Part shown: piece after piece, positions 1 through 64,000 of the stretch
How positions within the stretch are numbered: the first letter of the stretch is position 1
Layout of the letters: each line of letters starts with the position of its first letter
Assembly: GCA_963664225.1 (NCBI GenBank)
Contig: OY760937.1
Coordinates: 4,256,001-4,320,000, forward strand
Length of the DNA stretch: 64,000 nucleotides
Source of the DNA: Verrucomicrobiia bacterium
GTDB taxonomy: Bacteria; Verrucomicrobiota; Verrucomicrobiia; Limisphaerales; UBA1319
Direction of reading: 5' to 3'
Notes under the pieces: model-generated
The model's database searches: none
What the model was told of the DNA's origin: nothing
What the model saw: the letters and a program-made list of their open reading frames with translations, nothing else
Position numbers and translations under genes: made by a program

Positions 1-1402
1 ACCACATCCGGCCCTGGCGATCCTGGTGAATGGCGCTGACGACCTTTTGAATGGCGGGCGGCCCATCGATGCGTTGGAAGCGGCCATCCAGCAGGCGATA
101 CAAACCGCCGCCCCATGTGCCGGCCCAAACCTGTTTTTCGCGATTCACATACACCGACCAGACATACGCGCTGGTCAGACCCTGGTTTGCGCCAAAGCGT
201 TCCAGGGCATTCTGTTTCCAATAAGCCAAGCCGCCGCCGTTGGAGCCGATCCACACGCCCCCATCGTCATCCTCGCAGGTGGATTGCACCGCGCCGCCGG
301 TGGTGTTCAGCGCCACATCCACGACCTCGAAAATCTTGCGCTTCACGCGGTTCAGCCCGCCGCCGTCCGTGCCCACCCAGAGCGTATTCTCGCGATCCAC
401 ACTCAGCGACAGGACCACATCATGCGAAAGGCCCTGACTGGTGTTGATCCACGACGCCTTGCCCTCATCATCAAACCAGTACACGCCCACGCCCAGGGTC
501 CCGACCACCAGGTGGCCATTGCGGTCCTCGCACGCGGCGGAAACGGGTGCGCGGCCCCAGGGATAAGGCCCCAGGTCGCGTTCCATGCCGTTGGTTGACC
601 AGAGCTGAACGTGTTGGTCCGCCAGCCGCCAATAACCGCCATTCGTGCGGGAACTGGCCACCAGATAATCCACTTTTTGCACGGGTTCCTCCCGGGCGAC
701 AGGCAGTTCCAGCGTGCCGGAGGGCAGGGGTTGTTTCACCGCGCACAACCTCCAGTCCACGCCGATCCAGACCTGACCGGTGCGTTCGCAAATGATCGAG
801 CGGCAGTTGCTCGGGCGGTTCTGGCCGACTAAAAGAACATCGAAACGGCCTGCGGCATAGCGCCAGAGCTGGCCATCCGCCGTGTAAAGCCACACCCCGC
901 CCGTGGTGTCCTCGCAGGCGGACATGAGGCGCGACTCGGAGCCGCCCTGGCCCACTCCGGGCGAGAAGACCAGGCCGTCCTTGATGCGCTGGATGCCCGC
1001 AGACTCGGTTCCCACCCAAAGACCGCCCGTGGAGTCCTCGAAAATTTTGACGATGCGGCCACTGTTCAATCCGGGGGTGTTGCTTTCATCGAAAATCGAG
1101 AAGCGCTGGCCGTCGAAGCGCACCAAGCCGTTGAGCGTGCCCAGCCATAGATAGCCATCGCGCGCCTGAATAATGGAGGTGACCGAGTTTTGCGGCAGGC
1201 CGTCGTCGGTCGTCCAATTGTCGATGATGTAGGGGCTGTTGGCCCTCAGGCCCGTCGTGGAGGCCGCCTGCAGATGGGAGGCGCTCAGGCTGGCCAGAAG
1301 CCATAGCGCAATCAGAACACAGAAGCCGCGAAATGCCTGAATCAAAACTCCACGGGATTCCGCAGCGTGGGAATTGCAGTTTTTAGACAGGCGCTTAGGC
1401 AT
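1..1402 (-). CDS. Two-component sensor with periplasmic beta-propeller (Reg_prop repeats); 3' part runs off the window
   Basis: Hand translation from ATG at 1402 (missing from ORF track): signal-like N-terminus, then YIIDNWTTDDGLPQNSVTSIIQARDGYLWLGTLNGLVRFDG and repeated ED/D-x-x-G-x-LW-V-GT blades; frame open to the window edge. Confidence 0.88.
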   Translation of the reverse strand, partial: MPKRLSKNCNSHAAESRGVLIQAFRGFCVLIALWLLASLSASHLQAASTTGLRANSPYIIDNWTTDDGLPQNSVTSIIQARDGYLWLGTLNGLVRFDGQRFSIFDESNTPGLNSGRIVKIFEDSTGGLWVGTESAGIQRIKDGLVFSPGVGQGGSESRLMSACEDTTGGVWLYTADGQLWRYAAGRFDVLLVGQNRPSNCRSIICERTGQVWIGVDWRLCAVKQPLPSGTLELPVAREEPVQKVDYLVASSRTNGGYWRLADQHVQLWSTNGMERDLGPYPWGRAPVSAACEDRNGHLVVGTLGVGVYWFDDEGKASWINTSQGLSHDVVLSLSVDRENTLWVGTDGGGLNRVKRKIFEVVDVALNTTGGAVQSTCEDDDGGVWIGSNGGGLAYWKQNALERFGANQGLTSAYVWSVYVNREKQVWAGTWGGGLYRLLDGRFQRIDGPPAIQKVVSAIHQDRQGRMW

Positions 1403-1580
1403 GAAGCATTTTTCCCGCGTCACGGTGACGGTGTAAAGGTATTTATTGGGGGATGAAGGGGCGGGCCGTGTACAGCTATTCGCGAAAAAATGCCGTAGGA
1501 TGGATCTGGCAATTTCACTTTTCCAAAACGGATTGGTCCTCCAGAATGGGCACGGCCGTGCATTACACGCAAACAAATCG

Positions 1581-1913
1581 ATGACCCGGGGCGAATATCA
1601 ACAACGCATGCGGAGGCTGCGGTGGGAACGCCTTCTGACTGGCGTGGTGCTGGGGGCGTTGTGGCTGCTGGCGGTGACCGGCATTGCCTCGGAACGGGTT
1701 GCGGGAGGAGGACATCGGTGGGTGGTTGCGGGTGTGGCGGTGGTTGGGTTGATGGGTGCGTATGGATTATGGGCCATCTGGATCGCCCGGGCGGTAAAAA
1801 AGAATGACCTGCTTTGCCCGAATTGCTGCCGTTCGCTGGGTGGAAAACCGGCTTTCCCTGGGGAGGAGTTGCGCTGTCCCCACTGCGGAATTTCCATTTT
1901 TTCCAAGTCTTGA
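1581..1913 (+). CDS. Small two-TM membrane protein with C-terminal zinc ribbon
   Basis: Two hydrophobic segments followed by CPNCC...CPHC; ATG at 1581 chosen over the upstream TTG. Confidence 0.65.
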   Translation: MTRGEYQQRMRRLRWERLLTGVVLGALWLLAVTGIASERVAGGGHRWVVAGVAVVGLMGAYGLWAIWIARAVKKNDLLCPNCCRSLGGKPAFPGEELRCPHCGISIFSKS

Positions 1914-1971
1914 TCCGTGGTCGGACGCGAAAACGGCGTTACACGATTTTTGAACACCTTCCGAGGGTGAC

Positions 1972-1999
1972 TTGACACTCTGAGCGGCTATGAGAAAAT
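1972..1999 (+). promoter_or_regulatory. Putative sigma70 promoter for the TPR-mtnA genes
   Basis: TTGACA-N16-GAAAAT with TG extension, 15 nt before ATG 2015. Confidence 0.4.
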
Positions 2000-2014
2000 G
2001 ACGCGTCTAGTTGT

Positions 2015-2431
2015 ATGGCGAAAAATAGTTCAAGAGATGTAAGATTGAGCCGAAATGAACGGCGAAACCTGGATGTGGAAATCAGCTTCGTCGAAGGGGT
2101 GATCCGTCGCGATCCCCAATTCGTCGAGGCGTTGCGCATTCTGGGCGACGATTACACCCGGCGGGGCCGGTTTGTGGACGGGTTGAAAGTGGACGAGCAG
2201 TTGATCCAGTTGCGTCCTGACGATTCGCTGGCCCATTACAACCTGGCGTGCAGCTACGCGCTGACGGACCGGTTCGTGCAGGCGGCGTCCACGCTCGAAA
2301 AAGCCATTATATTGGGCTACAACGACTTCAGATGGCTGATGCGCGATCCTGATTTGAAGGAATTTCGCAAGCATCCCTTGTTTGTGCCGATCCGGAAACG
2401 CATCAAAGCCAGTCAGGTCAAAATCCGTTAA
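2015..2431 (+). CDS. TPR-containing protein
   Basis: TPR-like helices (AHYNLACSYAL...A...LEKAI.LGY) and a DPDL C-terminal motif. Confidence 0.8.
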   Translation: MAKNSSRDVRLSRNERRNLDVEISFVEGVIRRDPQFVEALRILGDDYTRRGRFVDGLKVDEQLIQLRPDDSLAHYNLACSYALTDRFVQAASTLEKAIILGYNDFRWLMRDPDLKEFRKHPLFVPIRKRIKASQVKIR

Positions 2432-2442
2432 CCGGACAATTC

Positions 2443-3555
2443 ATGAACGTTACGATCGGCGGAAACACCAGGCACTACCGAACTGTCGATTTCAACGTTT
2501 CCGATAACGCCGTGATGCTCATCGAGCAGCGGCTGCTTCCGCACGAGTTCCGCATTGTGGCGATTCCCGACTACGAGCAAACCGCCCTAGCGATTCGTGA
2601 CATGGTGGTGCGCGGAGCGGGGGCCATTGGGGCGACGGCGGCTTATGGACTGGCACAGGGGGTCCGGGCGTTCCAAGGCACTGACCCCGAGGCGTTTCAG
2701 GCGCATCTGGAGGCGGTATATCAGACTTTGAAAAATGCGCGGCCCACGGCGGTGGATCCGGTCAATGCGATGGACCAGGTGCGGTCGGCCATGGCGGGGA
2801 AGGACACGGTGGCGGGATGGCAGGAGCGCGCGCTAAAGGCCGCACATGCGTTTGCGGAAGAGGATGTTGTGCATTGCGCGGCCATTGGAAAACAGGGTGC
2901 CTCCCTGATCCAAGAGGGCGCGACCGTTCTGACACACTGCAACGCGGGTTGGCTGGCGTTCGTGGATATCGGCTCGGCCACAGCCCCCATTTACGAGGCG
3001 CAGGCGCAGGGGCGGAAATTTCATGTTTTCTGCGACGAAACGCGTCCACGATCGCAGGGTGCGACACTGACCGCGTGGGAACTGGCGCAGCAAGGCGTTT
3101 CACACCAGATACTTGCGGACAATGCGGCAGGGCATTTCATGCAGCGCGGAGCCATCTCGATGGTGATCACGGGGAGCGACCGGGTGATCGGCCGGACGGG
3201 GGATGTGGCCAACAAGATCGGAACCTATACGAAAGCCGTTCTGGCGAAACGACATGGGATTCCGTTTTACGTGGCCATTCCGCTGTCCACGGTTGACTGG
3301 CGGTTGACCGGAGGCATGGAAATACCGATCGAGGAACGTGGCGAAGAGGAAGTGCTGGGGGCCTGGGGTGTGAATGCACAGGGGAAATACGAGTGGGTGC
3401 GGGTGGCCAATCCCACGAGCCATGCGCGGAATCCTGGATTCGATGTGACCCCGGCGGAATTGATCACTGGGATCATCACGCCCGAGGGAATCTTCAAGCC
3501 CGGCGATCTCTGGAAAAACCGCCGACTCCTGGGTTGCCCGGAGACTGTGGCGTAG
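2443..3555 (+). CDS. mtnA: S-methyl-5-thioribose-1-phosphate isomerase
   Basis: Motifs MVVRGAGAIG, ARPTAV, LTHCNAG, DETRP, ANKIGTY, NPGFDVTP. Confidence 0.95.
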   Translation: MNVTIGGNTRHYRTVDFNVSDNAVMLIEQRLLPHEFRIVAIPDYEQTALAIRDMVVRGAGAIGATAAYGLAQGVRAFQGTDPEAFQAHLEAVYQTLKNARPTAVDPVNAMDQVRSAMAGKDTVAGWQERALKAAHAFAEEDVVHCAAIGKQGASLIQEGATVLTHCNAGWLAFVDIGSATAPIYEAQAQGRKFHVFCDETRPRSQGATLTAWELAQQGVSHQILADNAAGHFMQRGAISMVITGSDRVIGRTGDVANKIGTYTKAVLAKRHGIPFYVAIPLSTVDWRLTGGMEIPIEERGEEEVLGAWGVNAQGKYEWVRVANPTSHARNPGFDVTPAELITGIITPEGIFKPGDLWKNRRLLGCPETVA

Positions 3556-3614
3556 CGCGTTTACCGTTTGCGGGATTTGGAAGAACCGCGCAGAAGGTGG
3601 TATGCTGGGGCATT

Positions 3615-3896
3615 ATGACAAAACTAACCCAGGCACAAATCGAAACGGCGCTGGCGGGCCTGCCGGACTGGAAACAAACCGGGCACACGATCCGGCGCAC
3701 TTACACTTTCGAGGATTTCAACGGGGCATTAAAATTTGTCAACGCGGTTGGCAAACTCGCCGAAAAGGCCGGACATCACCCCGATATCGACATTCGCTGG
3801 AACAAGGTCACGCTGTCGTTGACCACGCATAGCGAAGGGGGTTTGACAGCCAATGACCCCAAATTGGCGGCGGAATGCGACCGGGTGAAAATGTGA
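3615..3896 (+). CDS. phhB: Pterin-4-alpha-carbinolamine dehydratase
   Basis: AEKAGHHPDIDIRWNKV.L.LTTHSEGGLT; start moved to ATG 3615. Confidence 0.9.
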   Translation: MTKLTQAQIETALAGLPDWKQTGHTIRRTYTFEDFNGALKFVNAVGKLAEKAGHHPDIDIRWNKVTLSLTTHSEGGLTANDPKLAAECDRVKM

Positions 3897-3939
3897 ACCG
3901 GCGAAAAAGTGGGCATTATCGATGTCGATACTGATGCGC

Positions 3940-4557
3940 CTATGGCTCCAGATAGGGCGCGGCACCGGGCAATGTCGCCAGGGTGCCCAGACCGCCGGTC
4001 AGATTATAGACCTCCATAAAACCCAAGGCCTTCATTTTGGTTGCCGTCTGCCCGCTACGGGACCCGGAGCCGCAATAGACCAGCCAGGCTTTATTGCGAT
4101 CCAGCGTGGCCAGGTTTGAGTCGAAGGTGGCGCCGTAAAAATCCAGGTTGAGGGCTGTTTTAATGTGACGCTGGGCATACTCGGAGGCGGTGCGCACATC
4201 CAGGATGGCGAAATTGGTCTGGCCAAAGCGACTCTGCAATAAGGTCAACACTGCGGCAGCGGAATAATTCGTCACCACCTGAACCGGGGGCTTGACGGCC
4301 ACAACCCGGTAAAACATGGGCACCTTGACTTCCATGACTGTGTTGGTGGCGACCAGATTTGTTAGTCCCTGCCATGTGCTTTGCCAGGGGCCTTCGGGCG
4401 CCGACGCCCACTCCACCCGGCAGGTCCAATTCAGCGAGCTATTGGTCCATGCGAGCGTGCCGTTGCGGTCAAGCGATTGGATTGCGATCTCGTCTGCACG
4501 GGCAGTGAAACTTGCGGCCAAGAGGGCCATTAGACTTAGCAAAAACCATTGTTTCAT
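3940..4557 (-). CDS. Secreted rhodanese-domain protein with an extra N-terminal beta domain
   Basis: Signal peptide (ARA|DE); rhodanese motifs ILDVRT..EY..RHI, YCGSGSRS, VYNLTGG. Confidence 0.85.
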   Translation of the reverse strand: MKQWFLLSLMALLAASFTARADEIAIQSLDRNGTLAWTNSSLNWTCRVEWASAPEGPWQSTWQGLTNLVATNTVMEVKVPMFYRVVAVKPPVQVVTNYSAAAVLTLLQSRFGQTNFAILDVRTASEYAQRHIKTALNLDFYGATFDSNLATLDRNKAWLVYCGSGSRSGQTATKMKALGFMEVYNLTGGLGTLATLPGAAPYLEP

Positions 4558-4564
4558 AATCAAT

Positions 4565-4599
4565 AAAAAAGGGACCAGACAATTGCCTGGTCCCTTTTT
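4565..4599 (-). terminator. Rho-independent terminator after the GH106 gene
   Basis: AAAAAAGGGACCAG-acaattgc-CTGGTCCCTTTTT; stem flanked by A and T tracts. Confidence 0.75.
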
Positions 4600-4608
4600 G
4601 CTAATTTG

Positions 4609-7600
4609 TTACTTCACTGGTGACTGCACCAAAGTTCTGAAGACCACCGGACCAATGAGGCCCGAGGGTTGCAGGAGCGAGTCCTTGTGCCAGTGCTTCC
4701 AGGTGGTGAAGGTCACGCGCTGGGGCACGGGACGGGGCTCGCCTTTGACCAACCAATCAGGCCAGCGCTTGATGGTGATGCCGTTCCATTCGCAATCGTC
4801 GGGATACTGCTCGTCGCCGATCAGGCGGTTAGGCCAGAGGTTGGTCACGCGCACCTCGAGTTCGTTGTCCCCCGGCTTGGCAGCGTCCGTCACATCGATC
4901 CGGAATGGGGCTTTCCAGAGAATCCCGAGATCCTTGCCATTAAGCCCGACCTCGGCAATCACCTGCACGCGGCCCAGGTCGAGCTGGAGAATGCGGTTGG
5001 CGCCCAGGTTTTCAGCGGGGATGTTGACCGTCTTGCGATAGACCGCGGTGCCGGAGAAATACTTGATTCCCGCATCGGCATTTTCCGGCCATGAGATCAA
5101 CTGGGCCAGTGTGGCCTGCGCAGGCGCACCCCGACCTGCCTGGAACGACACGGGCCAGGGCCCGGTGACTTCGATCGATTTGGGTATCGATGCAATTTCC
5201 ACGGTCTTCTCCTGACCCGAGGTGGTGCTGAAGGTGTAGGTTCCCGCTTCGGCGGCCGCCAGAACCACATTGCCTTGGGCCATCGAAACACGCGGCCCGG
5301 GCGGCAGCAGGGCCCAGGCGTCATCGGGCAGACGCAGCTCCTGGTTTTCCTGCACGCTCACCTGTTGGGCGACGCCGTCGATGGTGTAATCGACCCGCAG
5401 TTCCTTGGGCACCATGAAGGCGGGATCGCCGCCCGCCAGTTCGTTATCCGCGCGCGCGGCCAGCATCTCGTCCTGAACACGGCCCGCCAGCTTATCGGTG
5501 ACATCAACCACTTTGAGGGTCGGCAAACCTTTCAGGCTTTCGAAGAAATGGCCATAAAAGGCACGGAGAATCTGCACCGGGCCGGTCTCACCTTTGCCCG
5601 GCAACTCCAGGAAGTTTTTCTCCGCGACGGTTACCAGATTCGTCTTTCCACCGCAGACATACTCCACGCGCATTTCCTTGACGACATTTGCGGCGGGATC
5701 GCCACCGAGTTCATTCGAGGCGGCCACGCGCACCCGTCCGTTCCTGACCTGCCCGGCAACCTTGGCGGTGACATCCACCAAACCACTCTTGCCGAGCGAG
5801 AACGCACCGTACTGAGCGCGGCGAATGACCAGCTTGGGCAGATGGCGGGCTGACGCTGCCGATGGTTTGTAAGTGAGTTTAACGAGCGCATCGTTTTGCG
5901 TGGCAGCTTTCTTGCCGAACACCACGAACACCGAGCCCGCCTGCTCCAGACTCAATGTCACCATGGTTTGATCGCCTGCCACACGCCACAGAGGCGCGGG
6001 CTGCATCTGGCCGGTTTCCGCATCCCACAACTCGGGAAGTTTCCCGGTGACCCGGAACGCACACTCGACGGACTCTGGACGGGCCTTTTGATTGGAAACA
6101 AAATAAACGTCCGCATCATCCACGATGCGGTGAATGAATGCCAGACGCGCGCCCTTGTCGACGGCGATGAAATCCGGCTTCACGCTCATTGCCGCAAGGA
6201 CCTCCTCCACCGGGCGGTTGGGAATGACTTTGCCTTTGCCGAACGCATGCTCCTCCGTCCCGCCGCCCCAGACTTCATTGGCGATTTTGGCGACCTCGGC
6301 ATCCGCCTTGGGGTAATCAGAAAGGCTGGGTGACTTCGCGGGTTTGGGAGCGATGATCGTGGCCCCGGCATTCGCCAAATCACGCACAATGCTCGCCAGG
6401 CGGGGAGTCATCCATGTGGTGTTCGGCAAAACCAATACGCGATATGCGCCGCCAACGGGCGTCATGATCATCCCGTCTTTCACCGTCAGCGAACCGATCA
6501 GGTCCGTGCCAATCGCATCGTAGTCGTAGCCTTTGGCCTTGAGATCAGGCCGATGAACGCCGCCGTTGGGGGCCGATTCGCCACCGAAAAACAGGACGTC
6601 GGCCGTGGGGCGACCCTGCTGCAAAATAGTCTGTCCGCGGGTCACGTAGGAATACCAGGCGCGGGACTGTTCCCACCAGGTATTGAAGCGTCCAAAATGC
6701 GTGCCCCATTGGCCCATGGTCATGCCCGGGACCTTATCCATCCACGGCTGGAGCGCGTAGCAATGGAAGATGAAGCGATTGAGACCCTGGCTCCAGGTCA
6801 GGTCGCCCAAGGCCTTGAGTGAGCCCGGATGATTCAGCCACTTGCCATTTTCCGGGTCCGCCGTGAACGATTCCGCGCCGACTATATTGATGCCGTGGGT
6901 ATGGGCCACCTGGGCCGCCAGCGAAACCGAACTGGATTCGCCGCCACCCGCCCAGAATTCGCCCATCACGATATCCGTTTTGGCGGCCACCTGGAGGCAC
7001 TCGAACGGCCCGTCGTAGGGTTCCATCGAGGCCATCAGGCCGTTCTTGCGGCAGAGTTCGCTGAAGTAGAAATAGTAGTTCTCCGCAAAGAGATCGCCAA
7101 TGGTGCGGCGAAAATCCCAGAGGAAACGCTCCGTGGTTTCCCCGCTGTCCACATACCGACCGCTGAGCGCGGGCAGGAAAGGAATCGGATCGTAACCGCG
7201 ACGCTTCATGAATTCCTCACGAAACTTGGGCGTCCAGTTGTTGCAGCCCACTTCGTAGCTGTCGATCAGGGAACCATTGACCGATTTGCCGGCCAGCGGC
7301 CCGAGCTTCTTGAGGATGGGATCGATTCCGTCCGCCCAGTGGGCGTCCATGGCCTCGCGGCTCATCTTGTCGATCTCCAGGCCCCGTCCGGCATCCGGCG
7401 CGGGAGCGTTCTCCTTGCCCGTGGGAGTGTGCCCGACTCTCAGGATCGTCCAGTCGCCCGCCGGCGCGTCCCAGGTCAACTCTCCGCCCGCACCGAGTTT
7501 CGAGGTGAGGTCGATAATGCGATCACGCGGCACCACGGCATCGGCCGAAATTGCCTTGGCATCCGGCTGCATCCCGTATTCGTATGCGAAACCGAACAAC

Positions 7601-8196
7601 CCCTTCGGCTCCAGCTTGTCGATGCGCGCGCTGTCTTTGGGAGTTGGAAATGCAAGAACCGCAACGTCGCGATAATAGTCTTTTTTGGATTTGGGCTGCG
7701 GCAGCACGCCCTTGAATTGTTTGCCGCCAGCCACCTGCACCTCACTGGTCACGATCGTCTGCATGGCGTGCTCGGGCTTCACCCATGGGCCGCCGCTGGA
7801 GGACCACCCGGCGCAGTTGTGGAAGCAAATCTGCATGTCCAGGCGATCCGCCTCGGCCGCCGCAAAACGGAAAAGCTCCAGCCACTGCGGGCTCATGTAC
7901 GGCGCGGGTCCATCGGGAATACCCTCGGAGACGTTAAAGACCTCGACGCCATTGATGCCGACGTGCTTCATTGCTTCGAGATCGGCCGTGATGCCCTCCT
8001 TTGTGATATTGCCACTCATCCAATGCCACCAGGTCTGAGGCTTGGCCGATTCAGGCGGGGTGGCAAATTGCGCCGCCAGTTTTTCTCCGGGTTCGGCCGC
8101 GAGGCACTGGACACCCGCCGGGGCCAGAATTCCCAGGCTTAGAGCCGTCAAAAGCAGCCCGCTGGCCGCTCTTAATTTGTTTGTCATTTTTGTCAT
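4609..8196 (-). CDS. GH106-type alpha-L-rhamnosidase-like glycoside hydrolase with two inserted lectin-like repeats
   Basis: Signal peptide; PQTWWHWMSGNITKEGITADLEAM, GWSSSGGPW, IDSYE, MGEFW, AESFT; C-terminal LEVRVTNLWPNRLIGD...PSGLIGPV. Confidence 0.88.
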   Translation of the reverse strand: MTKMTNKLRAASGLLLTALSLGILAPAGVQCLAAEPGEKLAAQFATPPESAKPQTWWHWMSGNITKEGITADLEAMKHVGINGVEVFNVSEGIPDGPAPYMSPQWLELFRFAAAEADRLDMQICFHNCAGWSSSGGPWVKPEHAMQTIVTSEVQVAGGKQFKGVLPQPKSKKDYYRDVAVLAFPTPKDSARIDKLEPKGLFGFAYEYGMQPDAKAISADAVVPRDRIIDLTSKLGAGGELTWDAPAGDWTILRVGHTPTGKENAPAPDAGRGLEIDKMSREAMDAHWADGIDPILKKLGPLAGKSVNGSLIDSYEVGCNNWTPKFREEFMKRRGYDPIPFLPALSGRYVDSGETTERFLWDFRRTIGDLFAENYYFYFSELCRKNGLMASMEPYDGPFECLQVAAKTDIVMGEFWAGGGESSSVSLAAQVAHTHGINIVGAESFTADPENGKWLNHPGSLKALGDLTWSQGLNRFIFHCYALQPWMDKVPGMTMGQWGTHFGRFNTWWEQSRAWYSYVTRGQTILQQGRPTADVLFFGGESAPNGGVHRPDLKAKGYDYDAIGTDLIGSLTVKDGMIMTPVGGAYRVLVLPNTTWMTPRLASIVRDLANAGATIIAPKPAKSPSLSDYPKADAEVAKIANEVWGGGTEEHAFGKGKVIPNRPVEEVLAAMSVKPDFIAVDKGARLAFIHRIVDDADVYFVSNQKARPESVECAFRVTGKLPELWDAETGQMQPAPLWRVAGDQTMVTLSLEQAGSVFVVFGKKAATQNDALVKLTYKPSAASARHLPKLVIRRAQYGAFSLGKSGLVDVTAKVAGQVRNGRVRVAASNELGGDPAANVVKEMRVEYVCGGKTNLVTVAEKNFLELPGKGETGPVQILRAFYGHFFESLKGLPTLKVVDVTDKLAGRVQDEMLAARADNELAGGDPAFMVPKELRVDYTIDGVAQQVSVQENQELRLPDDAWALLPPGPRVSMAQGNVVLAAAEAGTYTFSTTSGQEKTVEIASIPKSIEVTGPWPVSFQAGRGAPAQATLAQLISWPENADAGIKYFSGTAVYRKTVNIPAENLGANRILQLDLGRVQVIAEVGLNGKDLGILWKAPFRIDVTDAAKPGDNELEVRVTNLWPNRLIGDEQYPDDCEWNGITIKRWPDWLVKGEPRPVPQRVTFTTWKHWHKDSLLQPSGLIGPVVFRTLVQSPVK

Positions 8197-8355
8197 AAAA
8201 TTCTCCGCTTCCTTCGTGATATGGGCTTGGAACAGTGAAAGCCCGAAAGGGGAATGGGTCAATAAAGAATGGGGGAATTTCCCGGTGACAATCTGCTGGA
8301 AATTGTATCCACCAGGAATCGTTTTCGATAGGATTGGACGCAACGATTCTCAACA

Positions 8356-8775
8356 ATGAAAAGCTATACTGAACATCTTTGGTTTGAGGTTCCGGGACGA
8401 CGGGGATTTGTGAACATCACGGAAACGATTGTGGGGTTGGTTCGCAAGAGCGGCGTTCGCGAGGGCCTTTGTCTGGTCAACGCGATGCATATCACCGCGT
8501 CCGTCTTCATCAACGATGCGGAGGATGGACTTTTGCACGATTACGATGTGTGGCTGGAGAAACTCGCTCCGCATGCGCCGACTTCGCATTATCAACACAA
8601 CCGCACCGGGGAGGACAACGCGGATGCACACATGAAGCGACAGGTCATGGGTCGCGAGGTGGTGGTGGCCATCACAAATGGCAAACTCGATTTCGGTCCA
8701 TGGGAGCAAATCTTTTATGGCGAGTTCGACGGGAATCGACGCAAGCGGGTGCTGGCAAAGATCATTGGCGAATGA
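8356..8775 (+). CDS. yjbQ: YjbQ/UPF0047 family protein
   Basis: [33 protein letters not shown]. Confidence 0.92.
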
Positions 8776-8894
8776 ACAACGTCACCGGGCAATAGATCGG
8801 CATACGACACCCTGAACGGGAGCGGGAAACTTCACCACAGGCGCAGAGGCACGGAGGGGGCATTGCTTCCCCTGAAATTTGTCCTGCGACTCTT

Positions 8895-11800
8895 TTAAAA
8901 TCCCTGAGTGGTTACGCGGTAAAAGCGCGCGGCGTTTTGGTTTGTGTCTTTGATTGAAATCATGCGGTTGGTCGGCTGGATAGGGCTGACGGAGAGGTCA
9001 ATCCATGCGTTGGTTGCCAGCGGGTTCAACTGGTCCTTGTATTGGAGACGATAGAGACGGCTGGCCTCGGCGGCGAATGTGAGGATGGGTAGTTTGTCCG
9101 TCGGGTCCAACTGGACTGCGAGATGGATGGTTGCGGGAGTGACGGATGTCACGACGCCCGGGGTGGGGGAGGCGGACTGCCAGTTTGCAGGATCGTTACC
9201 GTAGAGTTCGGGGTGAATGCGTTGGAGCGATGAGTTGGTGGTGACAAGGGGCCAGGGCGCCGTGGTTTCGTATCGCACCAGATCCTCCGAGAAGAAAGGT
9301 ATGCCGTTGGTTTCGGGGATTTCCGGAGCGCGCAGTTCGAGCGATTCGCCGTTGGTCTGCAATTGGCCGGTGTATTGGTAGATCTGAATTGCCGTCGGAA
9401 TATTCCGGGCAGTGCGGAAGATGGCAGGGTCGCCAGCGGTCAATAAAACCATGCCGCCGGACGGCATGGAAACGCCTTGGGGAAACACAAAACCCAGACC
9501 GTTCATGCGCCAGGTATTGGTCGGAATGGCGGGGTCGTAGAGAGGCACCGTTTTCTGCGAGATATTGAGCAATTCGACAAAAGGCGTTTCACCGGTCGCG
9601 GGAGCGTAATCAATCTCGCTGATGACGATGGGTCCAACGCGCGGGCCGGAATTCGTGGAGCCGCCGTTGCTCAAGGTGGCGGTGGCCTGGGGCGGGAATT
9701 GCTCGAGACCGACGCTGTTGATATAGCGGCCGAAGGTTTCCCCGCGGGCGGCTCCGGGCAAGGAGAAGCCGTGGCTGTAGCCCGTGAGTTCATGCGCGGC
9801 GTTACCGGAGAAGAGATAAACCTCGCCGCCCAGAGAATTGAGACGAAAGCTCGTGGCCAGGCCTGGGGGCGCGTTGAATTGAGATTCGTCAATGGTGAGG
9901 AACGCGCCGGCGTTCAGATTCGTGGCGTCTGGAATGCGGTATTTCCACGGATAGGAGGCGTCATCGGTTAGAAACCATCCACCGATATCGGCCGTGGTGG
10001 AGGTTGGATTCCATAGTTCGATGGCCTGTAACGCGGGCGCAATCGGATTGGAAAGAATCTCGTTGATGACGACATTGGGAATTGTGGTGGCGGGATCGAC
10101 TGTGCCAGGGGAACCGCCGGGTTGGGCGCTCGCGAGGTAATGCCCGGGATTGGATTCATCCAGCACGAGCGAGAATCCATAACCGCTGGCAGCGACCGGC
10201 CACGGGGCGCGGTTGCTGTAGGTGACCGAGAAAATCACATCGCCGAAGGGGTGACTCAGAGTGATCGTTTCCCCTGCATTATCCAGTTTGCCGGTATAGA
10301 GGCCTTGAACATTCAGACTGGGGTATTTGGACTGTAATGCGGCGATGTTACGGCCAAGCACAAAATACTGTCCCGGTTTAAGCGTGGTTCCGTTTGTAAA
10401 AGTGAAGGTGATTCCCGCAGTGAAGGTCAATCCGCTGAGATCGAGAGTATTTGTGCCCGTATTCTTGAGTTCGAGAAACTCCAGGTCGCTGCCATCCGTG
10501 GTTCCCGAGCTTGGGGGATTATACATGATTTCCGAAATCACCAGGTGCTTCTGGAGATCCGAGACGAGGTCCACCATGGACGGCGTGAACTCAATCGCCT
10601 GAGACCAGTTGCTCCAGCGACCGGTGTTGTCCTTGTAACGGACGCGCGTGCGGTAAACATGGTTGGGAAGCACACTCACGGCGGGAACTTTCATGAGATT
10701 CGTGAACGTCGTGATTTCCCCGGAATCCCAAACCGGATCCCACTCCATTTTGATTTGGGCGGGATCGGACGCGGGCGTGTTGGTGGGGGTGATTTCGGCC
10801 ACACGCCATTGCATGGCGGTAAAGGTCTGGCCGGCCTGGGAATTGGTGAAAGTGGTGGTTTGAAAGAGCAAACCAGACACGGCAAAACGGGCTGCGCCGA
10901 CGTAGGTGATTACCGGTCGTGCGGGAATGGTCGCGTCCGCAGCGAGGCCGTCCAGCCGGGTGATCCAGCCGCCCGCGCCGATGCTGGAACGATCCACCCA
11001 CCAGGGATGCGAGCCGCCCTTGAACATGAAGTCCTGCATGTCCTTAACATAGGCGTTAACTCCGCCGCTCAGGGCCGGGCTGACGAATCCCGCTCCGGAA
11101 CTGAGCGAAACGTAATTGCCGCCGGACGCCGGGGCGTTGGACCAGCGCATTAAATCCGCCGGAACGAAATCGCGGATTTGCGCGGCAAAGGCGTTGATGA
11201 GCGGGTTGATCTGGTCCGGTTGAAACACCAGGTCGCGCAGTTCACGAGCGGTGTTCGCATATTCGATTGCGAGATCGGGATGACTGGCGGCGAGGAAAAT
11301 TCCGTTAAACGTGAGGTCTTGTCCGCCGTTCCAGGTCGGGCCCCATGTGGAATCCGTATCCCAGGGGAGCGTCCAAAACCGTCCATGGAAATCGTTGGAA
11401 GCGGAATAGGGCGGTTCGAAATACCATGCCGCGTTTTTATTGGCGTCCGGCCAGAAATCATAATTTCGGACCGCCTCGCAAATCACATGGAAACGATACC
11501 ATTCGGTGCAATTGACATGGGCTTTGATCCAATCGGAAGTTTGGGCGCTGAGCAGGCCGCGTTGGATGGCGGCGCCGTCCGAGCCGTCGTTCACGGCCAG
11601 CGGACCCTGATAGCGTTGCTGGCCGAGCATGTCCAGACCGGCGTCGTAACTCATCGGGGCGTTGATCAATTTGTAGAGATTGCCCTTGGGCATTTTGTGG
11701 GCGTCGAGAAAACGTCCGTCGTAATCCTCCTGCGCCCAATTCAATCCCCAGAAATCACCGGCATACTGACTGGGCGCTTCGATTGCGCCAGTGATGACGC

Positions 11801-14800
11801 GGTAGTGGAAATAGAAGGTGTCGGGCGCGGGGACGCCGACCTTGTTCCAGAGAAAATAATTGACAGACTCGTTCAGGCTGAAGGTCGGCACCAACCGGTT
11901 GCTGGAGCCTTTGCCGGTCGTCAAATGGGTCCATTTGCGTGGGAAAAGCCGGCCGTTCTGGTCCTTGGCGGCCAGATAATGACCGCTGTTTAACGCGAAC
12001 CGCCAGTTGCGCTTGCCGGGTTGATAGCGACCATTGGCCCCGTGCAGACGATAGCGAATATGGTCATAGACCACGCCGTCATAGACGATGGTGCCGGGCC
12101 AGTTAAAGGCGTAACGCGAGAGGTGGGCCAGACCGGTGTTGGCAAATTGTGGGAGTTGATAGAAGCCATCGTAAGCCGCGCATTGGCTGATGTCCTGGGG
12201 CCGGGAAATCACAAAATACACGGGCAGGGTTTGCAGGGTTTGCGAGCTGACACCCTGATATGCGGGGATGCCGTCATAGACGAAACAGGCGAAATTGAGC
12301 GAGGGATCGTCCTCGAAAGGCGCGCGGCGGGAGGCTCCCGGAATATCGGTGATCACAACGCGGTAGCGGACGAGCGAGCGATTGGCCTGGGGCGGGATCA
12401 CGGCGGTGTAAATGTCATCCGCGGCCACGGCGTCGCCATTGGAGCCATCGTCGACCATGGGCAGCGTGGTCCAATTGGTGGGATTATCGAAAGCGGGATT
12501 CGGAGTCGGTTCGAGACTGGGATTGGCGATGAGGCTGCTAACGGGGACCGGCAGGACCGAGGGGAGATAGAAGCCCGGGGCGACCACCTGGTATTGCAGT
12601 TGGACAGAAGCGACGCCATCCGGGTCGGTGACTTTCGCGGTCACGACGATTTGATTGGTCGAGGCCGGGCTTTGCGGCGTGTGGCGCACCTGACGGATGT
12701 TCGGGGGCGGATTCGCGGAAAGAACCGCATTCGTGTGGCCGGGTGTGCATGGCAACTCGACACGCCATGAACTGCCCAGATTGTTATCCAAAGAGGGATT
12801 GACCAGGGCGATCGATCCGCCCTCAGTGAGAATGGACCATGGAAACTCAGAGGTGTAACTGACCTCATTGAATTTCTTACCATTGGCGTTCAAAAGAGTG
12901 ATGGTCTCGCCATCGCTGGACAGGCTGCCGGTCCACGGTCCAAGCGCGGTAATGCCGTAACGGGATTGAATGGTGGACGGACTTTTCGCCACCACCAAAA
13001 ATCCGCCACCGGGAATCACCTGACCCGAAGGGATGACAAAGCTAACGCCGCCTGTGATCTGCCAGAGCGAGACATCGATGGGATCGGGGGATGGGTTGTG
13101 GAGCTCGATGAACTCTTCGGGGATTGTATTGTCCGGCGGGTTGTAATGGATTTCGTTGATGACCACATTCTGCGGAATAATGACTACCGACAAATTAAAG
13201 GTTTGTTCCAGCGACAGGCCGGAACTGTCGGTTGCGCGGACACGAATGGAAAAAGTGCGGCCCAAATCACCGGAATAGATTGCGCTGGTTTTTAGCTGGC
13301 TGCCATCGATTGCAAATTGGGCGTTATCGGCCTGGCCGGGCACCAGAAGAAAGGTGTGCGTGTCCCCGGGATTAATATCCACCGCACGCAGGAAGGCGAT
13401 GGGCGATCCGGGTGTGGCCGCGGCGCTGATATTGGTGGTGCTGAGGACAATGGCCGAGGGCGGGGCGGGTGCGGCCAATACGCGCAGTGAGACCGTGGCG
13501 GGCGGGGAATCGAATTCGCCATCGCTGACCTTGAAAGTGAATTGATCATTGCCGACGAAATTCGTGTTGGGAAGGTAGGACAAATTGGGCGGCGTGCCAC
13601 TCAGGGTTCCGTGGGAGGGCGGTGCAATGACGGTGTAAGTAAGATTGCTACCTTGAGGATCGGAACCGGTCAGGGTGATGGCGCAGGGCGTGTTGGCGGA
13701 TGCGTTAAGGGTCTGGTTGTTGGCGGTGGGGATGCCCTGGTCCACCGCGACGGTTACCTGGGAGAACTTCAGACCCAGAGAGTTCGTGGCAATCAGCGTG
13801 TAGGTGATATTGGTTCGCGGGAACACATCGAGGCTGCCGATGGCATTGGTGATTGAGTTCGTCAGGGGATCGATTGTGAGAAAAGTGGCATTGGTCACGT
13901 TCCACGCCAGAGTGACCGGCTGGCCAATGTAGATCTGGTTGGTGCTGGCGGTGAAGGAATTGATCGTGGGCCGGCCCAGTATGATATGGGCATCGGTGAG
14001 ATCAGAGATGATTTGAACGGCCGCAGCCGGTTCGAGATAGGCGTCGTAAAACCGAATTTCCACCAGGTCGCCAGAGAATCGCCGCGTGCTTCCTCCCTCA
14101 CCGGTGTGGATGGAGCCAATGGAGAAACCCGCATCGTTGCGCGGGGTTTGGGACTGAGTTGCCACGGCATCGATATATAGATTGTCGATGACGATATACT
14201 GCATGCCGGGCCCCCATGTCAGAACGGCGGCATGGTATTTCCCATCCACCAGAGAAGGCGCGCTGCCGGAGTAAACCGTATTATCCGGGCCGCCGATACC
14301 CAGGCCGAGGTGTCCGTTTTCGTCAATGACCGTGCCCCAGTCCTGCGTCACGCCGCCTTGTTCCGCGTCCACGATGCCACTCTTGCCATACCATTGAGAG
14401 CTGCCATTGGCGCCCGGGGCATCGGCCTTGAACACGAAGGCGATTGAGAAATTGGTGAGTCCGGCCACGGGACTATCCTGGTAGGTCTTTAACCAGTTGC
14501 GGTTGAATCGGACTGCGGAACTGCCGGTGGGTGTGGCTCCTTTTCTGAGCAACGGCTGCTCTGCGATGGCAGCCGTCAAAGTACGGTTATTGGTGCTGGT
14601 CCAACTGCCCACGGCGTCACCATCGTTAAGGATGTCCAGGTCGCTTGCCTTCCAGACATCGACCAGATTTGCGCCGCCCGCCGAATGCGGGCAGGCGCAG
14701 AGAAGGGTCAGAAGAAACAGGGATGAAAAAAACGCATGCAACTTGGCGATGGAAGGGAGCGACCCTGTTGACTGGCTTTTTCGAGACCGAAGAAAATTCA

Positions 14801-14807
14801 AAATCAT
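8895..14807 (-). CDS. Giant secreted multidomain protein: LamG, Ig/cadherin-like repeats, several lamin-tail domains, CotH kinase, C-terminal FYRV domain
   Basis: 1970 aa; signal peptide; VINEIHYNP, VISEIMYNP and EFIEL.N lamin-tail motifs; CotH-like NYDFWPDANKN...LPWDTD. Confidence 0.88.
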   Translation of the reverse strand: MILNFLRSRKSQSTGSLPSIAKLHAFFSSLFLLTLLCACPHSAGGANLVDVWKASDLDILNDGDAVGSWTSTNNRTLTAAIAEQPLLRKGATPTGSSAVRFNRNWLKTYQDSPVAGLTNFSIAFVFKADAPGANGSSQWYGKSGIVDAEQGGVTQDWGTVIDENGHLGLGIGGPDNTVYSGSAPSLVDGKYHAAVLTWGPGMQYIVIDNLYIDAVATQSQTPRNDAGFSIGSIHTGEGGSTRRFSGDLVEIRFYDAYLEPAAAVQIISDLTDAHIILGRPTINSFTASTNQIYIGQPVTLAWNVTNATFLTIDPLTNSITNAIGSLDVFPRTNITYTLIATNSLGLKFSQVTVAVDQGIPTANNQTLNASANTPCAITLTGSDPQGSNLTYTVIAPPSHGTLSGTPPNLSYLPNTNFVGNDQFTFKVSDGEFDSPPATVSLRVLAAPAPPSAIVLSTTNISAAATPGSPIAFLRAVDINPGDTHTFLLVPGQADNAQFAIDGSQLKTSAIYSGDLGRTFSIRVRATDSSGLSLEQTFNLSVVIIPQNVVINEIHYNPPDNTIPEEFIELHNPSPDPIDVSLWQITGGVSFVIPSGQVIPGGGFLVVAKSPSTIQSRYGITALGPWTGSLSSDGETITLLNANGKKFNEVSYTSEFPWSILTEGGSIALVNPSLDNNLGSSWRVELPCTPGHTNAVLSANPPPNIRQVRHTPQSPASTNQIVVTAKVTDPDGVASVQLQYQVVAPGFYLPSVLPVPVSSLIANPSLEPTPNPAFDNPTNWTTLPMVDDGSNGDAVAADDIYTAVIPPQANRSLVRYRVVITDIPGASRRAPFEDDPSLNFACFVYDGIPAYQGVSSQTLQTLPVYFVISRPQDISQCAAYDGFYQLPQFANTGLAHLSRYAFNWPGTIVYDGVVYDHIRYRLHGANGRYQPGKRNWRFALNSGHYLAAKDQNGRLFPRKWTHLTTGKGSSNRLVPTFSLNESVNYFLWNKVGVPAPDTFYFHYRVITGAIEAPSQYAGDFWGLNWAQEDYDGRFLDAHKMPKGNLYKLINAPMSYDAGLDMLGQQRYQGPLAVNDGSDGAAIQRGLLSAQTSDWIKAHVNCTEWYRFHVICEAVRNYDFWPDANKNAAWYFEPPYSASNDFHGRFWTLPWDTDSTWGPTWNGGQDLTFNGIFLAASHPDLAIEYANTARELRDLVFQPDQINPLINAFAAQIRDFVPADLMRWSNAPASGGNYVSLSSGAGFVSPALSGGVNAYVKDMQDFMFKGGSHPWWVDRSSIGAGGWITRLDGLAADATIPARPVITYVGAARFAVSGLLFQTTTFTNSQAGQTFTAMQWRVAEITPTNTPASDPAQIKMEWDPVWDSGEITTFTNLMKVPAVSVLPNHVYRTRVRYKDNTGRWSNWSQAIEFTPSMVDLVSDLQKHLVISEIMYNPPSSGTTDGSDLEFLELKNTGTNTLDLSGLTFTAGITFTFTNGTTLKPGQYFVLGRNIAALQSKYPSLNVQGLYTGKLDNAGETITLSHPFGDVIFSVTYSNRAPWPVAASGYGFSLVLDESNPGHYLASAQPGGSPGTVDPATTIPNVVINEILSNPIAPALQAIELWNPTSTTADIGGWFLTDDASYPWKYRIPDATNLNAGAFLTIDESQFNAPPGLATSFRLNSLGGEVYLFSGNAAHELTGYSHGFSLPGAARGETFGRYINSVGLEQFPPQATATLSNGGSTNSGPRVGPIVISEIDYAPATGETPFVELLNISQKTVPLYDPAIPTNTWRMNGLGFVFPQGVSMPSGGMVLLTAGDPAIFRTARNIPTAIQIYQYTGQLQTNGESLELRAPEIPETNGIPFFSEDLVRYETTAPWPLVTTNSSLQRIHPELYGNDPANWQSASPTPGVVTSVTPATIHLAVQLDPTDKLPILTFAAEASRLYRLQYKDQLNPLATNAWIDLSVSPIQPTNRMISIKDTNQNAARFYRVTTQGF

Positions 14808-14894
14808 TACCGCAAAGAGTTATGTGTTTATCGTATCCGCCTGAATATGGTCCGCGCCCGGAGGAAATACACGACCCAAATACACCGATGCACT

Positions 14895-14932
14895 AAAAAG
14901 ATGGCCGGAGCCAAGGCCCCGGCCATCGTTTT
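14895..14932 (-). terminator. Rho-independent terminator after the LamG/TSP3 gene
   Basis: Minus strand GATGGCCGGGGC-cttg-GCTCCGGCCATC followed by TTTTT. Confidence 0.7.
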
Positions 14933-14951
14933 CCCGAATTCCCAACCAATG

Positions 14952-17900
14952 CTATTGTACCAGGACTCGGAAGAACTTATTACCAATGGAGATGTTGTTG
15001 GTATAAGGCGATGCGGCTCCAGTGACTGCCGACCAGACCGCGTTGGTTCCCACCACATCCGCCGACTGCAGGCTGCCCTGCGCCCAGTTGAGGATGTAGT
15101 TGGTCCCCGTCCGCTGGAACTGCAGTGTCACCGAGGTCGGTGTCACTGGTTTTCCACCGGCCGCCACATAATGGAGGCGGGCCTGCGCCTCATTGAAAGC
15201 GTTGGTGTAAATGGCCACTTCGTCGATCAATCCGATGTATTGGGCATTTACCGCGTCACCCAATTGGGTGACTCCCAGATACTGGATCGTGGAATCAAGA
15301 TCCTGGCCACTCGTGAATCCGGCCGGAGTGGTCGTTTCGATGGTTTTGCCCCCCATGGTCGCTCCGCCATCCAGATAGAGTCGGGAGATGCAGGGGCTGT
15401 TGGTGTGCCAGATCTTGCTCATCACCACATGATGCCATTTGCCATCCGTGGCGTAACCGTTGGTGATGTGGGCGTCATGCAGGTCGGAGGTGCTGAAGAT
15501 GAAGTCTCCGAGGTTATTGAAGTTGCCCCAATACATGTCGCCGTCACCCGGGCTTTCATGGGCGAGAATCGAGGGATTCTGCCAGGTATTGTTGCCATTG
15601 CTGCCCTTGAGGGTGGTATTAATCCAATATTCCACCGTGGTGGCTTTGCCTTCCTCGATATCGATTGTCGCTCCACCCGCATCCTGACGGAAGTTGACCA
15701 GTTCGGTTAGCGGTTGACCGAAGTCGATGTATTTGGTGCTCGTGGTGCCGGCGGCAGGCCCGGTGAATTCCATGGCCTTGCCCAAGTTGGTAAAGGCGCT
15801 GGTCTTGGCCAGGTCCGCATCCAGAATGCCACCACCGAACATGATGGTGAAGTTAGTAGCCGCCGATCCGTTATCGGTCAACGGGTTCGCCACCGTGGTT
15901 TCATCGAAACGCAGCCAGTGGGTCGGTTTGTCGGCCATGACTGCGGCCTCGTAGGTTGCCGGAACGACGGGGAAGCTGGCCGCACTATTGGGATTTGTGC
16001 CCAGTTGGATTTCATCCCGGTCGCTAAAGCCGTCACCATCCGTATCCCGTTTCAAGGGGCTGGTGCCGGTGTCGGTGGCGCTGACAAATGTGCCGGTATT
16101 GCTTTCCACACCGTCCAAGAGACCATCGGCATCCGTGTCGGGATTGAGCGGATTGGTGCCCGTGTTGGTGGCGCTGACCCAGACGCCCGTGTTGGTTTCG
16201 ACGCCGTCCTTGAGACCGTCGCCATCGGTATCCGGGTTTTGCGGATCGGTGCCCAGCTTATACTCCTGAAGGTTGGTCAGGCCGTCGCTGTCCTTGTCCA
16301 GGCTGGCATCGTTGACGTTCGGATCGAGTCCGTTGCTCAGCTCGTAAGCGTCGGGCATGCCGTCGCCGTCTGTATCGCCGAAATACACGGAACGATAATG
16401 CGTGCGCACCTCGGTGGGAGAGAGAGCGCGATCATAAATGGTCACTTCATCGAGTTTCCCGATAAACTGGACATCCGTTTGCTCTCCATTTTGGGTGAAG
16501 CCAATATAACGAATGGCGCTATCGGTATCCTGATAACTCACATTGCCAGCCGCCGTCGTGGCAGTGAGGGTTGCGCCGCCTTCATTTGTGCCGCCATCGA
16601 TGTACATTCTCGAGACGCAAGGCAGGCTCACATGCCATTCCTTGACCATGACAATATGGTGCCATTGGCCGTCGGTGACCCTTTTATTCGAGCTATTGGC
16701 GTGAATATCATGCAGGTCGGAGGTGCTGAAGATGAAGTCACCGCTCGAATTGATATTGCCCCAATACATGTCGCCGTCTCCAGGGCTCTCGTGGGCAAGA
16801 ATCGCGGGATTCTGCCAGGTATTATTGCCATGAGTGCCGATCTGGGAAGTGCGGACCCAATATTCGACAGTCGTGGTTTTGTCCACGGCCGGGGGGCGAT
16901 AGTTCACGAGTTCGGGGATGTCCTGTCCCATATCGACAAATTTTGTCGTGGCATTGTTTGCCGCAGGACCGGTGAATTCGACCGCGTTACCCAACGCAGG
17001 CACGATGGAGGTTACCAGGTTTGTGGGGTCGATACCCGCGCCATAGGCGCCGTTGAACGTTGCGCCTGCAGTGCCTGAGTTGACTGCCGGCTGCGTGGGA
17101 TTCGTTTCATTGAAGCGGTACCAGTACAGGGGGGCCGAGTGTGTGATTTCCTGGGACCAATTTCCAACGGGGGGCTGGCTCTTGGCATCGTTGGGATCGG
17201 AACCTGCGGCCACTTCGCCGAAATCATCCCAACCATCGCCATCGGTGTCCGTCTTCAATGGATTGCTTCCGGTGTCGCTGGCGCTCACGAATTTGCCGGT
17301 GTTGGTTTCCACACCGTCCTTGAGTCCGTCACCATCCGTGTCGGGATTGAGCGGGTTGGTGCCAGTGTCCGTTGCGCTGACCCATACGCCCGTGCCCGTT
17401 TCCGCGCCATCCTTGATCCCGTCGTTATCCGTATCAGGATTATTGGGCAGAGTGCCTTTCTGGAATTCCTGGAGGTTGGTCAAACCGTCGGCATCCAGAT
17501 CCAGATTCGCGTCATTCACATTGGGATTGAGTCCGTAACGGATTTCCCACCAGTCGGGCAAACCGTCGCCATCCGTATCCATCAGGTTGAATTGAGTCTT
17601 TTCAGCATCAAACTGGGTTTGAATCTGGGCATCGGTCAGCGTTGTGTCGGAGATGCGAATCTTGGCGATCACGTTGGTGCCAATGCCTGAAACGCTGGGA
17701 AAGCCGTTGTTGTCCGACTGACGGGCCACGCGGAAGGGAAGCGGGAAACCGTTAAGATCGGTGTTAAAGGTGCTCAAGGGGACGGTATTCGTTTGGGCCT
17801 TATTCAGAGCGCCGTCCTTATACAGCCTTTCAACCATTGTGGCGGAATCGTATGTGAAAACAATGTAAGTCCACCTTGAAAACGTCACATTGGTGAAGCC

Positions 17901-18422
17901 GATATCCGCAAATCCCCATCCGCCAAGGCCCCCCCATGTGGGATTGGTGCCGTGACCAAAAGTGCAATTGGAACCGTCGGGCGTGCCACCGCGATGCCCC
18001 CAGGCAACGACTGTTTTTTCATCCTGCGCAGAGGGATCCCAGACCCAGGCCTCGATGGACCGGCTTGCATTGCCACAAATCGAGTCCGGCGCGATCGGGC
18101 CGACGTATGACGTGCCGGTATCCCCGGTGGTGCTGCCGCCCGCAAAGGCCACGGCTTTGACACCATCGACCGTGATTACTTCAGGCACATCGGCCACAAC
18201 GTTGAAGTCCCCGGTCAGGGTTCCGGTATTGAGCCATACGCTCAAGGGCCCCACGGGCTGGCTTGTGGCATCGAGGTTGATGATTGGCGCGCCGTGGGAC
18301 ATCGAAACTCCCATGCCCAGCGACACCATTACGGCCAGGTGCCTGGCTTTGCGGCCGAGCGACCATGGACGGGCCGCAGTCTTCGCTGCGCGCCTCCAAT
18401 TTGCTTTCAGTTTTTTTTGCAT
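14952..18422 (-). CDS. Secreted LamG-like protein with two blocks of thrombospondin-type-3-like calcium-binding repeats
   Basis: Repeated DTDGDGL.DG.E...GTNP..PD; three LamG-like domains ([24 protein letters not shown]); C-terminal FFRV; start placed at ATG 18422. Confidence 0.85.
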
Positions 18423-18791
18423 AAGATTTCTTTGCTGGATGAACGGTGATTGATGCGGTACTTCGATCAGGAACTCCAATCGGCCACGGAACACAAACGT
18501 TGGGCGAAATCTCCAAAAGAATGGAATCTCCATGTTGCCGTCCCCAATTCGGGGGCAAATAATGAAGGCATGCGCTTCATGGTTATTGCACCGGATATAC
18601 GCATTGCATTTCAAACGCTTGCATCCGCGGTTTTTGTTGGTTGTATAGGAATGAATACCACGAATGCCCTTCATTCGTCATGTAGCATGAAGTGGGGACA
18701 CGACGAGGGCTAAAATACGAAGCCCCAGCGCCATTGGAAAGGCAGCCGGGGCTCGTCAGAGATCAGTGCTCCAATGACTGGCAACCGCGGT

Positions 18792-21700
18792 TTACGGTTT
18801 CCAGGGGGCGAGTTTCAATCTGAAGAATCGTTGAGGGACGGTTCCCAGATCGTTGGTGATGGCAAGGCTGCCGCCCGCTCCCGTAAGCGGAACGCCCAGC
18901 GGGGTCCATTGAGCAACATTCAGATCATCCTTATATTCAATCTGATAGTCCTGCCCGGCGAGCGCAGGCCAGGTCAGCGTCCAGAGGTTGCCACCCAGGA
19001 ACGCCGTTTGAAGACCCGGTGGCGGAAGGACGGTCACCTTGAAGGTCTGAAGCGCGCTCAGGCTGGGAATGCCATTGTCGGCAGCGCGTATTTCAAAGGT
19101 GCTCGTTTCCGGGGCGGAGGTCGGAGTCCAAGCAAACTGACCGCTGGCCGGATCGACGGTTGCCCCCAAGGAAGCACCTTGTTCCAGACTGAACGCGAGA
19201 GTCTGCGCCGGGAGATCGGCGTCCGTGGCAACGACGATGAAGGCGAGAGTCTGGCCCAGCGTCACCGTTTTATCGCTGATGGGCGGCATCAGAGGGGCCG
19301 CGTTGTCGAGTCGATTGGCGGCGCGCGGCGTCGGCTTGGACATGAGATTAATGGGTTCCGCCCCATCGGGATAACGCCCCTGGCTGATGTCCGGGTTTTG
19401 AGGGCCGAAGCTCACATAATCCACAGTATGGCCATCATGACCGAACAAACCGATGCTCGCGCCCGCTTTATTGAGCCTGAAATCGGCATGCAAATCCTCG
19501 GTGCCTGTCAGCGCCTTTCTGTCGGCCCATACCAGGAGAAAACCCTTGGGCTGGATGGTGTATCCGGCGGGGATCTCGAATTGCGACCAATTGGTTAAAG
19601 ATGCGGCCAGAAAGCAACCTGTCAGGTCCACTGCCTTGTCCCCGTAGTTATAGAGTTCGAACCAATCATCAAACTTGTTCGTGTCGGCTGGATTGGGAAT
19701 GGTTTTCGTGTTCGAAGCCATCCATTCATTGATCGCCACGGTCAAAGGACCGCTGACGCCGCTATTGGTTGCGCCGGGCGTGGAGAGGAAGAACGGCTGG
19801 CGGTCAAAGCTCTGCCCATCCGGAAGAGAGCCATAGGAATGATCCGGGGCCAGGTTGGTGTAATCCACGTAATCGAGGACCTGCGTCTGGCCGCTGACCG
19901 CGCGGCTTAGAGCGAGCGAGCCCGCCAGGCTGGGCAATATGAAATTAACATGCAATTCGCTGGCACTGGAAAGGTTGGTGCGGCCGTCGGCAAAGATCAC
20001 CTTGAACTCGCCGGGACTCATGGAGGCATCGGCCGGGAAAGGCCAGAGAAGCGCATTGGTGTAATTGTTGGCGAGGAACAAACCAGCCAACGGAACCGAG
20101 TTGGCGCCGGGATTATAGAGTTCGATCCATGGGGCGTGTTCCCCGGCGCTGTTCGTAATGCCGGTTAGATTATCGGCTTCCAATTCGTTGATCCACAGGG
20201 AAGGAAACGCGGGAAGGTTCGTGCGGATGGTATTCACCGCGCCGGGACTCGCAAATGCCGGGGTGAGTTTCACATTCCAGTTCCCGACCCGCCAATTGTC
20301 CTGCCGCGGATCGATGAGTTGGAGCGAACGCCCGGTGTTGCTCAAGCCATCCGGCCATGGCGCGGTATTGGAATAGTGGACCTTGGCGACCACCAGGTTG
20401 GTTGTGGCGTCGGGCTTTAGCAAAGTGAGAGTCTCGCCATTGTTTTGCAGGGAACCGGTGAATAGGTCGAAGACAGGAATACTCACGCCGTAGGCGGCGG
20501 CAAACGCTGCGCGGTCAACCGCGAGGACCAGGTAAGCACCGGGGCCGATCAACGACCCCGCCGGGAAAGTGTAGGATAATCCATTGAACCTCCATCCCGA
20601 CAAGTCGAACGCTCTGGAGGTTGAATTGTTATATAACTCCACAAATTCAGCGTTTGGAATCGTGGGCTGAACCATGATTTCGTTGATGACCACCTGTCCC
20701 ACGGGGGACGGATTGGAGCCGGAATATACGACGGACACCGTATTGCTCGCTCCAGTAACCGTTGCGCCGCGGGCGTCCACTCCAACCACCGTCAGCGTGT
20801 TGGTTCCGGTTTGGAGGGGAACGGCGGATTTCCAGCCGGAAACAGACGACCAAATGATTGGCCAGGGAACGCCGTTGAACAACAGGGCTTCCACGGCCAT
20901 GGGAGCTGTTCCGGTTATGTAAGCGACGTTATTGCTGGTAATCACCGTGGAATTGACCCCAAAGGTTCCCTGCACCTGGGCCAGTTGCGACTGGAGAAAA
21001 GTGCGGCGCTGGCTGAACCAGGTTTTGACGGGCGAAGGATCCGCAAGAGGCTGGCCATCGCACCAGGCCACGCCGTTGGCGCGCAATGACCGATACTTTG
21101 CATCCATCACAGGATTGCAGACGGCAGGGTCCAGAGGGCCGTTGATGGCATTTTGCACCGCCCGCCAGTAGGCGCGGGCGAAGGGCGGAAAGGCATACAT
21201 GCGCGTGATGGTCGGATCGTCGGCATTGAAGAGAGGGGCGGAACTTGCGGCATAGCCGCCGTTATGGAGCGGGGCCGCGAGCATCAGCCAATCCAGGTCG
21301 AACATATAGAGCTGCCATTTGCCGCCGGTGGGCAGGAAGGCGTACATGTTCTTGCCGATTTCGTGGCCGTAAGCATCGAAGTTCACAATGATGTGTTCCG
21401 CGGCGAAAATATGCATCCACTCTTCGACGTCCACCAATCCGTTGACGGCGGAAGTGTAAGGCTCGGGCGCAGTGGCATTGACGGCATCGGCCAGCGAAAA
21501 AATATTCGTGTAGTTATTCACGCGATCCGCGCCGCGCGGGAGGAAATTAAAGCGGTAGCGTTCCTCCTTCTTGGCGCCATTGGTGGTGGTGAATAATTGA
21601 AGACGAGGCGATGGATCGGCCACGAGGCTGCCGGAGTCATTGAACTCAAAGGCGCGTTCGATTTTGTAGAATTCCCCGGCGGTGTTTTTCGGGGACCATT

Positions 21701-24700
21701 CCTTGATGAAACCACCCGCTGGTTGCATGGCGGCTTCGAAGACGGCGTTACGGGCGTCGTCGGTCACACCATTGACATGCAGGCGGATCGTGTAGCGATG
21801 GCTGAAGGGCAGATTCATGCGATCGGCAATGAAGTAACCCATTTGCTCCTGCATGGCCGAGGTTTCCCCCCCATGACCGCCGGGCCAATCCAGCACGAGA
21901 TCCTGCTCGCCCAGGAACTGGTCGTCGGCGGGTGTGGTGATGGTGTATCCGCAACGGCCGCAAGTGGGGCCGCAATAGCCGGGGGCAATGTAAGGGCTGC
22001 CGGCGTAAAGAGCCTCGGTGTTGTAGATGGCCCGCGTGTTGCCCAGGACAAAGGTGACGTCGAAGGGCGAGTTATCCAGTTTGATGCGGCTGGCCCAACG
22101 GTCCATGGTGGCTTGCGTCATCCAGATGCGATACACTGGGAAATTACCGACCGGCTGTGTCTCGCCAATACGCACCAGGCACTCACGGGCGGGAGCCGTG
22201 GTGGGGAATACGCCGACAGCGGGAGATGCGGCCTTGTCGGTTGCCTGCACATAAAAGGCGATCAGTGCTCCACCAGCCTGACCGGGAATGGTGGCTGTGA
22301 AAATACCGTCCCCAGCGACTGCGTCACCGCCCGAACCGTCGTCGGTCATCGTTGCGGTGGAGTACGTGACGGTGGGATCGACCCGGTATTTTACCACAAC
22401 GGTGGAAAGACCGTCGGGATCGTTCACCCGGGCCGTGATGTGGATCGGCTCGTTCGCCGCAGGAAGAACGGGGGAATGTTTCACGTCCACAATGGCGGGC
22501 GGGGCGTTCGAGACAAAACGGCTATTGCGGGCGCCGGGTGTGCCGGGATTGGATGGGGTGGTCAACTCGGCGAGACATTCCAGCCAGTTACCGCGCAAGC
22601 GCACAAGCACTTCCGGCTGGCCTTTGAGCCAGCGGGCAGAGCCGCGAATCGTCACGTTGGCCGTGCCTGAAGCCAACGCCGTTTTCAGCGGCGTGCGCAC
22701 ACGGTTGACCTGGTTGTCCCCACGATCCACGGCACGAACATGGTAGGACTTGGTTCCAGTCCGACCTTCCGTGGTTTCCAGGCCGGAGGCGGCTTCAGTG
22801 CCCTCAGCGGTCCATCCGGTGGCGCCCGATTCAAACGTGGAATTGGCGATCAAATTGTTGCCGTTTGGATCCAACACCTGGACATCGTCGATCAGACACT
22901 CCCCGGCTCCCTCCAACAAAACCTGCAATTGATCGGCGGTCACGCTCCCGTTGTCGATGGTTCCCTTTGCGGAAAAATCGGTCCAAGGCGCCTTGGCGGA
23001 TTCGTCGCTGTCGGCCCAGTTGGGAGCCGGTTCATTATCGGACCTCGGATCGATCAATTCGAGGCTGCTGCCACCGCCGTGCGACCATTGACCCCAGCGA
23101 CCGCCGGTGCCATAGGTCACCTCATTGACCACGGGATAAATGACAGTGGTCGTCGCAATGCCGAGCAGATTCGTCGAAACAAACGCATCGGGCCGGGCCA
23201 GTGCCAGGCGTTCACCTTTTCCGGAAAGCGAACCGCCAAAATTACCCACCAGGTTGTTCGCGTTTAGATTGGGGTAATTCGTCAACATCCGGGACGCATT
23301 GCGCGCGACGACAAAATAGCCTCCGGGCGGAACGACCGCGTCATTGGGGAAGGTGAATGAGATGCCGGACACGAATTTCCAACCGCTCAGGTTCACGGTG
23401 CTGCCGCTCCGATTATACAACTCCACAAATTGATCGTCGGAATTCAGGGAGACTGGCGCATACATGATCTCGTTGATGACCAAGTCGGAGACGAGCGGCG
23501 CTTGATTATTCGTTCCAGCCGTGGGGGCGGACAGTGGACGGAAGCCGGCGGTTCCGTCAGGGGAACGGCCCGATGAAACACCGTTTTGCTGATCGGCATA
23601 ACGGACCGCATCGAGAATCCAGTTTCCGGAGGAATTCCGAAAGAGAATCAAACCGCCCGAGGCTTTCAGTGCAAAGCCGAGTTGAGCTTCATTGAGTGCG
23701 ACAAAACCGCGCGCAGGAAGCATCGTTCCCGCAGGGAAGGTCAGGTAATTAGTGTCTGAATCGTTGCTCAGGGAGCAGCCGGAAATATCGACGGGACTAA
23801 GGCTGCGGTTAAAGAGTTCCACAAAGCGGTCCGACGGTGCATCGGCATGAGCCAGGAATTCATTGATGACCACTTGTTTTTGGGGTTCGGCAGTGACGGG
23901 ATCGAGGCGTCCGGGGGATCCACCGACGGCGTCACTGGCGGCCCAGGCGAGGGAATTTCCCTCACCGAGGGATGGTTTGGCCAGTATCAGGGAATGCCCT
24001 GCGCCGTCCGCAGAGGCAGGCCATGGGGCAACCGAGTCGTAGCTGACATCTAGGAAAACACCGCCTGCGCGGCTGATCAGGCTCACGCTGCCGCTGGTGT
24101 TGGGAAGATTATTAGTGAAGGGACCAAGAACACCGGAGAGGCCGTAAACGCTTTGGACATCCTCGGGCGATCTGGCGATGACAAGGAATCCGCCACCCGC
24201 AATGACCGTTCCAGTCGGGAAGGTGTAATTGATGCTGCCGCCCAATTGATATTGGCTCAAATCCTCGGGCTCGCCCCGGGTGTTGAAAATCTCCACATAC
24301 TCCAGGCTGTTCGTGATGAACCCGAGACTGTTCGTGTGGAGAGTGCCGCGCGTATTGGCCGGATGATACATGATTTCTGAAATCACCAGGCTGGTGCGGC
24401 GGCTGGATTGACCGAGCGGTTCAAACTCGGGCACGCCGGTTGCGGATGCGCTGGTCACGGCTGAAAAATCTCTGAAGGACGCCGTGGCGAGGGTGTTGGT
24501 ATTGCGGCTGGAAACGGAAAAGCCGACATAAATGGATTGGGGCAGAGCCACGGTGCTGGCACCCAGTTGGCTCCATAGCGCGCCGTCCAGACTGGCGAAA
24601 CCAGTGAAATTATTTCCCGCGCGCTTCAGTCGCAGCCAGGTGTAGGGATAATTGACCGGAAACGAGCCGGATGCGGTTTTCGATCCATTAACCGATGCGC

Positions 24701-26303
24701 GGGATTGGAAAAACACGCCGCTGATGGATGGCGTCGCGAATACTCCGGCGCTGCGTGAGCCGGGGGTGAGATCTTCGCGCGCCAGCAGGCCTGCTTGCGC
24801 CCAGGGATCGGTCAGGCTTAAGGATTCCAAACGCACCTTGTAATCAAAATCTCCATTCCGTAATTGATGGCTGAATTGCAATTGGTCGGTGGTGCTGTTC
24901 ACGTCCGTTGAACCGCCGCCGCTGATATTGAGACCATTTCCAGCGATAACCTGATTGCCGGCAGGCAAGGAATTGCCCACAGCCTGGAGGGCATAGGAAC
25001 TGGCCACGAACTGGATTTGAGAGTTTGTGGCGATCACATTGGCCGCGGCGGATTGGTCGGTGAGGTGATTGGCCACAAGAGTGTAGAGAGCGCCTTCGGT
25101 CAACGCACTGGCAAGGTTCAGCAAAACATGATTTTGCGGGGTCTCGAGTTCGACACCAACCACCGTTAACAGGCCATTGGTTCCAGTGAGCGTGTAATTG
25201 GCGAGATTGGTGGCGGTGGCAGGGGCGATGTTCTCCGAAAAATCGACCTGGACCTGGCTCAGACCGAGGGACTGGGCATTGGTCAGCGCTGGAGGCGTCG
25301 TGTCTGCAATCACGGTCAATCTGGCCGGGTTGCTGGTGACGCTGCTGGCGGTGCCATTGGCGAGATTTGAACCGATTAACCGAAACTCCGAGGCATTATC
25401 GGAAAGAGGGGTTGCAGAAATCAGGAGAGTGGCATTGGTGGCGCCTTTTAGCAGAAGGCCATTTTTATACCATTGCACTGAAGGAGCGGGAATTCCGGCG
25501 ATGCCGACGGAGAAACTTGCTGCCGCCAGTTCGTTGACGGTGGTATCCGCAGGTTGGCTGGTGATCGCCACGGGGATTTGGGCGGCCACTTCGCCGCTGA
25601 TGGCATATATACCGGTGGAACCCGCCGGGGCCATGGCGAACGTGACGCTGGTCAAAGGATTGTTGGCAGCTCCGAGCGCCGCTTCCAGATCGATGGTTGT
25701 TTGATAAAACCGGGGATCGCTCGGACCGCCTTCCGTATGGCCGTCGCCGAGGTAAATGCGATCGACACCCTGGAGGGCAAAATCGCTGCCGTAAAACCAA
25801 TCCTGCGCATTATAGGTGGTCACGTAGGTACTGCCGTCGCTGAAATTCAAAGTCACATTGGGCGTGCCGCCGCCACTGCCCGAGTGGGCGATCAAGGCAA
25901 TCCGTTTGTAAGTGGCCGGAGTCGTCAGGGTAAGCGTACCGGAGTTCAAGCCCGTTTCACTGCTCAAGACTAGGGCGTTATTGGTGGTGAATGGTTGAAA
26001 TTGGAAAACGGTGCCGTCTCCGATTTGGCTGGTCAACGAACCATTGGCGGGCAGTCCGTAGGAGGTGCCGGGCAGGCCACTCTGGTAAAATGCCGTGCCT
26101 TCTCCTGGGTTAAACTCTTCTGCTGCAGAGTAATACGGCGGACCTGAGGCGGTATTCTCAATAACGACATCGCGATTGTAACCGGTTGCCGCAATGGGAG
26201 TCATGTTGGCGGCATTGAGACTGGCCTCCAATAAAAGCGCGATGGCGACTGCGACTTGAAGAAAACGCAATGTAAAAAGCGGAATCATAAATCTAATAAA
26301 CAT
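18792..26303 (-). CDS. Giant secreted multidomain protein: Ig-like, multiple lamin-tail domains, CotH kinase, C-terminal FFRL domain
   Basis: 2503 aa; signal peptide; repeated VINE(I/F/W) lamin-tail motifs; CotH-like [14 protein letters not shown]...FDLD. Confidence 0.88.
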
Positions 26304-26887
26304 AGGTCATGGCAACTGGACAATATGCTCGGCGATTGATTTGTGGATTGTAAAGAAAGAGTGACGAATTGGAAATGGCAGCCATTCAAGAACCGCTCAA
26401 ATGAGGACAATTGCATATTCGAGTTGAGATCCCCAGGAGGGGCCGCCGGAAATTACAAAAATGGTTTTTCTTCACAGGGAAAAGAAAGCGTTTTTCATGC
26501 CATTCAAATATGCGTAAACAATTCGCTAATAATATATTGCACAGTATTGAAATGGATCAAGCCCTTAAACTTCAAAGGAGAGTATAGGGCAAGGGGACAC
26601 AAATGCTTCGGTGGCGCTCCCAGCGCGCGGAAGGAAATACATCTTGCGGGGAAGTTTTTCTGCCGCGCCGACCTCTGGTGTTTCGTGCGTTGAACGAGAA
26701 ACCGGCTTGTAAAAAATCTGGATTTATACCATTCAAGTAGTCATGTCATCACATCCTGTGGGCGTGAATCGTCAGACTGACGAGACAGAAATGCAGGTGG
26801 TGTCAGACAGCATATTGTCGCGGCAGTTTGTCCAATAATGAGACAAAACGCATGCATATCCCCCCTTAAAACCCCTGTTTTGCACGA

Positions 26888-26903
26888 TGGCAAAGCTTCT
26901 GCT
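26888..26903 (+). promoter_or_regulatory. Putative sigma54 (-24/-12) promoter upstream of fliA
   Basis: TGGCAAAGCTTCTGCT, GG-N10-GC spacing, about 190 nt before the ATG. Confidence 0.55.
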
Positions 26904-27094
26904 ATGGAGCCAATCGGATAGCCCATTTGAGAATGAAACCAACGGTCAGATCCGTCGAATCGCTGTTTTTTGTCTGGAGCGCTGCTTTCCTAAAAGGGCG
27001 GGCATTTGGGGTGGTGCGGAAACTGGAAGAGATGCAGAGCTTGTGCGGACCGCGAAATGTTGGAAGTCGAAAATGCTCAAAAGCAAGTTAAGTC

Positions 27095-27916
27095 ATGAGT
27101 GTCAACGAAACTATTTGTCTGGAGGATGCCATTGTGGGCGCTGAAACGCTTCCCAGTCGCAAGGAACTGCGCCAGCGCCGCCAGCGATCGCATGCGGGCG
27201 GCGACGCGGAAAGCGCTATGGTTGAAAAACACCTGCCTTTGGTCAGGACGATCGTTGGGCGCATTGCGGTTTCCCTCCCCTCACATGTGCTCGTTGACGA
27301 TCTTTATAGTGCGGGATTGGTGGGGTTGTTGAATGCGGTTCGTAACTTCGATCCGGCCAGCGGATCTTCCTTTGAAACTTATGCCCGCATTCGCATTCGG
27401 GGGGCGATTTTTGACGAATTGCGCCGCATGGACTGGGTGCCCCGTTCGGTTCACTCCAAGGCGCGGAAAGTGCAGGCCGCGATGCAGGAAGTGGAGCAGA
27501 AAACAGGACGCGCGGCCACTGAGGGGGAAATGGCCCTGACATTGCAAATTTCCTTGGGCGATTACCAACAGTTGCTCGATGAAATCAGGCCCGCCGCGTT
27601 TGTAAGCCTGGATGCAGTCCAGAATTCCGATGGCGAAGATGGTCCCAACTACTATGAGAATGTTGAGGATATCAGCCAGGAGAATCCGATGGACGGGACG
27701 GCGCGCAATGAAATGACGCAATTGATTGCCGGGCGGATCGAGCAATTGCCCGAGATGCAGCGCAAGGTGCTGGGACTTTATTATTTTGAAGGCCTGCGGC
27801 TGCGCGAAATAGCCGAGGCCTATGGTCTGACGGAATCGCGCATTTGCCAGATACACGTTCAGGCAATACTTTCGATCCGGGCCTATTTGAAGCAGTTCGA
27901 CACCGCAGCCAGGTGA
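27095..27916 (+). CDS. fliA: FliA/WhiG family sigma factor (sigma-28)
   Basis: DDLYSAGLVGLL.A...FDP, FETYA.IRIRGAIFDELRRMDWVPRSV, LTESRICQIH. Confidence 0.93.
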   Translation: MSVNETICLEDAIVGAETLPSRKELRQRRQRSHAGGDAESAMVEKHLPLVRTIVGRIAVSLPSHVLVDDLYSAGLVGLLNAVRNFDPASGSSFETYARIRIRGAIFDELRRMDWVPRSVHSKARKVQAAMQEVEQKTGRAATEGEMALTLQISLGDYQQLLDEIRPAAFVSLDAVQNSDGEDGPNYYENVEDISQENPMDGTARNEMTQLIAGRIEQLPEMQRKVLGLYYFEGLRLREIAEAYGLTESRICQIHVQAILSIRAYLKQFDTAAR

Positions 27917-28110
27917 ATGCCGCAGTGGCTTCTCTCTCGTGAGTAATTCCGGGACCGGATCACTCGGATTCGCGTTTCATGCTCCCCCGGCCATGTGATC
28001 GAAATGAATGGCCCACAGTAACTTCCATTAGCGCAATGCATTCTCCAATGCGCGCACTTCTTGACCTGACGCGGTATTTGCCTCATTTTCAATCAGCTTT
28101 AAGGATCGCT

Positions 28111-29496
28111 ATGGGATTGGATGATAAATTAATAGGGGAATTACGCGTTTTGGTTACGCCGGAACCGGTCTTGACCGCGCAGGAGGACTTGATTCCGTAT
28201 AGTTTCGACGGCACTGCGGGTCTGCGGCAGATGCCGGGCTGCGTCGTTTTTCCGCGCACGACCAAGGCCGTTTCCGAGTTGCTCCGCTGGGCGGATCGCA
28301 ACGCCGTTCCCGTGGTGACGCGCGGTTCGGGCACGGGGCTGAGCGGGGGGAGTGTTCCCACGCCGGGCTGCATTGTTTTGTGCACGGTGAAAATGGACCG
28401 TGTGCTGGAAGTGGACCGCAAGAACCTGACTTTGATGGCTGAAGTGGGTGCCACGACTCAGTCGATCTCGGATGCCGCAGGCGCTGCCGGGCTGTTTTAT
28501 CCGCCGGACCCGGGATCGATGAAGATCTCGTCCATCGGCGGGAACGTTGCTGAAAATTCCGGTGGTTTGCGGGGTTTGAAGTATGGCGTGACCCGGGACT
28601 ATGTGATGGGCATGGAAGTGGTGCTGGCCCAGGGCGAAGTGGTTTGGATGGGGAGCAAGTGTGTGAAGGATGTGGCTGGCTTCTCACTCAAGGATTTGTT
28701 TGTCGGTTCAGAAGGCACTTTGGGGGTCATCACGCGGGTGCTGCTCAAACTTATTCCCAAGCCCAAAACCAAGAAGACCATGCTGGCCGTGTTTCCTGCG
28801 ATGGACAAGGCGGCGGCAACCATCTCTGCGATCATCGAGGCGCAAATCATTCCCTGCACGCTCGAGTTTCTGGACCAGACAACGATGCGGTGCGTTGAGG
28901 ATTATGTGCATATCGGCCTGCCTCTGGACGGCGCGGCGGTGGTGTTGATGGAGACGGATGGGCATCCGGCGGTGGTGGCCGAGGAGGCCGCGCGCATGGA
29001 ACAAATCTGCCGGGACCACGGCTGCACCTCGGTTCGTGTGGCCAGGGATGACGAGGAGGCCAATCAACTGGCGAGCGCACGCAGAACGGCGTTTTCAGCG
29101 CTGGCGCGCGTGGCGCCCACGACCATTCTTGAGGATGTCACAGTACCCCGGAGCGAGCTGGCCCGGATGGTCGCTTTCATCCAAACGACAGCCATGAATT
29201 ACCGGTTGAAAGTCGGGATCTTTGGCCACATGGGGGATGGGAATCTGCATCCGACTTTTCTGACGGATGAGCGGAATCACGAGGAGATGGAGCGCGTGGA
29301 GAAGGCGTTGAAGGAGATTGTGACGGAAACCGTGCGGTTGGGCGGGACGGTCACCGGGGAACACGGTGTGGGCCTGGCCAAGAAGCCGTTTTTGAAGGAG
29401 GCGCTGGGAGAAGCCCAGTTGCGCGTGATGCGGGAATTACGTCGGGCGCTGGATCCCAAGGGGATTTTGAATCCCGGCAAGATAATGGATTTGTGA
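28111..29496 (+). CDS. glcD: Glycolate oxidase subunit GlcD-like FAD-linked oxidase
   Basis: RGSGTGLSGG, YPPDPGS, GSEGTLG, GHMGDGNLHP, TGEHGVG, LNPGK. Confidence 0.9.
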   Translation: MGLDDKLIGELRVLVTPEPVLTAQEDLIPYSFDGTAGLRQMPGCVVFPRTTKAVSELLRWADRNAVPVVTRGSGTGLSGGSVPTPGCIVLCTVKMDRVLEVDRKNLTLMAEVGATTQSISDAAGAAGLFYPPDPGSMKISSIGGNVAENSGGLRGLKYGVTRDYVMGMEVVLAQGEVVWMGSKCVKDVAGFSLKDLFVGSEGTLGVITRVLLKLIPKPKTKKTMLAVFPAMDKAAATISAIIEAQIIPCTLEFLDQTTMRCVEDYVHIGLPLDGAAVVLMETDGHPAVVAEEAARMEQICRDHGCTSVRVARDDEEANQLASARRTAFSALARVAPTTILEDVTVPRSELARMVAFIQTTAMNYRLKVGIFGHMGDGNLHPTFLTDERNHEEMERVEKALKEIVTETVRLGGTVTGEHGVGLAKKPFLKEALGEAQLRVMRELRRALDPKGILNPGKIMDL

Positions 29497-30812
29497 TGAA
29501 CACAGCCAATTCCTCGATTTCCCGATTGAAGAGTCTGGATTATTCAGTGGTGCAGCAATGCATGCATTGCGGGTTGTGTCTGCCCACGTGTCCGACCTAC
29601 ACCGCCACGAAGATGGAGCGTCACAGCCCGCGCGGGCGCATCTCGCTGGTCCGGGCCATTGCGGACGGCAGGATGGACCTCACCAAGACGTTCGCGGAGG
29701 AGATGTATTTTTGTCTCGGCTGCCTGGCGTGTACCAGCGCGTGTCCCGCCGGGGTGAACTATGCGGAAATCTTCGAAGTCGCGCGCGCCTCGGCCGAGGA
29801 GAGCGGGATTTTAAAATCGCCCAAGCGCAAGCTCATCCGCTGGTTCACGGTCAAATGGCTGTTCATGGATCTGAGGCGGCTGCTGTTCGTCGGCAAACTG
29901 ATGCGATTCTATCAGGCCCTGGGTCTGCAAAAGCTTTTGCGGGGCAGTGGTGTGATGAAGCTCATGCCCGCACGGCTTCAGGAATTGGAGTCCATGACGC
30001 CGGACATTCCGGCCAAATTCTCCGCGGGATTGATTCCGGTGATCACTCCGGCGCGCGGGAAGAAGCGTTTTCGCGTGGCGATGCTCACGGGTTGCGCACA
30101 GGACCTGATTTTCAGCGAGATCAACCGGGACACGGTCGAGGTGCTGGCGCAAAACGGTTGCGAAGTTTACACGCCCCACAATCAATCCTGCTGCGGATCG
30201 CTTCACGGTCATAATGGGGAATGGGGTCTGGCGCAGGTGCTGGCCCGGCGCAATATCGACCAGTTTCCACCGGAGGAATTCGACGCGATCATCAGTAACG
30301 CGGGCGGCTGCGGTTCGCATCTCAAGCATTACCACCAGTTTCTGGCGGACGATCCGGCGTATGCCGAACGGGCCGCGCTCTGGGATGCCAAGCTCAAGGA
30401 TGTGCATGAGTGGCTGGCGCGAACCGGTCTGACGCCGGTGCCCGCCCGCAATGCGATGGCGCAAAAGGTGACGTATCACGAGTCCTGCCATCTGGCCCAT
30501 GGCCAGAAGATCACGCTCGAGCCGCGTCAATTGCTGCGGGCCATTCCGGGCCTTGAACTGATCGAATTGCCGGAGAGCAACTGGTGCTGCGGCAGCGCGG
30601 GTATTTATAACCTGACGCAGCCGGAAATGGCCAACGCCCTGCAGGATCGGAAAATGAAGAATATTCAGAGCACGGGCGCGCCGATTGTGGCGAATGGAAA
30701 TTCCGGATGCCTGCTGCAACTGATCAACGGGGCCAAACAGCGCAACATGAAAATCCGCGTGGTTCACCCCGTGACATTGCTGGCTGAGGCGTACCGCAGA
30801 GCGGCGGTGTGA
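29496..30812 (+). CDS. glcF: Glycolate oxidase iron-sulfur subunit GlcF-like
   Basis: CMHCGLCLPTCP, CLGCLACTSACP and two CCG domains; start overlaps the glcD stop (TGATG). Confidence 0.9.
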   Translation: MNTANSSISRLKSLDYSVVQQCMHCGLCLPTCPTYTATKMERHSPRGRISLVRAIADGRMDLTKTFAEEMYFCLGCLACTSACPAGVNYAEIFEVARASAEESGILKSPKRKLIRWFTVKWLFMDLRRLLFVGKLMRFYQALGLQKLLRGSGVMKLMPARLQELESMTPDIPAKFSAGLIPVITPARGKKRFRVAMLTGCAQDLIFSEINRDTVEVLAQNGCEVYTPHNQSCCGSLHGHNGEWGLAQVLARRNIDQFPPEEFDAIISNAGGCGSHLKHYHQFLADDPAYAERAALWDAKLKDVHEWLARTGLTPVPARNAMAQKVTYHESCHLAHGQKITLEPRQLLRAIPGLELIELPESNWCCGSAGIYNLTQPEMANALQDRKMKNIQSTGAPIVANGNSGCLLQLINGAKQRNMKIRVVHPVTLLAEAYRRAAV

Positions 30813-30912
30813 GGTCTTTTCGGATCTCAAAAGTCTCGGCTATATAATTCGATGTCAGACCTCAGCTCACAGGTTGGATAGGTGAGCCGAACTGGGGGTG
30901 GGGCATCGCTGG

Positions 30913-31929
30913 TTATTTGGCTTTATCAGTCGAAGGGCTGGTTACAATCGGAGAGACGGGGACTTCTTTTTTGGACTCAGGTTTTGGCAGTTCGGCGGTG
31001 TCATCGGCGGACCGCACAATGCGCAGACCGACAAAATCGGCGGAAGCCAGCCACCAGATGCTCTGGGGCGATTGAGGGTCCATTTCATTCCATTCCTCGG
31101 TTTCGATCATGCGTGAGGCGCTGCGCAATCCGGTGACACCCGATTCAAATGTGCCGCCTCGAATCACACCCGGCTGATTGGTGCTGGACTTCTGGCACCA
31201 TTCGCCAATGTTTCCAACGATGTCGTAGAGGCCGAACTTGTTTGGTTTGAGTTTGCCGATGGGCTGTGTGGTTTCCCGGCCCGTGTCATCCACCGAATTG
31301 TCCTTGAACCAGCCATACTCCTTCGCCTGGGCCGCGTCATTGCCCCAGAAATTGGGCGTGGTGGATCCGGCGCGACATGCGTATTCCCATTCCTCTTCCG
31401 TCGCGAGACGGTATTTGACGCCGGTTTTCTTGCTCAGCCACAGGCAATATTGACAGGCGGTGGGGTAGCCAAAGCCCAGCGCGGGGTATCCCTTTTCACC
31501 GCGCTCGCGGTAAACCGAACCGTAAGGTGCGGTGGGATGACTGATGCCATCCTTGTCCACACGACCTTCCAGTTTGTTCGTGTTACGGACGATTTCTGAC
31601 ATGTCAACGAATACAAAAGGGAGGAATTCCGCCCAGGATACTTCGTATTTGCCCATCCAGAAAGATTTTACGGTGACTTTCTTCTGAGGCAGGTCCGATT
31701 TATCACGACCGGCTTCATTAGCCGGGCTGCCAACCGTGATTTCGCCTCCTGGAATGGCGACCATATCAAAGGAGACGGAGCTTCCGGGCATTTTCTGCGT
31801 GTAGCTCTTAAACCCGTCATTGGGCAGATCGGCTGCCAGACCTGACGGTTGGCCCGCATTCAACACCAGAAACACAAGCAACGCGCCGATATGGAGGGTC
31901 ATTTTTGAAGATTTCATTCCAGGTTTCAT
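30913..31929 (-). CDS. Formylglycine-generating-enzyme (SUMF1/FGE-sulfatase) family secreted protein
   Basis: FWMGKYEV, YRLATEEEWEYACRAG, PNKFGLYDIVGNIGEW, RGG, GLR; start uncertain. Confidence 0.85.
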   Translation of the reverse strand: MKPGMKSSKMTLHIGALLVFLVLNAGQPSGLAADLPNDGFKSYTQKMPGSSVSFDMVAIPGGEITVGSPANEAGRDKSDLPQKKVTVKSFWMGKYEVSWAEFLPFVFVDMSEIVRNTNKLEGRVDKDGISHPTAPYGSVYRERGEKGYPALGFGYPTACQYCLWLSKKTGVKYRLATEEEWEYACRAGSTTPNFWGNDAAQAKEYGWFKDNSVDDTGRETTQPIGKLKPNKFGLYDIVGNIGEWCQKSSTNQPGVIRGGTFESGVTGLRSASRMIETEEWNEMDPQSPQSIWWLASADFVGLRIVRSADDTAELPKPESKKEVPVSPIVTSPSTDKAK

Positions 31930-32101
31930 GGATGTCCTTTTGTAAGGAGGCACGCAGTGCTCCTCCCACGTTATTATTTTTGACGTTTTCGACAGGTCAT
32001 CCATTCACCCAAATGGCGATTGGCCTTGATGGCGCAGTTGCAAAGCCGGGCCAAGGGACTGGAGCATGTTATGCACAGACTGAACGAGAGACCCGAAAGG
32101 T

Positions 32102-33025
32102 TTAATCCGGAGGAATTTCCGAGCCGTCCAGGGCGGGGTTGCTTACCGGGCTGTCAAATCGCACGTTTCCACGGACGATCCCTTCGTATTTGTCGTAGAA
32201 CTGGCCCCAAATAAGGCTGCTGGGTCTGACGAGCACCGAATGGCCATCCACATACACGGCGTTTACACGCTTGTTATGTTTTCGCATCTGGGATTGGAAA
32301 CGAAAATTCTGATTGCCTTTGGCCGCCGTCTGATCGGGATAGCTGCCGCCCGCCCAATAGCTGTCGAACCAGGCCGCATCCGCTTTTTCATTGCCAATTC
32401 CGCCCCCGATTTCCTTGGGATCGTCAGTGCCGTTGCATTCCGTCATCGCAATGGATTTCACCGGACTCTTGACCGACGACATCTTCCGCACGGTTCCTGA
32501 ATCCGTGAACACCCCGAGATAATTGAATCCATAGGATAGAAATCCCGTATATTGCGGATTAAATGTGCCTGATTCGGTTTTGTAGGTCTGCCCCCGCTTT
32601 TTGGTGGGGCATACCCAGACACTGGGATTCTTGAGATAGGGATGGAGTTGGATGGCCGGAGTGCGGAGCCACTCCCCGCCGCAATTCAACCCCGCCGAGT
32701 TTTTGTAGGGTCCCACCACCCACCATTGATTGGGCAATTGGTCGTTAAAATCACCGACGTAAAGCATCATGGCGATGCCAATCTGATGGGTGTTACTGAG
32801 GCATCCGGTGGCCTGGGCCTTGGCTTTGGCCTTGCCCAACGCGGGCAACAACATGCCCGCCAGGATGGCGATGATGGCGATGACCACCAGCAATTCGATC
32901 AGCGTGAAACCGGCGAGCCTATGATTACGGCGGGTCCGACGGGCGCGTTGGAATTGATATGGCGACAAACGATTTGAGAGTGTTTCCCCCGGAAGGAACG
33001 CGGTTTCTGAGGTGTGGATGCTCAT
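32102..33025 (-). CDS. Prepilin-type N-methylation / H-X9-DG protein
   Basis: [25 protein letters not shown] and [13 protein letters not shown]; start uncertain. Confidence 0.9.
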
Positions 33026-33271
33026 AATGGAGATGATTGGTTCGCAACGTTCTGTAACCAGTCTGGAATGTTTTGAGGCAGCGAAGGACGATGCCAGGAC
33101 TTTTGGCGAGTTCGACGTTTCGGTTGGTTGCGTCAGAAATCGGCTCATAACCAGGGACAAGTTTAGTCCCGGATTATCACAAAAGCGAATGGATTCTGAT
33201 AGAACAGGACTATCGAAGAATAGGACGAAAATCACCCGGGGGTGATCTCCGGCATTTAAGGCCGCAAGCTC

Positions 33272-34453
33272 TTACGCCATGAACGCGGTGTCCCAGTCCT
33301 TCCACACGGGTTCCAGGCCGAGGCTGCGCAGGCGCGTGGCGACTTCCTTGGGTGAGCGGTCGTCCGCAATATCAAACTGGCCCGTGGCGTCGGTGGGATG
33401 ATCCGCACCCGGGACAAAGGTTGCGGCCGTCCGGTGTTGGGTTTTTAAGGTGTTTTCCCGTCCAGCGCCGGTGTAGCCGCCAGGTTCGGTGTGGCTGCCC
33501 GCGCTGATCTGGGTGATGCCCAGGGGTATGAGTCCATCGCGCAATGCGGCGGGTTCACGGGTGGAGAGAACGAGATGGACATTCGGGAACAGCAGGCGTG
33601 TGGCGGCGATGAGTTGGGCAAACTCGCGGTCCGAGATGGGGCAGCGTGGGATGAACCCGCTGGCCGCTGGCCGGAGGCGCGGCAGGGAAATGCTGATCTG
33701 CGCCTTCCAGCAGTTTTTCAAAAGCCATTGGGCGTGGGCCATCAGGCAGAGCGCCTCCAGACGCCAGTCATTGAGGCCGAGCAATGCGCCCAAACCGAGC
33801 TTGCGAAATCCAGCGGCGTAGGCCCGCTCGGGTGTTCCCAGACGCCAGTTGAAATCGCTTTTAGGCCCCGAGGGATGCAATGGTCCGTAAAGCGCCCGGT
33901 CGTAGGTTTCCTGAAAAACGACCAATCCCTCCGCTCCGGCTTTGACGATGGGGGCGTAATCCCCGGTGGACATGGGCCCGACCTCCAGCGACACGGCCGG
34001 AGCCAGGTCGATGAGCGCGCTGACGCATTCAGCGAGGTACGCGGGTGGAACGAGTTTGGGATGTTCGCTGGCGACCAAAAGTAGATTTCGAAAACCCTGA
34101 GCGGCCAGGGCTTCAGCCTCGCGCCGGACTTCTTCGACGGACAGGGTGACACGCACAATGTCGTTACGCAGGGCAAAGCCGCAGTATTGGCAATTGTTGA
34201 CGCATTGGTTGGAAATGTAGATCGGAGCGAACATGCGGATGACCTTGCCGAAGCGCTGGCGGGTCATGGCCTGGGCGCGCTGGCAGAGGGGCTCGAGCAT
34301 TCCGGCGGCGGCCGGGGAAATCAGCACGGCAAAGTCCGCCAAAGAAAGCTCCGTCCGGTCCAAACACAGGTGTGCCTGGGCCGCATTGGCGGCGAGGGAA
34401 CGCCGGTGAACGCTGCCAAGCGCCTCCGGATTGAACTGATCCACAAAACTCAT
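33272..34453 (-). CDS. thiH: 2-iminoacetate synthase (radical SAM)
   Basis: FAPIYISNQCVNNCQYCGF, QETY, SLPRLRP, LSTRE, SAGSHTEPGGY, GQFDIADDRS. Confidence 0.92.
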   Translation of the reverse strand: MSFVDQFNPEALGSVHRRSLAANAAQAHLCLDRTELSLADFAVLISPAAAGMLEPLCQRAQAMTRQRFGKVIRMFAPIYISNQCVNNCQYCGFALRNDIVRVTLSVEEVRREAEALAAQGFRNLLLVASEHPKLVPPAYLAECVSALIDLAPAVSLEVGPMSTGDYAPIVKAGAEGLVVFQETYDRALYGPLHPSGPKSDFNWRLGTPERAYAAGFRKLGLGALLGLNDWRLEALCLMAHAQWLLKNCWKAQISISLPRLRPAASGFIPRCPISDREFAQLIAATRLLFPNVHLVLSTREPAALRDGLIPLGITQISAGSHTEPGGYTGAGRENTLKTQHRTAATFVPGADHPTDATGQFDIADDRSPKEVATRLRSLGLEPVWKDWDTAFMA

Positions 34454-34520
34454 CAGGCTAAATTAACAAAGACAGGGTGCAGGGCAAGCATCCAGAGGGG
34501 AGGGGTTGCGGTGGCAGCGG

Positions 34521-36050
34521 TCAGGTTATCTTGACGACCACGGCGGTGACATCGTCGAGTTGTTGGGTGTTATTTGAAAATACACGCACGGCCTGATAAA
34601 GGGCATCGACAATTTCGAAAGCGGGGCGGTTTAAGTGTGGACGGACGGCATTGAGGATGCGGTCCAGACCGAAAAAATCGCCAGCGGGGGACATGGATTC
34701 GTCCACGCCATCTGTGAGCAAAAGCACAACGTCCCCGGAGGCCAGTTGAATCTGGGAGGATTCCGTATATTTGGCATCCGGCTGGATGCCCAGCGGGCCG
34801 CCGGTGCGCTTGAGGAGGCATTTGAGTTCTCCTGACGCGCTGAGGACATATCCCGGGGGATGCCCGGCGCTCGCGTAGCTCAGGCGACGGTTTTTGGGAT
34901 CGAATTTCGTCAGGATCATGGTTACAAAGCGCTCGTAACTGACATCCTCGGCGAGCATTTGGTTGGCACGGTCCATGATGATGCCCAACTCGCTGCGATT
35001 GCGGGCGAGCAGGCGCAAATAAGCCCGGGTTTCGGCCATCAACATCGCGGGACCGATTCCGTGACCGGTGACATCCGCCACGACGACGCCCATGGCGCCA
35101 TCGGCCAGGGTGAGAAAGTCGAAGTAATCGCCGCCGGTGGCTTCCGCGGGATAGGAGGCGCCTGCGAGATCGAGGCCGGGAGTTTCCGGGGCGGACTTGG
35201 GGAAGAGGCGTTGTTGAATTTCCCGTGCGATTCGGAATTGTTCCTTGTTGTCGCGCAATTCGTTCTCGGCCTTTTTGCGTTCCGTGATGTCGCGGATGAA
35301 GGCGACGAGCCAGCGTTTGTGGTGCAATTCCATTTCGCTGAAGGCGATTTCAATGGCGATGCGGTGGCCGTCCTTATGCAAACCCACGGTTTCGCGCGGG
35401 GCATGTTTCACCTTGGGATCTCCGTGGAGCATGTAATCCTGCATCCCTGATATGTGTGCTCCGCGCAATTCATCCGGTTGAAGGATGGACAGGTTCTGGC
35501 CAACCAATTCAGTGGGAGAATAGCCAAAGACTGTTTCGACGGCGGGATTGGCGAAATGGATCAGACTTTCGGCATCCACCAGAATGACGGCGTCCGTGGA
35601 GGTCTCCCAAAGCAGGCGGTAACGCAGTTCGCTTTCGCGCAAGGCGGTCACGGCCTGGCGTCGCGCGGCGCGGCTTTCGGCCTCGCGGAGTTCGCGCGTA
35701 ACGGCAGGGACTAGGCGGGCGAGATTGCCCTTCATCAGGTAATCGTGGGCCCCGGCCTTCATGGCGGCCACTGCGATGTCCTCGCCGATTCCGCCGGAGA
35801 CAATGATGAAAGGCATGTCCAGGCCGCTTTGTCGGAGAACCTCCAGGGCTTCCTGCATGCTGAAGCGGGGCATGTTGAAATCCGACAGAACGAGATCCCA
35901 CTCTTGAGCACCCAGGGCTTCAAGCATTTCCTCACGCGTTTCGACCCTGCGGAATTGGGGATCAAATCCACCCTGGCGCAGCACATTGACCAGCATGGCC
36001 GCGTCAAACTCGGAATCCTCAACAATCAATGCGCGTAATGGAACTTTCAT
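34521..36050 (-). CDS. Response regulator with PAS and SpoIIE/PP2C phosphatase domains (RsbU-like)
   Basis: REC (LIVED, LSDFNMP), PAS (ELVGQN, HKDG), PP2C (GGDYFD, ADVTGHG, TDG, DDVT). Confidence 0.92.
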   Translation of the reverse strand: MKVPLRALIVEDSEFDAAMLVNVLRQGGFDPQFRRVETREEMLEALGAQEWDLVLSDFNMPRFSMQEALEVLRQSGLDMPFIIVSGGIGEDIAVAAMKAGAHDYLMKGNLARLVPAVTRELREAESRAARRQAVTALRESELRYRLLWETSTDAVILVDAESLIHFANPAVETVFGYSPTELVGQNLSILQPDELRGAHISGMQDYMLHGDPKVKHAPRETVGLHKDGHRIAIEIAFSEMELHHKRWLVAFIRDITERKKAENELRDNKEQFRIAREIQQRLFPKSAPETPGLDLAGASYPAEATGGDYFDFLTLADGAMGVVVADVTGHGIGPAMLMAETRAYLRLLARNRSELGIIMDRANQMLAEDVSYERFVTMILTKFDPKNRRLSYASAGHPPGYVLSASGELKCLLKRTGGPLGIQPDAKYTESSQIQLASGDVVLLLTDGVDESMSPAGDFFGLDRILNAVRPHLNRPAFEIVDALYQAVRVFSNNTQQLDDVTAVVVKIT

Positions 36051-36305
36051 AACCGGCCTTCGCCTCCTCTCCGTGTCTTGAAAAAGGCACGCGTCTGGCC
36101 GCCGAACAAAGAAATGCAGCGCGGCATCTCTGTAAGGCTGCCGCCGCGAAATTTCCACAAGTCGGTTTGCATGGGCTCAATTTTAGAGAGGCGCTGCGGA
36201 AAAACCATCACTTTTTACGACTGCAAATCCGGCGGTTGAATTGACTGGGGCTAAATCCAGCACTTCCGGCGTGACCACCAAAGGTAATGCTGGCATATTG
36301 GCTTG

Positions 36306-37064
36306 GTGACACCGAATGATGCCTACGAATTGCTGGAACGATATCGCACTGGGAAAGTGACCCGGGAGAAGGTGCTGCAAGCCTTCCAATCGGCACCGAT
36401 GGCGGAACTGGGATTTGCCCATGTGGATACGCACCGGGCGTTGCGCCAGGGTTTCCCCGAGGTCATTTATGGTGGCGGCAAGACCCCGGAACAAGTGGTG
36501 AAGATCGCCGCCAAAATTTTGGAGCGCGATTCGCGGCTGCTCGTTACGCGGGCCGGGCCTGAGCACGCGAAAAAGATGCGCCGGATTTTTAAGAAGGCGA
36601 AGTATCATGAAGCCGCGCGGTGCATCACAGTGGAAACAGCGCCGCATCCCAAACGCCCGGGCAAGATTGTCGTGTTATGCGCGGGCACCAGCGATTTGCC
36701 TGTGGCCGAGGAGGCCGCGATCACCGCGGACATCATGGGTAACACGATCGAGCGCCTTTATGACGTGGGCGTGGCGGGGCTGCACCGGCTGCTGGGGAAA
36801 CTGGAGATGGTTCAGAGCGCGAACGTGCTCGTGGTGGTGGCGGGCATGGAAGGGGCGCTGCCCAGCGTGGTGGCGGGATTGGTGTCGCGCCCGGTGATTG
36901 CCGTGCCGACCAGCATAGGTTATGGGGCGAGCTTTGGGGGTGTGGCGGCGCTGCTGGGCATGCTCAATAGTTGCGGCAGCGGGGTGACGGTGGTGAATAT
37001 CGACAATGGGTTTGGCGCGGGATACGCGGCCAGCCAGATCAATGCGCTGGCGGTTGGCGCTTGA
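36306..37064 (+). CDS. larB: Nickel-pincer cofactor biosynthesis carboxylase LarB
   Basis: [61 protein letters not shown]. Confidence 0.95.
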
Positions 37065-37097
37065 GAGGCTTTGCATCTATGTTTGGCGAACCTTTTA

Positions 37098-37261
37098 ACC
37101 CGAAATCCGAAATAAGAATGGTCAAGACGATGCAATGCTTTGAGACAGCCATGATTTGCAATCGGCGAAGGTGTATTAAATCAATACTCCACAGCCGGTT
37201 TCAAACCATGGATGGCCAAATGATTGCGTCAGATGGGCCGTTCCTATTTCGGATTTCGGGT
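37098..37261. mobile_element. MITE (non-autonomous IS derivative), 164 bp
   Basis: Left TIR ACCCGAAATCCGAAATAAGAATGGTC (37098-37123) matches the reverse complement of 37236-37261 at 23/26 positions; TTA at 37095-37097 and at 39237-39239 once the intron is removed; no transposase. Confidence 0.75.
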
Positions 37262-39236
37262 GTGCGCCAGTGAAATTGGTAGCCTCGTGGGTGAAAGTCC
37301 CGCCGGTCGAATTAGACGGTTCACGACCGAAATGCAGCGTCCGGGACGAGGCCGTGAGGCCGAACCACAAGCGGGACGCTGAAAGAACTGTCGGGTCGTA
37401 ACGAAAGTAAACCTCATCAAATGAGCTCCGAAACCGAAATAACCGGTAAGCCGAGCCGCTACCCGAACGGCGAAGGCAGAAACGCGGCGTCATCAAATCG
37501 TCAAATGGGCGCTGTTGATTCCGGCGGAGTCAGCGAGGGCGACACGACAGGAAGGGAAACCAAGGTAAGCTGGGAGATCTCTGGAGGCGGGGCGATAAAG
37601 CCTCAACCGCCGGTGCAAGGAGGAACACCCTCCGAGGCCGCACGGGCAGCCAGAGAAGTCGGAGTCTTCCATAGTAGCGAAGAAGCTGGGGCGACCAAAA
37701 CCCCGGCGGAGCCAAGGGAAGGCACTTGGATCGAAGCGAATCAAAACAGCGAGGGACAGGGAGATGGCCTTGAGGGAGTGGAAACACTTTTTCAACGGAT
37801 AACAACCCCGATAAAAGTTCAAAAGCTGCAGCGAGCGCTATATTGCAAAGCCAAGGCTGAGCCGAAGTATCGGTTTTACAGCCTCTACGGAGAACTGCTG
37901 CGGAAGGACGTGCTGGAAACGGCAATGGCCTCCGTGGCGCACAACAATGGCGCGGCTGGGATCGACGGGCAGACATGCGACGTCTATCTTGCCAGCGACG
38001 AAGCCTGGGACCAATGGCGGAACCAACTGCTGGAGGAGTTACGCACGAAGAAGTATCGGCCAAGCCCGGTGAAGCGTGTGTATATACCAAAAGGAGACGG
38101 GAAGCTGCGACCCCTGGGCATCCCGACAGTGAAAGACCGGGTGGTGCAGACAGCGGTGGTGATTGTATTGCTGCCGATTCTGGAAGCCGATAGTCATCCG
38201 AACAGTTACGCCTATCATCCCAAACGCAATGCCCACCAAGCAATGGAGGCGATCAAGAAGGCTACGCTGACAGGACGCGTCGAAGTTATAGACGCGGACT
38301 TAAGCGGGTATTTTGACAGCATTCCCCACAGGCGTTTGTTGCGCATAGTGGCCAAGCGGGTCAGCGATGGAACAATTCTCAAGCTGATCGCAGGATGGCT
38401 GCGCGCGCCCGTGAATGAACCGCAAAGCGACACAGGGAAAGGCGGGACAAAGGGGGGGCAAGGTCAGAATCGACGGGGGACTCCGCAAGGCGGGGTTGTA
38501 TCGCCGATTTTAGCCAATGCATACCTCAACCAGTTGGATTGGGAAGTCAACGAACGCTGCGAACTCAAACCCGTGATGGTGAGATACGCGGATGATTTCG
38601 TGATACTCGGACAGCCGGGGCAGGGACGGGAACTGATGGAACGACTGGAACGATGGCTGAAGCAACGCGAGTTAGTGCTCAACGAGAAGAAGACCCGCTT
38701 GGTGGACCTCCGCCAGGATGGCATCAAATTCTTGGGATTCGCGCTAACAATGCGACAGGGGAAGGGGAAATGGAAATATCCGCATGTGGAACCCCATCCC
38801 AAGAGCCAGAAGAAGTTTCGAGACGGGATTCGGGAGAAACTCAACCGAAGCACGCTATGGCGTGATATCGGAGAGGTGATTCCCGAGCTCAACAAGAAAC
38901 TCAAAGGTTGGAAGGGTTACTTTCACTACGGGAACAGCACCAAGGTGATGGGCCAGATGAACGAATACGTCAGCAGCAAGTTACAACGATGGTTGTGGCG
39001 CAAACACGGATGTAGTCGGGCGCAATGGTCCACATACCCCAAGGAGGATCTCTATGAGCGTTATGGTTTATACCAAATGCCGGAATATGCGGCATGGAAA
39101 CGATGACGTCGAAGCGATGCAACGTATGATCCCCGGAGAGCCGGATGCGGGAAAACCGCCTGTCCGGTTCGATGAGGGGCGAAATGCGACGGTCATTGGC
39201 CACGGCCATTCAATCCGTCCATTTCGCCTACTCTAC
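37262..39236 (+). mobile_element. Full-length group II intron (IIB-like, AGC triad, RT ORF without endonuclease domain)
   Basis: 5' GTGCG at 37262; domain V GAGCCGGATGCGGGAAAACCGCCTGTCCGGTTC near 39138; domain VI ending CTACTCTAC at 39236; EBS1 loop ACCCGA (37461-37466) pairs with exon TCGGGT. Confidence 0.93.
37778..39106 (+). CDS. ltrA: Group II intron reverse transcriptase/maturase
   Basis: LQRALY.KAK, AAGIDG, RPLGIPTVKDRVVQ, DADLSGYFDSI, GTPQGG..SP.LAN.YL, RYADD, FLGF, X domain (GWKGYF); start codon uncertain. Confidence 0.93.
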   Translation: METLFQRITTPIKVQKLQRALYCKAKAEPKYRFYSLYGELLRKDVLETAMASVAHNNGAAGIDGQTCDVYLASDEAWDQWRNQLLEELRTKKYRPSPVKRVYIPKGDGKLRPLGIPTVKDRVVQTAVVIVLLPILEADSHPNSYAYHPKRNAHQAMEAIKKATLTGRVEVIDADLSGYFDSIPHRRLLRIVAKRVSDGTILKLIAGWLRAPVNEPQSDTGKGGTKGGQGQNRRGTPQGGVVSPILANAYLNQLDWEVNERCELKPVMVRYADDFVILGQPGQGRELMERLERWLKQRELVLNEKKTRLVDLRQDGIKFLGFALTMRQGKGKWKYPHVEPHPKSQKKFRDGIREKLNRSTLWRDIGEVIPELNKKLKGWKGYFHYGNSTKVMGQMNEYVSSKLQRWLWRKHGCSRAQWSTYPKEDLYERYGLYQMPEYAAWKR

Positions 39237-39277
39237 TTAAGAGGGCATGTTTAGTTTTTAAATCATCCGGGCATACC

Positions 39278-40528
39278 ATGGCGAACATACTTTATTTGGA
39301 CCTTATCAGCGGCATCAGCGGAGACATGTTTCTGGGGGCGATGCTTGATCTGGGGGTGGATTTTGAACGGCTCAAGCGCGAACTGAGCTGGTTGTGCGCG
39401 GACGGTTGCACGCTGCGTTTTGAGCGCAAGGGGAAAATGGGCATTAACGGCGTCAAGTTCGATGTCGATCTGGCGCCGGTTCACGAGCACCACCATGAAG
39501 ACGAATCCGCCCATAAACACGGCGGGGCCGCTCATTCGCATGGCCATGAGCATGGACGGAATTTTGCGGAGATTCGCAAGCTCATCGAGACCAGTCCTTA
39601 TTCGGTCTGGGTGAAGGAGCGGGCGATTTCGATGTTTTCCCGGGTGGCGGTGGCCGAGGGGAAGATTCACGGGCATCCTCCCGAGGAAGTCCATTTTCAC
39701 GAGGTCGGCGCCATGGATTCCATCGTCGATATTGTCGGCGCATGCCTGGCCCTGGAATGGCTGGGGCGGCCGCGGGTGCTGGCCTCTGCGGTGGTGGATG
39801 GGACGGGATGGATCGATTGCGCGCATGGGCGTTTTCCCATTCCCGCGCCGGCCACGCTCGAAATATTGGCGGCACGGCAGGTGGCGGTAAGCCAATGCGA
39901 CGAGCCGCATGAACTGGTGACGCCCACGGGAGCGGCCTTGTTATCGGAGTTTGCCCAGGAGTTTGGCCCGATGGTTGGGCTCAAGCCGGTGAGAATCGGA
40001 TATGGCATCGGGGGACGGGATCATGTGACGCGACCCAATGTGTTGCGCGCGGTGCTTTGTGAAACGGATGAATCCAAGTCCGATTGGGAGACCGATAACG
40101 TGGTTCTGCTGGAAAGCAATATCGACGATTTGAATCCTGAAATTCTTGGAAATTTCATGGAAGTGGCCTTGGGGGCGGGCGCGTTGGATGTGTTTTACAC
40201 ACCCATCCAAATGAAGAAGAACCGGCCCGGAACGATGCTGTCACTCTTGTGCCCGATCGGGCAGGCGGATGCTTTTGCGGCGTTGATCCTCAGGGAAACC
40301 AGCGCGTTTGGCGTACGAAAAATCGTCTGCGAGCGTCGGAAATTGAGACGGGAGTTTTCCATCGTGGAGACTTCCTACGGACCGGTATCCATCAAGGTGG
40401 GGCGGCTCGATGGCGAGGTCTTGCACCGCACGCCCGAGTATGAATCCTGCAGGGAATTGGCGGCCAAGAAGAACGTGCCGGTGCGAAAGGTCTATGAAGC
40501 GGCCATCAAGGCGCTGCCCAAGGTTTGA
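39278..40528 (+). CDS. larC: Nickel insertion protein LarC
   Basis: SGISGDMFLGA, His-rich linker, VHFHEVGAMDSIVDI, PAPAT, TPTGAA, MKKNRPG, PEYE. Confidence 0.95.
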   Translation: MANILYLDLISGISGDMFLGAMLDLGVDFERLKRELSWLCADGCTLRFERKGKMGINGVKFDVDLAPVHEHHHEDESAHKHGGAAHSHGHEHGRNFAEIRKLIETSPYSVWVKERAISMFSRVAVAEGKIHGHPPEEVHFHEVGAMDSIVDIVGACLALEWLGRPRVLASAVVDGTGWIDCAHGRFPIPAPATLEILAARQVAVSQCDEPHELVTPTGAALLSEFAQEFGPMVGLKPVRIGYGIGGRDHVTRPNVLRAVLCETDESKSDWETDNVVLLESNIDDLNPEILGNFMEVALGAGALDVFYTPIQMKKNRPGTMLSLLCPIGQADAFAALILRETSAFGVRKIVCERRKLRREFSIVETSYGPVSIKVGRLDGEVLHRTPEYESCRELAAKKNVPVRKVYEAAIKALPKV

Positions 40529-40565
40529 TTCCACTTTCGAAAGCGGCACCCGCGCCTGCTGAGGA

Positions 40566-43500
40566 TTATTCCTCCTCGGAAAACAGGTAGGTCAAATCCT
40601 GCTTCGACAGGCTGCGAGCGAAACCTTCCTCGCCCAGCACATCGGCGATGGTCTGGGATTTTTTGTGCTGCAACTCCCAGATTTTTTCCTCAACTGTTCC
40701 CGGCGCGATCAGGCGGTAGGCGATCACGGTTTGAGTCTGGCCAATGCGGTGGGAGCGGTCGATGGCCTGGGCTTCGACGGCTGGATTCCACCAGGGATCG
40801 TAGAGAACCACGTAACTGGCCGAGGTGAGATTGAGGCCGGTTCCGGCCGCTCGCAGACTGAGCAGAAAGACGCCCGCCTGCGAGTCGGACTGAAACGCCT
40901 GCACCACATCCTGGCGCTGTTTGGTGGCGCCGGTCAGCATGTGGGTCGGGATATGGCGCGCCTTGCATTCCTGCTCGAGAAGGTTGAGCATCTGCACGAA
41001 CTGGCTGAAGACCAGGACTTTTTGTCCCTCGGCAAGCAAGGGTTCCAGCAATTCGAAAAGGGTCTCGGTTTTTCCCGAAATGGCGTCGCTGCCGACCAAC
41101 TGGGGATGGCAGCAAATCTGACGCAACCGGGTGAGGGCGGCCAGGACGTGGATTTTGCTTTGGGCCAAACCCTTCTCGGCGACCGTGTTCATGATCTGGT
41201 CGCGGCTGCGGCGCAATTCGGAGAGATAGAGTTTTCGTTGCGCCTCGCCCAGTTCGCAATCGCGCCGTTCTTCGATGCGATCCGGCAGATCGCGCGCGAC
41301 CTGTTTTTTCAAACGCCGCAAAAGCAGCGGGCGCAAGCGGGCGGAAAGTCGGCGGCGATTGATGCGAATCGTCTCTTCCGCAGCGCCGGGCGAGTCGTAT
41401 TTCTGGTTGAAATCCGCCTGGGTGCCAAGATAACCCGGCTGCACAAAATCCATGATGCTCCACAGATCGAGCATTCTGTTCTCTAGCGGCGTGCCGGTGA
41501 GGGCCAGCCGGTAATCACCGCGCAGTTGTTTGACCGATTGGGTCACTTGCGCTGAAGGATTTTTAATGAACTGGGCTTCGTCGAGGATGATCGCGCGGAA
41601 CGCGAATTTCTGGAGGGCGGCCAGGTCGCGCCGCAGGATGGCGTAGTTGGTGACGATGATGTCGTGCTGGGGTATTTGCTGACGCAGATTATGCCGCGCG
41701 GGACCGCTTTGGAGCACCAGGACCTTTAATTCAGGCGCGAAGCGGTTGGATTCCCGTCGCCAATTGTGGAGGACGGAAGCGGGGCAAATGACCAGGGAGG
41801 GCTTATGAATGGCGCCCGGGCGTTGTTTATGCCAGCAGAGCCAGGCCAGGGTTTGCAGGGTCTTGCCCAGACCCATGTCGTCCGCCAGAACGCCGCCCAG
41901 GTTCAACCGGCTCAGGTGGCACAGGAAATCGAAACCCTCCTTCTGGTAAGGACGCAGATCGGCAATGACGCCCTCAGGCAGAGCCACGGGCGCAACGCCG
42001 GAGAAGTGGGTCAGTTGTTTCTTGAGTTTGTCCACTTCGCCCTGATTGGCAAACAGGTTCAAGGCCCCTTCGTCGAGATGCGTGCCATGGACCATGTCCA
42101 CCTTCTGATCTAGGGGGCTAAGACCGTCGATACCCAGGTCGGCCATCGTTTCATGAGCGGCGAGGACGGCCTCCAAATCCAGCTCCACCCAGCCGCTGTC
42201 GGGCAATTCCACAAAGCGGCCTGTCGAGGTGGACAGACGTTCGAGATCTGCTGGGGTGAGCTTCATGCCCTCACGTTCCCATTCCGTGGAAACAGTGAAC
42301 CAATCGATGCCGCTGCCCTGGAGCATGAGGCGTGGGCGCAGTTTATGCGGGGTCAGAAACAGCCGTTGAAAGGCGGGATTTCCGAGATACTCGGCGGCGG
42401 CGGGGCGCTCGGGCCAGGCGGCGGCCAGACTGTTTAGGAACCATTCGTGGGCGTCCCCGGTCCAGAGTCCGGGTTCAGGAGTGAACCAATCCAGTCGGCG
42501 CAACCATTTTACGGCGGGATCCAGACGCGCATCGTCCAGGAACTCGGGTTTTTCCTGAGTGCGAAACTCGCTCGAATTGATCTGCCAATCATGGCCATTC
42601 CATTGCCAGAGGCTCTGGTCGCGATCGCTGCGGGCCATCAAGCGCAGGCGCACCGTGTCCTCTGCCAGCTCAAAAACAAACTGTGGCACGGCCGGATGAG
42701 ACACGCAGACGCGGTTCCAATCCGTGCCATTGGCGCCCTGAAAATGGCGCAGTTGAGCCAGAAACCGGTGACTGAGTTTTTTTACGGAAACGCGCCCTGC
42801 CTCGAGCCATTGGTTTAAAAGTGCGGAAGGAGGGGCGTCGCGCAAAAGGTAAACGGTATTTCCCGAGAGCAACAGGGCCGGAGTTCCCGCAAAGAAACGC
42901 GGTGCGTCCAGGGTCAGAACTTCGCCTGTGGACAAGACCACTTGATGAGTGAAAGCGAGGTCGTCCCCATTTTCGATCAAATCCGGTTTAAGATCCGCAA
43001 TATTACCGCGAAATTCCAAAGGACGGCTGTCCGGCAGCAATTCCAGGCGTTGGGATCCGCCCCAACGGGCGAGCCATTGCAGAAGTTCGATTCCGGAGAG
43101 GCGCAGGGCAGGGGTCCCGGGCTGGGCCGTGGGATGAAGCCGTTCGTGCGGTTGGTGATCGGCGAGCCACTGGATGAAGGTCCAATCGGCCTGGGTAAAC
43201 AGCTCCTGCTCGTGAGTCGAGCGATTGACCAGGTCGGTCAGTTCGGGGACGGTCTTAATCTTCTCGCCGGTTCGGGGACGGAACAGCGAGAAGCGAACGA
43301 CCATTTCGAACAAACCGGACAGCTCGGCGGCAGGTTCCACCGAGCAAAGCACCCGCAATGCGGCCCGTGGCGCATCGAGATGGTTTGGGGCGGGAGGAAA
43401 GAGCCATTGCTCGAGATCGCCGATGAATCGCTGCTCCTGTTCGGCCCGGTCGATTTCCGCCAGGCGATCCATGTTGGCTGCGGGCAGCAATTCGCCGGGT

Positions 43501-43808
43501 AAAGGGCGGCGCGCGCGCAGGAAGAGCAGGGCCAGCGCTTCCAAACGCCCCTGGCCGCGGGCGGCGAGCAATTTGGGCCACCAGTCCGCGCCGTTGAAAT
43601 CCTTGCGAGTCAGGGAGAGCTTGCCGAAATAATCCTCGAGCAGCAGCCATGCGCGCTGCGAATCCTCGCAAGTGGCAAACGCATTGAGCAGGTCCGTTCG
43701 CTCGGCGATTGAGGTTCGCGAATCCGAGAGCTCGCGCCGCAAATCAGCAAGGGCGCCGTACGTTTTATCCAGTACGGAATTTTGAGCATCATATTTGGCT
43801 TGGCCCAT
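40566..43808 (-). CDS. SNF2-family DNA helicase/translocase
   Basis: LRPYQ, LADDMGLGKT, DEAQFIKN, LTGTPLEN, GLNLT, DPWWNPAVEAQAIDRSHRIGQ. Confidence 0.93.
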   Translation of the reverse strand: MGQAKYDAQNSVLDKTYGALADLRRELSDSRTSIAERTDLLNAFATCEDSQRAWLLLEDYFGKLSLTRKDFNGADWWPKLLAARGQGRLEALALLFLRARRPLPGELLPAANMDRLAEIDRAEQEQRFIGDLEQWLFPPAPNHLDAPRAALRVLCSVEPAAELSGLFEMVVRFSLFRPRTGEKIKTVPELTDLVNRSTHEQELFTQADWTFIQWLADHQPHERLHPTAQPGTPALRLSGIELLQWLARWGGSQRLELLPDSRPLEFRGNIADLKPDLIENGDDLAFTHQVVLSTGEVLTLDAPRFFAGTPALLLSGNTVYLLRDAPPSALLNQWLEAGRVSVKKLSHRFLAQLRHFQGANGTDWNRVCVSHPAVPQFVFELAEDTVRLRLMARSDRDQSLWQWNGHDWQINSSEFRTQEKPEFLDDARLDPAVKWLRRLDWFTPEPGLWTGDAHEWFLNSLAAAWPERPAAAEYLGNPAFQRLFLTPHKLRPRLMLQGSGIDWFTVSTEWEREGMKLTPADLERLSTSTGRFVELPDSGWVELDLEAVLAAHETMADLGIDGLSPLDQKVDMVHGTHLDEGALNLFANQGEVDKLKKQLTHFSGVAPVALPEGVIADLRPYQKEGFDFLCHLSRLNLGGVLADDMGLGKTLQTLAWLCWHKQRPGAIHKPSLVICPASVLHNWRRESNRFAPELKVLVLQSGPARHNLRQQIPQHDIIVTNYAILRRDLAALQKFAFRAIILDEAQFIKNPSAQVTQSVKQLRGDYRLALTGTPLENRMLDLWSIMDFVQPGYLGTQADFNQKYDSPGAAEETIRINRRRLSARLRPLLLRRLKKQVARDLPDRIEERRDCELGEAQRKLYLSELRRSRDQIMNTVAEKGLAQSKIHVLAALTRLRQICCHPQLVGSDAISGKTETLFELLEPLLAEGQKVLVFSQFVQMLNLLEQECKARHIPTHMLTGATKQRQDVVQAFQSDSQAGVFLLSLRAAGTGLNLTSASYVVLYDPWWNPAVEAQAIDRSHRIGQTQTVIAYRLIAPGTVEEKIWELQHKKSQTIADVLGEEGFARSLSKQDLTYLFSEEE

Positions 43809-44049
43809 CGCCCCTGAACCCTGCCCATTCTTTCGCGCGTACCGTGCCATTATAAATCCACACAATGCATTCTTATCATCTCCGCATAAAATGGTCTTTG
43901 GGGTCAATCCGAAAGCAAAAGAAAATGGTTCATCGAGATTCCCATCCTAACGTGGACATGGCGCTTTGGGTCAGGAACGGAATCGACGGAGGCACCTTTG
44001 ATAATATCATAACTATCTTCAATCAAGACAGTTACAAATATTAATGCTT

Positions 44050-46890
44050 TTAAATGGAGGGTGATTGCGAGGCCGGAACCTTTCTAAATCGCCCCAAGGC
44101 CAGAGAGATGGCCCGGCCGAATTCGCAGAAAAGAAACATTCCGGCGAGCATTCCGAGGGTCATGCCCGCGTAAGAAAGAAGGACGGGAGAGATCGTTGTA
44201 GTGCCAATCCAATGCATCAGAACCTGGTTTCCGTAACTCATTCCCAAGATCATGCCAAGACCTGAGAGGATGCCCAGGGGCCAGCGGCCCAAGCGGAGAA
44301 CAGGCTTTTCCGGCGCTGCCAACATGGGGGGAAGGCCGAAAGCAAGCATGCCTAAGTTCATCCATGGCATGTTGGTAAAGCTCATCAGGCTGAATCTGGC
44401 CGTGGCGCAATGGACGCAACCCGCCACTCCCGAGGCAAATCCGCTGTCCGCCCACCAGCCCAAAAGCATGCCCCAATTTCCCAGTCCGAGCATTGCGAAG
44501 GCCATGAAGGCAATGCGCCTCCATTCGGGATTGCGCGCGCGCCAGGCGATGATTCCAACGCCCATCAGAGCAAAAATGAGCAGAGTCAAAACGGCCTCAA
44601 GCCCTTTGATCTGACCGAAATAGATCAGGAACGGGGCTTGCAAGGCCAATAATGCTCCCTGAATGATTTGCCAGCGCGCGTCAGCTTTCAAGGATGCCGA
44701 CACTGCGGCATGGAGTGAATTTGTTCCAGACGATTTCAACGGGGTGGCTTTGGCAAAGGCGGCTGGCACCGCACAGCAATTCACACGCTCGGCTGCACGC
44801 AAGGACCTCCAGGAAACGGTGAAGCTGGAAATCACCATGAGCAATGCGGCGGCCACCGGATGGAGCAGACCGGAGGCGGCGAGAGTCATGCCGAGGAGGT
44901 TGTAGCCTGCGGCAAAGAGAAGGTTGGTTTGGATGGCATCGCGCACCTGTCGTGAAAGGGCCAGAGCCCAGGGGACCACCCGTAAATCGCCACCATAAAG
45001 CAGCGCTCCAGCCCAGGCCGTGGTCACTCCCGCGCCGTGCGCCAGGGCGATTCCGACGGTTGCCGCACGCATGGCGGGTGCGTCATTGATTCCATCGCCC
45101 ACATAGCCGACACGATGCCCGGTCTTTTCCAACGCCGCCACGCGCCGCGCTTTTTCACCGGGCGTCAGACCGGCCTCGATTGCAATGTCGGCGGGCAATG
45201 GGATCGAGCGCGTCGCGCCATCTCCGGTCATCACGGCGCAGTTGATGCCCAGTGGTACCAGCATTGCCATGGCCTCGGCGGCAGTGTCCCGGAGGCGTTC
45301 GCTCACTGCGGCAATGGCACGCAGGCGTCCATCCACCTCCACATGAATCAAACGATCACTTGGCGTTCTGCGGAGTCGGGTCATTAAATCCGCTTCGCCC
45401 TCCAGATGTACCATGAGTTCCCGGCGACCGATGCGCAAATAATGTTCGTCTCCGTGGGTGGATTTGATCCAAGCCTCGATGCCGAGAGCGGGAACGATTT
45501 TGACTTGTTCGACCTGATAGACGAAGGCTGGCTCATGGCCATGGGCTGATTGAAAGGCGCGCGCCACAGGATGCGGGCTGGCCTCCTGCACCGCCTGCAA
45601 CTGATCGAGAACTTTTCGGCGGTCCTCCACCGAACCGACCGCGACCACATCCACCAACGAAAGCCGTTCTTCGCTCAGGGTGCCGGTTTTATCGAACACC
45701 AGGCGATCCACGGTGGCCAGACGCTCCAATTCATCGCCTCCGCGCAACACCAGGCCGCGCGCGGCCATGGCGGCCAGTCCGCTCCAAATGGCCACGGGCG
45801 TCGCCAGACCCATGGCACAGGGACAGGCCACGAGAAGCACGGACATGGCATTGAACAGACCCTGATGCCAGCCCGCCTGCCAGGTCCATCCAACAAATAC
45901 AACCAGGGAAACGGTCAGGGTCAAAGGCAGAAACCAGCGGACCAGTTTATCGGCCTGAGCCTGTAAACGGCAGGGACCTTCCCGCGCGGTGGCCAGGGCT
46001 GCGAGCAGTCCATCCAACCGGCGTTGGTTGCCTGATGCCGTGGCCTCGATGCGCAGTTCTCCATCTTCAGAATAAGAGCCGGCAAACACGTTGTCACCGC
46101 ATCGGCGCACCGCAGGAAAGGGCTCACCGGTCAGCGGCGTCTCACATACGAATGCCTCCCCCTGAACTATCCGACCATCGATGGGAATCGGCTGACCGGC
46201 CAGCACGCGCACCAGATCGCCAAGGCAAATCGAGGCGGCGGGGACTTCCTGCCAGGAACCATCCGGCGCCATTTTCTGACAGGTTTCAAAGGCGCGCTGA
46301 AGCTGACGCGTTTCCGCCAGCGCACGCGCGCGGGATTGCGCTCCGAGGGTTTTGCCCACCGCATAGACTGTGACCAGAACGGCGGCCACTTCGTAATAAA
46401 CGGGGCCGGAGCCGGAGAGGGTGCTGAAAACCGAAGCGCCCAGTGCCCCGACGATTCCAGCAAGAAAGAGCAGTTCGATGGAGATGCGTCGCGCCTGGAT
46501 TTCCTCGATGGCAGAGCGGAACAACGGTCGCCCCAGAATCACCAGAGCCGCCACGCTGGACAGCGCCAATGCACCATGGAGCAAGCCGCGCACGGGTCCG
46601 GTTGGTGGCGCGAGACTCACGGCCAATCCCAGGAGCATTCCCTGGACGGCCAGGGCCGCACCCACGGCGATTTTGAACCACGGCGTTGCATCGGCTGCGG
46701 CTGCGTTCGCAGTGTGATGGGCCGATTCGCCAAGCACTCGGCAGCCGTAGCAACAAAAACGGGGTGCGTTCAGGTCTTTTTGAGAAGAAGCGGACGGGTG
46801 TTTGGGCAGCGGCGCGCCGCAATAGGCACACGTTGACAGTGGCGCTGCGGAGGAGGGGGCGGTCCTGGGTGATTCAGGGTTCTGGCTCAT
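44050..46890 (-). CDS. Heavy-metal P1B-type ATPase (CcoI/FixI-like) with an extra C-terminal membrane domain
   Basis: CAYC..FCCYGC, TGEP, ACPCAMGLATP, DKTGT, HP, GDGINDA; located after the cco genes. Confidence 0.88.
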   Translation of the reverse strand: MSQNPESPRTAPSSAAPLSTCAYCGAPLPKHPSASSQKDLNAPRFCCYGCRVLGESAHHTANAAAADATPWFKIAVGAALAVQGMLLGLAVSLAPPTGPVRGLLHGALALSSVAALVILGRPLFRSAIEEIQARRISIELLFLAGIVGALGASVFSTLSGSGPVYYEVAAVLVTVYAVGKTLGAQSRARALAETRQLQRAFETCQKMAPDGSWQEVPAASICLGDLVRVLAGQPIPIDGRIVQGEAFVCETPLTGEPFPAVRRCGDNVFAGSYSEDGELRIEATASGNQRRLDGLLAALATAREGPCRLQAQADKLVRWFLPLTLTVSLVVFVGWTWQAGWHQGLFNAMSVLLVACPCAMGLATPVAIWSGLAAMAARGLVLRGGDELERLATVDRLVFDKTGTLSEERLSLVDVVAVGSVEDRRKVLDQLQAVQEASPHPVARAFQSAHGHEPAFVYQVEQVKIVPALGIEAWIKSTHGDEHYLRIGRRELMVHLEGEADLMTRLRRTPSDRLIHVEVDGRLRAIAAVSERLRDTAAEAMAMLVPLGINCAVMTGDGATRSIPLPADIAIEAGLTPGEKARRVAALEKTGHRVGYVGDGINDAPAMRAATVGIALAHGAGVTTAWAGALLYGGDLRVVPWALALSRQVRDAIQTNLLFAAGYNLLGMTLAASGLLHPVAAALLMVISSFTVSWRSLRAAERVNCCAVPAAFAKATPLKSSGTNSLHAAVSASLKADARWQIIQGALLALQAPFLIYFGQIKGLEAVLTLLIFALMGVGIIAWRARNPEWRRIAFMAFAMLGLGNWGMLLGWWADSGFASGVAGCVHCATARFSLMSFTNMPWMNLGMLAFGLPPMLAAPEKPVLRLGRWPLGILSGLGMILGMSYGNQVLMHWIGTTTISPVLLSYAGMTLGMLAGMFLFCEFGRAISLALGRFRKVPASQSPSI

Positions 46891-47557
46891 GCTCAGGAAT
46901 GGCGAGCAATTCAGGGGCGGTCCAGGCGCCGGCGGCCGCGTGGCTCATGGTCTTCTTGCGAATGTTGGCGACCTCATCAGCGGCGACCGGCGCTGCTGTG
47001 TTTCCCCATTCCTTTTGACCGCGCACATACGTGAGCACAGCGGCGATTTGCGTGTCGTTAAGGGCATCGCGCCACGGTACCATGACATTATCGAAATTCA
47101 ATCCCTTCACCGAGATGGGTCCATGCAAGCCATCCAGAACGATGCGGATGATGCGCGCCGTGCCCGGGGTCAGCAGCCATTCCGAGCCAACCAACGGTGG
47201 ATATTGGCCGGGAACGCCCAGTCCGTCGGGTTGGTGGCATTTCACGCAGGTGTTCTCGAAGATGCGTTTGCCCAGGACGTAGGGATCGATGTTTTGGACG
47301 GCGTTGGTGGCGCTGTTGATTCCCAGACTTTCCTCGTTGAAAACGGACGGATCGTAATTGCCGCTATAGCGTTGGACGTAGATGCCGCTGCCAAACAAAA
47401 ACAAGCCCACAAAAGTGAGAATCCAGAGCGACAGCGGACGGTGCACTTCATCGGGCCGCGCATAGTCGCGGGGATCGGATGGGGAGAGGTCGATTTGTCC
47501 CCACGCGCGGCCTTTGTTGGGAGCATTCTCAGGAGATTGTTGCGTGGGCGGATTCAT
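46874..47557 (-). CDS. Membrane-anchored monoheme cytochrome c (CcoP-like)
   Basis: One TM helix, CVKCH, YPPL.GS, Met ligand in VMVPW. Confidence 0.85.
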   Translation of the reverse strand: MNPPTQQSPENAPNKGRAWGQIDLSPSDPRDYARPDEVHRPLSLWILTFVGLFLFGSGIYVQRYSGNYDPSVFNEESLGINSATNAVQNIDPYVLGKRIFENTCVKCHQPDGLGVPGQYPPLVGSEWLLTPGTARIIRIVLDGLHGPISVKGLNFDNVMVPWRDALNDTQIAAVLTYVRGQKEWGNTAAPVAADEVANIRKKTMSHAAAGAWTAPELLAIPEHEPEP

Positions 47558-48165
47558 TTGGCTTCGGGCAAGGGCGCGTTTGCCTTCAGACTGAGCAGAT
47601 ATTCCACCAATGCCCTGGCATCCGGGCCGGGGACGACTTCATAACCGGGTTTTGGGGCATATTCCGGAGGCAGCTGCAAGGCGTCAGGCGAGCCACGACC
47701 CTTGATGGGGCGTTCGACAAACAAGAATGGCAACGACGGCATGATCGAGCCTTTGGAAGTGATGCGCGGGTCGTAGAGGTGGAGATAATGCCAGTTCGCG
47801 CTGGCCTGTCGGACTCCAATATTGCTGAGGTCCGGTCCGGTGCGCATGGTGCCGAGCATCACCGGTTTGTCATACAAATAATCGCGGGTGACCGTCCGGC
47901 GCTGGCCCCACCCGCGGGCGATGTCCGCGCCGTAACCCTCCCGGCGCACCTGCTGGGTATGGCAATAGACGCAGCCGTTGGCCCGGTAAACGCCCATGCC
48001 CTGTTCCGCCAGTCCGGGTCGGCGTTGTGGATAATACTGGCCGGTTTCCTCGATCTTGAGCGCCTCCTGGCGTCCGAACTGGAGATGGGGAATGAGCACC
48101 AGTCCGCACCAAGAGGATGCAACGGTCAGAAATATTCCCAAAAATAAGAGCGGTCCGTAATTCAT
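47554..48165 (-). CDS. ccoO: cbb3-type cytochrome c oxidase subunit II
   Basis: GCVYCHTQQVR, RTGPDL, HLYDPR, SIMP. Confidence 0.92.
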   Translation of the reverse strand: MNYGPLLFLGIFLTVASSWCGLVLIPHLQFGRQEALKIEETGQYYPQRRPGLAEQGMGVYRANGCVYCHTQQVRREGYGADIARGWGQRRTVTRDYLYDKPVMLGTMRTGPDLSNIGVRQASANWHYLHLYDPRITSKGSIMPSLPFLFVERPIKGRGSPDALQLPPEYAPKPGYEVVPGPDARALVEYLLSLKANAPLPEAK

Positions 48166-49646
48166 ACCGTGGCCAGTGCGGGTTGCATGCGAATCGCGCG
48201 CGCGGTTTGAACGGATCGCGCAAGGATCCACAGGAAATTAATTCCAAAGGCAATATGTCCGACAAACAGCATGATGCCCGAGGCAGAGCGGATCATAAGG
48301 TAGGGAACCGTCAGGGAGACGACGCTGTATTTCACCGGATCGACAAATGGAATATCCGGGTTGGTCATTGCGATTCCTTCGAGCACGCCGCCAATGGTCA
48401 GCGGCACAATGTAAAGAGTGATACCCAGAGCGGCCGCCCAGAAATGCAGGCTGATCAAACGCGCCGAGGGCCATTCCACTTTCAAGAGCCGTGGCATGAT
48501 GTAGTAGATTGCGCCAAACATGACCATCGTGAAAAAGGCGTACATGCCCTGGTGCGCGTGCGCGATGGTGGAATGGGTGAAGTGGGTCACTTCACTCACC
48601 GAGCGCAACGCGAGCAGAATTCCGTGCAAACTGGTGATGGTATAGCTCATGCCGCCAAAAACCATGAACCGCAGAACCGGGCTTTCCTTAAGAAGGTGGA
48701 AGCTGCCCCACATCGTGAAGTGATGGTTGATCGCCACCGTCACCACCGGAACGGTCATCATGATGCTGGCCACCACGCTGACCGTGATCAGCCACGCGGG
48801 CATGGGGCCGCCCACCAGGTGATGCATCCCATTCCAATTATAAAACAGGGCCAGTGACCAGAATCCGAGCACGGAGAGCGAGTAATTGTAAACCGGCTTC
48901 CCGATGACCTTGGGAATGAAATAGTAAATGCTCGCCAGACCGATGGGCGTGATCCAAAGCCCCAGCACATTGTGCGCAAACCACCAATTGACGGCCGCCT
49001 GAACCGTTCCGCGCACCGGATCGAGAACCAGAAGGATTTGCGCCGCTGAATAAATCCACGGGAACCAAAATAGAGCGCCGAACAAATACCATTGCGAGAC
49101 GTACAGATGGGGTTCCCTGCGAAAACGAAAAGTGACGATGCCCCATAGCGCAATCAACCCAAACGAAATAAAGAGTAATGGCGTGGCGTATGCGGGTATT
49201 TCGAGCCACTCCATGCCTGAGCTGCCTCCAGCGAAAATGGCGAAAATGCCAACCGCCACCCCGATGTTCCAGAAGACTCCCGCCAGGTTGGCGATCCATC
49301 CATGCATCAGCGGCACCCGGCAGAGACGGGACATCAGCCACAGGGAGACGCCCACGCCCGCCTGTGAGCCAAAGCCATAGACCATGGCGTTCAAATGGAC
49401 CGGACGCACGCGACCAAAAGTCAGCCAGGAGGCGCTTGTGAGAAACTCCGGCGAATGCATTTTCCAGGAGGCGATCAGGGCGAAAATGGATCCGAACATG
49501 AGCCAGAAGAGGCTGGCGGTAAAAAGGAGTAACAAAGTCGGGCGACACGAGGCGTCGATCTCCGCCAGGGTGGCACGGCTGTACTCGGATTCATCGACAT
49601 CGGTGGGTCGCAGGGCGTCGATGATGGAGGGGTTATCAGGCTTCAT
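48162..49646 (-). CDS. ccoN: cbb3-type cytochrome c oxidase subunit I
   Basis: FGRVRPVHLN, WWFAHN, FYNWNGMHHL, AHAH. Confidence 0.93.
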   Translation of the reverse strand: MKPDNPSIIDALRPTDVDESEYSRATLAEIDASCRPTLLLLFTASLFWLMFGSIFALIASWKMHSPEFLTSASWLTFGRVRPVHLNAMVYGFGSQAGVGVSLWLMSRLCRVPLMHGWIANLAGVFWNIGVAVGIFAIFAGGSSGMEWLEIPAYATPLLFISFGLIALWGIVTFRFRREPHLYVSQWYLFGALFWFPWIYSAAQILLVLDPVRGTVQAAVNWWFAHNVLGLWITPIGLASIYYFIPKVIGKPVYNYSLSVLGFWSLALFYNWNGMHHLVGGPMPAWLITVSVVASIMMTVPVVTVAINHHFTMWGSFHLLKESPVLRFMVFGGMSYTITSLHGILLALRSVSEVTHFTHSTIAHAHQGMYAFFTMVMFGAIYYIMPRLLKVEWPSARLISLHFWAAALGITLYIVPLTIGGVLEGIAMTNPDIPFVDPVKYSVVSLTVPYLMIRSASGIMLFVGHIAFGINFLWILARSVQTARAIRMQPALATV

Positions 49647-49648
49647 GA

Positions 49649-49879
49649 TTATGTCCCTTGGGGACCGTCCTCAGAGTCCGGGGTTTGATTGGGCTTCCTA
49701 GTATTGCGTGGGAAATGATCTGTCACCTGGCCGACCGGTTCCTCGTCATCGAAAATGGAGAGGGCGGTTTTTTGCAAATGCGAAAATTCACCATGACGCA
49801 AGGCCCAGCGCAGCGCCAGTAATGCCACAGTCGGCAACACCACCAAGCTGAAAATAAAAAGAATCCAGAGTACGCTCAT
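49649..49879 (-). CDS. ccoS: cbb3 oxidase assembly protein CcoS-like
   Basis: Single TM followed by WALRHGEF...SIFDDEEP. Confidence 0.75.
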   Translation of the reverse strand: MSVLWILFIFSLVVLPTVALLALRWALRHGEFSHLQKTALSIFDDEEPVGQVTDHFPRNTRKPNQTPDSEDGPQGT

Positions 49880-50024
49880 ATCGTTTCCACGCTTATCCCA
49901 ATTGCGGCAATTCCTCTCGATCAATGCATGGAACACACAGGGCACGCCGTGTTCGTATAACCGCCAAACTGAAGCCTGCGTCAAAACTTTGCTGTGATCG
50001 TTTCATATATTCTCGGGGCTGCTT

Positions 50025-50477
50025 TTATTTCGTTGCGGCCGCCGCATTGGTGGCATTGGTTTTTGGCGCAACGGTAGCGTTGGTCGTTGGCACGGTGCCG
50101 GGCGCGTTGGTCGCTGGAGCATTGGTTGCAGGTACGGGCGGAGCAGCGAAGTCCGCCCTAACGATCATGTTCGAACGTGCCATAGCCGGGTTCTGCCATT
50201 CCTTGATGGTGAGTTCGATGGCCCGGTCAATGGGCAGTCGCACCACGCCTTTGTTTTGGTCGATCCAGCCATAGTTCTCGAGCAGGTCGAGGTTCTGGGC
50301 GCTCAGTTCGGCGAGGTTGCGTTTGCGTTCCGCCCAATGGGCCTCGTCCACCCTGGGAGGAGGTGCGACATGATACATGACCCAGATCAAAGCGGCCAAA
50401 ATCAAGAGCATGCCCCCGGCGGCAATTGCGTTGATGGCCACCTTCACCCGGATGTTTGGCGCGTCGTTCATACTCAC
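50025..50477 (-). CDS. Small single-TM ACIII-associated protein (ActG-like) with a TNA-repeat tail
   Basis: YGWIDQNKGVVRLPIDRAIEL; directly downstream of actF. Confidence 0.7.
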   Translation of the reverse strand: MSMNDAPNIRVKVAINAIAAGGMLLILAALIWVMYHVAPPPRVDEAHWAERKRNLAELSAQNLDLLENYGWIDQNKGVVRLPIDRAIELTIKEWQNPAMARSNMIVRADFAAPPVPATNAPATNAPGTVPTTNATVAPKTNATNAAAATK

Positions 50478-51691
50478 TCTTTATAACTGTGAACCGATTC
50501 GGCGATGGCCGGCGGTGGCACTTCGTGAATGGTCAGGGACTCCTTGAGGCGCGGATCGCGAATGGGATAGATCGGATGCCGGGCCAGATTTCTCAAAAAG
50601 ACGAATCCAAGCGCGCCGCCAATCCAGGCGCAGCACGCCATATCGGTCCAATGCCACGGAAATTCCTCGAGATGCAGGGGTGGCAGCACGTTGAAGGAAA
50701 TATCGACGAAGTGCATCAGCCAGAACCATCCGCACAGGGGAATCATCAGCCACAATTTGAGCTTGGCGTCGATCCTCAGCAGCAGCAGGAACGGCAGCAG
50801 GAAATGTCCAAACACCAGCACCATCCCGGCGGCCCACCACCAGCCCTTCTCGCGGGTGACATACCAGAAGGTTTCCTCGGGCAGATTGGCGTTCCAGATG
50901 ATGAAATACTGCGCGAAATGAATGTAGGCGTAAAAGACCGTGAACACGAGCATGAGCACGCCAAGGTCGTGCAATTGGCTGACATTAACCAACCCGCGCA
51001 ATGGACCGGTCGTGCGCAGCCAGACCGCCAGTCCATACAGCGTCGCCATGCCCAGCCAGGCGCAACCCGCAAAGTAATAGACGCCGAACATGGTTGAAAA
51101 CCACTGGAACTGGAGGGACTTCATCCAATCGATCGCCGCGATGGACAGAGTGAACGCGAACAAGTAGATCCCCGCGGCGGACAGCCGCCGCATCCTGTAG
51201 GTGAACTTGGCCTCGCCCGTTTTATCCTGCTCCAGGGACCAGTGGCGCAACCGCCAGGAAAGAAAGGTCCAGACCGCAAAACAGATTGCCGCGCGGATAT
51301 AAAAGAATGTGGGATTCAAATAAGCCGATTTGGCTCGAAGCCCCTCTCCGGCCGTTCCCGGATGCATCCAACCGTAAATATGTGGCGCGAGCAGGGCCAG
51401 CGGTAGGAACAAGGCCGCCATCGGCAGCGCCAGGAAGGCCATGTGCTCGGCCACGCGACGCATGCATACGGACCAATGGGAGTCGAATAAATGATGGACG
51501 ATGACAAAGAACAGGCCGCCGAGAATCACGCTCAGGAAGAGCATGAAGGCCAGGAGATAGGAGAAACCAAGCTGGCGGAGATTTGAGGTGGCGCCGATGG
51601 CCACGGCGATGCCTCCCACCACGGCGATGCCTCCCATCACCCGGCTCATCCGCAGAATTCCGCCCATTCCAGGTTGTAATTCAGGTTTCAT
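50474..51691 (-). CDS. actF: Alternative complex III membrane subunit ActF
   Basis: Polytopic membrane protein; KSAYLN, DWMKSL..WFSTMFG, HDLG, FAQYFIIWNANLPEE. Confidence 0.88.
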   Translation of the reverse strand: MKPELQPGMGGILRMSRVMGGIAVVGGIAVAIGATSNLRQLGFSYLLAFMLFLSVILGGLFFVIVHHLFDSHWSVCMRRVAEHMAFLALPMAALFLPLALLAPHIYGWMHPGTAGEGLRAKSAYLNPTFFYIRAAICFAVWTFLSWRLRHWSLEQDKTGEAKFTYRMRRLSAAGIYLFAFTLSIAAIDWMKSLQFQWFSTMFGVYYFAGCAWLGMATLYGLAVWLRTTGPLRGLVNVSQLHDLGVLMLVFTVFYAYIHFAQYFIIWNANLPEETFWYVTREKGWWWAAGMVLVFGHFLLPFLLLLRIDAKLKLWLMIPLCGWFWLMHFVDISFNVLPPLHLEEFPWHWTDMACCAWIGGALGFVFLRNLARHPIYPIRDPRLKESLTIHEVPPPAIAESVHSYKE

Positions 51692-52302
51692 TTTTTAAGC
51701 GCCACTCGTTTTTCGGCTGGCACGTCATTCGTATCACCCAGGCGGGTGCGCTCCAGGGCGCGTATGTAAGCGATGATGGCCCAGCGATCCGTCACGGAGA
51801 CTTGCGAGGCATAGGGGAGCATCAGGTTTTTGCCATGGGTGATGGTGTTGAAAATCTCCCCGTCCGGCATCCGCACAATGCGCGCTTCGTGGTAGTTTCC
51901 CGTGCGCAACATTCCGTATTTGGTCGTGATTCCATTGCCATCGCCCGCGGCGCTGTGACACGGGCTGCAATAGACCGTGAACCGCTGACGGCCCCGGGCC
52001 AGCAAAACCTCGTTGAAGGGCAGCGGATTGGTTTCGACAAAATTCGTCGTCCCGGCAATCCGGCCTGTGGCCACCGGGTTGTCTTCGAGCAGGGCATCAT
52101 GCGAAACGGTTCCCGCCACCGGCAGTCGCGAGGTCGATTGGCCTTGGAAGAAGGCGCTGGGCTTCTGCGGGCGTAGCTTGGGCTGGCGCTTCATGTCGGG
52201 GAAGACTTCCAGCGGCGGCCTGCGGGACAGGCCGCCACGGATTCCCGCGATGCTGAGAACCGCCACGACCACCAATGCCATTGTGAGCAAAAAGTAACGC
52301 AT
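51688..52302 (-). CDS. actE: Alternative complex III monoheme cytochrome ActE
   Basis: DMKRQPK, CSPCH, DGEIFNTITHG, DRWAIIAYIRAL. Confidence 0.9.
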   Translation of the reverse strand: MRYFLLTMALVVVAVLSIAGIRGGLSRRPPLEVFPDMKRQPKLRPQKPSAFFQGQSTSRLPVAGTVSHDALLEDNPVATGRIAGTTNFVETNPLPFNEVLLARGRQRFTVYCSPCHSAAGDGNGITTKYGMLRTGNYHEARIVRMPDGEIFNTITHGKNLMLPYASQVSVTDRWAIIAYIRALERTRLGDTNDVPAEKRVALKK

Positions 52303-52309
52303 AACCGGT

Positions 52310-54310
52310 TCATTCCTTGACCAACTCAATCGCCCGCGACCCTGTGTCCTCGAGGAACTTTCGGGTTCGCGCTTCCTCATACTTCGGATCGGAGTGCTCG
52401 ATCAGGATGAAGAAACGATCGTGTGTGGCGCGCAAAAAGCGGGGACAATTGTGAATGGGATGATGCCAGCGGGGCAGTTTGTTCATGATCAACATACCGG
52501 CCAGGGATCCGATCGCTCCGAAGAGAATGGTCAATTCGTAGCTCACTGGAAAGGCGAACATCGGGCTGAACAACGGTTTGCCGCCAACAACCAGGGGGTA
52601 ATCGAAGGCATTCATAAACCAGATCATCAACATGCCTGTGGTGAAGCCCAGGACACCTCCCACAAATGTGAACCAGCCCACACCCGGATCGCGCAGGCCC
52701 ATCGCATTGTCGAGGCCGTGAATGGGGAACGGAGTAAAGACATCCCATTTGAGAAAACCGGCGTTGCGCACTTTTTCGGCGGCCTTCTTGATTTCTGCGG
52801 AAGTCTCGAATTCCGCAAGCAACCCATACGGTTTGTGGCCATCGTCCTCCACTGCGGCGGTCACTTTCAAAGTTTCCGGAATCGGGACTTCTTCCTTGAG
52901 ACGGGCCATCGGATGTTCCGGATCGCCTTGGGGCAGCACGCTTTTGACTTCGGCTATTGCGATCAACGGGACGAATCGCAGGAACAGCAGGAACAGGGTC
53001 AGAAACAAACCGAAGGTTCCGGCAAAGGTCATGATGTCGATGATGGTCGGCTTATAGTAACCCCAATTCGACGGAATGAAATCGCGATGGAGGCTGGTCA
53101 CCACAATGACGAAGCGCTCGAACCACATGCCGATGTTCACCGTGATCGAGAGGATGAACACCGCCACCATGCTGGCCCGCACCTTTTTAAACCAAAACAG
53201 TTGCGGCAGGAAAACGTTGCACGTCACCATCGTCCAATAGGCCCAGGCGTATGGACCGAAAGCCCGGTTTTTAAAGGTGAACAGTTCGTAAGGATTGCCG
53301 CTGTAGTAGGCTATGAAAAACTCCATCGAGTAGGCGTAACCCACCATGGAGCCGGTCGCCAGGATCACCTTGCACATGAGATCGACGTGCCGTTTGGTGA
53401 TGACTTCCTCCAGGTGACACAGCGAGCGCACCGGAATCAACAGGGTCAATACCATGCCGAAGCCTGAAAAAATGGCTCCCGCCACGAAATAGGGTGGAAA
53501 AATCGTCGTGTGCCATCCGGGAAGTTGTGACACCGAAAAGTCCATGGACACGATGCTATGCACCGAGAGCACCAAAGGCGTGGAGAGACCCGCCAGGAGC
53601 AGATAGGCCTTCTCATACCGGCTCCAATGGCGATTGGAACCGATCCAGCCCAGGGAAAAGAATCCGTATAGATATTTCTTGATGCCCGGCAGCGCGCGGT
53701 CCCGCATGGTCGCCAGATCCGGGATCAGTCCCATATACCAGAAGAGCAGGGAGACCGTAAAATAGGTCGAGACGGCAAACACATCCCACATTAACGGCGA
53801 GCGAAACTGGGGCCAGATGTTGTTGGAATTTGGGATTGGGAAAAGCCACCACGCCAGCCACGCCCGGCCAATATGAATCGCCGGGAAAATTCCGGCGCAC
53901 ATGACGGCAAAAATCGTCATCGCCTCCGCGCTGCGATTGACCGCTGTGCGCCATCGTTGGCGCAATAAAAACAGAATGGCCGAAATCAGCGTTCCCGCAT
54001 GTCCGATGCCGATCCAGAACACGAAGTTGATGATGGCCCAGCCCCAGGCGACCGGCCGGTTTACGCCCCACACGCCCACGCCCGTGGAGATTTGATATCC
54101 GATCATGGAAAAACAAATCACCATCAGAACGACGCTTGGGATAAAGGCGATCCACCACCAGAGCGGTGTGGGGCCTTCCGCCACACCCGCAATGGTATCC
54201 GAAATCCAGGCAAATCCCCGCATGTTCTGAACCAGTGGCTGACGTTCCAGCCCGGGTGGTGGGTCTTGAACCGGAACAATCAGGGCTGGAATGCGCGCTT
54301 CGCTGGACAT
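52310..54310 (-). CDS. actC: Fused ActC (NrfD) - ActD (DUF3341) subunit
   Basis: [31 protein letters not shown], then in frame GLLAEF...[21 protein letters not shown]. Confidence 0.9.
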
Positions 54311-54311
54311 A

Positions 54312-57300
54312 TCAATGGCCTCCCTTTTCTTCAACGCTGTTTGCAGGCTCGCCATGCAGACTCTCGTATTCGGCCCGGCTCAGGGGTTGCTCGTGGTAGT
54401 CGGGCATGCGCGGGTTTGGATTGCGAATCCGCGCCATATACGTCGTTCGCGGTTTGGTGTTCAAAAAGCCGAGCACCGAGTAATCCCGCGTCTGCTTTTT
54501 CAGTTGCGACACGCGGCTGTTCGGATCGGACACATCGCCAAATACGATGGCTTGCGCGGGACAGGCCTGCGCGCAGGCCGGCGTGATCGTGCCGTCGGGA
54601 ACGCGCACGTCGGGAGACGCCCCCGCCTTGATCTTCTGATTGATCTTCGCCTCTTCGATCCGCTGGACGCAATAGGTGCATTTCTCCATCACCCCGCGCA
54701 TCCGCACGGTCACATCGGGATTCTTGGCCATCTGCACCAGGTCGGGCATCCCCTTGTGAGTCAGCGGCCCCCAGTAGAGCTTGTCCAGGGGGCGCTGATT
54801 GAAGTCGAAGAAATTGAAACGTCGGACCTTATAGGGACAATTATTGGCGCAGTAACGGGTGCCAACGCAGCGGTTATAAACCATCATGTTGAGGCCCTCC
54901 TCATCATGCACTGTGGCGTTCACCGGACAGACATATTCGCAGGGCGCGTTCTCGCAATGCTGGCACAGCATCGGTTGATGGACGACCTGGGGATCGTCCA
55001 ACGTCAAATCCTCCTTGGCCACGTTGTAGTAACGATCAATGCGAATCCAGCTCATCTCCCGGCCGCGCGCCACCTGGTCCTTGCCGACAATGGGCACGTT
55101 GTTTTCGCTCTGACAGGCCATGACGCACGCCAGGCAACCGACGCATGCGTTTAAGTCGACGGACATGCCCCATTGGTGAATGCCCTTCTTCTCCGGGTAT
55201 CGATCCATCGGATGCTGGTAGATCGGACCCGCGTCCGGCGCGTGCTCCTCCAGTTTCTGCGCAAATTCGGGCTTCTGACGAAATAGGTCCAGATTGGCCT
55301 CGCGAACTATGGGCCGACCTTCCATGGCCCCATGCGACTGCGTGGTGGCCAGCGCATGAGTGCGTCCTGTGGCCTTCACGCGTGCGCCGATGCCGGAATG
55401 CGGTTCCAGCGAATCGCGAATGGAATAGGCATTGAAACCGGCGCCGTGGCCGATGCGTCCCGTGACACGCCGCCCATATCCCAACGGCAACCCAAGCGTG
55501 AAGTCCGCCTGACCGGGTTGAATCCAAACAGGCGCCTCGACTTTGCGCCCTTTCCATTCGATCTCCACGATGGGGGCATTCAGCTCCCCGCGTTCCTTGT
55601 TGACGTAAAACACACCCAACGCCCTGGCGGTGGTCACGCTCATGGTCACCGGGTTTTCCCAGGTCAGCTTGGTGATCGGATCGGGCAATTCCTGCAACCA
55701 GCCGTTGTTGTTGAAAGTGCCGTCGTTGACCGAATAGTCCCGATGAAAAACGATTTCGAGCCGGTCCTGACTCGGTGGAGCCGTTTGCGAAGCCTTGGCG
55801 CTGAATTGCAGAATGGCTTGAGTCACTTGCTCCCAGACGATGGTTTGTATCACCGGTCGGACCGCGCTCTCCTTCAAAAAACCGTCCCGCAGGAAACGCT
55901 GCCATTCCAGCTCGAAGCTGGATTCAGACACCAGGGACTTGAATGTGGCGCGAACGATTTCATTGGGATTGACCGTTTCGAGACCGGCCAGACGCGCGAA
56001 AAACTCAAGCTCCGTCAGTCCATCGAACAAAGGGGCAATGAGCGGTTGCACAGGGACGAGCGTGCCGTCGGACGAGCGCGCATCCCCCCACGACTCCAGA
56101 TAATGCGTGGCTGGAAAATGCCACTGGCAAAGCGCCGCCGTTTCATCCTCATGATAGCCGAGTCGAACGACTTCCTCGATTTTGCTTTGCGCGGCGCTCC
56201 AATCCAGGTCGGCCCCGGCCGTATAAGCGGGATTGCCCCCCGAAATCACGAGCGTCTTGACCTCTCCGGCTCGCGCCAACGCGGCTAATTCGGCGAGGCT
56301 CCCGCTCCTGGGTTCCGTGTAAGGCCGCATTTCCACCGTGGCGCCTTCATTGCCCAACGCACGATTGATCGCAATGACGAGCAAGTGAACCGCCTCGGGT
56401 TGACGTTCGCCGGCCACCACCAGACTCGCGCCGCGGTTTGCGATCAGATCGGCGGCGCATTCCCTGACCCACTCGGGTTTGACCCCTGGCGGCAGGGGAA
56501 TGGAGACCAGCGCCTTGAGAAATTCCTCCGAGCCGGTCACCGGACTCTGGGCGAAGATGGCCGAGGCCAGGCCCGCCGCCATGCCCCAGACGTTTCCTGA
56601 AGAAAGGCGCAGACGATGATCGGCATTTACACCGGTCAGCGTGAGTAGCGGTTCGACTGCATAAAGCCGGTTGGGGGTGTCGGTCGGCGTGGCTAATTTT
56701 CGGCCCTTGGAAAAATCCCGGATGCGCCGTGTGTCATCTTCAGGATTACCCAGAAAATCGCAATCCAGCGATACGATCACGCGGGCGCGATCGAACCGAT
56801 AATACGGCTCCACACCGACTACATCCTTACTACTTGAGGCAGTCGGGGTTCCGAAAGCCCGCATCGCAGCCGCCCGTTCTGCTCCCTGATCCACCGCTTG
56901 GTGCGTAAACCAGCGGGCCTTGGGCAGTTTTTCCCGAATGATCCGCTGCAATCGCGCGCCCGAAGGGGAATGCCCCAGCTCGGTTAAAAAGCAGAGGCCC
57001 TTGCCGCTGTCGGCCGCCACGCGGCGCGAGAATCCGGCCATGTAATCCAGCGCCGCCTCCCGTGCAATCGGCGTGCCCTTGTAGAGAAAACGAATCGCGC
57101 GATCCACGTCATACAGGTCGAGGATGGAAGCCTGCGCGAACCGGTTCGCCCCGGCGATTTCGAGAGGATGCCGGGAATTGCCCTCGATCTTGATGGGGCG
57201 GCCATCCATGGATTTGACGACCAGGGGTTGAGCGCCGCGCCGTCCGGGCATGGCGGTGGCGAAATACTGCGCAACGCCGTGGACATAATCCTCCGGCATT

Positions 57301-57551
57301 TTTGCAAAGGGATAAATGATTTCCTCTGGCCTTCGGCAACCGGTCAGTCCCAGGCCGGCCAACAGAAACGAAGCCGACATGATCTTGACGAAATGCCTGC
57401 GTGAAACCGGGTCGCTCCATTCGCTGGCTCCCTGGGGAAACTCCCGCTCGATCCACTGTTTGAACTCCGGGGTGTCCGCCAGTTCGTCCAGACCGCGCCA
57501 ATACCTGGGGCCGGACTGCGTATTCACAGTTGTTGGAGGCGTCCTTTTCAT
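54312..57551 (-). CDS. actB: Alternative complex III ActB (molybdopterin-oxidoreductase-like plus Fe-S domains, Tat signal)
   Basis: [63 protein letters not shown]. Confidence 0.93.
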
Positions 57552-58198
57552 CGGTGGCACGTGTAACAATTTTGCGAGGAGTTGATTTTCCAATCATGAA
57601 CGAACTTCTGGCCCTGCGCGGTTTGCTTTTCGGGCGCATTGGTCCACGTCATGTTGAACACCTGCTCGGGCGGGCGAAGATTCGGCGCGGGATTGCGGTG
57701 GCAATCCAGGCAAAAAGCCATGGTCAAAGGTTTCTCGTGGCGCACTTCGATCATGGTGTTGATCTGGCCGTGACAGGAAACGCAACTCACCCCGCGGTTC
57801 ACATGCACCGCATGATTGAAATAAACAAAGTCGGGCGTCCGATGAATCTGCACCCAGGCTATCGATTCGCCGGATTTATAGCTGTCCCGGATCATCGCCA
57901 GGCGGTCATCGGTCGCCAGCACCTGGCTGTGGCAATTCATGCAGACCGATGGGGAGGGAATATTGGCATACCAGGAGCGCTCCACCCCCGTGTGGCAGTA
58001 ACGGCAATCCAATCCCAACTGGCCCACATGCGTGGCGTGGGAGTATGGAATTGGCTGAATGGGTTGATAGCCGACACGGGAATACTTGGGTGTGAAATAA
58101 TACCAGACTCCCGCGACCATCAAAGACCCGCTCACCATTAGACCGATGCCTACTTGCAGAGGCAGTCGGTTGAACCACCGAGGAAACAGGTTCGCCAT
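57548..58198 (-). CDS. actA: Alternative complex III pentaheme cytochrome ActA
   Basis: One TM plus five CxxCH motifs (CRYCH, CMNCH, CVSCH, CLDCH, CYTCH). Confidence 0.93.
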   Translation of the reverse strand: MANLFPRWFNRLPLQVGIGLMVSGSLMVAGVWYYFTPKYSRVGYQPIQPIPYSHATHVGQLGLDCRYCHTGVERSWYANIPSPSVCMNCHSQVLATDDRLAMIRDSYKSGESIAWVQIHRTPDFVYFNHAVHVNRGVSCVSCHGQINTMIEVRHEKPLTMAFCLDCHRNPAPNLRPPEQVFNMTWTNAPEKQTAQGQKFVHDWKINSSQNCYTCHR

Positions 58199-58390
58199 TT
58201 AGGAATGATTATAGCATGAATTAATGAAGACGCAAATTGCAGTCACCGTTTTGTTAAATGGAAGGAACCAGGCTGTAATTGAGGAGGAGTCCGAGCCCGG
58301 TCAAGTCCCGTATTTTAAGCGGGCTTGCATGGGTGAAGAAGAAAGGGGAATCGGAGAACGCCGCGTGCGGGCCTGTCGATTCAGGGAAAT

Positions 58391-58418
58391 AAAAAAGGCG
58401 TCCCGAAGGACGCCTTTT
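58391..58418 (-). terminator. Rho-independent terminator after the prepilin gene
   Basis: Minus strand AAAAGGCGTCC-TTCG-GGACGCCTTTTTT. Confidence 0.85.
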
Positions 58419-58436
58419 GTGAAAAAACCACCGGAA

Positions 58437-59225
58437 TTAATTACCGGTATAACCGTGGAAGGGAACCGCCACGATGTTCGACACATCGCCCGAGTTCTTC
58501 AACGCGTCGCGGAGACGGCTGGTGCTCAACTGCTGCACGCTGCCATCACCCATGACCGCATTACCCGCGCTCTGATGAATCTTGTCAGTCCAGCCCGCGC
58601 CAACGCCTGTGGGCTGTTGGTTCGTGCCCAAGGCGACGATGATGCCCTTGAGAGGTTGAAGGACTTGCGAATTCGTGCTGATAAAGTAGGTCGATCCAGC
58701 AATGGTGTTATAAATATTGCGATCGCTGCCCAGAATCATCGAGGGGAAAGTCTCATCCCCGTTCAGACCCACCGTGTAGCTGATGTATTTGTTGCTCAGG
58801 AAGGGGACGCGTCCCGTACCCGCCGCGGCAAGTTGTGGGCTGAAATCCGTCGCTTCGAGAGCGTCATCCGAAGGGCAGATCACGATTTTCGGCGTGCTCA
58901 ACTCATTGGACATGGCCATATAATGCCAGAAAATATTGGCTACGCCCAAACCCGAAGGATTGCCCGGCGCCGTTACAAATTCCGAGGACCCACCCGCATT
59001 GGTGCTGATGGCCATCGGGAACCTGTCGCCGTTATCCGTGGCAAACACGCGATACGCCAGACCGACGTTCTTCAAGTTGTTAACGCATTTAATACGTTGA
59101 GCCTTGGCTTTCGCCTTGGCCAGCGCCGGCAGGAGCATGCCCGCCAGAATCGCGATGATCGCGATGACGACCAGTAGTTCGATGAGCGTGAACGCCCCGA
59201 CTTTCTTATTAAAGACTTTGTTCAT
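58437..59225 (-). CDS. Prepilin-type N-methylation / H-X9-DG protein
   Basis: Short basic leader, [39 protein letters not shown]. Confidence 0.92.
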
Positions 59226-59255
59226 ATCACTTTTGTTTGGGTTAATGATTCGCTC

Positions 59256-59283
59256 AATTTAGACACTTTGATGGCAGTGTCAA
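59256..59283 (-). promoter_or_regulatory. Putative sigma70 promoter overlapped by a palindrome
   Basis: Minus strand TTGACA-N16-TAAATT; GACACT-N8-AGTGTC inverted repeat at 59262-59281. Confidence 0.5.
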
Positions 59284-59307
59284 AATTATTTTGCGCAATT
59301 TTCTTTA

Positions 59308-59323
59308 AGCAGCGACCGTGCCA
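59308..59323 (-). promoter_or_regulatory. Putative sigma54 promoter of the prepilin gene
   Basis: Minus strand TGGCACGGTCGCTGCT (TGGCAC-N5-CTGC). Confidence 0.65.
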
Positions 59324-59764
59324 CCGCCTGCCCCGGAAATGGTAAAATCCTCAATTTGCGTTAATCCTTCGAAATGCTTCAAAAAAGCCCTGTTTTTCAC
59401 CTTATTGCGCCTCGCGCACGCGTTCATGCGCGAAGCCGACGCGTTCCATCGAGTCGAAAAATCCTCTCAGGAACCCTTCACGCATGCCGCGTGGATTCAA
59501 CACCCTTATTTTGGCGTTTTTTGAGCATCGAATGCGGGCCAATCGAAGTTTCTTCCAGAATTAATTACAAATCCGGGCTGAATCGGGTCTTGGTCTGGAC
59601 CCGGGGCAGTTGCACTCCGTCGTTGGCGGATCCTGAAATTGCAGGCCAGGGACCGATTTCCGATGTCGGTCGGGTTTGGCGGATGGGATTGAACTCCAGA
59701 AAACCAGGAACACATGACCCGCAAGTGATCCCGCCGGTGTGAATTGCAGGCCGCCCTTCAACAT

Positions 59765-59791
59765 AAAGGCCGGATCCAAAGACCCGGCCTT
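59765..59791 (-). terminator. Hairpin/terminator after the nucleoside permease gene
   Basis: Minus strand AAGGCCGGGTC-tttg-GATCCGGCCTTT. Confidence 0.55.
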
Positions 59792-59815
59792 GCTCCAGAT
59801 TTACCGATACCGTCC

Positions 59816-61267
59816 TTACGCTTTTGGCGTTGCGGGTTCTTCCTTATATTGGAAAAGAAGCGCAAAGATGGCCATGATCACCAAGGCGCCGACAGCAGGC
59901 AGCAACCAGATCTTTTCATAACGGCTCAAGGGGCGTGTGAGAGCGCTCAGTGGCTGCGTAACCGTTTGTCCGGATGGTAGATATACACCGTCTGCCTTTT
60001 TAAAGGCTTCCAGGGTGGCCACGGCTGGTACGGCGGTGCCCGAGGCCTCCGCTTTGGTGTCCAGGACGGTTATTTTCCCGAAAGTCGCCACACCGTTGAC
60101 ATCCCACTTGGCGACATTCCCCACCGCCCAGCCGGAGGGCAGGGCCACGGTTTGAAACCGGGTGGGTTCGATATTGGGGAAGCTGTATTGTTGAACCACG
60201 ATGCCGGATAGGTTGGAGCCGACAAACATACCAGCCCCAAGCGTGACGAAGGCGATAAAGCCCTGCGCTTTGGCGCGAATGCTCTCCGGTGACTTTTTAT
60301 CCGTGTATATATAAGCGGTAACGAAAAAGAAGTCGTAACACGCGCCGTGGAGAACCAATCCAAGGTAGAGAGGCCAGAGGGCGCCGGTGTTGTAACCCAG
60401 GATGAACAGCAGGTAACGCAGTCCCCAGCAACACATTCCGACGACGAGCATGTATTTGACCCCCAGCCGGGCAAAAAACCAGGGCATGACGAGCAGAAAG
60501 AAGATTTCCGACATCTGGCCCATCGTCATCTTACCCGGGACATTGGAGACGTTCAGGTCTGAGAGGAATTGGGAGGTGAATGAAAAATAGAACGTCAACG
60601 GAATGCAAATTAGAAAGGCACTTAGAAAAAACATCGCAAAGGAGCGTTCTTTCAGGAGTTTCAGCGCGTCCAGGCCCAGAATATCGCGGACGGTCACAGG
60701 CTGGCCCGTGGTCTTGGGCGGTGTGTGCGGCAGGCTCAGGCAGTAAACGCCCATGAGGATGGAGACGATGCCGCCGATGTAAAAGGGTGTGGGGGTGGTG
60801 ATGGCTGTGACCCCAAGGGAACCAATCGCCAGACCGGCCACGATCCAACTAATGGTGCCCATGACGCGGATGTTCGGGAATTCCTTGCCCGGGTCTTTCA
60901 TCTGATTGAAGGAGATCGAATTGGTCAGGGCCAGGGTGGGCATGTAACAGAGCGTGTGGGCCACCAGCAGAGGATAAAAAGTCTCGAAAGTGAGCGCGCG
61001 CGCGGCCCCAAACAGGCATAAACCGCCCAGGACATGGAGCGCGGCGAGGATTTTCTCAGTGGAAAAGAAGCGGTCCGCCACCATGCCGACAAAGAATGGG
61101 GAGATCATGGCCGCAATGGCGGTGGTGCTGTAGGCCGAGCCGATCTGCAGGCCGGTGAAGTTCAGCGTGTCTTTCAAATAGGGCCCCATGGTCACATACC
61201 ATGCGCTCCAGATGAAATATTCGAGAAACATCATTATGGATAGCTGGATGCGCACCTTTGTATTCAT
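59816..61267 (-). CDS. MFS nucleoside:H+ symporter family (NupG/XapB/YegT-like)
   Basis: QLSIMMFLEYFIW..W, ADRFFS, YMPTLAL, FPNIRVMGT, GQMSEIFF, HGACYDFFFV. Confidence 0.9.
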   Translation of the reverse strand: MNTKVRIQLSIMMFLEYFIWSAWYVTMGPYLKDTLNFTGLQIGSAYSTTAIAAMISPFFVGMVADRFFSTEKILAALHVLGGLCLFGAARALTFETFYPLLVAHTLCYMPTLALTNSISFNQMKDPGKEFPNIRVMGTISWIVAGLAIGSLGVTAITTPTPFYIGGIVSILMGVYCLSLPHTPPKTTGQPVTVRDILGLDALKLLKERSFAMFFLSAFLICIPLTFYFSFTSQFLSDLNVSNVPGKMTMGQMSEIFFLLVMPWFFARLGVKYMLVVGMCCWGLRYLLFILGYNTGALWPLYLGLVLHGACYDFFFVTAYIYTDKKSPESIRAKAQGFIAFVTLGAGMFVGSNLSGIVVQQYSFPNIEPTRFQTVALPSGWAVGNVAKWDVNGVATFGKITVLDTKAEASGTAVPAVATLEAFKKADGVYLPSGQTVTQPLSALTRPLSRYEKIWLLPAVGALVIMAIFALLFQYKEEPATPKA

Positions 61268-61447
61268 GCAAGTCAATGGGTTTAATTTGACCGCACCTTA
61301 TCTGGGAATATGTCCGGTTGGCAAGGAAGGAAAAAACTCTTGATCCCGCGCGGCGATTATTTAACCTGTCCGCCATAAGCTCTAACGAAGGTGAAACCCC
61401 GAAAGCGGTTTCTTTTACTGAGTAAAACCAAGTATCGAAATAAATAT

Positions 61448-62638
61448 ATGTCTCCAAGACCCCTGAATGTTGGTTTGGTTGGCGGCGGCCGCGGCGCTTT
61501 CATCGTCCAGCCCCACCAGAAAGCAATTCATTTCGACGGCACCCGCCGCGTGGTGGCCGGCGCCTTGTTCCCGGATGCCAAGATAGCGATGGAAGAGGCC
61601 GCGAACTGGCCCTATCCCATCAAGGGCTATGCCTCGTATGATGAAATGATCAACGCGCAGGCGACGCTGCCCGCAAGCGAGCGCCTGGATTACATCGTCA
61701 TCGTGACGCCCAATTTCGTGCATTACGATCCGGCCATGAAGGCCCTCAAGGCCGGCATTCCGGTGCTTTGCGAGAAGCCGCTGACCGTGACGCTCAAGGA
61801 GGCCGAGGACATTGTGGCGCTGGTGAAGGAAAAGAATATTCCGTTCGCCGTGGCGCACACTTACCTGGGGCATTGGACGACCCGTTTGTCCCGTTACATT
61901 GTGCAAAGCGGGCTGTTGGGCGAGGTGCGCTGGGTGGATTCCTCCTATATCCAGGGCTGGCTGGCCACCAAGGTTGAGGCGACGGGTCAACAGCAGGCCT
62001 CGTGGCGCGTGGATCCCAAGAAGGCCGGCGGTTCGGGCTGCGGCGGCGATATCGGCACGCACGCTCTCATGCAATTGCGCTACGTGACCGGTCTGGAAGT
62101 CGAAGAGGTTTCCGCGAATCTGGAAATCTTCGTCAAAGGCCGGGCCATCGACGATCATTTCACCGCTTATTGCCACCTGAGCAACGGCGCCCGGGCGCTG
62201 GTGCGGGCCTCGCAAATTGCGATTGGCCACAAGAACGACCTGGCCATTGAAGTGTGCGGAACCAAGGGTTCCCTCCTCTGGCGCCAGGAGGAACCGGAGA
62301 AGGTGGTCATCCAGTTGCTGGGCCAGCCGGATCGCGTTTACTGGCGCGGCGCGGTGACTCCGGGCGATGGTTTCCTGCCGGTGGACATGCCGGCCGATCT
62401 CATGGCCGAGCCGACCATCCCGTCCGGGCATCCCGAGGCGTTCCACGACGCCTATGCGCGCCTGCATCGCTGCTTCGAGGCGGATGTTCGCAAATACCAG
62501 GCGGGCCAGCCCTTCAAGTGCGACGGTTCCAAGTATGCCAATGTCAATGACGGCTGGACCGGCATGGCGTTCATCCAGACCTGCCTGCAAAGCAATGAGC
62601 AGCGGGGCGCCTGGACCACGATGCCCAAGCTGAAGTAG
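61448..62638 (+). CDS. Gfo/Idh/MocA family oxidoreductase
   Basis: GLVGGGRGAFI, IVTPN..H, CEKP, YIQGWL, DIGTHA, PSGHPEA. Confidence 0.92.
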   Translation: MSPRPLNVGLVGGGRGAFIVQPHQKAIHFDGTRRVVAGALFPDAKIAMEEAANWPYPIKGYASYDEMINAQATLPASERLDYIVIVTPNFVHYDPAMKALKAGIPVLCEKPLTVTLKEAEDIVALVKEKNIPFAVAHTYLGHWTTRLSRYIVQSGLLGEVRWVDSSYIQGWLATKVEATGQQQASWRVDPKKAGGSGCGGDIGTHALMQLRYVTGLEVEEVSANLEIFVKGRAIDDHFTAYCHLSNGARALVRASQIAIGHKNDLAIEVCGTKGSLLWRQEEPEKVVIQLLGQPDRVYWRGAVTPGDGFLPVDMPADLMAEPTIPSGHPEAFHDAYARLHRCFEADVRKYQAGQPFKCDGSKYANVNDGWTGMAFIQTCLQSNEQRGAWTTMPKLK

Positions 62639-62665
62639 TCCAAGGATTCCAATTCAAAAGCTCAC

Positions 62666-62703
62666 AGGCCGGTCTTCCGTAAAAGGGAGGCCGGCCTTTT
62701 TTT
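62666..62703 (+). terminator. Rho-independent terminator
   Basis: AGGCCGGTCTTCC-gtaaaa-GGGAGGCCGGCCT followed by a T tract. Confidence 0.85.
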
Positions 62704-62864
62704 GTTTAACCGCAGAGCGTGCGCAGTTCGCAATGAATACAGGAGGATTTTTCCGCGGTTGACGGAGGCACGCTCATGGAGGGGTGGCATCGAACGACAA
62801 AACGACGGGCGCATGTCCATTCTAAGATTGCCCTTGAGTGTGCGTTAGCCCAATATGCCCGGCT

Positions 62865-64000
62865 ATGTCAGACGCGCGAAGGCAGTATCCGTTTCATTTG
62901 ATTGAACCCAAGTGGCAACAGATTTGGGCGAAAAAAGATGTGTTTCGGGCATGGAATCCCGGGGAGAATATTCCCGCGACTCATCCGTTTGCACAGCGGC
63001 ACGGAGTGGATTCGCGGCAATTGCCGCCCAAATACTACGTCCTCGACATGTTTCCGTACCCCTCCGGGGCGGGTCTGCATGTCGGCCATCCAGAAGGCTA
63101 CACTGCCACGGATATTGTGGCCCGCTACAAACGCGCCCGAGGTTGTAACGTGTTGCATCCCATGGGTTGGGACGCATTTGGTCTGCCCGCCGAGCAGTAT
63201 GCCATCAAGACTGGCCAGCATCCGCGCAAGACGACGGAGGCGAACATCGCGAACTTCAAGCGGCAGATTCAATCGCTGGGATTCAGCTACGATTGGAGCC
63301 GCGAGGTCGATACCACCGATCCGAAGTATTTCCGATGGACGCAGTGGATTTTCCTCAAACTTTATAATTCCTGGTTCAATCCGGCAACGAACAAGGCCGA
63401 ACCCATCGAGACGCTGGTCTATCCCGCAGACGTCGTGTCAGCGGAAGCGCGCCGGGCGTATCGGGATGGCAAGAGGCTGGCCTACGTGGCCGAGGCGCCG
63501 GTGAATTGGTGTCCAGAGTTGGGAACCGTGCTGGCGAACGAGGAAGTCATCGACGGCAAGAGCGAGGTGGGCGGATTCCCCGTGGTGCGCAAACCGATGC
63601 GTCAATGGATGCTCCGGATCACGTCTTATGCGGAACGCCTGCTCAACGATTTGGAACTGATCGATTGGACGCCATCGCTCAAGGAAATGCAGCGGCATTG
63701 GATCGGGCGCTCGGAAGGGGCGGAGGTCAATTTCAAGGTCGAGGGCCGGGATACGACCATCACGGTTTTCACCACGCGCGCGGACACTTTGTTTGGGGCC
63801 ACATACATGGTGCTTTCCCCGGAGCACGCTTTGGTGGACCAGATTGCGCCTGCGGCCTGGCCGGCGAACACTCCCAAAGCATGGATGGGGGAGGATTCGG
63901 CGGCTGCGGGGAGCCCGAAAACCGCGATTGCGCGTTACCGGGTTTTCGCAGCAGGCAAGAGCGATCTGGAACGCACCGATCTGGCCAAGGACAAAACCGG
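62865..64000 (+). CDS. leuS: Leucine--tRNA ligase, 5' part
   Basis: Hand translation: [56 protein letters not shown]; runs off the window. Confidence 0.95.

Follow-up and report, generated by a model that had tools for sequence, protein, structure and literature searches.

The window analysed here, a stretch of 64,000 nucleotides from the genome of a Verrucomicrobiia bacterium (contig OY760937.1), carries a complete group II intron directly behind a small non-autonomous transposon (a MITE). Together they lie between two host genes. The features of the locus are the following.

36303..37064, + strand: upstream host gene, AIR carboxylase / LarB-like, outside the element
37094..37098, + strand: left copy of the probable 5-bp target site duplication (TSD), TTTAA; alternatively a 3-bp TTA at 37095-37097
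37098..37261, + strand: 164-bp MITE, non-autonomous, IS1380-type, a near full-length imperfect palindrome
37098..37114, + strand: left terminal inverted repeat (TIR), ACCCGAAATCCGAAATA; an unoccupied minus-strand homing site (genome position 4293097, minus)
37245..37261, + strand: right TIR, the 5' exon recognition region, with IBS2 at 37245-37252 (to 37254) and IBS1 at 37255/37256-37261
37261 plus 39237-39240, + strand: right TSD copy, TTTAA, beginning with T37261
37262..39236, + strand: complete group II intron, 1975 nt, GTGCG to CTAC, placed by border motifs and Rfam
37294..37539, + strand: ribozyme domain I core (Rfam group-II-D1D4-6, RF02005), 54.9 bits against a cut-off of 49, E = 1e-12
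37431..37442, + strand: 12-nt internal loop, AAACCGAAATAA, which contains EBS2, is left without pairs by the Rfam consensus and lies just 5' of the EBS1 hairpin
37455..37471, + strand: EBS1 hairpin from the Rfam consensus, with a GCCG/CGGC stem (37455-58 / 37468-71) and the 9-nt loop CUACCCGAA
37778..39106, + strand: intron-encoded protein (IEP), 442 aa with the GTG after GAGGGA as start; open frame from 37421
39136..39236, + strand: ribozyme domains V/VI (RF00029), 49.3 bits against a cut-off of 40
39237..39240, + strand: start of the 3' exon, TTAA, with T39237 as candidate IBS3
39278..40528, + strand: downstream host gene, nickel insertion protein / LarC-like, outside the element

An earlier note on this DNA had placed the intron borders at GTGCG (37262) and CTCTAC (39236). 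These borders are borne out, since the Rfam matches to domain I and to domains V/VI lie between them, and both score above the gathering cut-off; the ends also conform to the GUGYG start and AY end of mobile bacterial group II introns. The IEP, encoded in domain IV, contains a reverse transcriptase (RT) domain (PF00078, 1e-34) with the motif YADD and a maturase (X) domain (PF08388, 7e-14), and it matches TIGR04416 at 357 bits (cut-off 300). Its C-terminus consists of 25 aa beyond the maturase domain, and a domain search found no HNH, DNA-binding, endonuclease or other C-terminal domain. Its matches on plasmids are 38-42% identical. Splicing of the window intron is predicted to join the exons as ...TTTCGGGT followed by TTAAGAGG. 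A joint that skips the intron was absent from the contigs of 4 of 24 runs (X2, X4, X5 and X6); the RNA runs contained at most 0.07 of the sampled words. In run X2, the contig of the intron has a depth of 157 versus 7-9 for the unique flanks, a ratio that fits about 19 intron copies; X2 is possibly the source strain.

The MITE matches its own reverse at about 74% over 164 nt and is present in the genome in 19 full-length copies (92.7-100% identity), along with pieces of copies that have been interrupted. Similar tips are found on a 1534-bp IS, five identical copies of which are present in the genome and whose open reading frame encodes an IS1380 transposase (NF033539, 227 bits with a cut-off of 180; PF13701, 2e-27). 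Members of the IS1380 family have ends that start with CC and generate a target duplication of 4-5 bp. Ends reading CCCG...CGGG with a 5-bp TTWAA duplication are compatible with 21 of the 24 elements, and a 3-bp reading with 22; likewise, removal of the intron in silico restores matching TSDs in 21/24 elements under the 5-bp reading and in 22/24 under the 3-bp reading. Copies with the duplications TTTAT, TTGAG and TTGAA favour 5 bp, whereas the element at 3,186,564/3,186,728 is better fitted by 3 bp. T37261 would thus probably be the first base of a 5-bp TSD rather than the last base of the TIR, and the IS proper within the MITE coordinates would probably span 37099-37260. On this reading, the intron is placed immediately outside an IS that is intact. 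The earlier note had put the insertion between the last TIR base and the flanking TTA. The junction itself stands, but the assignment of T37261 to the end of the TIR probably does not. The accompanying suggestion that the intron parts the end of the element from its flank without destroying the TIR agrees with the restored duplications.

The pairing between the intron and the end of the transposon can be read directly from the window. The 17-mer TATTTCGGATTTCGGGT occurs there twice, at 37245-37261 on the + strand and inverted at 37098-37114 (the mean in the shuffled window is 0.01). EBS1, ACCCGA (37461-37466), is the exact complement of TCGGGT (37256-37261), and a seventh pair between A37467 and T37255 would extend it to ACCCGAA, opposite the last 7 nt before the insertion point. 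EBS2, CCGAAATA (37434-37441), is the exact complement of TATTTCGG (37245-37252) and would form eight contiguous Watson-Crick pairs at -17 to -10; in the same register, A37432 and A37433 would pair with T37254 and T37253. Consequently, the exon can be paired throughout from -17 to -1 except for one A.A mismatch at -9. Among the natural targets, 1-3 mismatches are tolerated within -17 to -14. The earlier proposals that an EBS1 within the GCCG/CGGC stem is the perfect complement of TCGGGT, that a candidate EBS2 is complementary to 37245-37252, and that both IBS fall within the 17 bp common to the two TIRs have all held up. Both EBS motifs are situated in the loops of domain I where the Rfam consensus would have them, and the 17-mer is found at both ends of the MITE.

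Further evidence for this pairing comes from introns of other genomes. In an alignment of 12 introns from several genomes, 98.8% of the EBS1-IBS1 cells are paired, and five of the seven pairs have changed on both sides. An intron's own EBS1 helix is 7-8 bp long in 11 of the 12, as opposed to a mean of 3.2 for mismatched intron/exon pairs. For the whole three-helix structure, 74.6% is paired versus 33-37% in slid registers, and the observed score was reached in 0 of 500 shuffles. For the pairing of EBS1 with the transposon tip, covariation in the relatives amounts to proof. The behaviour of EBS2 is different: 46% of its cells pair in the register of the window, and the relatives' own EBS2 helices are no better than the cross control, whereas one core pair (columns 9/197) is paired in 12 of 12. 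Comparison among the relatives thus only weakly suggests that EBS2 forms a conserved helix.

Genome-wide, there are 19 copies of the intron, all of them 100% identical, and each is preceded by ...TCGGA[T/G]TTCGGGT and followed by TAA or TTAA, so that the first base of the 3' exon is T in every case. The 5' exons are MITE ends in 13 cases (eight at one end and five at the other), ends of the 1534-bp IS1380 element in four (three and one), and solo tip-like sites without an element in two. MITE or IS ends thus account for 17 of the 19 copies, and both ends are used in both types of element; no single element carries an intron at both ends. An exact scan for the 13-mer of the tip yielded 51 genomic occurrences, all of which are IS or MITE ends or the two solo intron sites. 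(A scan allowing two mismatches gave 209 matches, mostly due to chance, and was superseded by the exact one.) The copies of the host MITE diverge by up to 7%, while the 19 introns are identical, which argues that the spread of the intron is recent or still ongoing. The idea in the earlier note that a multicopy transposon end serves as the homing site is upheld by these counts: tabulation of the flanks places no copy in unrelated sequence, and the tip recurs throughout the genome. That the intron targets transposon tips is therefore confirmed as real and well supported.

The copies are distributed very unevenly with respect to the direction of replication. If the terminus is taken to be at 1.25 Mb and the origin at a cluster of DnaA boxes, both positions being deduced from sequence markers, 19 of 25 intact targets are occupied on one replication-defined strand and 0 of 23 on the other (48 targets, p = 1.6e-8). 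The markers used were GC skew, gene-strand bias, dnaA and DnaA boxes. Raw GC skew is positive almost everywhere, and its detrended minimum lies at 3.67 Mb; the gene-strand minimum is at about 3.1 Mb, dnaA is at 2.99 Mb, and of the DnaA-box clusters, the one at 2.8925 Mb is equalled by another at 0.78 Mb. Because these origin markers do not closely coincide, the split is given for a second placement as well: with the origin beside dnaA, 18/25 and 1/23 targets are occupied. An origin at the 3.67 Mb skew minimum would switch the strand of the copies at 2,986,270 and 3,648,845, leaving 17 of 19 on the favoured one. Six perfect targets on the favoured strand, at genome positions 174340, 266581, 623755, 2988329, 3232798 and 3982651, are unoccupied. 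Around the chromosome, the orientation of the intron switches just twice, within 0.95-1.66 Mb and within 2.19-2.986 Mb, with one switch coinciding with the terminus indicated by skew and gene bias, and the six minus copies among the 19 are contiguous on the circle, for which the chance is 19/27132 = 7e-4. In addition, the genome provides a natural experiment. A MITE::IS composite occurs at 0.83 Mb and again, in the opposite orientation, at 2.98 Mb; in both places it is the IS end offering its target on the + strand that bears the intron. This use of strands fits fork-dependent retrohoming.

Taken together, these results have led to the following model, to which a probability of roughly 0.9 is assigned. 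The locus would contain an active, endonuclease-less (En-less) group II intron, its RNA being programmed for reverse splicing into the outer junctions that IS1380-family elements and their derivative, the 164-bp MITE, form with flanking DNA. EBS1 pairs with the tip of the IS, ...TTCGGG, and one further T; the EBS2 loop can pair with the next 10 nt, and the 3' exon always starts with T(T)AA, the AT-rich target duplication of the IS itself. Given this pairing and this 3' exon, the homing site would consist of the IS tip plus the TSD. Each insertion of an IS or MITE would then create the site anew, one per strand, and the intron would come to lie outside an intact IS. Since the IEP lacks an endonuclease, the intron presumably relies on replication forks for single-stranded DNA and a nascent strand, like RmInt1; a mechanism for En-less introns has been published (treated in the review PMC5894124). 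Occupation is probably confined to the end that has its target on the strand with leading-strand polarity, i.e., the lagging-strand template. One usable end per element would explain why no element has introns at both ends.

Another explanation for the occupancy of one strand is that it arises from transcription or selection, such that copies able to be spliced from host transcripts survive, rather than from the mechanics of the fork. In the window, the intron is indeed co-oriented with the flanking larB-like and larC-like genes. However, over the whole genome, 8 of 19 copies share the orientation of the upstream gene and 9 of 19 that of the downstream gene, as judged by crude ORF-based gene calls that are wrong at least for the downstream gene of the window. 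Furthermore, a dependence on local transcripts does not account for an orientation that changes just twice around the chromosome, once at the terminus. Such an origin of the bias is considered unlikely.

It could also be postulated that the intron recognizes a shape, namely the foot of the hairpin (in DNA or RNA) formed by a palindromic MITE, as class C (IIC) introns do at terminators, and that pairing is secondary. The MITE is nearly palindromic over its full length; in addition, 9 of 22 distinct junctions in other genomes have the last 16 nt of the exon repeated in inverted form 39-194 nt upstream, and in one family of relatives, the inverted repeat extends beyond the insertion point. Nevertheless, on the favoured strand, occupancy is as high for ends of the 1534-bp IS (4/5), where the partner repeat is 1.5 kb distant, as for MITE ends (13/18), and the two solo sites have no partner repeat at all. 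The fully covarying 7-nt EBS1 and the EBS2 loop are also unlike what is found in IIC introns. Recognition of a shape is thus very unlikely to be the primary determinant. Finally, hitch-hiking of a non-homing intron by transposition or recombination of the MITE or IS is barely credible and is already refuted for the most part. In its favour, the intron is found attached to element ends throughout, and the TSD flanks the element and the intron together. On the other side, the outer end of the intron has no TIR; the intron is attached to the one or the other end of the MITE and of a different IS, as well as to two element-free sites; it is identical in MITE copies that diverge by up to 7%; the two composite copies bear it on different IS ends; and EBS1 covaries with the exon in relatives.

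The preferred reading, homing to the outer junction of the transposon by base pairing, distinguishes this intron from the class C introns. The latter are En-less and intergenic, and they insert at the 3' foot of inverted repeats such as terminator hairpins and attC sites; they have a short IBS1, have no EBS2 and depend on a 5' stem-loop. The window intron, in contrast, combines a 7-nt EBS1 with an EBS2 loop and makes use of IS ends with no partner repeat nearby (4/5). Its IEP is 37% identical to that of the pSymB intron, which we take to be the class C intron of the S. meliloti review. The closest intron of S. meliloti GR4 is a disrupted copy on pRmeGR4b, presumably the class E copy S.me.I4 of that review, with 45% identity over residues 96-312; this comparison involves a fragment with the RT core alone, and the evidence on the class of the window intron consists of these identity figures.

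The principle of homing to transposon ends is already published for RmInt2 and ISRm17 (PMC4615759), and the window intron is a fresh example of it. In Sinorhizobium meliloti GR4, RmInt2 takes the inverted repeats of ISRm17 as its homing site (Martinez-Rodriguez et al., RNA Biol 2014, PMC4615759; review PMC5894124). According to the original paper, both repeats are used, which doubles the number of sites and guarantees one on the lagging-strand template (PMC4615759); a short EBS2 pairing is described as tolerated (PMC4615759; PMC5894124). Like the window intron, RmInt2 has an En-less RT/maturase and copies in IS end repeats, both left and right; in the case of RmInt2, every copy is found there. 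However, the two differ in their placement. On pRmeGR4c, the 5' exon of RmInt2 is the outer 16 nt of the IS and the 3' exon is the IS interior; RmInt2 is therefore set 16 nt into the repeat, points inward and divides the end of the IS. The window intron faces outward, with the whole IS end as its 5' exon and host DNA (the TSD) as its 3' exon, so that the IS is intact. Moreover, the window intron has an IS1380 element and a MITE as its hosts instead of ISRm17, its domain I belongs to RF02005 rather than RF01999, and the IEPs share 31% identity. The C-terminal motif of class D, LX3AX3PXLF[V/A]HW (as defined in PMC4615759), to which RmInt1 and RmInt2 belong, was not found in the 442-aa IEP by a regular-expression search.

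RmInt1 (class D) is likewise En-less, recognizes its target by EBS/IBS pairing and resides in a multicopy IS, ISRm2011-2 (PMC5894124). As described in the literature, it reverse-splices into DNA that is single-stranded at replication forks, with a preference for the lagging-strand template (PMC5894124; PMC6698660), and its insertion stops the spread of ISRm2011-2 (PMC5894124). The window intron, whose IEP is 35% identical, differs in that its site is the junction between IS and host and the IS is left intact. Very little splicing has been reported for RmInt1. A search of the literature on group II introns with MITEs, IS1380 or terminal inverted repeats, in entries that were mostly brief, found no intron at MITE or IS1380 tips; two further papers, PMC9769881 and PMC4853749, were set aside as unrelated to tip-homing introns in the portions available.

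Related introns in other genomes of the same order lie behind variant tips (...TTCAGGT, ...TTAAGGT and ...TTCCGGT), with EBS1 altered to match, and one of them adjoins the end of a 165-bp MITE that is a homologue of the one in the window. For relatives with a TIR partner, the 3' exon was recovered for L005 and L082 only, and a tblastn search of 33 relatives' loci, with flanks of up to about 2 kb, detected no IS1380 transposase nearby. These observations raise the possibility, for which the chances seem about even, that a whole clade of En-less introns has made the outer junctions of IS1380-type elements and their MITEs its speciality and is co-evolving with these elements, as the commensal of a transposon in a non-destructive, self-renewing niche. 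Half of the recognition site would be the tip, and the other half the TSD that results from the TTWAA preference of the transposase; such a site would therefore exist only after integration.

The genome constitutes its own controlled experiment on strand choice by an En-less intron, with 48 identical targets, half on each strand, and occupancy that is all or none by strand. The nineteen identical 2-kb repeats at IS and MITE ends are also substrates for rearrangement and a hazard for assembly, and the natural series of EBS1 retargeting in the relatives may aid the design of En-less targetrons. By reading the junction of IS and host rather than the interior of the IS, the intron would exploit the transposon without disabling it; the rhizobial introns, by contrast, are thought to curb their IS. 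If the clade is indeed specialized in this way, the IS would stay fully functional, each insertion event would supply one usable site, on the lagging-strand template, and these introns would be commensals of the transposon, in contrast to the brake proposed for RmInt1 and RmInt2.

The earlier note had claimed a group II intron bordered by GTGCG and CTCTAC that homes, through pairing of its EBS motifs with the IBS motifs of the 5' exon, to the end of a multicopy transposon. The borders are borne out by the intron's ends and by the Rfam domains that lie between them:

37098-37261: 164-bp element (MITE) directly 5' of the intron, with a perfect 17-bp inverted repeat at both ends
37262-39236: complete group II intron, 5' end GTGCG, 3' end CTAC
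37294-37539: domain I of the intron (RF02005; 54.9 bits, above the Rfam gathering score)
39136-39236: domains V/VI of the intron (RF00029; 49.3 bits, above the Rfam gathering score)

In a profile search, the intron ORF contains RVT_1 and a group II maturase domain and scores 357 bits against TIGR04416; YADD is present, and the class D C-terminal motif is absent from this protein. The intron-encoded protein (IEP) stops 25 residues past the maturase domain and consequently has no DNA-binding or endonuclease part. The intron presumably splices and is mobile. The 17-bp repeat of the MITE has two matches in the window, where 0.01 would be expected. An element of 1534 bp with similar tips (the IS), present in five identical copies in the genome, encodes a 474-aa transposase of the IS1380 family (NF033539, 227 bits; PF13701).

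Tabulating the flanks of every intron copy, a check that the earlier note had proposed, places 19 of 19 at the tip sequence and 17 at MITE or IS ends (genome-wide counts were taken on the single 5.78-Mb contig containing the window). Each copy is 1975 nt long and 100% identical to the others; all 5' exons end in TCGGA[T/G]TTCGGGT, and all 3' exons start with TAA or TTAA. The 5' exon is a MITE end in 13 copies (8 at one end, 5 at the other), an end of the IS in four, and in two (2065436 and 3974268) a tip-like sequence of 13 or 16 nt with no element behind it. These solo sites could be what remains of deleted elements, or else ectopic sites that pairing selected; one of the two introns lies directly behind a host gene, 21 nt past its stop codon. 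Exact matches to the 13-mer number 51 across the genome, and all of them are at MITE/IS ends or solo sites. The intron-bearing MITEs have diverged (92.7-100% identity to that of the window), but the introns show no differences; hence the introns inserted independently of one another and far more recently than the MITEs did. In metagenome run X6, one contig carries an intron variant (7 differences in 1911 nt relative to window 37232-39168) and a second spans the same tip/intron junction; thus, the arrangement also exists beyond the isolate's own runs.

Two composites, in which the IS lies in the central TTAAA of a MITE, are found on the chromosome contig C1 of the window's genome (G000), at 828002-831676 and 2984654-2988329. 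Their occurrence in opposite chromosomal orientation suggests that the composite was mobilised as a unit by its MITE ends; the IS end that carries the intron differs between the two. An unrelated 1858-bp IS (C1 264642-266499 and five further copies, six in all; terminal repeat GCACTTTACCCC..., 566-aa ORF) interrupts at 264642-266499 the centre of another MITE copy, whose outer flanks have no matching duplication.

IS1380 elements generate a target-site duplication (TSD) of 4-5 bp and have CC ends. When the 19 introns were deleted in silico and the direct repeats flanking 24 elements were compared (one row being a degenerate, mis-extended copy), matching repeats were recovered for 21 of 24 elements if the duplication is taken as 5 bp and for 22 if it is taken as 3 bp, in keeping with the earlier claim that the element's end survives insertion. 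The two readings coincide wherever the duplication is T-N-N-N-A. Three copies favour 5 bp, with TSDs TTTAT (174176/174340), TTGAG (828000/831676), and TTGAA (4325637/4325801): in each, the base beside CCCG matches the fifth base of the opposite flank instead of being A, which points to a 5-bp TSD and to ends CCCG...CGGG. One copy fits a 4-bp TTAA, and the element 3186564/3186728 fits a 3-bp TSD better. Most likely, then, T37261 is the first base of a TSD, TTTAA on either side. An insertion between the last base of the terminal repeat and TTA, as originally described, is thus right in placing the intron at the tip but most likely wrong in assigning T37261 to the repeat. The intron would probably lie one base outside an intact element, and its homing site would combine the IS tip (-17 to -2, with -1 the base just before the intron) and the duplication (-1, +1 to +3).

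Pairing was examined in relatives from named MAG records (76-78% RT identity) and from other genomes of the same order (70-88% identical DNA in the first 300 nt of the intron), the latter present in 19 of 200 sampled genomes (20 of 201 with the window's own). In their alignment (A1), domain I is highly conserved, the exceptions being the exon and the loops of EBS1 and EBS2. Exon positions -7 to -1 pair with the EBS1 loop in 98.8% of cells, with both-sided changes in 5 of 7 pairs; the whole three-helix structure is paired in 74.6% of cells versus 33-37% with the partner shifted by 1-3 columns, and none of 500 shuffles reached its score. In a separate tally, the EBS1 helix is 7-8 bp in 11 of 12 distinct intron/exon pairs, while mismatched pairs average 3.2 bp and reach 6 bp in 4% of cases. 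Given these helices and the covariation, EBS1 pairing is established; the motif had been correctly placed and is the exact complement of 37256-37261. The proposed EBS2, in an internal loop that the Rfam consensus leaves open, is likewise where it was said to be and exactly complements 37245-37252 (8 bp, or 10 of 11 positions counting A-T pairs at -8 and -7), but in the relatives this register pairs in only 46% of cells, and the pairing of each intron with its own exon is no better than the cross control. Natural targets in this genome tolerate 1-3 mismatches at -17 to -14 and share, on the EBS2 side, a short core at -13 to -10 only. Because every 3' exon seen begins with T, EBS3 could not be placed.

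It could be postulated that the hairpin shape of the MITE, rather than its sequence, guides insertion. The MITE is a near full-length palindrome, and in other genomes 9 of 22 distinct junctions have the last 16 nt of the exon repeated in inverted form 39-194 nt upstream (up to 3 mismatches; by our estimate, chance would give about 0.006 per locus). However, on the strand that the introns of this genome favour, IS ends, whose partner repeat is 1.5 kb away, are occupied as often (4 of 5) as MITE ends (13 of 18), and two occupied sites have no partner repeat at all. Insertion can thus do without such a shape.

Introns never occupy both ends of one element, though each end offers the same target. 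They are in + orientation on the arc that runs from 2.986 Mb across the contig ends to 0.95 Mb, and in - orientation between 1.66 and 2.19 Mb, giving two switches around the circle (by our arithmetic, the chance of 6 of 19 being contiguous is 19/27132 = 7e-4). The GC-skew maximum (1.23 Mb) and gene-strand maximum (~1.25 Mb) place the terminus between the switch points at 0.95 and 1.66 Mb. On the origin side, dnaA lies at 2.99 Mb, a DnaA-box cluster at 2.8925 Mb, and the gene-strand minimum spans 2.7-3.2 Mb. With the origin at the DnaA-box cluster, 19 of 25 intact targets (exact 13-mer plus T[A/T]A; n = 48) on the strand of leading-strand polarity, that is, the lagging-strand template, are occupied versus 0 of 23 others (p = 1.6e-8); with the origin just beyond dnaA, the counts are 18/25 versus 1/23 (p = 1e-6). 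The detrended skew minimum, 3.67 Mb, is counter-evidence in that, taken as the origin, it moves two copies to the other strand; it also conflicts with dnaA and the gene-strand bias. Skew on the + strand averages +0.036 and is positive almost throughout, being close to zero between 1.3 and 3.6 Mb, and with the terminus at ~1.25 Mb and dnaA at 2.99 Mb the replichores look very unequal. In both opposite-facing composites, the intron occupies whichever IS end puts the target on the + strand. The neighbouring genes do not predict which way an intron points (co-oriented in 8/19 and 9/19, from crude gene calls). An endonuclease-less intron would reverse-splice into the lagging-strand template at replication forks, a pathway that PMC5894124, in its account of RmInt1, describes for that intron; the strand occupancy is the pattern that would be expected of such fork dependence. 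MITE ends with G at -18 (tcGtatttcgg...; 93981, 174340, 623755, 2984653, and 3887614) are occupied in 0 of 5 cases, two of the five being on the favoured strand, and all occupied targets have T or C there; this may hint at a protein contact with the distal 5' exon, though the numbers are too small to say.

Among the relatives, the exons of about 14 of 22 end, by eye, in IS1380-like tips (...TTCGGGT, TTCAGGT, TTAAGGT, TTCCGGT), and one of the nine junctions with an upstream inverted copy (L107) is at a 165-bp MITE that is a homologue of the window's but has another tip (...CTACTGCCGTTTTAAGGT), a sign that the whole intron clade tracks such tips. At another locus (L004, in a record labelled Hyphomicrobiaceae MAG), the gene 5' of the intron (2-421) encodes a SpoIIE-type phosphatase C-terminus resembling, by eye, the window's response-regulator/phosphatase ORF (34521-36158, - strand); the contig may belong to a relative of the window's organism and not to the taxon named on the record. 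G000 also holds a second group II intron family, not at IS1380 tips, with four copies 99-100% identical (RF02005 domain I, 70.4 bits; also at locus L110):

C1 1676532-1678500 (+): second-family intron
C1 5161411-5163379 (+): second-family intron
C1 ~2329490-2331456 (-): second-family intron
C1 ~5604130-5606098 (-): second-family intron

Their shared sequence starts ...TGGAAAGCGCC and thus has no GUGYG at the 5' end; the ...TCTCTG immediately 5' of GAAAGCG would be the pairing partner of their EBS1-like loop, UCAGAGA.

The closest published parallel in behaviour is RmInt2 of S. meliloti GR4 (Toro laboratory), all copies of which, in the passages of PMC4615759 and PMC5894124 that treat it, lie within ISRm17 inverted repeats, whose two sites on opposite replication strands place at least one on the lagging-strand template. 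On pRmeGR4c, the 5' exons of the four RmInt2 copies agree over no more than the 16 nt of the IS tip, and two kinds of IS interior form the 3' exons. This puts the RmInt2 insertion point 16 nt into the repeat, with the intron facing inward, whereas the intron of the window lies at the junction and points outward. Domain I also differs (RF01999 in RmInt2, RF02005 here), and the IEP, without the class D motif, is 31-35% identical to those of RmInt2 and RmInt1. Its nearest GR4 counterpart is a disrupted pRmeGR4b copy (45%, RT core only), which we take to be the one called class E in the review PMC5894124. Literature on group II introns together with MITE, IS1380, or "terminal inverted repeat" yielded no description of homing to the tip junction.

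Taken together, these results uphold both the observation and the interpretation of the earlier note: the copies are best explained by EBS-IBS-guided, fork-dependent retrohoming into a multicopy transposon end, a mechanism of a kind already in print. What is new is the host, an IS1380 element and its derived MITE; the outward geometry at the junction, which leaves the element undisrupted; the all-or-none occupancy by strand; and the sign that an entire intron clade follows such tips.
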